A DNA stretch of 61,620 nt, filler included, from Platydemus manokwari (lineage: Eukaryota), in the NCBI GenBank assembly GCA_037951405.1. It is 5 parts of 5 records of this genome, joined end to end, with 100 filler letters (N's around TTAATTAATTAA, not from the genome) between each part and the next. Parts side by side here need not be neighbours in the genome. Positions count along the whole stretch, not along the records: positions 25,797 to 38,671 come from JBBMOY011932493.1; 4 more parts are not named here. One strand, given 5' to 3'. The position numbers and the translations under genes were made by a program. How positions within the stretch are numbered: position 1 is the first letter of the stretch; every line of letters starts with the position of its first letter. Below the pieces are notes generated by a model that was given only the letters and a program-made list of their open reading frames with translations, made no database searches and was not told the origin of the DNA. Positions 1 through 61,620 of this stretch are shown here, piece after piece.

Positions 1-288
1 AACAGAATAAAAATTAAGGCTTGTTCACAACAAATCTTCCCTACCAACATATTTGTATCTTAACGCTCATTTCATACGGGTACACCTGATAAATTTAAAA
101 AATTATGACAAAGTATGTTAACGATATTTTATTGTCATGTTTTGGGTGCCAAAGTGCGTACGCACTAGGTTATCCTGTATAAATCAATTCTATCTTTTAA
201 TTTATTTGTTTTAATTGAATAAACATTATTGTTTAATTTTATTTTAATTCTGTATTTCTACATTAAATTATAGCTTATATAACGTTAA

Positions 289-650
289 CTAAAAATAGTA
301 AGTTATCGTAAACACTAAAAATAGCAACACAATGTACTAAACATAGAATGTTACTAAAAAATAGTGAAATGACGCACGAAATACGCACACATGAAATAAA
401 TTGAAGTGGTATATAAAAGTGTAAAAACAATCACTCTGCACAAATTCTCAATCGCACGAAATTGTTAAACAAAATTTGTTTCGGCGAATATTTTTATTTC
501 AATTTCCAATATTCATTATCCGTTTTCCTTATTTACAAGATATTTTAACGATATTTGACAGGAATTTTATGCTAAATAAATTTTTTTTTATTTATTATCG
601 TTATAATCAGATCTAGTTCCGCGATTATTTCTAGTCTCGTGGTCTTTTAA
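289..650 (+). repeat. Dispersed repeat copy 1 carrying tandem MEF2-consensus sites (CTAAAAATAG) and a TATA box
   Basis: CTAAAAATAG at 289-298 and 315-324, variants at 337-346 and 354-364, and TATATAAAA at 410-418. By-eye similarity to 32720-33080 (AGAATGTTACTAAAAAATAGTGAAATG vs AGAATGATACTAAAAATAGTGACATG; CCGCGATTATTTCTAG vs CCGTGACTATTTCTAG). Confidence 0.55.
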
Positions 651-1073
651 AATCTCATCTCCCACTTTAATTTTATCAAAGATGCTTGTTCGGTCACCTA
701 GACAACACGCCTTTAGTGTTATCTTTTGAAACTTTATAAAATTTACTTAATGAGATCCAACAAGAACTTTTTTGTATTTTCTAAATCCATTGTGAGAATT
801 TTAAATTGAATTAAATTTATAGATTTAATTTAATTTAAAATTTGATTTGTATTTTAATACATAATTTGGTGTCGTGCTTTTTCAGTTCATTTTCGATAAG
901 TTTTATAAAATAGAAGAGGCTTACATTCATAATTATATAGTCTTAATTATCATTTAACTCATTTCTCATTAAAATATTTACAACTTAATTCCAATAATCA
1001 TCATATATCTTTTAAATCAAAATTAGTTATTTTATTAATTTCGTATTTAGCAAAGAAATATAATAAATCTATT

Positions 1074-1592
1074 TACTGGGTGTATCACAAATCAAAGGGT
1101 CACAAGAACCAAGGAAAAAGGGTCAATACATTCAACTCCGATAAACAAACGTCCTGTTAACCAATCAGATTGGTTCTCATGGTAATCAATTTAGAAGCTA
1201 AGAATCGAAAGCCATATACCTACGAAGGTCAGCAAATTCAAATATCCACCAATGGCACGAGAAACATAAGGAAAATCTCAAGTAAATCGACCCACGAACA
1301 GATTCAGCAATTGGAAAACGAAGATCAGTGACATCAAGCAGACACATCCGATAGGTCTATAAAAAAGGTTGAGTTCTATCGATTCCTGCCAGTCATTTTT
1401 AGTTGGTAACTTTAGTGTTTAGCTTTTTGATTACTCTTCATTTTGTTTTTGACTTCCGGGTGATGATCCACTCTTGATTAATTTGTTTTGTAAATTGCGT
1501 AAAAATTTGATATTTTTGTTATCGAGACTCTGAGTGTATTATTTTAGTTAATACAGATTTTCAGATCTAAACTGTTGATCGATAACCCAACA
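1074..1592 (+). mobile_element. Probable LTR of an LTR retrotransposon (diverged copy)
   Basis: Starts with a degenerate TGTTGGG (TACTGGGTGTATCAC) and ends GATAACCCAACA, giving inverted termini. 1076-1370 is clearly homologous to the reverse complement of 35790-36103. No TSD recognised. Confidence 0.5.
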
Positions 1593-3515
1593 GGTGCTTA
1601 ATTAAGATATTTTAATCAAAATAAATCAATACAAAGAACGTATTAATATTTTTTTTCAACTCTTTTAAAAATATACAAAATTAATAATTCAAATTCCTTT
1701 TACAGAAAAATAATTCAAATCTTTTTTTAATCACAATTAATTTCCCAACCACCCAAGATCACAAATTTACTCAAACACTCGGATTGAAAACAAAAAATCT
1801 TTTTATGTGAGCGAATTTTCTGATTTTCCACTGATTATATAATATTTTCTATTACGGATTATGAATAATTTTTTTTGTTTATTACTTTCTTTTTTCCTAT
1901 TGGATTTACTAACCCGCCTGCGTTAATAATTTCAATTTATTGTTTACAAATATTATTAATTTTGATTTTCTTTTTCGCCTACATTTATAATTTTTTATTT
2001 AAAAATTTGTATTATTTCGTCCTTATTTAAATTATATTTTATTTATTATCATTTATAATTTAGTCCATATTTATAAATTATAGTTTTATTCATTGTTATT
2101 ATTTTCACAGATATAATTTTGCACATTTATAAATTTTATTATTATTGTCCTGAAAATTTTATACATAAAAAATATTCAGAAATAAATTATATTTATTTCA
2201 CAAAATAAGAGTTTAAAAAAAATCACAAAATGATGCAAATATTTTAATCACGAATTGTCATCATCAATATCCACTTTCCACTTGGATTGGGGCTTTTCTA
2301 GACTTTGGTGGGAGGATTGAGTCTGAAATTGGGATCCCATCCTCTGGTAGATTGAAGACTGGCATCACTGGAATTAAGAAGATGATCCTTCTTGTTGAGC
2401 AAAAAATGAAGACATTGAAGACATTGAGAGTGGTGAGAGTGAAGGTTGTTCAGATAATTTCGCTCAATAACATAAGTAATGAGTACAAGTGGATATATAA
2501 CGAAAAGAGAAAAGAAGAAAATAAAAAATATAATTATAATATATAATTTCGGGATACATAAAAAAGTCGGACTATGTTCACATCGATGGGATTTAAGGAA
2601 CATATCTTGTAGACACTTTTACTATTCTACCAACTTTTTTGAATTTAAAGCTTATCAAAACTATTTCAAAATGAAAGGGAACTATTTTAATTTATTTTTT
2701 TATTAACATGTTTTGAAGTAATTAAAATATCCAAAATTATATATATTCTATTTTGATTCATTGGAATCTTACACTTTAAAACATATTTCAAGCTCTGTTT
2801 TGAAAACTTCTAAAAATGACATGAAAATGTATATATTCGCAATTTGTAGAAATGTAATAAAAAGAAATAACTATAAACATTAAAACAGAATTTCATTTTT
2901 TCTATAAAATATATTTTTATCTCTCTTAACTTCTGAATCCAATTGTAAGTTTATTGCAAGTACAAAAACATTAAATGATAAAAAGCTTTATATAATATTT
3001 TCATGTTAATCACAATCAAAGTATTTAATCTTGAAAGGGCTATAATTTTCCCTGTATTAAAAATTTTAATTAATTCAACATTATGCATGTATTATGACTG
3101 AATCATGAAAATCAATCCAGATTTAAAGTGATTAATCAAAATATTGAAAGAAAAAATTCAAACTAAGAAAATAAATCAATCACTGAATATTTCTTCTTTA
3201 CTAAAATATTTATTCAAAGTTTTCTGTTCTTTCTGTAGAACCATAATTGAAAATTTTTTGAGTCCAAATTATAATAATATTATAAATAATTTTTTACAGT
3301 ACTCAATACATCGTTATAAATTCCTTCCTTACAAAATACATAATTCTTAAAAAATTTTAACTTGCCTATCTTTTAATTTGAAAAAACTTATAGAATTGAA
3401 ATAACTATAAATGTAAAGCATATTTTTAATATTTATATCATTATAATACGAAGTAACAGTTTGTTTAAAATTATTTCGACCTTTGATTGGCTTTTTTTTC
3501 CGATATTTAAATAAA

Positions 3516-4874
3516 ATGGTAAATTCAATTAACTTTGATTAGTCATGTTTTAATCATATATTTTTCCAGGATTTCAATGTTTTCAAAGAGCCAAAAGGAT
3601 TTCTGAAATTTCTGGAAATAGTATGATTCTTAATAAATTAGATATATCGTATTTCATGTAAATTTGTAAAGCTAATGGCTATTCTTTCATTTGCTACTGC
3701 TTGTGGATTTTCAGATATTTTCTGGTTTCGGGTGCCATGTAATAACAATATGACAATAGATTCGTCTATTTCAATTAACTATCCTTATAAGTATTATTAT
3801 CAAATTGAATTATTTTATTTGTTATTTCCAATAATGCATAACTCCAAATAATATCCATATTCAAGATAAAGCACTGAGTCTAGATAATATCTCTATTTTT
3901 ATGACTTTATTAAATTACACAATTTTTCAAATAAATAAAGCAATATTATTCTGTTAGAGTATATGAAAATATAAAAAATCTTAATTCATTAATCAATATT
4001 TATTAATAATTAATATTTTATAAATTTTGTTATGATCTCTGTTATTTTAATATATTATTTGTCTTTGAAATATCAATAAACCTAAGTAGGATTTCTATTT
4101 TTAATGCCTATTATTAATATATATTTATAGATACTATTAAATTAATCCGGTGTGTTAACGCGGTTATCCGTTATTTTCATCAATATTTATTGAGATAAAT
4201 TTCAATAATCTCATAACTAATATTGTATACGTATAACCGCAAAGTTTTATTCTTTATGTCAGTGCAAGGGGTTGAGGAACCCCAAGATATTCCAAATATA
4301 CCATAAAATGTTTAAAATTGATGGGGAAAAGTTCGAGCAACTCTGAAATATAATTTCTCTTAAATAGTTGTATATAAGCAATTAAGATATCTACGCCCAA
4401 TATTATACATTATTTTTATAGAATATTTTTATATCATTATGATACGAATATTTTTAATTAGCATTTTTATCACAACTAATCCATGTAATTCTTCGATTCA
4501 ATCAACACTTGGATCTTTCGTTTCGGAATCGCAATTCTTTGTTTGTACAGGTGTGCTTTCTTTCATCTATTCAGTACTTTGTTGTTTGTTTTATTTTTTT
4601 TACCATGAAAAGATGTTGGAAAGCGATATATTAATTGTCAGCGTAAGATGAACGAATTCAGTTTTTACTTTAATTAAATGCCATTATTAAGGATTTTTCA
4701 ATAACATGCATATTAGCCTTTTTCTGGTTGATTGGTTCCTCAGTTTGGGCACATTCTGTTATATCTATTAAAGGTATTTCAACTCCCCGTGAAATATTTC
4801 AACTTATACCTGACTGTATTCGGAACTGTATTGCCAGAAATCAATTCGCCTATGGATTGTTGGATTCATCTATA
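3516..4874 (+). CDS. Synaptophysin/synaptoporin-family MARVEL membrane protein, 3'-partial; exons 3516-3518, 3570-3620, 3672-3790, 4462-4642, 4692-4874
   Basis: Manual splicing with GT-AG introns (51, 51, 671, 49 nt) gives M|DFNVFKEPKGFLKFLEI|LMAILSFATACGF..INYPYN|..ESQFFVCTGVLSFIYS..|DFSITCILAFFWLIGSSVWA..GLLDSSI. This matches synaptophysin motifs KEPxGF, FATC, YPF, EFFV and WLVSSSAWA. The exon for TM4 and the tail was not found. Confidence 0.85.
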
Positions 4875-5413
4875 GTAAATTAAGATTTTCATTGTCTTTG
4901 AATATCAATTACATTTGGAATATTATTTTGGGGGATTATTTATTAAGAAATATTATTTTGGGAAATTTTAATCAACATGAATAAATATTGATCATGTAAT
5001 TATATTCTAAATAATGATTGAATAGATGGGCGATTGTAAATATTGTTTTTCAGTTATACTATATTATATGTATATTCTATCGAATGATTATTGTGAATAT
5101 ACGGTTATCATTATTTCCGTGTTATTGACACCGTATGTTATAATTTGTGTCCAGTGTATTGAGCACTGTTTATCTAAATAATATCAAGATTGTTATTAAT
5201 TCCTGATAATCTTTAAGTTTAATAATTCAATTGGCAATGATAAGAATTCCTAGTTTGGCTAAAGATCGGGTTAAAGAAATCAAATATCATTGAAATTGTC
5301 TTCAAAATTTTCAATAGGTTCCTACGTATACATTAGTTTTACTACTTAAAACTATGTAAACATAAAATCAAGAATATTAAAACATAATAAATAATCAAAT
5401 AAAATAAAAATTA

Positions 5414-5500
5414 GGGCTTAAGTTAAGAAAATGGGTCATGGCATACTTTCGTAATAATGAATTTTCGCGCTTGAGATCATTTTATAACTTAATTTTATAT
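5414..5500 (+). repeat. Terminus of a dispersed repeat family (GGGCTTAAGTTAAGAAAA...), possibly a DNA-transposon TIR
   Basis: Similar ~70-90 nt sequences at 5414, 18477 and 61020, in three different contigs. Preceded by TTA at 5411 and 18474. Confidence 0.45.
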
Positions 5501-7562
5501 ATAATTGCGATTTTTGATTTATTCGTATAATTCAGTTAATATCTCACTTTTTATAATGTCAAATAATGGCAAAACATAGTTTTTAAATTAAATTTCTATT
5601 CTAATCACAACACTTCTACTTGATTTTTTGAATTTGTAATTTCAATATATTTAATTAGGAAACTTATGACTTGTTTAAAAATCTAGTATTACTTATTTTT
5701 ATAAAATAATTGTTAAATTTTAAAATATTTCTCAATTTGCTTCTAATGATATTTTTATTGAACACTAAATTGACACTAAAGAAATCTCATTCCCAGTAGA
5801 AAATCTTGCACTCGTAGTAAAATGAATGTTTAATCTATCATATAACCCTGCTTTCTACTGAATAGTATCGAATAGGGCTCTGAATTTACCATTTTATAAT
5901 TCATTCATTGATTCGAAGTCATGGCCATTTCAATAGATTCTGTTATCAGTTACGTCTTACACATGTTGTAATTTTATTTTTTGATTCTATCTCAGCATCA
6001 TTTATGTAAAAGTAAATCTTTCAATACCATTACCCCTTATATTGTTTATACTGTTAATTTTGACCAACGTTTTATAATTTATCTATTGATTTGTGGGAAA
6101 ATATTCATTTTTCATTTGCAAAGTGGCTGTTATTTTGAAAAGTTAATATTATTATTTAATTAGGCTGTGTTCTTTGACGAATAATTTATCATTTATCAAT
6201 CAATTTAGGAGTGAACCATTTAGAGAAAAACTGAATTATAGAATTTATTCATGTTTCAGTTATGGTATTTTAGTACATTAATACTTTCACTGGATTTTTT
6301 CTTTAAAATATGACACATTTTTCAAAAAATTTTATTTTTTATTGCTTTAATGTTGTTTGTTTATGTAATGTTATACTTTATATTTTCACAATAGAATTTA
6401 TTTGTTCTGGAAAATGCACTTTAAAATGATTTTTAAGAGGTAATTTGTTAAATATAGGAGGTCACTCGATAAGGGGGTACTAAGAAAATTAATTAATATT
6501 AGAATTATTTTTTGTATTTTATTGTCAATAATATAACCAAAATGTTTTTGAAACCATGGTGTATATTTTATAATCTATAATTTGCTTTCTAATCTATTGA
6601 ATAAAGCCACTCAATTCTGTAGCTGATTAGTAAACAGGTCCGGTTTCCAATGTCTACTGAAACTCGATCTGAAGATATTAATTATTGGTCGAAATAAATA
6701 GCCTCTATTATTCGCAGTTTCACAATAATAAAATTAACTTTGACTAATATGTGAGAACAAAAATTCCTATAGAAATAGCAATAGCATCATTTTATTTTAA
6801 TTTATTATTCTATTTTTATGTTAAATAATAATTATTATTCTTGTACTTATTTTATTTTTACATTTTAATGAATTTACATTTATAATTGTAATTTTATAGA
6901 TATTTTTTAATATTTAAGTGGAATCCTACAAATAGAACTATAATTTTAAAATAAGTTTAATTATATTATTTTTTTTTAAAAGCTGGAAATGTAATCAAAA
7001 TCAAAACAATTTCATTAACAATGCAAACCAATGTATCCGATGAGTTGATAATGCTCTATTTAATTTTGAAATTCAACAGCAAAAGATGATAATTCACCAC
7101 TAGTTAGTTATAATGAAGTCAAGTCACTGTGCCGCAGATTGAAATATCAAATAAATTAAGAAATGGTGAATTAGAAGTCTTACCCAATATTGACTAGTAG
7201 GAAGGACATTTATACGCATAATTAATGATATGTTAGCCTTTGAAAAGAACATTTTAGAAGGCTTTATCTATATCATACCTACATTGATAACTTAGATTAA
7301 TATCGGAAAAATGGAAACAGTAGGAATATTTTTTATATTGTGAGGATTATAAAAATTATTTTAAAAATGTGAGATCATAAAAATTCTAAAGATTTTCAAA
7401 ATAAATTTTTAATTGAAACTTATATTCATACCAAAATTGATAAATTTTTAATCCCATTATATTTGAATTTATTAGGTCAAGACAGGTATTTTTTTAAATT
7501 GTCTGAATATATCGGTAATAAAAATGTCTGTCTGGGTTCTTTTAATTTCCAAATTTATCCTA

Positions 7563-8086
7563 CCGTAGATTATGTGTATTAAGGCCTATCTTTTTTGAAA
7601 AAATTTCAGTCTAAAATCCAGAGGGTCTTAATAGGTTTAATTAGCAACTTGGCTTCCTGGATCAACCATTTATGCATGTGATTAGCTAGTTTTCTGCCAT
7701 TATTCAGCTGCTTTATGATGCTACACAACAAATTGATATTCCATCTAACAAATTTGTGAGCAATTTTCTGATTCCCGTAAAATGGATGAAAGGTGAATAT
7801 CCTATATTGCAAGATACAAGCTAAAAGTGGTTGAATTTGCCAAAATTGGCTCTGAGTATGATGCTATTTTTGCCCAAAGTGATTCCTCAGACACAGATGA
7901 TGAAGAAATTGAAGAATTAGCTACAAAACGGGTTAATCAGCACGTGGAAACAGAAGATATGTTTGAGAGTGATTAATAATTTCAAGGTTTCCATGACGAA
8001 TAAAGTAATTTAGGTTTTCTAAAAATTTTGATCTAAAAATGAGGAGGGCCTTAATAGATGTAGGGTACAATACACGTAATTTACGA
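7563..8086 (+). mobile_element. Internally deleted pogo/Tc2-type DNA transposon
   Basis: TA-flanked imperfect TIRs: TA|CCGTAGATTATGTGTATT ... AATACACGTAATTTACGA|TA. The frame from ATG 7782 joins a pogo-type N-terminus (MDER*ISYIARYKLKVVEFAK) directly to an acidic C-terminal tail (GSEYDAIF..DDEE..FESD**FQGF). No DDE core is present. Confidence 0.7.
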
Positions 8087-9365
8087 TATATAAAATAAAA
8101 GTAAAAAATGTGTTTGTAAAACTTACGTTATTAAATCATGATTTTCCATTTTTTAGATCTTAATTAATTTCGCTAGACATATTAATTCTTTTATTTTTAT
8201 GTAGTTAGCCGGATTTACTAATTTTGTTTTGTGGGTGTCCAATATTTGGTTCTTAAGAAGAGATATGCCATGCTTACGAGCTCGATACCAGTCAGAGCTG
8301 CAACCGATAGTAAGCGAAAATTGATGACTTTTTATTTGACATTTTGTTTGATTATTCAATGATGAAAATTAAATTTCTTAATTTTTATTTCCAGGTTTGT
8401 TGAAATTTTAATTTATATTCGAAATATTAACCTTCAAATGGAATAGCTACTTTGAGACATGTAATAATCTATAGTGCTTTGATTGTTCATATATAGTGCA
8501 AAATTCGATGTATTATAGCTTATTATCGATTAAGATCAATTATCGTTGCTCTTGAATCTTTGACAGATGAGGTGTAAACGTGAAGAATTGAACATCACAG
8601 TGATCATGTTGTACATTATCTTTGTTTTTATGAGTACGTATTTGAACAAATTATAAGTAGTCGATATTGTTTCGATAAAGCTCGAAAAAATCAATAGGTT
8701 GAATATAAAGTTGCTCATTTTTGGTGCATGTGAATGCTAAAATCGTATTTCAAAATTTCTTGCTTTCAAGTAAATTTTGATCGTTGAGATAGGTCTTTGA
8801 TCATTCTTAATAACTAATTATATTAATCATATTCGAAGGCCTTGCAATTAGAGTAAAACGAATTTAATTGTTAGCAAAATATTTTGCAATTTATTGTTCA
8901 ATTTTACAAAACGCTAGTTGGTGATGACAAATAGATTGTTTGCAATATTATAAAAAGCAGAAAGCATTTTAATGCAAGCTTGGTGAACATTCACACATCG
9001 TCATTAATTTAAAGATTTCAAACACGTGTTTGGAAAATCCTACTAAATATTGTATGGAATTTATTTAATATTCTATCTAATAACTTCTTCGACAAATCAA
9101 AAGAATCTGGATAGTACTGTTGTTGGAGAAAGTGATTGACAGAAAGTAGCCCAAATTGATTGAATGTTATTGAGTAATATTTCATCTAAACCAGTTATCA
9201 ATTTTATGTTTTTGACATAATGTGCAAATCTGACACTCCGATTTTGGCTCATTCAAATCGCTGTAGAAATCATTTAAATTCTTTCAACATTTGCAAAAAT
9301 AACGCTCTATAATATTTCCAAGTGAATGAATAACTTCGAAATTGTAAAATAAAAAAAGCCATATA

Positions 9366-9566
9366 CCAGGTGTACCGGTATGAAATGAGCGTTTTTTGTT
9401 AAAATGAAACACTAATTTTGAATGGAAAAGTAAAAAACATTTATTCAAAGTATTGACCATTGCTTTTTATACATTTTGACCACCTTTCTGACAATTTGTG
9501 GATGCCAAGCCAATAGAAATGTTCGTCTTTCGTAGCAAACCAATCAGACAACCAATTTTCGACTTC
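9366..9566 (-). mobile_element. 3' end of a mauritiana-subfamily (Mos1-like) mariner: right TIR plus transposase C-terminus
   Basis: TA|CCAGGTGTACCGGTATGAAATGAGCGTTT resembles the Mos1 TIR. Minus strand 9566-9441 translates EVENWLSDWFATKDEHFYWLGIHKLSERWSKCIKSNGQYFE*, close to the Mos1 C-terminus (..WLDEWFAAKDDEFYWRGIHKLPERWEKCVASDGKYFE). Confidence 0.85.
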
Positions 9567-9932
9567 TGATATTAGTTACTAAGTTTCTTTCTCATTACAT
9601 TACAAAATAATAATTATATTAAAAATTAATTCTTTGAACACATTGATGTTATTTATTTAAACCCGTACGGTTGATATTAAAGCAGTTGTTAACGTGTGCT
9701 TCAAGAAATTAATGATAGTTTATAATGTTTTGTTTTGGTCTTCGCTAGCATGTTAATTTAACTTTTTATGAATAGTTTATTATTTTACAAAATAAATATA
9801 CAAAAGAAAATAGAAAAATTCGTGTGAAAATATCTATTAAACGGTTTTAAAATTTTCCAATCCATGTAAAAATTATTCAAAAATTTTATTAATTTTTAAT
9901 GTAATATTTTTACCGATCTGCATTGTATAGAA

Positions 9933-10260
9933 CTGTGGTCTTCACACTTTGTGTTGTAACCCACTTTACGAGTTCAAATTTTTTCGCGATCCTTATGGAC
10001 TAAACAATTATTAAGCAACGTTTTTTAATAAGTTAAAATATATTTAATAATAACAATGAGTTTGCATATTCTGGCTTAAAATATCAATTTTCGGCTATTT
10101 CTGTGATGGCTGGTCTCAGGACTAATATCAGATTTTTAAAATTTGATCGATATTTTGTCTTAATATAAGTCAGTGTCAAAAATGAAATTTCTCGGGGCCC
10201 CCAAAAAATTTTTCGCCATTGACTGGTGGGTCGTGTCTTCCCTCCATTTGAGGAACACTG
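9933..10260. mobile_element. Complete non-autonomous hAT (Charlie/Buster-like) MITE, 328 bp
   Basis: Perfect 8-bp TSD GTATAGAA at 9925-9932 and 10261-10268. Imperfect TIRs CTGTGGTCTTCACA / revcomp CAGTGTTCCTCAAA. Confidence 0.8.
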
Positions 10261-12972
10261 GTATAGAATATTCTTTTTAAGTTTCCAGATAATAATGTAA
10301 CATTTTTAATGTCAAAATAAATAATAGTTTCTGATTAAACTGAGATTAATCAATTAATAGGAGAAAAATTATAAATAAAATAAACAACACATCAGTACTT
10401 TAAAAGAATCATTAAAGTTGTTAAGATGAATTATAATAACAACAAAATCAGACAAAAACATGGACTATAGTTTAAAATTGGTATGTGAAACAAATATCAC
10501 ATTTCAATGTATCTCAATTATCAATACAAATCAAGTTATCTTTTAAAATCTTTTGACAGTTATTAACTAGTAATTAAACGAATATTTTACATACAATTAT
10601 TTTAATGGCGATAGTATGACACCAAGATGATGATAATAAGTGGTGGGATCATAACAACTATAACTAACTTAACAAATGTATGAAGGATTAGACGGATAAA
10701 TAAGAGCTTTATAATTACTGTTAGCGCCACGAATTACATCACAGAACTACGATAGAGTTCGAGAACAGAGCATTATAATTTCAACTATAAACACTAATTC
10801 GTGAAAATATAATGATAAAGTAAATTTTCGAAAGCATCAGATATATCGGATTCAAAAGATATATCAGTAATAGGAAGTATTCTCTATACTAAAGTGATGA
10901 TTTACTAGAGTATTATTACTTATTGATTAATATATATCTGAGAATTGATTAATGGTTATGACCCAATAATAATGAAGTGGATAAAATCAAATAACACAAT
11001 ATAGGACAAAATTACTTTATTATTTCGTATAATTCAAGGTACAATATTTTACAGTATATACAGATTACTTGAAACCTCGATAAAAATTACCGATGGTGTC
11101 GCTTAACTGCCGAGAAATCAACTACCTTTACAAAAAAATATTAAATTTAGGTTGTACTTAATTGTACTGGTTATGTGGAACTTCAATAACCTGTATGACG
11201 ACAAAACCATAGTAATTCTTAAATTTAAATGTAAAGGTATGATCATAAAGTTAAATTTAATTGACTGAAATTGATTATCGCTTTTTGATTAGCTAATTTA
11301 TCTAAATTAGCAATTATTAATTGCGGTACAAGAATGTGTTAGTTTTCATATCACCCGAAGGTATGGTTATTATGCTGTGTTTTGTTGATAAGTATCAATT
11401 AACTATTGTCAATCTTTATTATCAATTATTTCAATCAATATCCCAATTCAAGTTAAATATATTTAGAAGAATGATAAAAAGGTGAACATAAAATCAGTAG
11501 AACAAATTTGGCAGACTAGACAGTGAGTCACTAAAGTGAGTAGCCACCTATCCAAAAAGTCGGACTGGGAAGATAAATAAGATTAAAGAGATTGTGTTCG
11601 TAGTAAACTTACACAATTAATATAAATTATGTAAAATATACATTGTTAAAATATTTAAAAGAAAAAACGTTACAGCTTAAAATAAATCTTACGAATTGAT
11701 ACTACGCCCAAATGTTAATAATGGCAAAATCCTTAATCGGTTTTGCTCAGATGAAAATTTGGCTATTATTTCGTAAATATAATTCTGTTATCGCACATTT
11801 TCAATTCAGATATTTCACTATTTGTCCAAAATTCGTCCTGTGTTTTTCCTTCGGTTGGTTTTTTAAAATTATAAGAGATTTCTTAAGTACCTTGACATAT
11901 TTTCGTGTTATTTTTTCCCATATTCACATGGAAGTTCTCATAATTTCCCTTTAATTCTAACATTTTTTACTGAGAGTTTTTCTGTTTCTTTAACTTATTA
12001 TTTTTTTAACTGTAATTTATTATGATATTTATTTACTTATTATAATATTATTATTAATTATTTCTATTAACTATTATTAATAATAATAATTTGATTGTTG
12101 CTTTTTTGTCATTGCAATATGATTTTGTTTATTTTAATTTTTTTAATTAAATTTATTATCTACTTTTTCCTTTTTACATCAAAATTTCAAAATAAATGAC
12201 CAAAATGTTTATTACTAATTTCTGGAATAAATCATTAACTTACAAAATACATCAAAGATAAAAATTCAAATTAGATCATTTGCTCAAATTCAGAAAATAA
12301 AATCACAGCTACTTTAGGCTGAGATTTATTGTAGATTGACTGAAATTACGAAGGTTATATTTCATTCGAAATGACAGACTTTCTTTTTTCTCAATAAAAG
12401 TGCTTTTCTCGAGGAATATGCAATCTGAATTTGTCTCGAACAAAGCCCAATGATAACTGATGGGTCATTTGGAAAAAGCTCAATTAACAAAAATTCTACC
12501 TTTTCCAAATGTATCCAATGTTCAAAATGTTTCGAATTCTTGTAAATTTTTTGTTATTTATTTTATTGATTGGATTTTATCGTAAGCAAGAAAATCTCGG
12601 GAACTCCATACAAAAGATATTGATGTTTTTCGATCAAGTTCTAAAGACGGAAAAAGCACTAATATTTCTAAATTTTCATGAAAACATGAAGTAAAGTAAT
12701 AAAAATAAAGATTACGATAATTTTTCATGTTTAAAATATAAATTGAATACGATCCGTAGAAAAATATTTAAAAAATAATTTGAAAAACAATACATGTTCG
12801 AAATTTTTTGTATAGATACATAAAAAAAAAGTTTTGAAACAAGAAGCTTTCTTAAATCAACCACCTGCTTTAATAAATAAATCAATAATAATGAAAAATG
12901 ATGAAAGTGGAAAAAAAAAGAAATTAACTGAAGAAGTGAAAAAAAGTGGAGAAATTAATCATAAAAGAAATA

Positions 12973-13072
12973 NNNNNNNNNNNNNNNNNNNNNNNNNNNN
13001 NNNNNNNNNNNNNNNNTTAATTAATTAANNNNNNNNNNNNNNNNNNNNNNNNNNNNNNNNNNNNNNNNNNNN
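12973..13072. other. Artificial contig-joining spacer N44-TTAATTAATTAA-N44
   Basis: Identical 100-nt structure occurs four times. TTAATTAATTAA places stops in all six frames. Confidence 0.97.
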
Positions 13073-13089
13073 TTCTTTAACATGCAAAT

Positions 13090-13680
13090 CTCTTAATATC
13101 TCCAAACAAGAAATATATGACTTATACCACTTTCATAATCAAGGGCACAATTATACATATTGATTTTAGAACAGAGTGATTTTACAATACTCAATAGATA
13201 AAATTAACTTCTATTGGTACATTTTATCATTCCTCAAGACAAAATTCACTCATGTACAGAGTAATATCTCGAATACTCGCACGTAAAAATAACAGTGGAA
13301 ATTATGGAAAATTATTAGCCTCTTATTTATATGGACCTTTCAACATTTACAAAATATGAAAATAGCGCTGAATTACACAAGCAAATTATTAAAATAATTT
13401 AACATTTCCATTACGATACCAATTCAAAAGGAAATGCCTTCAAATGATTTTAAATTAATTCCAGAAAGAATTGGCTGTGTTCAACAATTAAAATGGATGA
13501 TTTCTACCATAACAATGAAAATCCGGTACCAATAATTTTAACAACGTTTTAGTGGACAATATCAATCATCGAATTTTTTGCAAGGAATCGACAGCAAATC
13601 CTCTGAAATATTATTTTGTGCCGAAAATAGACCAATATTATAATCTTACATAATGCGATTTTGGCAATTTCGGTAATCGG
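13090..13680 (+). pseudogene. Heavily decayed LTR-retrotransposon integrase remnant
   Basis: Fragmentary motifs across frames (EIYDLYHFHNQG, FYW, GPF, ITIPIQ, NWLCS, SGQYQSSNF) appear in integrase order, with many stops and frameshifts. Confidence 0.3.
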
Positions 13681-16000
13681 ATTTTGTGCGAGGAACTTGT
13701 ATAGCTCTGTCTTGTACTCCCTGTCTACCAGAATAGTATATTTTCTTTATGTATATTTTACTTGTGCTCTGAATTTCTTCTTATTCTTCTTTGTTTTCTC
13801 TTTTTTTGTATTGTGGTTTGTCGTGGAGACAAAGTTTAATTAATGCGTTGAAAAAATTTGTTTATTTTTGTTTTATTGATTTTTATACTATTTTAAAAGT
13901 TGTTTAGTATTATTCATTTCTTATATTATTATTAAAGATATTTGGTATTGACTTTTACGGCATAGTATCCAATGAAACATTTTACCAGGGATTGATTCAT
14001 TTTGGTCAAGCTATTCAAACCTGATAAAGATGAAAAGATCTTCATATCAACATTAAAATCGGTTGACAATAGCATTATAATTCCAAATAAAAATTATAAT
14101 CAAAATATATAAATCTAATGCCATGAAAATACATCAATCCGATATATAATGTATCCAAGAAATACCAATGTAATTTCAACCAAATTTTTCATAAATATTA
14201 TTCGGTTAATTATTTACAACACAAAAATTCTAAAAATGAAATTTGATTTTTTCTATCGAAACTCATTTTCATAATCTTGATTGATGCTTTGAAACTCATG
14301 TCTTTTATGGAAATCATGTGATTATAAATAACTTTAGTTATTAATTAAAGGTAACATTAAAATTTTTTTTAAAAAAACTAGATTAAGTCACATTGCGGGT
14401 CTTAGACCTTATAATATGTACAATCCCACTTTATAGATTGTTCATGTAAATAATTAGTGCAGTGTTTTCCAACAAAAACAACTTTAATGGCCGTCTTTCT
14501 CAGAATTACAAGATAGTCTGAAGTTTTCAGTTGTCCTATAGAGAAGTGAATTCTGGACAAATCGAACCAGTCCTCAAGGGTTCAGTTATTTTGCTAGTAG
14601 TCAGACAATAATTACCAAATTAAACTGTAGTCGTAAATTCCCATCACTTTGAATAAATACCATGGAGTCACATAAAACACGAAATATTTTTCTAAACTTT
14701 ATCAATGTCGATACACATGCCAGAATGGTCAATGTCATCCAAATTTTAATTTAATTATACATTTTTATCGTTCATGAGAATCTGAAATGCTCTGAATAAG
14801 AAATTAATATGCACATGCATACACGTCAGATGTACATAATTAGATCGATAAATTACTTGTTATAATATATATAGAACAACTTTAATGAAAATCCATTATT
14901 ATCACAGGCAAAAAAAGTTTATTTCATTGTTAATCGTTAGACTTATATTTTGAAATCCAAACTTTTTGACTTTTAGAATGAAAATAAAATCAATTTCAGA
15001 AAATCATATCCATATGAAATGCTATCAGATTTGTACAATTGATCAATGTTCAAGACGAGTGAAATAGCCAGGTCATGAGAAAAACACCTGGCTATGAACA
15101 GAAACAAAAATAATTCTATTTTTTGATAGATCGAAATAATCCATAGATATTGGAAAATATTGAAGTCGAAATAACTGATCGAATTGAGATGAAAAATACA
15201 AAGTTATTAACTGGAAACATCTGTGAGAAGAATTTTATTTTGTTGAGATTTTCAAGGCGAGACAGCACAGTGAATCTTATTAATATTGTGGTCGAATCGA
15301 GATATTTACTACTTATAATTTGAACAAGAAAAGAAGTTAAGTTAGAAGAAAAAGAGATTAGTTAGTAGTGAATTAACTAGTTCAAGATTTAGTCAACGTT
15401 TTTTGATTTTTGATCATTTTATGTTCAAAGCAAATAAAATAAATCTCTGTAAAAAACAAAATGTTTTTTTCGTTTAAACAGATAAGGTCTCAGTGAGAAC
15501 TTCAATTATGGTTTGGAGTCAGATTAAGATAAGAGCTAATCGAGTTTGTGAGTAATTAAACTTGACATATTGATTATTCTGTAATAACCAAATTAAGTTC
15601 CACCATTCTATTAGAAATCTAAGAAAATCAAATCGATATAATAATAGAAAATTATTGTTTTATACAATAAAATTGATAGATGATTTTATAAAGTCTGCTG
15701 ATATCACTTTGTTTTATTGAATTCAACATGAGATATTAATTGGAATCGATCGATATTTTATTCGGAAATAACTGTTAAACATAGATCTAAGCATTTTTCT
15801 GGATTCTGGGAGATCTTTATGAAATCATTTTAATCACAACATTAATTTTAACACGCAATTACGCAATAATTATCGGGAAAACTTATTCCGGTTGATATTT
15901 CTAATAATATATAGATTAATTAAGTTTAATGAGTTAATTAATTAATTAATTAATCCCAATAAATGAGAGTACCCAAGCAAATGATATTCCTTAACCATAC

Positions 16001-18243
16001 CTAGAATGACAGTATCCCACAGCGTCAATGTTCTATCGAGAGACAGAGAATGTGCGAATCCCGTATAAATCCAGCTAGCGGTAAATCCAGTGATGGAGAA
16101 AATATTGATTGCTTGGCTGAGCTGAGGTTTGTGGAAAGCGAGCAATTTTTGTAAAACAAAACAATATTCATTGAGAGCTTGACCGTGACTGACACAGAAG
16201 AGACCACGCATGAATTTATTGACGAATGATTCCAGGCTGGCAAATGCAATGGGTTCTCGATTGAACAATAGACGAACAAAAACAGCGCACAGTGAATCCA
16301 TTCCTTGAGTGTATTCTAGATAAGGATGATGAAGAAGCCACGAATGGAGAATGCGAGACAGTTTTTCTTGACCAGAATTCGAAACAATAAACTCATCATA
16401 CGAATGGCATCGAGGCAAATCAACTGTGATTTGTGAAGCAGCTTTGTCTTCGAGAAATCTTCCTTGGACTTTGGCATATCGTTTTGTTGCACTGATATAA
16501 TCGACATCTAATAATAAAGGCCAGATTTCAGCTCTTAATAATGGCGGAATATCGTACGATGCTTCCTTTAGCAGAGCATTTCGCGTTAGTGGATAACCAT
16601 TTAGAAGTCTTTTAAAACGAATAACTCTTCTTAATTGATATTCGAAATCCTTTTCTTTAACCGAGACTGGCTGCGATCTGTGGATTTTAAATGCAAATTA
16701 AATAAAGTCACAAAAATGTTCTCAAAATCATTGTAACTCAATAACAAAGTAAAGTTAAATTAGAAACATTGATTTCAACCAATCAGATTACAGAATTTCG
16801 AATGACACACACACCGATTATCATCACGTATTGAAGATCGCAGAAAATCGATTTTATTAATGAGTAATTTAGCATTGTTAGTCTCTAATATATTAATATT
16901 GATTATCAATATAAAATTAATATTGCATATAAACAGTTATATTATTTGTTTATAATCTTTTAATGTTTTACTTTTGAAGTTTTTAATTACCTAATTTGGA
17001 TTTCATTTGGATCTGAGCTTTCGACCAAGTCAATTGTTGAGAAATCAAATGGTTTGAATTCACGAGGCATCTTCAATTTGGGTTCACAGAAAACTGATTT
17101 AGGAAGTTTTGATAATCGATTAATCAGCTTTTTTCCGGACAATGGATAAATCAAATCACAAAATACTTGTTTGACGGATTGTGCAATGCTGCTCGACCAA
17201 TGCTCATCACCATCTTTTCTTATCAATATAGGTAGCGTAAGAATTGGTGGAATCTTATTCTGATTGTCCCATTCTTCAGTTTGGAATTTCCACAAATCTC
17301 CACCAGTGAGAGTCCAAAAGAAATATCGTTCTTTTGGATCTCTAAAAATCGATATCTCTTGTTTATCTTTCTGATTATAAGAGAAAATAAATTGCTCAAA
17401 TCTCGAATTGTATGAATCATCTCCATCGAAATTGCGAATAATGATATTTGATGGATGAAGAGAAAGAATTTCCTCTTTAAGTCTCGAGATCGATATTCGA
17501 TCAATAGTATGTAGTTGTAAACATTTTCGAGCTAGAGAAAGAAGATCCAAATCGATTACTGATTCATCTAAATTAAAAGCCGATACAAAATCTTGATCTG
17601 ATTGATAGCAATTTAAAACGAAATTTGCAGAAGATTTTAAATTCGTAAATATTTCCGGCAAAACTCCACCTGAAAGCATTTGCAATATTAATACACCTAC
17701 TGACCACACATCGGATCTGGGACATGTTAAATGAGTCTTTTCTCGATTGAACAAATCCAAAATACTTTCTGGTGGTAAATAAGGTACATATCCAATCATA
17801 AAATCGATTTCTAATCCAGCATTGGTCATAAAATATAAACCGTAATTTGCTAGCTTTATCATATTCTCATCATTTGTCCAAAATATATTACACGGTGAAA
17901 TATTTCGAATGATTACTCCAGAATTATGAAGATATTCCATAACAGATGTAAGACGAAATAGCAATTCAATGCATTTTTCTTTTCCTAATTCATTAATATC
18001 TGGAGGATTGGTGTGTAAATTTGAATTAAAATATTCAGTAGCAATAACTATTCTTTCGTGTTTATCCCGTTTTGCATCAAGATATTGACATAGATTTGGA
18101 TGGTTAAGAGCCTTTAGTTCTTCAAATCTTCCAATAATATTTACAGAATATGGAAGACGTGGAAGTCCATTGCTCTCGCATTCATCAACTTTATGTAATG
18201 ATGCATAAAAGCTTGTTATACCCAAATTTAAATCGTTTTCCAT
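16001..18243 (-). CDS. TBCK: TBC domain-containing protein kinase-like (pseudokinase + TBC Rab-GAP); exons 18243-16991 and 16677-16001, 3' exon(s) unresolved
   Basis: N-terminus ..ECESNGLPRLPYSVNIIGRF..HPNLCQYLD..KHERIV matches TBCK. Kinase motifs are degenerate (IRN for HRD, NYG for DFG). Exon 2 encodes EKDFEYQLRR..DIPPLLRAEIW..ITVDLPRCH (Arg finger) and YTQG (Gln finger). GT-AG junctions are phase-compatible. Confidence 0.93.
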
Positions 18244-18951
18244 ATTAGTAATAAATATTTAATTAATTTTAAATAAAAATTTGGCTAAAATTAATAAATA
18301 TAAATTAATAAAATAATTTAAATTTCAATTGTTAATATTTGAAAATAATATAAAGAAACAAATCAAATTCAATAGATGATAACATAAAAAATTTTATTGA
18401 AAGAATAAAACGTTTGTTTAACTTTCTTATTAATAATTGATTAATAGATAAAGGGAAATTAAGGTAATGTGTTTTAGTGGCTTAAGTTAAGAAAATGAAT
18501 CATTTGATAGAATTTCATTATTATGAATTTTTACGTACGATTTGATTCTATAATTTCATATTTTTCTAAAATTTTAAGCTAAGATTTCATTATCTAAAAC
18601 ATTTTTATTTTTAGACGTAAAATAATAAATACAGCAAGGAAATTGTATTTCATTTATGCTTTAATATTCTTAGTATAAATACCTGTGTACTTTTGATTGT
18701 CCAAATACCATGATTATTTTAAGGCGCTATGTAGTAAACAGTGGTTTACAAAGCTGTGAGACTCACAATGAAAGACCCGTACAAACAAAATTAAATGTTA
18801 ACTAATTCATTGAACGTTATTTGATCTTTTATTTATTATTATTGCATCTAGAAATGTCACATTTGACTGCTAGACATGAAATAAGATGCAATCGTGGTAT
18901 CGAAAAATTTTATATCTGAATAAAATATTTAAAAATTTTAATTTTATTCTA

Positions 18952-19768
18952 TAAAAGTAATATATAATAGTAAAATATCAAAATGCTCATTTAATGGATT
19001 AGTATATTTGGATTCGTTTGAAATATTCACAATTAGAATTTTGATTGTCTTTACTGGGCTTTCCATTTTTCAATTTTCCACTCGACCTTCTTTTTATTTT
19101 TCTTTAACTTTTATAACTGAATCAACTTTTTTGCTTTTCTAATAATAATTTTTGTGAAATTTTAAATCTTTGGTTTATTTAATTGTATTATTATTATCTT
19201 TCAAATTCAAATTTTCTTTATATCTTTCAAATTACATCTTCAATTTGTTAAAATAAATAATAAGTTTTCTCCATTCGGAATGATCTCTAAATGTTTGTTG
19301 TTTGATCATTAGAATTATGACATTAACGATTGTTCGCGTTATATACAATCTGAGTACCTTGTAACTTGTGATTTACTCCTTACTTTAAATCATTTGGCAC
19401 TTTGTACAATTATTCATTGTTTTTGTTCTAATTCATTGTGTTTATTTTATTGATGCTAAAAAATTTTAGTTCTAAAAGCTTAATATAAATAAAAAATCTT
19501 TGATTTTTTATGCTTACCGAAAAAATAATAATTGTTTTCAAAATCATTATCAATAAAAAATAATCGTACATCACGTTGAAAAAGTTATTAGAATCAAGTC
19601 AGGTATTAAAAGTAATATATAATAGTAAAATATCAAAATACTTTTTTAATGGATTGGATTCGTTTGAGATATCCACAATTAAAATTTTGATTATCTCTTC
19701 TGCGGAATTCTAGGCTTTTCATTTTTTCAAATTTTACACTCGACCTTCTTTTTACTTTTCTTTAACTT
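18952..19768. repeat. Local direct duplication of ~160 bp (18952-19110 and 19607-19768)
   Basis: Both copies share TAAAAGTAATATATAATAGTAAAATATCAAAAT...TGGATTCGTTTGA...CACTCGACCTTCTTTTTA..TTTCTTTAACTT. Confidence 0.8.
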
Positions 19769-22700
19769 CTCCCAACATTTTTTTTAATTAGCCTCTTTGT
19801 TTCCAAGATTAATGTGCCTTTCTTTCTAGACTGTTTGATGTTTTTATTAAGCCATACCTTTTGGTTGATATATCAAATCTTGGCTATTTTATTTCACCAT
19901 TATTTTTCAATTGTCCATATCTCTTAAATGACATCGGTTTTTGTACATCTTCTGGAATTTCAATGTCGCAATACAACAATAAGTCGACAAATTCCATTAT
20001 CTCATCATTATTTTTAGAATTTTCGTATTTTGGCTCCCCACTCTCTTCCTTTCTTGTTTTCAATAACAACCGTCTGTTCAAAAGATCTTGGTGTTCTTCA
20101 CTATGAGGTGTAGACTAAATTGAACAACCGATTGGCAGTGATAAAGCTGAGATAATGCTTAACTAATATTATTATGAAATATATGTTGGGATCTCCCACC
20201 GACATTTTTATATAGCTCCCATTTCATGACCTTGTAAATATTATTCAACACAATGTAAACATTGTAATAATATCACACCAACCCATTACAAAGCTATTAC
20301 AATAACTTAACAATGCAATTCCCTGAGTATAGCAATGAATCAAGAGTGATCAAGAATTTGAAATTATTGACAATAATTGATTAACAATGCTATTGTGAAT
20401 ATTCTTTATGTGGTGAATATTATTTATCAACAATTTTATTTTTTTATTTTTATTATGACGAGGAAGAGGTCGATTTTGTTAATTCGCCAAAGAAAATATA
20501 TAGTAATAAATTATTAAAAAAATAAATAATAATTAATAATTAAAGAAATAAACAATAGTATATGAGAAAGGTCATAGAAAAGACATAAATTAAGTTAAAA
20601 AACATTAAAAATACATAAAATGTATATCGATAAAATGCACGAAATTAACAATAAGTAGCAAAACATTAGGATAATCCGTAAATTAACCTATGGATTATTA
20701 AGAACAAAAGGATATTTTATGAAAGTAATATGCGAATAAAAATTGGATCTTGTGCAGCGTTTGAGCCAAACACACTTCCACTATTATAACATACCTGTGA
20801 CAACAGTTTTAAGGTATTCATACCAATTTGTTGATTACCATTTTGAGATATTTTTTTAAGAGCAAGTGGAAAACTCATCGGAAAACCAAGTGTAATTTAA
20901 AATGTTCATCTTAAATTTTGAACATCTCAATCAACTGAGCTGAGTAGGGTAATATGATCACCAAATTAGAAATTAATAATTGACTATTTTAAACTTTGCC
21001 GTAATTAACATTTCCATTACATTGACCTCAACTCCGTCCGATTCGGACTCTCAGTCACTCACTTACGCGACGCGATGAATATTAGCACAATTTTTTTTAT
21101 TATATTTTCAGCCTGTGTTGATATTTTTCCTTCGTAAATAAAAATTTAATAGAAACCATCTTGCGAGTTTTGACAATATCATATATACATACGATAACAA
21201 ACAGTTACGAAAATTATCTATTTAACAACACTTGAAATTTTAGATTTGTTTTCAGAACAAAAATCAGTCATTTCTTTTTTAAAATTAAATCATTATATTC
21301 GTTAACCAATGGAAACAATTAGCTTTATAAACCTTTAGACTATTTCAGTTCATAATATTTTTTGCCGATAGCGTGGTCTTCAATACCCGTTATCGCAACC
21401 CCTCAGAAGCAGTTTTAAATTCAAATTTCATGCACTTCACCAAATATAAATCATGATCAAATATAAACCATAGTCTTATTATATAACGTTAATTATCGCA
21501 TTATAGTTAACATTAAATATCTGCCTTATGAGCAGACCAAGGGTGCATTATTTAATAATTTATTGAATGCTCGAGTTTGCTAACTTATTGATTTTCCAAT
21601 ATGAAAGAACTGTGCTAACATTGATTCACAACTCTTGTAATAAGGCGAATACGGGTTTTTGATCGTGCTTTGTTCAGTATTTATCTGTTGCTTATATTCA
21701 CATAAATATTATCGTGTTGTCATATTGGTGAATCTTTACATTTATAGAGGTTTCATTGAAGCGGTTTACAGAAAGATTTTAAAGTTTCGATGATAGAACT
21801 TCATATTCTTCAACCTGTTAACTCATCATTGTTCGTCTATCTTGATACTAAGTTAGAAGTCCATACACGATAAACCAATGTTCATATTAAACAATTTATT
21901 TATAATATATATAATTTATTGATAAATGTATAACATAGTCCCGTTCAATCCAATAAATAATCCAATCATACATAAATACTCAAATTAAATTTAAAAATCT
22001 AATGAGTCATAATCAATAGTTATATTTGACAAATTCGGTGTTCAAAAATAGTTGTCTTAAATAGATATGTATTATCATAGAACTTGAAATAATATAACTT
22101 CGGAAATTAGATGTTTACATAATAAGATGAAATAATTAAAAGTGTATATTTTATTGAATATCAACTGTATTACTGATAAGACATCAGAGAAAAATCTACC
22201 TATTAAGACAAACTTACTTTATAAATAAGAAATTTAAAAATTAGGGGTGAAATAATTAACATAGGAAAATTTTAACAAGTCTTTTTTTAAGTAAAAAATT
22301 GTAGTATGATAGAACAAGCATCAGATAAATAATTTAACGGAGTCATTTTCGACAAGCAAATCAATATAAAACCAATTGATAATTTTAAATTCAAATTCTA
22401 AAATATGACTTCAGCAAGTATTTGCATAATTTACTTTTTGATTAATTAAAAGAATCATGGGAAACTAATTTAATAATGATTATAAATTTAAGAATATAAC
22501 TTATATTTTTAAATAAGTTACCAAGAAATTTATTTAATGACAATTTATAATAATTTAAAAAACAAATTTAATGTTAAATAATTGTTGATGATTTAGCCTG
22601 AAAAATTCACTTGTTTTAATAACTAACTTTTGAAAAAATTGCAACATTTAAAATTAAAAACCAAAGTTTTCGATTATATAATTAATAATTTCTACAATGC

Positions 22701-22857
22701 ATAATACAGAATGATCTAATACTCCAAACATATATGGATATTATAGAAATATATAGAAAAAAATTTATAATAAAGCAAATATATCGTTTATTATCACATT
22801 ATCAAAAAATATTCAGCGGGGGAACAAAAGTGATCTCCAAAAAAATGCTTGAAAGTG

Positions 22858-23813
22858 TTAAATAATTTGTTGCTGTTTGATAAATTGCTCAATCATGGTA
22901 CTCGTCTTTGTACCTAAAACAGCTGCTAATCGTGAATAATTGTATCCGTAATCAATGAGGCCATGATAAAGAAGCTGATAATCTTTTTCTGTCCAACCAT
23001 CGCTTATCTAAATCACAAAAAATAATATGGTATTTAATTACGAATTGATCGCACCGCGTATGATACTGATACAATGACACAGTCATCGTCTGAATCTTCT
23101 TTTGCTTCTTCCTTGATATCCACACTATCTTTAACAAGGGATTTCACAATTCTTTGAAATTCATCTTCGGATGGTAGATAATTTAATTTTTTAATTTGTC
23201 TTTTATATTTGGCAACTTTTCTCTTGATTTTTAATTTATTACGCATATAAAAATCTAAAATATCACCCATACTGCAATCTGGAAACTAAAATCGAACTTT
23301 AGTTGGTTAAATTTAACATTTAACAATTACTTCTGATTTTATTTTATTAAAGCATCGTCGACGATTTCGACCAGATCGTCGATTGCCGATAATAATCTTA
23401 CAAAATTGATTCGAAATGTCAATCGAGTTTTGATTAAGTAATTTGTTAGATGTGCTAGCTGAAATCAATGAATTCAGTGAGTGATCAATGTCAAAATTAT
23501 TTTTCATAAGAATATGCAATGATTCTTCTTCACTACAACTATTTATTTTATTAGAAGAGCTAATTCGAAAACTGAATTTACCCTTTCTTTTTGGCAGCCA
23601 TTATAAATGTGTTAATTTTGTCTTCATCGATTTCATCTGATGGAACCCACATGCATGTTTCTGAATAATTTTGAGAAAAATTTGTATCAATAGAAAGATC
23701 TTTGTCTCTGCATTGTGGTAATTTAGCACAAATATTACCTATTTAGATTTAAAAATTATTAAGAACAATGTTAATTCTGTACCATTAAATTTCAAAAGTG
23801 TGTCATTCAACAT
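22858..23813 (-). CDS. Compact CoREST/RCOR-like ELM2-SANT-SANT protein (~258 aa); exons 23813-23783, 23738-23582, 23538-23331, 23285-23055, 23007-22858
   Basis: Four GT-AG introns of 44, 43, 45 and 47 nt give a 777-nt open frame. ELM2: G-NICAKLP..CMWVPSDEIDEDKINTFIMAAKKKG-CSEEESLHILMKNNFDIDHSL. Degenerate SANT1: FNKIKSEFPDCSMGDILDFY. SANT2: DGWTEKDYQLLYHGLIDYGYNYSRLAAVLGTKTSTMIEQF. Confidence 0.8.
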
Positions 23814-25696
23814 AACGGTTATGCAAAGATCGTAATATTTAAACAACTTATCTTAAAATATTTAGTAGTGTGCGCAACAACACATTTTATTTGAAAACAA
23901 AAGTAAATGAATTTTAAATTGATATTCAAAATCCTAATTAGTTAGATTTGTCTTCGTCTGCTGTTTTGAAGCAATTTTCCGTAAATTCTATAATTTACCA
24001 ATATAATATCTAATACTAAAAAGCATATTTTAAAAATAAGATTTGATCTCTAATAATCATAAATGATTGCATAAATATTATGTAATTGTTGATTACCGAA
24101 ATTAACTTGATTTTTAAATGAATGAATGAAATATTTGAAAAAATAATTATTCTTATACTTACTTTTATAAACTCAAATATTCAAGAAACTCATTAGAGTA
24201 TCAAAATGTTGTATCCAACACAACTTTTTCAATGAAGAACCAAATTACATGTTATTTCAAGGCACGCTACTAAACTTATTTGTGTATGTTTTAAAACGTG
24301 TTCTTATAACTTAATCGTGATATGGTAAACACAAATAACACGTGCCCGACGTCAGATATGATGGTAATAAAATTTAGTTTAAACGTGAGTTGAGCAACTA
24401 AAATTGAATCTTCAAATTGTATTATTTAAATCAATAAACCCGGATAAGTTATTTATTTTTATTAATATAAATTTTTGATTGTTCACTTTTCTCAATCGAT
24501 ATTTCGCGTTTTAATTCTAACTCCATTTATATTTGAAACTCAAAGCGTTTAACCATAATAATATAATTTACCTGATAACTACTGTTGACATTATTAAATT
24601 CTCGATGTAAATAGTGATGTGAGATTTGGGCATAACACATCATTTTTTCAGAGTTGATCAATTATCAAAATTGACTAAAATATCTTGACCAATATACTAT
24701 TTAATTTGGAAAATTGTATGCCCAGTAATTGTCTTAAAACCATGTTTGTGATTTTATTAATATTTGCTAAAATGAAGGACTTATTTTCAACAATACACTG
24801 TTCTGTTTCAATTTATTAAATTTATTGTGTTGAGGTTTATAGAAAATGAATTAGACCCGATAACTGTAAAAGTTGCTTAAATTAATCTATCCTTGCTTAA
24901 ATGTAAAAATCCCAATTTTCACGATGACGTAATTCTTGTACTAGTTTATTTTTATTTAATTTTATTTTTATAGCAAACATGTTTTCACATATGAAAAGGT
25001 TAATTTTATTTTGTCAAATAGTTGACATAATTTAATAATAATAATGATATTAATAATAACCAGTAATTAATAAAAAATCCGCATCAAATAAAAAATTTAC
25101 AATCATAATTCAAATAATCTGTATCTGTTAAACCCAGTGATTGATAAAATCTCTTTTATTATTTGGCTTGGCATAAAAATACCCCATTGTTGAAAATTTC
25201 AATGGATATAGTTAAATAATGACCCTTTGTTAAAAATAATAATAAATTTAATTTAATGGAAACCCCTATTGTACACCAAAGCCTAGAATAAACATAATAA
25301 ACTTACCAAAATAGAATAATATGCCCATATTCATATGAAAAATATCTGTGAATAAATAGTAATATGACTAGGCTAACAAAGTTAATTTTCGAACCCTGTA
25401 TTCCAATCAACAATCCAATTTACCACATTAGAAACTACCAAAATCATTTGTTCTAGGTCCTTAAGCCAAGCCAGCCAAATTTTTCAAAATCTTCGACAAT
25501 TATATGCCCAGTAGTTTTACTTGAATATATCGATTATTTTTGATATTGTTCGTGAAGATTTCAATTTCAAAGCCATATGAAGAGGAGTAGACTCTGATAG
25601 TTGCAAAGACATCGACTATTTGTTGGGGTTCTGGCCCAACTAGTTGATTAAAACAATTAATTTACATTGAAAAATGTGTGCATGACAATACGTATC

Positions 25697-25796
25697 NNNN
25701 NNNNNNNNNNNNNNNNNNNNNNNNNNNNNNNNNNNNNNNNTTAATTAATTAANNNNNNNNNNNNNNNNNNNNNNNNNNNNNNNNNNNNNNNNNNNN
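25697..25796. other. Artificial contig-joining spacer
   Basis: N44-TTAATTAATTAA-N44. Confidence 0.97.
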
Positions 25797-26079
25797 ATAA
25801 AAAATATAATCAAAACTAATCAAAAATTATTGAATGAGATCTTGGTTAAAATATTTAGCTCAATAAATCCCTTTAAAATGGTAATTGCGATCAATATGCA
25901 CTCATGCGTAACTGAGACAATTGTTCCAAATAATGATAAATGCCATTATTATAAATAAAAAATATAATCAAAACTAATCAAAAATTATTGAATGAGATCT
26001 TGGTTAAAATATTTAGCTCAATAAATCCCTTAAAAGTGGCAATTGCGATCAAAATGCACTCATGCGTAACCGAGACGAT
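25797..26079. repeat. Tandem duplication, ~158-bp period, at the contig edge inside a G-alpha-o intron
   Basis: ATAAAAAATATAATCAAAACTAATC...GCACTCATGCGTAAC starts at both 25797 and 25955, with near-identical copies. Confidence 0.85.
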
Positions 26080-26273
26080 ATTAATCATTTTAAATAACAA
26101 TATGACGTCATTAATTGGATATATTTAAAGAATGTATTGAAATATTAATCCCTGATATAAATAATCAATCAAATAAAGCCTCATCATGTACAGCCACCCA
26201 ATCAAGCGTCAGAAGCTCTCCCATGTGTCACCACATCGATATTGAACATACAAAATATTGAACCAAAACTCAC

Positions 26274-27262
26274 CGTCGTCTCATCCTCATGCAAAACTTG
26301 ATCATATTCACTCATGGCCACACAAAATATAATGGCTGTCACATCTTCAAAACAATGGATCCATTTTTTCCGTTCCGATCGCTGACCCCCGACATCGAAC
26401 AATTTGAAATTCATGTTTTTGAACATGAAATGGACTTCCACAATGCCAGTCGTTTTGATTCTCGTTCTGAGAATATCTTGTTCGGTTGGCATGTAATCTG
26501 ATGCGCCCAATCTGTCGATGTCGTCGAGAAAACTGTCGAGTTGTAAGAGAGAGAGAGAGAAAAAAAATCATTATTCAAATCGCATAAAAATCAGTACTAT
26601 TTCGCCGAATCATTCAATTGATATTCATTGGATCGATTGAAACATTCTTGGACCCCTGTATCAGCCCATAGACGTTTCGTCGCTTCAAGCAGTTCCTCGG
26701 AAAATGGAGCTGTATCTTCCATTGCTTGGATGACATCGGAAACGATTTTTGCATCACTCTGAAATAGAAAGATGACAACACAGTTGAAAAGCAAACAAGT
26801 TATTCATCTAATACTGATCTTTCAGGATCACCAAATGATATATTTAATGTTGTCATTGCACGAAGAATAGCTATCATTGATTGAGTTGTATTGCTATATA
26901 CAACAGGCTTATATTGTTTATTATCTTCACTAGTAAATCCGCCTTCATGAATAATCCTATGTTCATCATTTTAGCTTCAATATATCATTAAAATAACAAT
27001 CTAATTTACTTCATTTGCTTAACTATCGTACTTTTACCTGACTCACCAGCTCCTTAAACCCAAAAAACATATAAAAAACATGAAATTAATTTCAAAAACT
27101 AATTTCAAACTAATCTAAATAATTTCTAAAAAATATCTTCTTACCTAACAATAATAATTTGACATCCTTAGCAGCTTGAACACCATCTTCTTTCAATCTC
27201 TTATCAATATTTCTACTTTTATCCAACGCTTCTCGTTCATCTTTTGATAATGCACAACCCAT
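26274..27262 (-). CDS. GNAO1: Heterotrimeric G protein alpha-o subunit, 3'-partial; exons 27262-27145, 27052-27010, 26956-26815, 26758-26598, 26532-26274
   Basis: [15 protein letters not shown]|[14 protein letters not shown]|[16 protein letters not shown]..|..[10 protein letters not shown]|[56 protein letters not shown] and [11 protein letters not shown] are Go-type. Exon sizes are 118/43/142/161/259 nt. The remaining exons are lost at the contig break. Confidence 0.95.
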
Positions 27263-28539
27263 TTGAAAATAATATTTTTTTTGTCAACAATTAAAATTCC
27301 AACAAATAAAAGTTTAAAAATCGATACTCAAAAAATAATTTGAATGAATTATATAAACAAAAATAAAATCCACTTAATAACTAAACAAAAAAAATAATAT
27401 TAAATGATTCGCTGAATTAGAAAATTATAATTAACGTGTATGGCGAAAATGCAGAATGAATATTCAAAACGACTAACACCATCAACACTGTATAACAAGA
27501 TGTGTGCATCTAAATGTATCACACCTATAGAATGTGCTAACTAGCATATTCTACGGCAAATATATTGAAGTTGTGCAAATTTTTTACAATGATGTGTGAT
27601 GCTGTAAATATTGATTTGATTGAATGAATATATTTTTATTTTTAAAAAGTAACATTGCATTGTGAAAAATAATTTCAGGTAAATTAATCCATTTTAAGAC
27701 ATGGACAAGTTTATGTAATGAAGAAAATTAATAATTGAAATTATATATACAACAGGATTGAAATTTTTCAATTCGTTTGCAAGTTTTTTAAAAATATTGC
27801 CACTAAATTTAGGTTATCAATTTCTCGAATAGATTTAAAAAAATATTTTAATCCTTATTCTGATATCAAAAATTAACTTAATAAAAAAATTAATGAAAAT
27901 AATTTAATTATTTATTTTTATTTTAACTGTTATTGAAGCGCTTTTTATCATTTAAAATGGCTTAAATGTCAATTAAAATGTCGAATATCTAAATATATTA
28001 TTGATAATGTAGAATAGCGTTAAATTTAATGAAGCTGCATTATTACAAGCTTAACACATGTTGGAGATAATGTAGAAGTTATCAAGTCATCTATTACATG
28101 TAAAACAACAAGGGCAATATAATAAATTATTATTTTTATATCAATGTCCTAAGCTTATTAGAAAAAAGATGGTTTTGAAGAATAAACATTCCCTATCGAA
28201 CTCATTTACATGCCAAGCGGACAAACTGTTTTTGTCTTTCTTCATTTCCTTTTAACTCTAAGAAAAACTAGTTCTTTAATAATGTGATAAGAAAATTGGA
28301 AAATTTTTAAAAATCGTAAATCAAAGGTAACTTTTATATACATGGTAGATTGGAAGATCTTTTACATCCTTAAATCATGCGACAAGACATGCACAAAAGT
28401 AAATCAGATATTAGACCTCAATAATAAATACTTTAAATATTTTTATTTTTATATCTGGAATAAATAATAGTTTCCATTCTCAATTAGAGTAACTCAATCA
28501 AAAATAAATATAACAAAACCCATTGAACCAGTTGACTTA

Positions 28540-31116
28540 TTATTGTCGGTAATAGCATAGACAATTGTTATTGTCATAGAAGAAAGAGAATCGATTTTCC
28601 ATGAGAATTCTATTCAAACTATTGTTAGCATTGGAATACAAAGGAGTCGAGAAGGACCCGTAATTTTCTATCAATATTTCTGAATTTGGCACATACTTTG
28701 TTACTTCATATGATGCGCATAAGCATTGGTTATTATAGAGACGATTGACGAATTGCTTTAAAGATTCAAAACCAGAACAATGTAGAATGAAAAGAAATTG
28801 ATTATCTAATTCAGAATTTCTCTCCATAATAAAGGCAGTGGATTTCGAACAGGCAGTAAATTCTGTGATAAGTGAGAGAGGATTCAACCCAATGAGATTG
28901 GACTGATATCGACAAACATTGAGTATGGCAAATACAGCATTTCGACATTGACATTTTTTTTGGGTATTGAACAATTTGTCATCGATTTCTTGAATATCTT
29001 CAATCCAGAAAAGAGAACAAGTAAATGGAGAAACGAAAATATTAAGATCTCTTAAACATTTGAAGGGCTTTAAGAAAATTCGCGGAAGAATTTCAAAAGA
29101 TGTTTTCTGAATGTTGCAGTAGATACTTTGGATTCTACACATTCGAACTATTTTGCAATGGCTATTGTGTCGAATTCTGTTAATGAAGATGTGAGTAAAC
29201 CACAATGTTAAAATAAATACTGTTAATATACAGACAATATTAACAAAAATCAATGTTTTGTTTGTAACAAAGCAATCATATCTAAGATGACCCCGATAAT
29301 GTGGCCATAGTTCGATTACGTCCAATAATCCTGGCAAGATAATATTTAATGATGTCGCATCTCGTGGAAGTAAAAGTGTATAATTCTCTGCTAATTTTTT
29401 CTTTTCGACTGAAAGCTTGATAATTCTTTTGACTGCGTTTAATGAGGCGATTTTTGGAACATTTTCATATCTTCCAAACAAAGCGATACTCATAGATTTT
29501 GGGTTGTATTCAGCCCCATTAGCGCGATTTTGATGTTCCCAGCCTTTCGATTTATAAATTACTCCATCTCCTGTCACTATGAAATTATATGGAATTATAT
29601 TAAATCCCACTAGTAAATCTTGTATTTCTCTCATCTGATACGAGCAAGCTTCCTTTGTAAAACAGTTACAGAAAGGTCTTTCAGTGTCCGTTATTATTAC
29701 AAAAGGTACCGGAAAATCTGGGTATCCTAATTCTGGAAATGTAGTACTTCTAGCATACCAGTCTTCTCTGGAAAGGATTTCTAATTCCATGGAATCTCCA
29801 GAATTCATGTCGGCATTGTAAACATCACATTCTTCCATAGAACACTTCGGGAAATTGAACTCATTCACATTTGATAGCCAAAATGACTCATATCCTGTAA
29901 ACACTAGCTTCCAATTCATATTATCATATTCTGTCTCTATTGGGGATGTTTGACCACTTTTTGATATTAGACGAAATGATTGACTAATTTGACAATGAAA
30001 ATTTTCGAAGAACGTTGGCGAATTAGTATTAATAGGAGTAGAACATGAATGAATTCGATTGAGTTTACTTGGTAACTTGCCGCACTTTGAATGGTATATA
30101 TGCATTTGTTTATTATCCACTATTCGATGACAAGAGGATGATGTCAAATCATTATCTCGCGGAAAGGTTTGATTCGGAAAGCAATATGACCACACATAAG
30201 TTGTGAATTCATAATTGTTAGATGATTGTGTATCAGCACACGTTGTTTCATTATCTGATTCCAGCATACAAAATAAACTTGTCAAGCTATACCACGCTCT
30301 TCTACAATGACTATATTGCATACAATTGTCAAGACAAGCGTTATAGTTGTAGGTGTGAAAATAAAGATTCGTTTTTAAAGGCTTAGTCATTCGTTTTGAT
30401 CGATTCTCAATTACAAAATATCCTGGATCATCACCACTTCTTAAAGAACAATGTTTGGGAGGTATCGGTAACGTATAATTAGAAGCGCATTGCCAAATGT
30501 AGGTCTCGCTTGTTAAATTGAGTGACATTTTCAAATGTTCTACCGGAAATTGAATGATTAGTTCACAGGTGAATCTTTGGGAATTGTGATAATGCAGAAT
30601 ATTGATAGTTCCACAAATAGGAATTCTTAGACATTCCATCTGGCAATCATATAAATTTGCATTTGGTATTTCTCGAATTGGATCGTTTTCTCTTCTGGCA
30701 TTGAAAGACTTGTAATTTGGTTTATATTTCCAAAAACCTGGGCATCGATTTGGAACGTGCACACTCTTATTCGTATCACAGCATTCCCAGTAATAAATGA
30801 GATATGTCTTATCCATTATATTTGAATAACTGATATTTTCATACAAAAAACAAGATCTATTATCTATTCTGTATGCAGCCATGAAGCAAAACTCATCTTC
30901 GGCACAGGTATTGAAGCATGTGGCATTGTCAGGTTGGATGGAAGTGCTTAATAATTTAGCGTCCGGATTAGGAACCGAATATTGGCCTTTAGTATACACA
31001 CTTCCTAGGCATTTATTCACATTTCCCATGACACATTGATCAAATACTTTACCATCGATAACGATCGATAGAATTGAAAATAAAATGAAAATTTTGGATT
31101 TAAGAAAGATTAGCAT
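28540..31116 (-). CDS. Single-exon type I membrane receptor: signal peptide - 3x PAN/Apple-like - non-catalytic PGRP - TM - divergent TIR domain (858 aa)
   Basis: Hydrophobic N-terminus, aa ~1-22. Three CxxxC-x5-C..C modules (aa ~36-112, 125-210, 223-312). PGRP fold, aa ~446-607 (ILSREDW.AR, PVPFVII, IPYNFIVTGDGVIY..GW, YNPKSMSIALFG, WPHY). TM aa ~622-645. Cytoplasmic aa ~689-850 aligns by eye with the TLR2 TIR. PGRP and TM are high confidence; TIR is moderate. Confidence 0.85.
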   Translation of the reverse strand: MLIFLKSKIFILFSILSIVIDGKVFDQCVMGNVNKCLGSVYTKGQYSVPNPDAKLLSTSIQPDNATCFNTCAEDEFCFMAAYRIDNRSCFLYENISYSNIMDKTYLIYYWECCDTNKSVHVPNRCPGFWKYKPNYKSFNARRENDPIREIPNANLYDCQMECLRIPICGTINILHYHNSQRFTCELIIQFPVEHLKMSLNLTSETYIWQCASNYTLPIPPKHCSLRSGDDPGYFVIENRSKRMTKPLKTNLYFHTYNYNACLDNCMQYSHCRRAWYSLTSLFCMLESDNETTCADTQSSNNYEFTTYVWSYCFPNQTFPRDNDLTSSSCHRIVDNKQMHIYHSKCGKLPSKLNRIHSCSTPINTNSPTFFENFHCQISQSFRLISKSGQTSPIETEYDNMNWKLVFTGYESFWLSNVNEFNFPKCSMEECDVYNADMNSGDSMELEILSREDWYARSTTFPELGYPDFPVPFVIITDTERPFCNCFTKEACSYQMREIQDLLVGFNIIPYNFIVTGDGVIYKSKGWEHQNRANGAEYNPKSMSIALFGRYENVPKIASLNAVKRIIKLSVEKKKLAENYTLLLPRDATSLNIILPGLLDVIELWPHYRGHLRYDCFVTNKTLIFVNIVCILTVFILTLWFTHIFINRIRHNSHCKIVRMCRIQSIYCNIQKTSFEILPRIFLKPFKCLRDLNIFVSPFTCSLFWIEDIQEIDDKLFNTQKKCQCRNAVFAILNVCRYQSNLIGLNPLSLITEFTACSKSTAFIMERNSELDNQFLFILHCSGFESLKQFVNRLYNNQCLCASYEVTKYVPNSEILIENYGSFSTPLYSNANNSLNRILMENRFSFFYDNNNCLCYYRQ

Positions 31117-32615
31117 TGTTCGGAAAATGATAAATAAAGTTAATTCGAAATAAATTCAATACTTGAACTTTAACTGATCAACAACCGTTCTGTTTATGAC
31201 TTTAAATATCAACATGCTTGAATGTCATCAAAATAATTGTGGTAATATTAGAGATAATAATAATGATAAAAAGAATAAAACGAATTTGTATATTAATCTA
31301 AATATTAAAGATATCTATTAATTTCAAAACGTAAAGTAACTTATTTTGATTCTCTTCAATAAATTCGGAAAGTGTGAAACTCAGATCTAATATCTAATAA
31401 AAAATTTATGAAATCAAATCACTTGTGTTTTTCGTCACGTGTTTAATTATAATTAAGTATTATCATTCATCGAAACCAAGTGCTAGATCATTGAGAGTGT
31501 ACTGGCAATACTTTTTTCTCTCTCCATTAATATATATGAAAGTACTTTTCTAATTTATATTACCTTACTTATACTTGAGAGCTTCAGCAACAAGCATTCC
31601 GACTATTTTACCGGAGATTTGTTGAAGATTGGGGTATAAGTGACTGATGGAACAATTACATTCTCTATCAATGTATAAAATTTTCTGAATACCAAATTAA
31701 CTGAAATGTTAAACGTTATGAGGAACGTTTATTGATTCGGTCACAACAGAAATCGTAACTTAAAACTCCAATTTGGGTTAATAATAATTTATTTTAGATG
31801 TGCGAAATGTGAAAAATTGAAAACAGCAAAAAAATTTTGTAAATTGCATGGCTCAGTGCACAGACATATAACCACCACATATCCACTTTACGGATATCAA
31901 AAATATGACCAAATGAAGACAACGGAGAAATTAACAGTTATTTAGAACCGTTACTTTAACTTAATACAATGAAAAAATAAGAAAAATAATTTGCTACTTA
32001 CAATGAAGAATTTTCCAAAAGTATTTTAATCATATTCGTAGCTAAATATTCCAGTGCTTAGCGACGGTCTACTTTTGTGCTCTATTTATATATAAGGGTT
32101 GTGTTGCTCTTTTATTGATATTATATTGCTTCATCAAATACGGTATACTTTGCTTATAGCAGCTTTCATTGTCTGGTTTCTATTTTTATTTGAAGATCGA
32201 CTCAATTAATTATTTTTCGTCTGACTTATATTCTTTTAGTGATACATAAAAAGTGAATAAATAGTTCATCAAAATGTCAACTGACTACCCTCAAAAATCA
32301 CGGATCGAAACACACTTGTGACATTGTAAGACGAAGAAGTGCAACTAAGATTAGCAGAATAGACATTAATTTGGACTAGTCATTGGATACTAATATATTA
32401 CAATTCATTACAAATATCTTCGACTGTAGCGGTTAGATTTTGGAATTGTCAACTATAGCAAGCATCTGTGGACAACCATCAGAAACCATCCGAGATTAAT
32501 GAATGACTATTGAAAATAATAAATTACAATATATCAATTTTTTTACACAAATAGACATCAAAAATAAGAAATTTTATCTAAATTAAAAACACTTTATCAT
32601 TAAAAATTTTCAAAA

Positions 32616-33080
32616 CTAAAAATAACATTTGTTTTGTCACCTCAAAATTAAGATTGTTTAATCGACATCAAGGTCATAAGGAGAATTTAATCAAAATCTT
32701 AAAATAGAAGTCGTGTCATGTCCAAAAATAGAATAACCACAAATGTTAGCCAAAAATAACTTTTACTTAAAAGATACCAAAAATAGTAACACTTGACAGA
32801 ATGATACTAAAAATAGTGACATGGAGCATAAAACACGCACATGGAAATTGTATATAAATGAGTATCACCAGTGATTCCTCACACATTTTTTATTTTCAAA
32901 TTTATTCAATTTTTTATTATTACAAGAAGCTATTTTATTATTTTCAAATTCCTATTACGAGAAGTGTTTGCTATCAAGAAAATTCATTTTGTAATCAATC
33001 TATATGCCAATGAGTAAATTTTTTATTGTTTATTTAATTAATTACAGACCCGTGACTATTTCTAGCCTTCCAATCTTTTA
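32616..33080 (+). repeat. Dispersed repeat copy 2 with MEF2/CArG-like sites and a TATA box
   Basis: CTAAAAATAA 32616, CCAAAAATAG 32722 and 32777, CTAAAAATAG 32807, TATATAAAT 32851. Homologous to 289-650. Confidence 0.55.
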
Positions 33081-33909
33081 AAATAACATAAGCGTTTCCA
33101 TCTTTAGTTTCACACTTTCATATTTTACTGAGAGGCGTGCCCCACCATCTTGGGGGTACGTCCTATACTTTTGTCTCGAGGGTTCTGTACTTGTAAATTA
33201 CAATCGCATTATATATTATCTTGAGTGTAATCAAATTATTTTAATTAATCTAATAAATATATTTTGTTGCCATTCTATTGATTCTACTATAATTATCATT
33301 TATATTTTAAATATTATTTCGATTATTACCGATGATTAAACTACACCAACAACCTCATCTGTTAGAGCCCAGACATGTTAAAGATTTTAAATAAAACCTC
33401 TCTGATATATAAGTATTAATCAATATTTTTTCCAAATTGTGCAACTTAAATAAAAATCACAAATCAAAATCTTTAGCACATCGTGAATGTTCAGAATGTT
33501 GCATAAATTTAATTTTTGGAGATTTTTTCCTCATCTTCTCCGTCAGTTTCTGACTTCCAGTAATGCACTTGTGTGGTTCACGGGGATTGGTTGAAAATTT
33601 TGTTCTTTTGCGATTTTAAAGTTGTACTCTTCGATTATTTCTAAACAAAATTTAATTGCATTATAATGGTACCACGCATAGAACAATACAAGATAAAGCC
33701 TTTGACTATGGATGTACCAATCTAGCCGAAAACCGAATCCTCAATCCAATTTCCAATCCAGCATTGATTTGATATTTACAGCATTGACTATATAACTCTG
33801 GTGTTTTATATTACTTTATTATTGGTGTTTGTAAATGAATGATTTTTGTGAATAATCTTTATAAACTTTTATGATGTTGACTTTCATAAATAGTGATTAA
33901 TTCGTGCAA

Positions 33910-34660
33910 TGTAACGAAGCGGGGGAAGAAAATGAGGAATAGAGAGTGGAAAATTATTATTAATAATAAAATAAAATAACAAGAATGAATAATGAATACA
34001 ATATTTATAAAGAAATAAAGAATAAAGAATAAAAAACCGATGCCGAATAAGTAAATAATAAATAAATAATTTATAACAAATAAATAATAAAATATGTTGA
34101 CAAAAGTGAAATCCGAATAAATATTCGAGGAATGTCGACAAAATGCAAATCAATTGTCGACGGTAACAATGTTACCAAAAATAGAAGGCGGAGACCGGCA
34201 CAGCGAGGTATAAATACCGAGCTGAAAACAGAGCTGGCCACCACAATAACCACAACCATAAAATCACTAACAATCACAATCGAAAAATCACACAAGAATT
34301 CTATATTGAATTGTAGTGGATCAGTCGGAATTGCGAATCGAGAAGAAAGTCTGAAGAAGAATTCATTCAAGCTAATTATTACGAGGATTTATTTTTATTT
34401 CAATATCCATACTAGGATTCGTTTTTATTTCAATATCTGAGTAAGAAGTATTTTATTTCTTATTATCATTTTCAAGTTCATCTAACTAATCGTTCGATTT
34501 GTAAATTACTAATTATATTATCGATATTAAACATAATTGATAATTTATATGAACCGTAGTAAGGTTTAATTTTGCCAATAAACTCTCTTCTTCATCCTGC
34601 ATATCTTTCCTCCGTCCGCTTCAGACTCTGCTGGCTACTTCCTGAGGCAACGTGGCGGCT
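33910..34660 (+). mobile_element. Putative Gypsy-type 5' LTR followed by a PBS-like TGGCGGC
   Basis: Starts TGTAAC. Internal GTATAAATA (~34208) and AATAAA (~34577). Ends ..GCAACG, directly followed by TGGCGGCT (34653). No second LTR seen. Confidence 0.35.
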
Positions 34661-35789
34661 ATTTGAATCATATTTTTGTTTAAATTCTTACACTGTGCTG
34701 CCTTTTATTTCTTAAAATATATTTGTTTAAAACCAACAATTGTGTTTATTTAAGTCCGAGTTAATAACAGTAGTCAATTAATCCATAAAATTAACTCACA
34801 TAAAAATTTAAACTACATTATTGCGTATCATTCTATTGTGTTTAAGAGAATGATTAACAAATTTAATATTACAGCGTTCGAGATCAGTGTTGGGTATCAT
34901 CGAGAAGGACTAAGTCATTAACTAACCCAATAGCGAGGTCTTCATACTCGTTATTGAAGCCCCTTAAGAGCCAGTTAAAATACAAAGCCTCAACTTATTT
35001 AACAACTTTATCGTAATTCAAATCCTTCTGATAATAATAACCGAATTAGTTTGTATCTTTTTACAAATTGTACACTCGTAATCTGAACTTATAGTTATTA
35101 TAAGTCATCTTAGTAATCATTTAATACTATTGTTCGATTTCATTCCATTATCTGTTTAACATTTATTGCTTGATTTTTTATTTTGTTTTCATTCTTTAAA
35201 TACTATATTAATAATTTAATTATCTCGTCACAGTTTTCCATATTTTCTATTCTATACTATTATCAACATTATAGTACTATGATCGCCAAAAATAATTAAT
35301 ACCCATGCTCGCATTCTTAAATCAAAATCAATAACTGTAAGATACTGTTGAAAAGTGAAAAAAAATCACAAACAAAAAAATTAAATTATCAGATAATAAT
35401 CTTTCAATATCAAACTAAAGCCCGCTTAAGATGAATGATATGGATTAGCTGACAAATATTTCCGCTGTAATAAATTGTTATTATGTCTATTAAATTGTGC
35501 GCATTGTTTATATTGGATTTATCTTATGAATCATCACTTAATAATTTGAATAATTTTCATTTTCTACCAATTCAATGAAATTATTTATTTTAATCTGATC
35601 ACATTTTCATCACTTAACTAGAATGATGATTTTTCACTTCGTTAGTCTCGATGACTAATACTTTTATTAGGGTATTGTTTTCATTCGATATAATTTCTTA
35701 TATATTATTGGGTATTATAATCAACAATTTAAACCATTATCGTCCAAAATGTTACAATCTCAATCACAATCACTACAGTTAAACTTCTC

Positions 35790-36103
35790 AGGGAACTTTT
35801 GTAGGCTTATTGGGTGTGTCTGTTTGGTATCACGGTATCTTTGTTTTCCATTTGCTGAATTCGTTCGTAGATCGGCCTGCATGAAATTTCCCTCGTATCT
35901 CTTATGTTATTGGCAGATATTTGAGTTTGCTGCTATTTGTAGGTATGCCCCTGCCGATTCTTAGCTTTTAAATATGGAATAATATTAACACGAATCTAAT
36001 TGCCTGATGGCGCATGTGCTTATCGGATCTATATGTCGACCTTTTTTAGAGTTATTTCCTTGGTTCCTGTAACCATTTTGGTTGATTTGTGATCAACCCA
36101 ACA
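35790..36103 (-). mobile_element. Second, inverted copy of the TGTTGGG..CCCAACA LTR-like family
   Basis: Reverse complement begins TGTTGGGTTGATCACAAATC and aligns colinearly with 1076-1370. It may extend to TGTTGGGTATC at 34888. Confidence 0.55.
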
Positions 36104-37292
36104 ATATGAATTATTTATTTTTAACAATATCTTTTGTTGGATTTCTATATAATTATATTGTTGCGAGTTCTGGTCTTGGTCTACTATTCAACTAGACCAA
36201 GATAAATTGCAATTTCGAAGAACAACAACCAACAACAATAGTCCAATAACAAATACTAACAATCTCAAATTCCATTTCAAGTGAATATTACTTATCGAAA
36301 TTAAAAATAGCTAAATGCTTCAAAAACTGTTATTAATTTAACTGTTATAGTTTGATGGGTTTAAGATTTGATCAATAAATTTTATTGTGTTTGTAAAAAT
36401 ATGAAAAATTAGACTTGATATTGATTCGATAAATATCTGACTCCAAAATCGGTATATGATAAAACTTTGGTAGAGAACAGTTTAATTTGTAGAAAAATAA
36501 TCAAATAAATATCGAGATAATTAAAATATAATTGCAAAACAAATCATAAAACTAAGATTTATTTAACATAAACATAATTTTCTTGGGGATGCGGTGGCAC
36601 ATATCCAATACATAATGGTAATGGAACTGATTAAGAATAACAAATAAATACTGTTAATTAGATGTTAACAAATAACCAGGAATTTTATAATATGATTAGT
36701 TTTGTTGATCAGAATATTATTTGGTTATATTCAGGTAGGCCTTTTCTAAGGAGACGGCTCTTATGTCGATGACCGTTAGAGACCTTAGATATCACTACAT
36801 ACTTTAAAGTAGTTAGGGATTGACTTTCTCGTAACAATGATTTTGCGTCCAGTTTAAATTTTATTTGTACTTTAGTTGAATTGGTTTCAATATTAAGTTT
36901 CATGCAAGTAACTTTAAAATGAAATATATTTCTGTGACAAATCATGAAAATAAATGAATTTACTCTTTCTTTCGAGAAAATTTCGCTGGAAATGGAATTG
37001 ATTTGTATTTGAACAGTTCTATGAACTTATTGTAATTGACGTAATAGAGATTTATAATTGACGTTTTATCATTGTCTTTATTTCTGCACAAACAGTTCCA
37101 ACTTATAATGATTAATTAAAATTGATCGATTATTTCTTTCAATTTGAACTACTTGAAGGTACGAGTGATTTACTTGAGAAAAAATAAGAGAATCCTGTGG
37201 ATGCAAAATATAATTTTTTGTGCTTTGAGCAAATTTGTTTATTATTTCTCTGTTAATAATTCAGTGTCAAATAATTAAAAGTCTGTCTAGGC

Positions 37293-37500
37293 CAGTGATT
37301 CCCAAAGTGGTCCATATTGACCCCCAATGGTCGATGAGGACCTGCAAGGGGTCTACGTGGGTTAAACAAATTGCGGGGGGTCAATGGGAAGAATTTTTCA
37401 AAAATGGCAAAAATAGTATAATTGATACAATTCTAATATTTAAAAAATTATAGTATAGTGTCTACCCAAAACAGAAAAACATGGCAAGGGGTCCTTAAAA
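37293..37500 (+). mobile_element. hAT (Charlie-like) element left end
   Basis: CAGTGATTCCCAAAGTGG terminus preceded by GTCTAGGC, which resembles the NTCTAGAN target preference. GC-rich subterminal GGGGTC motifs. No right end identified. Confidence 0.45.
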
Positions 37501-37949
37501 CCTCCTCACGCTCTGGTAATACTTAATTTTTGAGGGTTTAAACGATCTCTCACCAACTTGCAAGAATAAAGCCTAATAACCAGTCCATAGCATTCATGGA
37601 AACATTCAAATCAATTCAAAATAAAAACAAACATCTAACAAAAATTATATAAACATAAACATCAAACAAATATTAAATGAGTTGCCGCACTGACAAACAA
37701 TCAAATAAAAACACAATGTATTCATGAACGAACATCATGAAGCAAAAACAGCCATTTGAAAAACAAATCGATAAATAAACAAACGAGTGAAAATCAATAA
37801 TAAAAAGATATCAATCAGATCAAAAACAAATAATTTAAAGGCCAATCAATAAACAAACACAATCGAATCAGTAATGATAAAAATATTTATAAACAATCAA
37901 TCAAAACCATAAACAAATCTATCTATTTACATCGAATAAAAAATCAAAT

Positions 37950-38607
37950 TCAAATTTTGGAATATTTTTTCAGAGCCTCCTCGATTTTTCTGATTTGAAT
38001 TTGTTTCTCTCTCAAAGTTTTCGTGGTTGCACCTTGATAATTTAATCAATTTTATTCGATTAATTAAATATATTTACTCTTGCTATTGTTTACATTCAAT
38101 TTACATTTATCGTTGGTTTTCTTTTCGATCTGAAGTTTCTTTGATTTCTCGAGAACTTGTGAGATTTTCTCCTGAATCAATATCGTCACCAAATATCGAT
38201 TTGCTTTTGGTTCTTACTTTATCAATGATACCTGCTTCATTTTGAAGTTCCTGGGAGATAATATTTTCATCGTATTCATAAGTTAACTCAATGTCATTCA
38301 CAGTTTTGGGTATTGACCATTTTGCTAACAGTGTTGTGTTTGAAATTTTCAATTTGTTTATCCTAACAAATTATGACAAAAATTGTAAAGTGAATCAATC
38401 TCACATTTCAATTGCTTTAGAAGCGTCATTTTTGTCATCATATGACACGAAACAATAACCTAACGATCGACCCTTGTCCTTGCCTTGTTTATGAACTGGA
38501 AAATTAAAGGTTTTTATCTTTCCATATTGAGTCAATATTTTAATAAGAAAAAATTCCGTAATATTTGTTGGTAATCGAGTTATAAAAATATTATTAGTTT
38601 GATTCAT
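37950..38607 (-). CDS. RBM18: RNA-binding motif protein 18-like (single RRM); exon 1 38607-38405, several short introns, last exon 38032-37950
   Basis: NIFITRLPTNITEFFLIKILTQYGKIKTFNFPVHKQGKDKGRSLGYCFVSY..LLAKWS carries the RBM18-type FxFxxHKxGxxxG..GYCFV insertion. The C-terminal QIRKIEEALKK resembles RBM18 KIKAIEAKLK. Frame is restored by 42-, 46- and 72-nt GT-AG introns, plus a probable in-frame 51-nt intron. Confidence 0.8.
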
Positions 38608-38671
38608 AAACTAATATGATATTATTTAAACAAATCGAAAAAATTTCGTATTCTAAAATCTAAAATTAATT

Positions 38672-38771
38672 NNNNNNNNNNNNNNNNNNNNNNNNNNNNN
38701 NNNNNNNNNNNNNNNTTAATTAATTAANNNNNNNNNNNNNNNNNNNNNNNNNNNNNNNNNNNNNNNNNNNN
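38672..38771. other. Artificial contig-joining spacer
   Basis: N44-TTAATTAATTAA-N44. Confidence 0.97.
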
Positions 38772-39244
38772 CATATTATGGCCGATAAAAAAATTATTTT
38801 AAAATAAACATCGCTTGATAAAATAGCAGAAATTTATAAAATTTAAACCAATCGTTGATTAAATATAATTGATATATAATTGATATTTAATTTTCGCCCT
38901 ATTCATATAACTGGTTGCGGTTACGCAATATTTTATGTTCATACTTAATTCATGCAATATTTTAACTTATTTCTTCATTGATTTTTTAAGTAAGTCTCAA
39001 ATTTTGAATCACTTAAGTCCTTGATAATTGAAATATTTTCTAGTTATTACCGATGTTGACCCACTTGAGTATCCATTGGAGATCAATGTAGGTCACGTGA
39101 TTGATATAAGGAAATCTTAGATAATTTAAGAATCTAGACTAGAAAAAGACTGGCAACCACATCAGTGAAATATATTAAAGAAATCGTCATAACTAATAAA
39201 TCTAATGAATAAAGAGTCCTAATATTGAATTGCCTCACTGCACA

Positions 39245-39940
39245 AAAATGTCTGTCTAGTATCGAACAAATTTCATGAGAATCATCTCATTTTAATATCA
39301 GCATTTGACATCTAAAGGCGATTTCCATTCTAATTTCTATCAAACACCGCTGATTGTTGAATATCTGCAAGTTCGAAAATCATGTCGATTATAGATTTGT
39401 TTTATTGTGAATGTCTCTTCAAACCACGATTTAGTCGATTCTTCAATGGTGTTATCCGATTTGAAATATTTCCACAAAAAACCTACCTCGTCTGAAAGCA
39501 GTAAATCGAATGCGCTATCAAGATTTAAACTATTCATCAATAGCCACTCCTCTGTATCTCTTATCCATCGAATTTTCTGATATTGAAATTTAGTGCACCA
39601 TGTGCAGTAATTGCTTCTTCTGTTGATTCTTTGTTATTGAATTTATTTAAATGACCTGGTCGCCAGTTACGTCATTAGTATTCACAATCAATATTAATTT
39701 AAAAAGCTGCACTTTACCGCGAATCACTCATTTAAACAAATGTAACATGTTTGTTTATTTTACCACGCCAATGCCTCATTCCACAGAAATGTAATCATGG
39801 CCTTAATTTAACATCTGTCTGGTATCTAACGAATCTCATGAGAAATATTTATTGTTATACAACATCTCATTTTAATATCAGCATTTTACATTTTTTTTAT
39901 TTTCGACGCCATCTACAGATGATTTCCATTTTAATTTCCA
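39245..39940. repeat. Imperfect ~95-130 bp direct repeat (39245-39340 and 39810-39940)
   Basis: Shared TCTGTCT.GTATC.AAC.AAT.TCATGAGAA, CATCTCATTTTAATATCAGCATTT and GATTTCCATT.TAATTTC. Confidence 0.6.
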
Positions 39941-40286
39941 GTAAACTCTTTTGAAATTACAACAATCAATAGTAGAACACGTTATTCAATGATGATTTGT
40001 GGCAATATGATTCATAATTAAATTAATCAAAGTTCTGTTGTTTTTTTTGAAAGGGTTGAAGTTTTAACGGAATCAAATAAATCAAATATGGGTTTTGAAA
40101 TAAATATCGCCAATAACGAGTTAACTTGAATATAATTGGCATTATTATTATATTATATTTTGATTCTAGAATTGACACTATAATTGATTATAAGCTAATC
40201 AAAATGTAGAAGAAATAAAATAACCCTTCATATATTATAACTGATAAGTATTGTAATGATCGATTATTCGTGAAAAATTTGTGAAA

Positions 40287-40364
<78 letters not shown>
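40287..40364. repeat. (AAT)26 microsatellite
   Basis: Perfect AAT run. It explains the poly-Ile ORF 40188-40376. Confidence 0.95.
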
Positions 40365-40366
<2 letters not shown>

Positions 40367-40391
40367 ATTGAATCATAATCGAATCATTTAG

Positions 40392-42143
40392 CCAAAGAAC
40401 AATGGATGTACCAACAAAAATACGAATTTTAATTCCGAATTATCGCCACTGGAAGAGGTTGAATATGCATCAGTATATGACGAAGTTGAGGTAAATCTAA
40501 TCGTTATCAGAGCAATTAAAATTTTAATTTAAAAATTAATATATTGATATAGAATAAAGAAAAGAGATTGATTCAATTAGATAAAGATTCGGGAATCGGT
40601 AGAAATACAGATGAAGCAGCAAAGACCGAAGATAGTAGTGAATGTGACTCCAATCAGACATCTCTCAGAAAATCCGGTCAATACCAATTAATAGAGAACG
40701 CCTGCCTGCGTACAGACCCTGCTCAGATAGCTCAACTCATGCAACATCTTGCAATTGAGTATCAACAGCTACAAAAACTGTTACATGGTTCTTCAGATTT
40801 GCCTATTCCTAGAATTCAGCCTTTACCCCCGCCTACACTCTTTCAACAATCTTCCAGAATTGTGCCTAGAATGGGAACTAAGTTAGAACCACCACAAACT
40901 AAATCAGTGAATGGTCCAACAGTAGGTATGATTTCCAATTTCGAATATTTAATTATTTTGAGTATATTGAAAACATTATTATTATTAATAAAAATAATAA
41001 TTATTATAACTATTATTATTATATTTATTATCATAGTGATAACAAATAATATTAATAAAATTATAGCAAGTGGCAGCAATACAAGTGCCTATAGCACTGG
41101 TGCAGATAGCACTCGCAGTTCTCCTCTCACAATGGAGCTAGGCCCATGTTACAATGCTTCCCTTCTTTCTCTCAAGATCGATCCCCTCACATATAACGCC
41201 AAATTCGTCGATGACAATTATAACATGTCATCCTATCGTTTCAAGCTCAATTTATCCTCCAATTCCGATCAGAAAAGCACAAGCAGTTCTTCCACTAGCA
41301 ATCAACAAGACTCACGCATGACATCAAGCACCATCATACACCAGTACGTATCAGGTACTCCCTGTATTCCTCAACATCAATCAAATGATTCTGAATGTCA
41401 TTATTACGATGTCTACGATCCGCTCACTAAATCCATGAGCGAACTATCAAAGCCAACATCGAGAAGCAGTTCCCAAACTGAACACAGCACCGGCTCAGAA
41501 GATCATGAATACATTAATGCTCAATTGATCAAATGCGATAAATTAGATAATAAAATGGAATGGGTTGTCAAAAAGAGACCCGATGGAACCAGATATATCA
41601 CCAGACGACCTGTCAGGTAAAAGATCGTAAATTAATAAATTAAATCATCCGAATAAATCGTCCAAATTGAAAAATATTTGTGAATAGTAATCGATACAAT
41701 CGGTCAGGATCTCTTCTGGCTTATTGCCTTTATCAATAGAAAATCGATAAAAAAATAATGATTGATGTGTGTAACACGAACTAAACAATCTAGTAGAAGA
41801 TATTTGTTCATTGATTTTTATGTTCAGGAACAAGTTACTCAAGGAGAGAGAAAGAAAATTGAACGAAGAAAGAAACTACACAACAGAGGAGGAAGATATG
41901 AATGCTGATTTCCTGATCAATCGATACTGGACAAAAGCTGACAGACGGAAACATTATGATAAAGTCAAAGATAAAAAGCACAAGCGTAAATCCAATCCGC
42001 CTTTGCAACAGACTGATGCAACACCGAAAAATGAATTCCAACCACCGATCAATCGATCGAATTTCAAAGATGTTCCCAATAGGAATGTTAACAATCGAAA
42101 TTGCGATATCGCTGCCTTTTTTGTTGGATCAACTATGTTTTGA
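40392..42143 (+). CDS. PDZRN3/PDZRN4/PDZD4 (Drosophila Slip1) family protein, 5'-partial; exons 40392-40490, 40553-40925, 41067-41616, 41828-42143
   Basis: Family motifs DKDSGIGRNTDE, TSAYSTG..RSSPLTMEL and MEWVVKKRPDGTRYITRRPVR|NKLLKERERKLNEER..TT..RYWTKADRRKH. Ends STMF (PDZ-ligand-like). The PDZ/RING exons were not found in this contig. Confidence 0.85.
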
Positions 42144-45100
42144 TAGAAGAAAATGATGTGTACAGTTGATGAAACTACTTGCTTTGTTGCATGTTGTTAG
42201 ACTCGAGCTGTGCAATCATGGAATTATATCTTCTCACATGATAATTGTCAATTTTATTATCAAATTGGAAACATATAAATTCTATTATGTGTTTATATAA
42301 GCGTATATGTATACAGACATATAATATAGATATTGGATAATTAATAGTTGGTATCGATTTGTCGTTGAGTTTTCTAGAAATTCTTCTCATAACCATCTTA
42401 TAAAATGATTGATTTTAATCTGATAAAATACAAGCCTCAATCTAACATTTATACGGTAGCAGCAATGCTCAAGAAACTTGTAGCAACAATTTTTGATATT
42501 AAAATCCAACTAATATTGCTAGGAGAAGACCGGTGACGACATAGCACAACTTTAAGCAAACCCTATGGGAAAATGTTTTCATTTTTTTCCTCATGTACCA
42601 CCTCTGAAATTTTTGAACGCACTTAACATTACAAATACATTGTGAGCGTACAAATAAATCGATTGTATTTTTAAGAAATATATTTCATGAAAACGTTTTG
42701 GAACAACATGAATTAAAGTGCAAGAAAAATAAATATAAATAAACCAATGAATAATCAAAAAATAATTCAGGAAAATAATATACACGAGCTATTCAAAATG
42801 TCGACATTGCATACATTAAATGCAGGAGAGCTCTGAATAATTGACCACGTGTGATTAAATCATGCAAACATGTGAAAAATGGGTTATAAATATTATTATT
42901 ATTATTGTTATTATCAGTTGTTTTAATTTCAGTATTCATGTAAATTACAACGTAAAATGCACCTGATAAACATTTCTAATCCCCAAATTGCAGTAATGAG
43001 AAAAATGTTACAGTGAAATTAGGCATAAAAATCACTGATATAATAAATGCAACAAACTATGAGAATGAAAATAAAATAAATCAATGACTTGTAATTTTCA
43101 AGCAATATCTTATTGATTTGAATTAATAATTCTAAATGTTACAACAGAAATCATTTATCATATCGTTATATTTTTGTTATATCGCTGATAGATTGGTTGA
43201 AGTTTTGAAATGATTTTATCTATGACTGGAGGTAATGTCCACATTTATTGGACAGCAGAATTTGTATAAAGTTAATATTAATAAAATGACAATGTGAATT
43301 AAATGATGATTCAAGTCTCAGATATCAAATAGAATTAAGAAATGATGAATATTGAATGCAGGTGTATTGGTTGCAATTATCTGTGGTTATCTATTATCCG
43401 GAGTTCTCTCGTTATAAAATTGGAGATCACTGAAGACTGCTCGAACCTTAAAGACAGTAATGATTTTATGAGTTCAGGATTTAATTTTTCGTTTGGCCTG
43501 TTTATTGTTGAAAAACGATTGCAATAAATAAATTTCAGATTAAATTTCTATCGGATTTATGAACCATTATAATTGTATAGCACGATCAACTTGAAATTGT
43601 GGTAATTTTTAAAAAAAAAACAAAAATTATTACAAAGAGTAATGGACTCTTGCAGACATGATAAATGAGTAAATTTTCAAAATAAGTTTTATCTGGTTGA
43701 CTCTGTAACAATGTCTTGAAATCATTCGTTACAACTTGAAATATTTTTAAATTCTCCAGAATAAACTATGACTTCCTGTTTGCTTACTCGGCTTTATTTA
43801 TACAAGTGTAGCACGTGTATTTTGAATTCTTATTTCTGACGTTATACCGTTAATCTTATCAATAATTAATTCCAACGAGGTCACGTGTTTTACAAACTGT
43901 TTGAAATTGCAAATTTATGAGGCTGCAAAATTGAATTTGTAATACACAAAAAATTTATTGAATTCTAACGGAAGAATTTTCATGTTGTGAGAAGAGTTTT
44001 TAATGAATATCTTTTATGAATCGATGGATTCTAATTAAAATCTAAGTATATCGAAAATCTTAATTTACTATTTTGGATGAGGATTTAAAGAGTGAGATTT
44101 TGTTCCACACAATGTGAAGACAACAAATCATTTTTTCCTAAGCAACTGCATTCTAAAAAATTTTCCATTTTAAGAAATTAAGTTTGCCGACAACAAGCAA
44201 TAAATGTAGTTTTCAGTGCGATTTAAACTATAATTTTAAACTGTGATTGAGAGTAAATATTGAGTAACGAAATTGTATTCCAGACTAGAATCCATCATAC
44301 TAAAATGATTAACTAATATTTTTATTAAGGATATAATTCAATATTTAATAATCGATAAATTGAATAATTACTGTCTCATAAATAAATATTAAAATACTTT
44401 TATACTCATTCTGTTTTCGCTAGTTATTAATTTTGACCCAAGCAAATATTGAAGCAATGAGTCAAATAAGGTGAACTATTCAATCAGTGCCGATAAAAAT
44501 TATTTATTATTTATTCTAATGATTTATATCAATAACGAAAATTATAATAGGTTTTCCTTAACGCGGTATGCATTGTTTATTCCAAGCAAAATTTTCACAA
44601 CATCAACCAGTCTAATCTAATAAGCTATTCGGCAAAAGTTTCAATTGAAAGGATAACTGTTTATATTTATTTTGAAATAAATTTCCAGTACAGGAAGCAG
44701 ATATTCTGATGAATTACTGTATTTGTAAGCTGTTTATTGTTTTGGAAATGATGTTGATGGTTGTTAACTTCTGATGAAATCTCTATTAAAATGATCTCAT
44801 TAGGATTGATTCACTTGTCTTGTCTACTGTGACTCATTTGTATTTAAATCATCAGTTCATTTTTTGGTTATATTTGTAGTTAATGCTGTATTTGTTGTAA
44901 TTGGATTTTTGTTCCATCTCAGTACGTCATTTACACACATCACGACTACTTGTAACAAAACACATGTAATCGTATGCATTCGTTCTCAGGGTTTTAATAA
45001 AATACTATTCTTAAATCTTTACATTTATTTCATGGGGTCCTTCTCTCACCGCATGAGTCTTCTAACGGTCCAATGATCGATTTTGAATAACTTCTTCAAC

Positions 45101-45639
45101 ATTATAGCGAAATTTACTTTTTCAGCTTTTTCTTAATTTCGCATTCACTTCACGGAATCTATATTGATGATACTCGTGATCCTTTGTATGATATCTGGAG
45201 TTGTACGTTTCCTGCATACTTTAGGCATTTTAGTTGCTGGTACATATCATCAGTATTGCTATCATTTAGATTCTATACATTGAAGTTCCCTATTTGTCTA
45301 GTCGTTCGCTCTTTACACAATCCATGATTCTTAACGATAACTGTGAATATTATTATAAGTATTACTAAGTTGTTACCTACATTTTAGCCTCTGAATCCGC
45401 AAGTGATCGATAGATTTACATTCTATGAATTTTGTGAACAATCAATATAAAAAATGGAATATTGATAAGACAAATATGTTTAAGCGAAAAATCAATATTG
45501 AAGACGGAATAAAGAAAATGGACGTTATAAAAGTTATAAAAAGAGAATATTGGAAAACAAAATTTCAGCAACATTTTTCAAAACGAATAAACAAATTAAA
45601 CTCTTTAACAAAAATTAATTCATTTCTTTATATCATGAG

Positions 45640-46260
45640 GTTTTGTATGATCCCACAAGATATGATCATTCGATGGTCTCCACATAATTTAGTACATAAC
45701 GATTATTTTCAGTTTTTAGAACACTCGAAAACAATCCACTGGCACCCATTTAGGAGCTTGTAGATCAGGTGATTGTATTAATAAGAAAATGTTCAATGTG
45801 TTTGTGACACACAAATATATTTTGAATGAATTACGATTTTATTAATTTATTATTAATAATGCATCTTTTTGTTAATACAAAATTTACACTACAGCTCTGT
45901 CCAAACTACTACGAATGTGTACATTTGAGTTTAATTTCCCAAATCCACTGCAGAAAACACAACTCTTTGGAAAACATAAACATAACACGGGAGTAAAAAA
46001 TTATGTGAAATAGCCATGCGACTCTTTAACATAGTAATAAACCCACTGTTCATGAAAATGAACAGAGACATTACAAGAGGACTTCTTTTAGAAAACCATA
46101 AAACCATACGCATTGCTTAGCCCAACGACATCACTGAAGTTGCAGTAGATCCAATAGGATTAAAACATGATCTATAATGCAAGCACATCAGCAAAAAACT
46201 AGGTATCTAGTTGAAACCATCTAAATGTTGCTATTTGCGTGTTCGGATCACCCAACCAAG
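45640..46260 (-). pseudogene. Decayed Gypsy-like integrase remnant
   Basis: Across frames: GFN..YLV, PIGSTAT, YGFLKEV, FMNSGF..AISHNFLLPCY, then APKW (GPY/F-like region). Many disruptions. Confidence 0.35.
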
Positions 46261-49200
46261 TTTTTTTAATAATACAACAGCTCAGTAACATAACATGCCT
46301 ACACAATAATACAATGTAAACCCGATCTTATCATAAGTAAGCCCTTAACTAAATCTCTTGACTGTAGACGTGAGTAAGCTTAATTCAAAGCCGAAAACAA
46401 TTCCTATTCAAACCAACCCAGTATATAGTCGAGTATCAAACATTGAATAACAATAATTGATTATTGGTAATTATTTATTGAACTGATTTTAAACAATAAA
46501 CAAGTTTCAGACAGTTATTTAGCGTTATTTTTATCGAATTGATTTTAATAGTGAACAATTATTTATTGAATTATTGTTATTGTTAAATTATTATAATTGA
46601 TTTATTAGTTTTAACAAATTAATCGATTATTGATTGCTGTAAAAGTGGGAGGTCGTGAAAATATTTCGACAGAATAAAAAATAATAAAGTAATAATTAAA
46701 GAAAAGAAAAGATATGGATTACAAAATTAATAAGTAATTTATGTGCGAAAAATCATCATGAAAACATTCAAAGAATGCATAATATTATAAGCCACCCACT
46801 GAACGGGCGATAGTCGATCAGAATTTCATGCTGCCACCTATCACAAAAACCGTATTAACACTACCAATTATCACAAAGCCGCAGTCAAAGAAAGCACTTT
46901 AATATTATACTTATCGGTATACACTTAATTCTAAGCATCATTTCGATCGATTGATAGTCAATATTCGATATTCGGATTATTATCTGGAATTCATTATTTT
47001 TCTAACAAAAAATATAGATAATATGTTGACCTTTTAGGATCTATCTATATATATATTATTTTTAATAGTTTAGCATCATAGTGTTGTAAAACAGTGAAAT
47101 AAGATATTTATTAAATTGTGTTTGAATTTAGAATTGTTACAGAATTGCAACCAGTCTTTTCATTAATCAATAATTCATTAAAGTTAAGGACAATCAATAT
47201 TTAGATTTAAAACCAATATCAGATTAACTTTAAACTGCCTTTAGATTAATTCAGTTTTGAACATTCCCGATAACGTATTCATCAACACCCGTTTTCGAAG
47301 TCCCATGTGAATCAGTAGAGAAAGTTAAAGCTAATCAATAAACTAGTCAGTCAATCTATCATTCTGATAACAACAACAATAATAAAAATAAAATCCAATT
47401 AATTTAATGTGGAACAACTATGCTCGAAACAAACAAAAGAAAAATAGAACACCATAAAATCATAAAAATACAAAGAAATTAATATTGAGCAAACTTGGAA
47501 TAAATAGTCTATGCATATATAGCTTAAATGGGAAAAAAAACTCCATGCTTATAACACATTCATACGCAATAAAGCACTATATTACAAATACAAAGAAAGA
47601 CAAAATAAAAAAATGAATACGAAAATATATGGTAAAGAAAGTACTTGGAATAAACAACTTAAATTAGACTTCACATGACATTGAATATGAGGAATGCTCA
47701 GCATAATAGCAGACTGTGCCATTCATCATTTGGCTCGGCAAGATAACAAATAAGCATAAAAAGATCAAAAATATTTGTCCAAAGAAAAGCTCCACAATCA
47801 TATAAAGCCACCTACTGAAGGATGACGTTGTGAGGAAAAATAAGAGAAGCTGTCCAGTATAGAATCAAGGAGCACAATATGACTTATAATTTCCGCTTTA
47901 TCAACAATGAAATAAGATTAAGAGTTGCTTAAACATATAAACTCACGAAAAACTCCTTCAAAGAAATGCTCTATTAAGCCTTAAGCAGATAAAATAACTT
48001 CTAAGACTAAAGTAAGTGCTTTTCAGTGGTAAATCAAAAATATCAAATCAGAAGTGGCAGATACTAGCATTAATAAGATTAATGTTGCAAAAGGGGTGTC
48101 CACTGGTGGCTATTCTAAATAAGAGATTCATTTCATTCATAAAGAATGACCATAATTACTCCACATATTGAACAAAAATATGTCACATAAGGTCAAATTT
48201 TAGGCCTACGTATTAACAAGCTATAATTTGCCTCTTTCATACTATATGAGCACTTCCGAATAATGCAAATACTAGAAAGTGAGATACGCAGACACATAAA
48301 ATACATAGTTCATTCAGAAAAGGAATGCCAATACGTAAAATCTATACCAAGATAGAAAATAAAAAGAAAATTACCATCCTACTAGTTGATATTAAATTAT
48401 CGGTGGATTAACCAATACTTCTTGAAAACACTAATTACAATAACGTGAAAATATATTTATGGGATTCGATGATGTCTGTGATATAATTTATTAGCTTTGC
48501 GGGTTGATATATGGTTAGATAATTCTACCAATATTTGCCTCTTCACAGTGCCTAAGCTTAGGTTGCGTATATTAAATCAAATTATATTTAAATAAAAGTG
48601 AAGATGAACAACAATAAACTTTATTTTAATGACATTGACATGGTAGGATTATAAAAACTGTTAGAATTGCAACGTATTTTTCATTGTGACGCTCACGTGC
48701 CCAGGAGGGTTGAAAAATAAGTGTAAAAATTTTGTGTGAAAATTTAGCATTATAATATTATTTTTTTATATTATTGTATCATTATTGTTATATCATGATA
48801 TATATTATTGTTGTTATCACAATATTGATATCGAAATTATTTTGATGTTTTAATTTTGAAGTCTGATTGATTTTCTCAGGATTTGTTATTTCGTTAAATA
48901 TTCGATTGTAGATTTATTAAGTGTTTTTCTTAGTTCATGTTTTCAACAAATTCTGTTGTTCAAATTTCAGCTCAAATTTTCAAGAGTTAAGTTTTTTATT
49001 GTTAGTTTTTAAAAGTTTTAGTTTTTTCAACATTCCTGTTGTTATTTTTCAAGAATTCTGTGGTTTAGATTCCATACATGACTAAATTTAAATGATTGTA
49101 ATTCTTCCGTGTTAGGGATGTGTTGTATTGATTGCTGATGAGTTTATATTGATGATTGCAGGTGTTGGTTGGATATTTTCCTTACAGTATGAAATATTAT

Positions 49201-51015
49201 GGATTGTTAGATCCGACTGAACAGTTGAGCTAAGTACTTTTATCGAATGAGTAATGAGATGATGACTAATCCAATTCTGAACAAGATTCAATATGAAAAA
49301 GCAATATAATACAAGAGCCTTACGTATATTGATATAAAATTATGACAATACCACCATGGGCAAAAAGATTAAAAGAAAAAGGTGACCTTTAAAGAAGAAA
49401 AAAATAAATGCCATTAATACCTAATAACTGTGATAGAGTCTACCGAATCCCAGGTCTCTCTTTATGTATTATTCAGCATCTTGTAATAACTACTCTAATT
49501 CTAACTAATTGTTTTTTCGGTCATTTTTCTCTTATTGTAGTACTTCTAGTCATTATTGCTCTAAGAAACGTTGATCCTTGTCTGTTAAGTAGTAGTTTTC
49601 CTTTCTACCATTCTGTTTCTTAGATATCATTTTATTGATGATCATTCCCTCCGTTCTTAAATAGTAGCCATTTTATGAATAATTACTTGTTTTTCTGCTC
49701 TTTGACTTTCTTTTAATTCTATTAATTGTCTTCGTCTGTTTTTCCACAATTTGCTCCTGTCTTTGGTCTCTGTATTGGTCTTCACCAGATTTTAACATAC
49801 TAATTTTTCCATTTGATCAAATCATCAGTAAATAATTTTATTTAATGGGCAGTTTTTAACAAATAATTGTAATTTATTTTCATCATTGAATTTATTTATA
49901 TATTATTATTATTCTACAAATTTCGGTTTATTATTAAATAATTAAATGAAATAGGAACATTTATCCTTATTAAATATTTATAAAAATTGAATTTAAAACC
50001 ATCATAAATTTTTTGACAACTGATAAAACAATTAAGAATTTTATTATTTACACTATTATTACTTGTATACAATTGCATTTTTCCTTTAATTATCATGTGT
50101 TTATTTCCACCACACAGGGATTATCCTTGCAGTATTTTTTATACAAATTATATCCGAAAATTATTATTATTGTGATGGTTAAGCTAGAGATAGTTACTCT
50201 TATTAATATTGTACTCAGGGCGACCTCACTTGATGGAATTCAATTAGGTGACGAGTTCAGATTTAAATCAACAATTAAAGCATTAAATAGTAATATTTAC
50301 TTCAAAACTGATAATTGATGTTTCCACCAAGTATCCAATTCCTGACAGATAATTAGGTGCATGCTACAATTTAATAAATAACAAATAAAGATAAAATAGT
50401 TTTATTAATGATAATAACAATATCCAACGATGAGTTTAATAGAAACCGTATTTTGAATTAGAGAGTTCGGCGGAGTGTCTAATTGGCTCCCTACACCATT
50501 ATGCAAACTAGGAAGATTTTAATTTAAGCTTCGACAAATTCTGTTTAGACTTTGCGGAATTGTACAATTAATTATTTTCAACTAATCGCTTATAGGAGAT
50601 TGATGAAACACATTTAATAATTTTCAAAAGAGTAATTACCTTTGTAAATCCGAAGTAATGAACCAAACGAAAATAGTAATATGAAAATTATGAGCTACTT
50701 GCGAATATGTACATTCCAAATTTAGCTGTGGATAGGCAAATTCCAATTGATTCCGATGCGAATACAATGATATACGATAAATTTGAATATAGGCGAATGT
50801 GTTCATTTAAACTTTGTGTCAAAATTATTGTGCATCTGACAATGAAATATATTAGTCTATGTATTATTTTGATTTGTGAGTGTTCGTGGGTGTTAGTAGT
50901 CATTAATCATTTATTATAATGCTTTCTACGTTACCATGGTGATCTTAAATTACTAAAGTTCCTCCTACCGTTTATTTGGCATTGTGCATTAATCATATAT
51001 GCATGTTTAACTTAT

Positions 51016-51115
51016 NNNNNNNNNNNNNNNNNNNNNNNNNNNNNNNNNNNNNNNNNNNNTTAATTAATTAANNNNNNNNNNNNNNNNNNNNNNNNNNNNN
51101 NNNNNNNNNNNNNNN
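51016..51115. other. Artificial contig-joining spacer
   Basis: N44-TTAATTAATTAA-N44. Confidence 0.97.
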
Positions 51116-54100
51116 CAATTGGCAGAAAGATGGCTTCGAGTCATTGAAAATGATGGACTGTACTTCGAGGAATAATATGTTCAGCGTTATAATAATTCGT
51201 GTTAATAAAATACCTGCATAAAAACATGAATAACTTTTGACTCAACCTGGTATATATGAGTTGGTAATGATCATGCAATATTCAGAATGAGTTATTATGA
51301 TATCGTCTTTCATTGAATCTCTTACCTTTTCATAAATTCTCTATTATTTCATATAATTTTACTTAAATGACATTGAATATCCACCAAAGATCACAATCCT
51401 AATCTATTTCTAGAAAAGTTATGTTGGTATGATTACATGATGTTGATAATATTGAAAAGTCAAATTTTCAAATGGCATGAGGAGTCTCATGACTAATCAA
51501 ATAACATTGCAATGACTTTTTTAGCCTTCATTTTAAATTTGAAATTCTTTTACAACTTTCATCAGCGGAAATGAATAAAATGAAATTAACTAAAGTTTCC
51601 TTACGGTAGGCCAATACTTTTAAACCAACTAAAACTGAATAGAGTCCTTTGTATTATGGATGGTCAAGATTATATTTTTCATGATTTTTCCATGAAATAA
51701 TCATAGCTAAAATTGTATTCCTGATGCAGTTGTTATTTCAGTCAAAAGGTTTGTTTCCATCTTTTCTCTTTATTTATTATTTTTATGAAATTAGCCAAAT
51801 AAACAGCTAGATTAACCAAATGAAATCCATTTATCATTTGAAAAAAAAGTTTTGACTATTACAAGCTATGATTTCTATACAGATTATTGTATTCATATGC
51901 GACTATTATTCTGTATTATTCTCCTTTATTACGGCTTATCAATAGATTCTGTTATATATGAAGCTAAAACACAATTTAAACCAATTGTTCTATAACTAAT
52001 TATGGTTTTTATGATATGATTTTGTCGTTCTATTCACTAAAATATACATCTAGATACACATCAGAGTTCATATGGAATTATATTTGACAATTTTGGGAAG
52101 GAAATACTGCATCGAAACATAATGTCTATAAATGATCTGACTAATTGTAATGATATTCTATTTATGATATAATATTTTCGGTTGTACATCTTCGGAATCA
52201 AATTAATTCGTCTCTGCGAATCTTATTACTATTTTTTAAATAGAATTGAGTGGGAATTTACAAAATAAACTTAAAAATAGAATTCTCTACAACTTTCATT
52301 TGTTTAACATGTATTTTATGTTATTCACAGAGATTGTTAGAATAGATTTAATTTTCCTTTCCTGTTGGGGTTTGAGACTTTTAAAAATTATTTTAATCGG
52401 ACAATAATCGCATGTATTAATGTATAATTTTATTATGGCATGAATCTATATTGTAAAAAGTTTTTGTGAAAATTCATGAAGATTTTGTGACCATCAGGAA
52501 TATATAATATAATATGATATGATTTAATTGAATTTAAACCCCAATGTAAAATCTCCATAATTAATACAAAACCTGGCATTTATGTAACAAAATTAAACCA
52601 TAAAATAAAACCATTAAAATTATCATAATAAATTCACTAATTAAAACAATACGTATAGTGAATTTATCCATGAAATAATCAAGCGGAATAAATTATCGCG
52701 CACTGCGAATAAAATATCCAGCTAAAATATAATAATTTCCATGCATAAAATAAGGGAGACCAATAAAAACTTATAAAAATCTGAAATGCATATATTCTGA
52801 AAATATTATAATCCAGCTCAAGAATCAAAGTAGTCCAAAAGGAGAAAAAGAATACGAAAAGTTACCGATCATTAAAGACTTAAAATTTCAGTCCATACCT
52901 CATTTAATATAAAAACCACTTTTTGTGGATTAACCAATATATTTATTAAAGATTGTAAGTTATCTTTAATTCTTCATTTCCAGGTAGTTCATTCCCGGTA
53001 GTTCACTCTGTTCTGTTGCCATGTCACTATTGAAAGTTGAATTTAAATAATTCTGTTTGACCACTGGAATAGTAAGTACTGATTTTCAACACGTATGTAC
53101 ATTTAAAGCTCAATTGTAAAATTTTTGGTTATAATCTTGAGCCGCTTTCAGCGCACTTGTTGGGTAAAGAAATACCCTAAAATAATATAATTTTTTCCCA
53201 AAAAATCCATTACCCTCCTAAAAATAGAAACATAAATGATAAAATAAGCGTAATTTATAAATTCTAAAAATAAATATAATAATTTAATAATTACAAAAAT
53301 ATAATTATATAAGCTTAGAATTCCAGAGATAATATAAAGAAAACTTAATAATAATAAAAATATAAAAAAGATGATAGATCAGAAAAGATAGACGTAGTAG
53401 TATATATACTGATAACTTATTATACTTCAAAGCCAAAATTTTACGTACTACATTGATTTTGCTGTCTGCAAAACTGATTTTACTCAGCCCACAGTTATAG
53501 TGTGAAACTCAATCATAGTTAATAACTTTCAACACCTCTTATTAGCGGAGAAATTTCCAGTGAAAATAATCGATAAAACACACGCAAACTAATTCACCAA
53601 AGGAAAATCTCACCATAATGACTCTATATGAAGCAGTCACAATTTTGAAATGAAAATTATTATCTCTGTGCAAATTCCGAAAGTAGTATTTTTATTTCAT
53701 TCTCCTAACAATTTTATCATGCAACTATTCTAATTACTATTCTCACAACTCACATTTGTGATCATGTATTTGCAATTTGATTTAGATGAATTCATTACAT
53801 GTATTCCTATCTATTGTGTTCATTTATTTAATTAAATTATTTTTATCATTTCTTACTGCGCCTTCGGAGTCAGGTACCTATTACGTAAAATACACTACAA
53901 GCTTAAAAGCCTTCTGAAATGCAAACCGAAACAAAACTAAACACACTAAAATTTAAAATCTCACTCGCAAATGTATTTAGCAAATACCTTTTAATTTTTA
54001 AATGTCGAAATTATCATTTATTGATTATGTCGTTGTGGTGTTGTCTAAAACCTCTTTGCTTTAAAATGTTATGAATCCTCCTACTTCTGGTATTGTTATG

Positions 54101-55826
54101 TGTCATACTTCAATATAATCTTACTGTACTATTTATTTCGGCCAATTGCTGTGTCATGTCACCTACAAATATCTCGATACCGAGAGGTCTTGTTAAAAAA
54201 AATTCTCTCCTTTATTAATCATCGAATTACAAATATTTTATTATTAATTATTATAATCATTGTCAAATGGGTCCAGACTAATGAACTTAAATATTTATCA
54301 TCAAATAATTTATTGTCTGTTTGGCTTTTCAATAAGGATTCCGCAATACGGTTTTGAAAGTCATCAAATCATCATTAATCCTTGCCTATGTATTTTATAT
54401 TCAAATATCTTCAACAAATTTTATAAAATATGAAAAAAGAATTCATATTTTTCTTGATGTTTTAATCCACATCTGATATTTCGTAAATTAATTTTCACAG
54501 GAAAGGTTTCTTACAAAACAATCCCACCAAAAGGGCAATTTTATTTACAAGATTCTCAACATAAAATTCATAATTATTAGATAAAGATTCATCGGCACAA
54601 TTAATTCATCTAGTTTTATATCAATTATTGCACAGAAATCAATATAAATTTTAATTGTGATCGGTAACATTTCGGATAATCAGAAATATTAACAATTCTT
54701 TTTATCGAAAATGCTTTCTTATCTTTATCAACGTAACAATCATGTAAGATTAATTCTATTGGAATTATTCTGGCTTTAAATAAGCGAAGCTCTTGAGCAA
54801 TATATATATATACATATCAACATTTATTCTTTTGTGTGAGCTTCTTATTTCTGTTTATAATCATTATCTATAACAAGCAATCAACTAATCTCAAATTGTT
54901 GATGATATATCATCAATTTAATTCATCGATTTAATTTAGATTGAAATAGACTTTATCGGTAATATTTATAATATAATAAATCACCTAGCAACTCAACTAC
55001 ATCATATCAAAAATTAAATAGATATATAACATACATTTGCTGAAAGGAATATCAGGTATTTCCTCTCGAAATAATATTCATTCTTCATTCGCAAAGGGAT
55101 TATAATTTCATAACAAGATGTAATCTAAACAAATGTTACTCCATCTCTACATACGAGTTGACAAATTAGTCAAAGATTCATCTACATCCTTCATCAATAC
55201 ACAAATATCTTCAATAATCATCAATGTAACATGTTTACAATTATTATTTTAATGATTTATTGAGATATTAATTGATCATCTATCGATTGTACTTACAATT
55301 CAATAAATGAAATCAATAATTCTGAATATTTGAGAAAATAAAAGAAATCAATGCTCTCTTACTAAATGATTGGAAATATATATCATATCGATATTATCGG
55401 AATTCATTAAATTTATTTCATGAAAATATCGAATATTCAACTATAATAATAATTTCTGGTTAACAAATATCGAATTCAAATTACACGAATATAATCACAG
55501 AATATATAATATAACAATAATAATAGTAATAATAATCATAATAATCATAATCATAGTCATCATCATCATCATAGAAACCACTACTGATAAGACCATAACA
55601 AATAACACTTAATCAGAACACATATATATCAACTTGTAGCGGAATCTAAAATCGATAATCTAAAGTAGATATAGATATATATACACAATTTTTCATCTCT
55701 AAACAAACAAGAATACACGGCAAAAATAACAAGAAAAATAATGATAAAAAAATAAAATAACAAGAAATTCACGAATGACAAATATCACAAATACAATGGT
55801 TTTTGATATCATTTGTTTTATTTGTT

Positions 55827-56075
55827 TCAATTTTTAGGAGAATATCTTGGTTCTGGGGGTGGATCAACAAACGATCTCAATTCATATGTCGCTACTGTCG
55901 GATCAAATTCAAATTTATCACGTGAAAAAATAATTCGGATATCTGTGTGTAGATACAGTTTCCCGCTCTTGCTAGTGTGTAATCTAAATGAGAAAGTTAC
56001 AAATGGAAAATTTAAACGAAACCAGCATTGTAAAGTTTATTGCACAAATATATAATAATAAAAACAAATATTCTC

Positions 56076-56116
<41 letters not shown>

Positions 56117-59100
56117 CGTGTCCAAAAAGTTTCGCCCGATTTTATAAGATAAAATTCTATGGTGAATGAGAGCTACGAGAACAATGGTAACTATGAATCA
56201 ACCAAAGACGCAACAATGATCAATACACTAAAATTCATTGAAAACTTCCATACGTTTATCTTATAAAATCGGGCGGAACATTTTGGAAACCCTGTACATA
56301 TATATGTTCCCAGAAAATATAAAATAAAACCATCATGCACGAAAGTAGAGTTTCTCAAACGGTGTTTTTCAGAGGAAATTTTCAAGTAAGTGATGAAATC
56401 TTAAAAAGACAGTTGTTGTTGCTATCTCAGCATCATTATCACAATAAGCACACGAAATCACTTATCAGTGCATTTTCAATTTATTAAATCGGGAAAATAT
56501 AATTGAATCCGATACGATGAAGATTGAGAGATTTTAAAGACGAACTTCGAGTTAATCTGCCTGAAATGAGATCTCTGAAATGGTAGACATAACAAAACTA
56601 TATCAATCAATGCAAATTCGTTTGATAACTGAGACTTATATGTGAATCATTTAAAACTTTTTTGAAATAATCAATATTTTCTTTCTTATAATTACTTATT
56701 GATTATGATTTAGTTAAGTGATAGATATGGAAATTAATTTTCGTTCTGTCGGGAATGTTAAAAATAAGCTTTTAAGAAATCATAAAAAATTCCAAAAGAA
56801 AATCAATAATGTTTTATTTAAATAAGAATGTAAAAATGAATAAGATTTCCAAAAACATTTTGTTTAAGTGAATCGACTAAATAAGTGTACAGGATCACTA
56901 TGAAATGAGTAGATTCGAAGGGTAACTGCCGGTATTTTATGTAACGGTAACCCTTCCCTTTTCGAGTGATTATCATTTAATTTGCTGCGATTATCATCGG
57001 TGCATTCTGTGTTTCGTTAATTATACTTTATTCTTATTATTATTATTATTTATTTTTATTCCATAATTAAATAGATAAGCCGCAATTTTTCTATAAATTG
57101 ATATGTTAAAATGCAAGAGTAAAAAGATCGATTAATGCTTAAATAAAGAATGACTCTAAAAACATGCCAGATCTGTGGCAGATGATTTATTTCAATTTGT
57201 TTACAGATAATCAACAGCGCAAAAGTTGTCATGCGATCAATTTTCAAACTTGATTTTAATGAAATAACAATTCAGAAAATAGTTTGAAAATAATTTCAAT
57301 CCGAGATATCATTCCTCGATTTATTCACTGTGAGAATTTATAACGAATTGAAATTTGAAAATTTTTCAAAAATAATTTGTTTGAATGATTATAATTAAAA
57401 TATAATTTGATGTCGTGACTTTCAATTCATTTCCAAAGTGTGCTTTATCAAATAGTAGCGGCTTATAATCACAACATTTATCCACTGATAATGTTATTGA
57501 TTTCGTTATTTGATGTTATTAAATGTAATCTGAAAATGAGATTAGATTTTGATAATAAATCATGGAAAATTATGAAAATTACAAATAAAATCAATATTTT
57601 AATATTGATAATCATTAAAGATGATTTGATGGAAAAAATTGATTAATATTTACAATATAAATCACAGATAATCAATTATGTTGATAATTTAAATAATTTG
57701 TGAAAGGTTCAGAATAGATTTGACGAAAATGTGGTGTAAATTGTTTGAAATGAATATCTTGTTTTAATCAACAATGATCGAATTTCGTTCGAATAATTTT
57801 ATTGACGTAAATTAATATTGAAATAAATCTTGTCATTTCGAAAATAAAATGGAAGTTTCATTGATTATTTTTGTGTATAATCAAATTTAAAAACTATAAT
57901 AATAATAATAAATTTATATTTGTTTTTATCAAATCCCCGGAGTTATTAAATGATTTTAACGATACGTGGGGTGACTAAATTGCTTGTTTATGAGCTAAAT
58001 CAGTTTTTTCCAAAAAGCTATATTTTTACCTTCATTTCATCATCCTTTACTGATATCGATTATTTAAAATAAAAATCGATTAATCCACTGAAATATAACG
58101 CCAATATTGGTTTTATGAAAATTTACTATTCAAATGTGTGTGAGAGTGCACCATCTCTCTGATTGGAGATTTTTCCAAAACAACGCATTAATGCGAAAAT
58201 CATGAGAATTGAAATTGTCCACAATAACATCTCGATTACCAATAAAAAGTTATACATTATCATCGTAATAATATGATTCAAAATTAAGCAGTAAAAAGCC
58301 CAAATCAGATATATAAATATAATAAGATCTTAATAATAGATAAAACACTAACAAAAAGATAATTATAATATCGAAAATAACAAAAAAATCCGATAAAATA
58401 TAAAAAATAACACTATAGTAGTAATGCTAAAGATAAAGCCGTGCGTAATAATTATTAAAAATTGTAATTTACATTTAAAATATTAATATCAATAATATGA
58501 ATTATAATAACCACAGTCGAAAACGGGAAATTCGATTTTGTAAATAGTGGTGTTTATATCGTATATGAACACATTAACAAAAAGCAGGCCGGAGTGATGT
58601 GCAATGAAAATTAAGATATAAAGCGTCAAGATACCTCATTCAATCAGACATAGGGGTTATGACTTTGTTTAGAGTAGTCGGCTTCACAACAAGCGCATGC
58701 GTACAAACGGAATGTATGTCAGAATTACTATTGGTCGAGATAATCGATAACTGACTAGTAATGCCTTGGTACCATAGCTGTCATGGGAGTAATATGTGCT
58801 TGCGAAAATTGAGACAGAAACTAACAAAAACTGTTGCAAATCAAGTCCCCTAACCCAGTTGTGTTCACAAAACAGATTATTTCTACCACCATAGTGTGAT
58901 ATTTTGAATTTAAATGTTAGTCGTTATGTCCCTTTGTTCTCCTATTTTTATTACAAAGGTAAAATCTTTTTTCCTCCCTTATTAAATAATTCAATGAATA
59001 CGAAATAAACACCAGAAAATGTTTCTGCTTGCGAACTAAGTTATGAATTGAATTTTAACTGTTATCATTAGAAGTGCTTGAAACGTATCAATAAAATGTG

Positions 59101-60387
59101 ATATTAAAATTAAATCGAACTTGAGGTGAACGAGATATCGTAAATAAGAAGGTAGATTGATTTGGGGATGGAAATCACTGGATGAATTCATCGAATTGCC
59201 TCCAACTGTCCAATGAGACCAACAATTGTCATTATTCTGAGGGTGTGGATCCACAATGGAATTTTGTTGGATTGGCATATATATGGTTCTTTGCCTTAGA
59301 AAAGTTTGGTGGTTGGGAGGCATATCAGATAAATTATATAGAACAACAAACATCTTGATGACTGCACCGTTAGGATTAAACAATGTAAGCTATAAGATTA
59401 CTTTTAGGATATTTTTCATTAGAAATTTAAATGAACTACTTGAACTGAACCCTTTTTAGGAACTTGATATCCACGTTTATTACACAGAGTTTGAAGATCA
59501 ACAAAACCGAGATATGGTGACGGAGCATTATCATCTGACAGTTGAAAGAAATATGTAGTTAAAGGCAATCGAACATGTTTAGGGTTAAAGCTCCCACTAG
59601 CTCCCAATTCAATTTCAAAACCATTAATCACACCAACGGGATGAATTCTCATATTAAGCATGCTCTCCTAAATATTTTCAAAAATCACAATCAAAAATGA
59701 AAATAATAAATCAATATTTACAATAATATCTTACCAATACAAATATATCAAATCAATATCAAGTAACATTTAAACAACGCCAATAAATAAATTGATTTCA
59801 TAGAACAAAAATATATTGATTAAAAGAACTACTTCAAATTGCACACAGAATAATCGATATTATTTAAATTATTTTTATTCGAAATAATTTAAACAAAACA
59901 ATTAATTTTTAAAATAATCGATTAGCCGTCCGAAAAACAATAATAATAAAAGAATTCATGAAATTATAAATATATATAATTTGATGAATAAATACAAGAT
60001 AATATATACAGGAAAATATATTTATAATATTGACATGTCGACAGATGAACTATGTTTATGATATCAAGAATATTTCTAAAGAGATAACCAAAGGTAAAAT
60101 GTGCTACAATATCAAATACTATGTAAATATTGTATAACATATACCTCAAAATTCACAAGCAATTTTTGAGAACTAACAACTGGAGCACTGGAACTGAGAT
60201 TCTTGTCAGTAGAAACATCTATTGACAATGATCTATTTTTCTCCAATTCTACTCCTGGTGTAACAGCTAATCTGCTCATCAAAGGAGTACTGAAATTATG
60301 GCCGGATTTAAAATTTTGTAAAACTAAAACGCTTAATAACATAATATTAGATAACGTTTTTAATAGTAATGATGAGCAGTCTTTCAA
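55827..60387 (-). CDS. FAM214A: FAM214/ATOS family protein, 5'-partial; exons ..-60145, 59667-59440, 59389-59121, 55983-55827
   Basis: LLVNFE|ESMLN..GFEIELGASGSF..SDDNAPSPYLG..KRGYQVPKKGSVQ|LTLFNPN..KMFVVLYNLSDMPPNHQTFLRQRT..LRYLVHLK|LHTSKSGKLYLHTDIRIIFSR..YELRSF..PRYSPKN* matches the FAM214 conserved C-terminal domains. The last intron is ~3.1 kb. The 5' boundary is uncertain. Confidence 0.9.
56082..56113. repeat. (TA)n microsatellite flanking the MITE
   Basis: Perfect TA run. Confidence 0.9.
56114..56294. mobile_element. Tc1/mariner-type MITE (181 bp) in the last FAM214 intron
   Basis: 40-bp imperfect TIRs CAGCGTGTCCAAAAAGTTTCGCCCGATTTTATAAGATAAA / revcomp CAGGGTTTCCAAAATGTTCCGCCCGATTTTATAAGATAAA, with TA on both sides. 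Confidence 0.85.
58653..58850. mobile_element. Possible PIF/Harbinger-like MITE
   Basis: TA|GGGGTTATGACTTTG ... CAAATCAAGTCCCC|TA imperfect TIR. GC-richer interior with GCGCATGCG. Confidence 0.35.
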
Positions 60388-61620
60388 GCTTTCGATATCT
60401 ATTTGTTCCAGAGGCGAAAATCGGACTCACTCAAATTTAACACAAGCTTGAAACTAAAATTCGAAATATGAACAAATTCCACCAACAAACAAACCATTGG
60501 TTAATAATGGAATGATATTAAAAACAAGACAATTTTTAATAATATAATATATTACTTAATAATAATAATAATATAGTTATAACTGATTAATATTTTATGT
60601 CAATAAATAAGCAGTTTATGATATTTTTAGACTAAAACTATATAATGTGACTCAGCCAACATTTTAATATTAAAAATATCATGTGATGTATTTCAGTTTT
60701 CAATAAATTTTAAAAAATTATTTATTTTATAATCGATATATATATATATTTCCAAGCATGCATATCAAGCCCAAAAATTTATGAATTTTAAGATATCCGT
60801 ATTGTGATGAATAACACAATCGTTATTAATTCGTGTGTCGAAATAATGAAATCTTATATTATTATTATTTGACGATAAAAATATATTTTTGCAAGTCGGA
60901 GTGTCAGAAAATGTTGGAAATATGGGCGGTTTAATATAAAAATTAATTTGGTGTTGGATTTGGAAATGAGAATGGCAGCATCAAAATAATCTATTGACAC
61001 GATTCTCCATTACAGAAATGGGCTTAAATTAAGAAAAGGGGTCCTTTGACCCAATTTCAAAGTAATGACATTTTCGTGAGTTATTTGATATTGAAATCAT
61101 TTTTTATTGAATTTTTTACATAAAATTCAATTTTAGATTAAAAACCAAAAATCAACTCTGATAATCAAAAACCATGTATTCGATGCCCGCTACTATATTT
61201 GGCACTTTCAAAATATTTCAGTCAATTTCTATGATTATATTTATGCCTGGGATTATATTTCTATGGCAAGGTATTTCTTCATTGGTGAGGAAGCTACAAA
61301 TTGTGCTGGATCTCAATAAATAATTTTTAAATTCTTGGTTTTATTTTAATAAAAATTGTCAATATTTGTTGATTGTTAGTTTACTAATGGACATCATTTT
61401 GTAAATATAATTTTTCTCTGTGAGCCCCGTGCACCAAAAATACTTTATTAAGAATGTCGAAAAGGGACAAGGCTGAATTGTTGAACCAAGTCCCTATTTG
61501 AATTCAGAAACTTATATATTTCTGGCATCTTCACCTGCACGACTTTATTTGATTTGGATCAAATCTTCATTTCATTACAACATCGACAGGTTTGGGATCT
61601 ATGTATCCAATTTATTAAAT

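Follow-up and report, generated by a model that had tools for sequence, protein, structure and literature searches.

Introduction

The closest described systems to the receptor reported here are the long PGRPs of flatworms. In S. mediterranea, Kumar et al. (2026) described PGRP-L1 to L4, proteins of about 800 aa laid out as signal peptide, PAN, PGRP and transmembrane (TM) segment, and both InterPro and CDD place a single PGRP domain in the planarian long forms, the amidase residues being confined to the short ones (PMC13453010). The same study reported that RNAi of planarian PGRPs led to a higher bacterial load and that docking, which is prediction only, accommodated ligands in 7/7 Smed PGRPs; TIR is nowhere mentioned in it (PMC13453010). 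The rumen fluke Calicophoron daubneyi has eight long PGRPs of 700–1200 aa with one TM segment downstream of the PGRP domain (PMC11727788). In the work of Arnold et al. (2016), RNAi of planarian pgrp-1 lowered infection pathology and the gene was scored as an 'activator', a phenotype common to RNAi of pgrp-1, tak1, tab1-1, mkk4, mkk6-1, p38-1, jnk and xiap (PMC4993586). Schmidtea and other planarians have no Toll-like receptors (TLRs), and carry about 20 TIR proteins plus MyD88 and SARM (reviewed in PMC7958881).

According to the data of others, members of the flatworm family are expressed in gut, epidermis and stem cells, are induced by infection and injury, and give RNAi phenotypes. A more distant comparison is with Drosophila PGRP-LC and PGRP-LF, which are type II proteins with a RHIM-like N-terminal tail and without PAN modules.

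Gene and Genomic Context

The window, meaning the whole stretch of DNA analysed, is 61,620 nt long (filler included) and comes from Platydemus manokwari (GCA_037951405.1), with positions 25,797 to 38,671 derived from record JBBMOY011932493.1. This piece has no N stretches and carries, on the minus strand at 28540–31116, an intact ORF of 858 codons from ATG through to stop, whereas 200 shuffles of the piece gave no stop-free run beyond 133 aa. Together with a full-length homolog (P0001, below) these observations point to a single-ORF gene for a long PGRP, and the intact 858-aa frame of an earlier, sequence-only reading is borne out. A 4874-nt contig of the public run X1 spans the ORF with 0 differences, but this run appears to be genomic and could be the source sample itself, which makes the agreement non-independent. 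None of the RNA runs searched carries the gene.

A second contig of X1 (record 6, 2563 nt, corresponding to about 28560–31120) is collinear over the entire ORF, with an unchanging offset, has about twice the depth, and includes the tail motif at aa 692–708; of 17 listed differences, 10 are at third codon positions. At least one further close, intronless PGRP paralog is present in X1, possibly as two near-identical copies.

Short AT-rich stretches flank the gene (27890–27945 and 31232–31437); in X1 their summed depth is very high and their loose ends are numerous, and these are dispersed repeats. Elsewhere in the piece, two tandem repeats (34380–34437 and 37621–37675) have periods of 30 and 28 and about two copies each. 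A gene fragment with an RRM domain (RRM_1, E = 1e-11) and short introns lies at 38610–37950 on the minus strand, and we take it to resemble RBM18. A G-alpha(o)-type gene (27262–26274, minus strand) is represented by 241 codons in five exons (27262–27145, 27052–27010, 26956–26815, 26758–26598 and 26532–26274) separated by introns of 92, 53, 56 and 65 nt; it has no stop and runs on past the piece, and within its intron at the edge of the piece (about 26080–25797) a stretch of about 170 nt occurs twice in near-identical form. Nesting of the PGRP gene within the G-alpha gene was ruled out, as the ATG of the latter is at 27262, 1.3 kb downstream. An AT-rich composition and the G-alpha introns of 53–92 nt are compatible with a flatworm genome.

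Domain Architecture and Family

All features given below are on the minus strand. The protein begins with a signal-peptide-like hydrophobic N-terminus (about aa 1–22, 31051–31116; hydropathy 2.35), and its only internal hydrophobic segment is a TM helix (aa 622–645, 29182–29253; hydropathy peak 2.68) followed by basic residues, with none inside the tail. Since these two elements are accompanied by 11 of 12 N-glycosylation sequons N-terminal to the TM helix, a type I topology fits, and the sequence supports the signal peptide, single TM helix and type I receptor that had been proposed. In being a predicted type I protein with a similarly sized cytoplasmic domain it is like Toll-like and IL-1 receptors; unlike them, it lacks an ectodomain of LRR or Ig type and shows no detectable TIR.

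Three PAN/Apple modules occupy the N-terminal part of the ectodomain (aa ~36–113, 30778–31011; aa ~125–210, 30487–30744; aa ~223–312, 30181–30450). Each has a Cx3Cx5Cx(11–15)C motif, starting at aa 67, 158 and 261, respectively, and the four full-length family members all retain the three motifs. In the P. manokwari protein Pfam PAN_1 matches three stretches below cut-off (E = 0.0033), with weak PAN_1 and PAN_3 signals in the first module, but it clears the cut-off in the homologs P0001 (at module 2) and P0005; the sole PDB match of the family profile is an apple module, 1HKY (E = 0.083). The three modules named by the sequence-only reading are supported on these grounds. Between the third of them and the PGRP domain lies a conserved module that the earlier reading lacked (aa ~329–430, 29827–30132), with four to six Cys and 13 invariant columns in four members. 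It has no match in Pfam or PDB, and a C-type-lectin-like interpretation was dropped for that reason.

The PGRP domain (aa ~446–610, 29287–29781) could be confirmed by one above-cut-off stretch of Pfam Amidase_2 (E = 2.9e-6) and by PDB PGRPs matching aa 425–610 with E down to 3e-17. The zinc ligands His/His/Cys are all replaced (His by Thr475, His by Pro584, the Cys lost), so the domain is non-catalytic; of the amidase residue set (the three ligands plus Tyr), Tyr510 alone remains.

An exhaustive search for homologs gave three full-length proteins (P0001 and the more distant P0005 and P0006) with the same layout, and a tail-only fragment, P0019. P0001 is 41% identical (E = 4.5e-204), and P0006 is S. 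mediterranea PGRP-1, AFJ24867.1 (full-length match, E = 1e-33, 23% identity); the translated pgrp-1 qPCR primers of PMC4993586 fall in aa 275–305 of P0006. In an unrooted tree of 54 PGRP domains a branch with 98/85 support sets the four full-length members apart from the other domains, and they form two subclades, one holding the P. manokwari protein as sister to P0001 (100/97), with which P0019 also belongs, and the other including P0006. The present protein and Smed-PGRP-1 share one clade and a homologous tail core (Cys780, Cys798, Cys800), but differ in that they are 23% identical and that the subclade of the former has a tail about 45 aa longer, with extra conserved Cys.

Taken together, the sequence is best read as an additional member of the published flatworm long PGRPs (planarian PGRP-L class). 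Like Smed-PGRP-L1 to L4, it is about 800 aa long, and it has a signal peptide and TM segment (by hydropathy only), PAN modules and a single PGRP domain without zinc ligands and hence of non-amidase type, and it shares its descent with a long PGRP of Schmidtea. To judge from their published description alone, the C. daubneyi proteins are alike in having the TM segment after the PGRP domain (PMC11727788). The architecture had been put forward as novel, subject to its not being described already; PAN-PGRP-TM has in fact been published for planarian PGRP-L1 to L4 (PMC13453010), and long PGRPs with a TM segment for the rumen fluke (PMC11727788). What is new is only the unnamed cytoplasmic domain and the Cys module, also unnamed, that precedes the PGRP domain, neither of which is described in the text of PMC13453010.

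Two further observations were made on related sequences. Translated, the reverse primer for pgrp-4 in PMC4993586 reads FLGMDN, which differs at a single position from FIGMDN in P0005 (aa ~335–341), and because of this similarity the infection-induced pgrp-4 may be a long PGRP of the same family. A hemichordate protein, P0092 (Glandiceps talaboti XP_077989182.1), combines a pesticin-like lysozyme domain and DUF6973 with two PGRP domains.

Proposed Function of the Receptor

The reading that we favour, at a probability of roughly 0.7, is a non-catalytic type I receptor in which PAN modules assist clustering and the Cys-rich tail docks an adaptor upstream of TAK1-MKK-p38/JNK. At gut or epidermal surfaces the PGRP groove would bind peptidoglycan but leave it uncut, the PAN modules would contribute glycan binding or receptor clustering, and clustering would gather the conserved Cys-rich tail domains into a docking surface for an adaptor upstream of TAK1/TAB1-MKK-p38/JNK. 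The architecture and family membership are shown; what we infer is binding, clustering and the role of an adaptor. The pathway placement derives from the RNAi phenotype shared with tak1 and the others, which concerns a distant paralog and is not a direct link, the functional data coming from the other subclade (P0006, 23% identity). A comparable arrangement would be Drosophila PGRP-LC/PGRP-LF, which are likewise non-catalytic membrane PGRPs and are a model for how the receptor may work, by sensing upstream of TAK1; unlike them, the P. manokwari protein is predicted to be type I, with a folded tail at its C-terminus.

The state of the binding groove bears directly on this model. Tyr510 and Gly-Phe are retained, and the Arg position still has a basic residue, which makes peptidoglycan binding plausible, but two binding motifs, His-Thr and Gly-Ala-His, have changed, the His of the latter being Asn or Ser across the whole family, and because of this drift the 858-aa copy may not bind peptidoglycan itself. 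It could then act as a co-receptor that does not itself bind, as a decoy, or in uptake or adhesion (compare Drosophila PGRP-LF or LCa), rather than as a primary sensor, a role for which the two divergent subclades and the further paralog would permit heterodimers and with which a tail free of known signalling motifs would agree. The retained groove residues argue against it, as do the predicted fit of ligands in every docked Smed PGRP (PMC13453010) and the 'activator' score of pgrp-1 (PMC4993586), and we regard this alternative as unlikely.

Cytoplasmic Tail

The cytoplasmic tail (aa 648–858, 28543–29175) is a Cys-rich alpha/beta domain whose proposed length of about 210 aa held good at 211 aa. 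It is 27% and 35% identical to the tails of P0001 and P0019 (E = 1e-27 and 3e-36), and weakly homologous to those of the other subclade (hhalign E = 0.02); E765, C780, C798 and C800 are invariant in 5/5 tails. Because it is conserved among homologs, the tail is under selection. Word-index searches gave no additional tail homologs past P0001 and P0019, and two metagenome scans, a plasmid tblastn and Atlas feature searches were all blank. No known signalling motif was seen in the tail, and tail profiles matched nothing in PDB at E <= 10. Structure models reached pLDDT 35 from the single sequence and 49 from five sequences, too weak for fold searches, and Foldseek, VIA-align and Atlas searches with them were uninformative.

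The predicted order of elements, helix-helix-strand-strand-helix-strand, would suit a degenerate ferredoxin-like/palm domain (GGDEF, nucleotide-cyclase or similar) serving as an interaction or ligand-binding module. Consistent with this, an hhalign alignment (P = 0.02, probability 2%) placed aa 772–796 on the beta3-helix segment of GGDEF, at the register to be expected, and for the P0001 tail an Atlas model gave a weak match to the C-terminal domain of a GHMP kinase (target-based TM 0.47). However, a 67-sequence GGDEF HMM scored all tails below 0 bits, within the range of shuffles, and the tail has no GG(D/E)EF motif; hhalign against E. coli GGDEFs gave 0.1%, Pfam gave no match, and the fold was not seen in structure searches, themselves made with the low-pLDDT models. 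The idea originated by eye and fared no better than the TIR match discussed next; a palm domain is improbable.

The sequence-only reading had identified the tail as a TIR domain, and the protein as a 'PGRP-Toll chimera', from three segments aligned to TLR2. The quoted tail segments are present in the sequence, but as TIR markers only the box-1 fragment beats shuffles (p = 0.006, against 0.24 and 0.18 for the others; 1000 shuffles, with the three TLR2 fragments as quoted in the earlier reading). That fragment, a box-1-like F-V-S-x7-W-I-E, was chosen post hoc and stands out in 2/5 homologous tails, those of the P. manokwari protein and P0001, and is not significant in P0019, P0005 or P0006; for the other two fragments the best local match was not always at the position originally given. 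Taken in order, the three fragments exceed 98–99 of 100 shuffles in the same two proteins. Every sequence or profile test of the TIR assignment left it unsupported. The TIR families (PF01582, PF13676 and kin) in Pfam, NCBIfam and PADLOC gave no match in the five tails at E <= 10, a language-model test saw no TIR in this tail or the four homologous ones, a three-sequence bacterial TIR profile scored all tails at shuffle level, and TcpC-based hhalign lent no TIR support. As positive controls, TcpC scores Pfam TIR at 1e-13, and with the same tool its TIR alone retrieves TLR1/2/6/10, plant TIRs and Hydra TRR-2. The next strand follows the supposed beta-C after about 9–10 residues, with no helix predicted in between, against a distance of about 25 residues that includes helix C in TcpC; the BB-loop Pro-Gly, WxxxE and helix E/box 3 are absent from the tail alignment, and past the third anchor 14 residues are left, with predicted strands. 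Within the limits of the literature searched, no paper on a PGRP-TIR receptor was found.

A strongly degenerate TIR that has lost helix C and lies beyond profile detection, so that the family would couple PGRP to TIR adaptors, gains from the box-1 and ordered-fragment scores, from the many TIR proteins, MyD88 and SARM of TLR-less planarians (PMC7958881) and from structure models too poor to count against it, but given the blank Pfam, NCBIfam, PADLOC and PDB searches beside a working TcpC control, and the missing elements, it is very unlikely, some room being left for it because HMMER filters discard weak matches and only five tails were compared. If the tail were such a TIR, TLR-less flatworms would be using PGRP-TIR receptors in place of Toll.

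The tail appears instead to be a lineage-specific, conserved alpha/beta domain of an unnamed family that is not TIR. It is reasonably likely to be an undescribed signalling domain, which would explain signalling by PGRP-L proteins that have neither RHIM nor TIR.

Conclusions

The gain from this locus is modest, because the receptor class has already been published. Planarians are nevertheless without Toll-like receptors, and both signalling and binding by membrane PGRPs are posed as open questions in PMC13453010. The tail is a conserved folded domain, with cysteines that do not vary across two subclades; for these questions it offers defined residues for mutagenesis and a bait with which to pull down adaptors.
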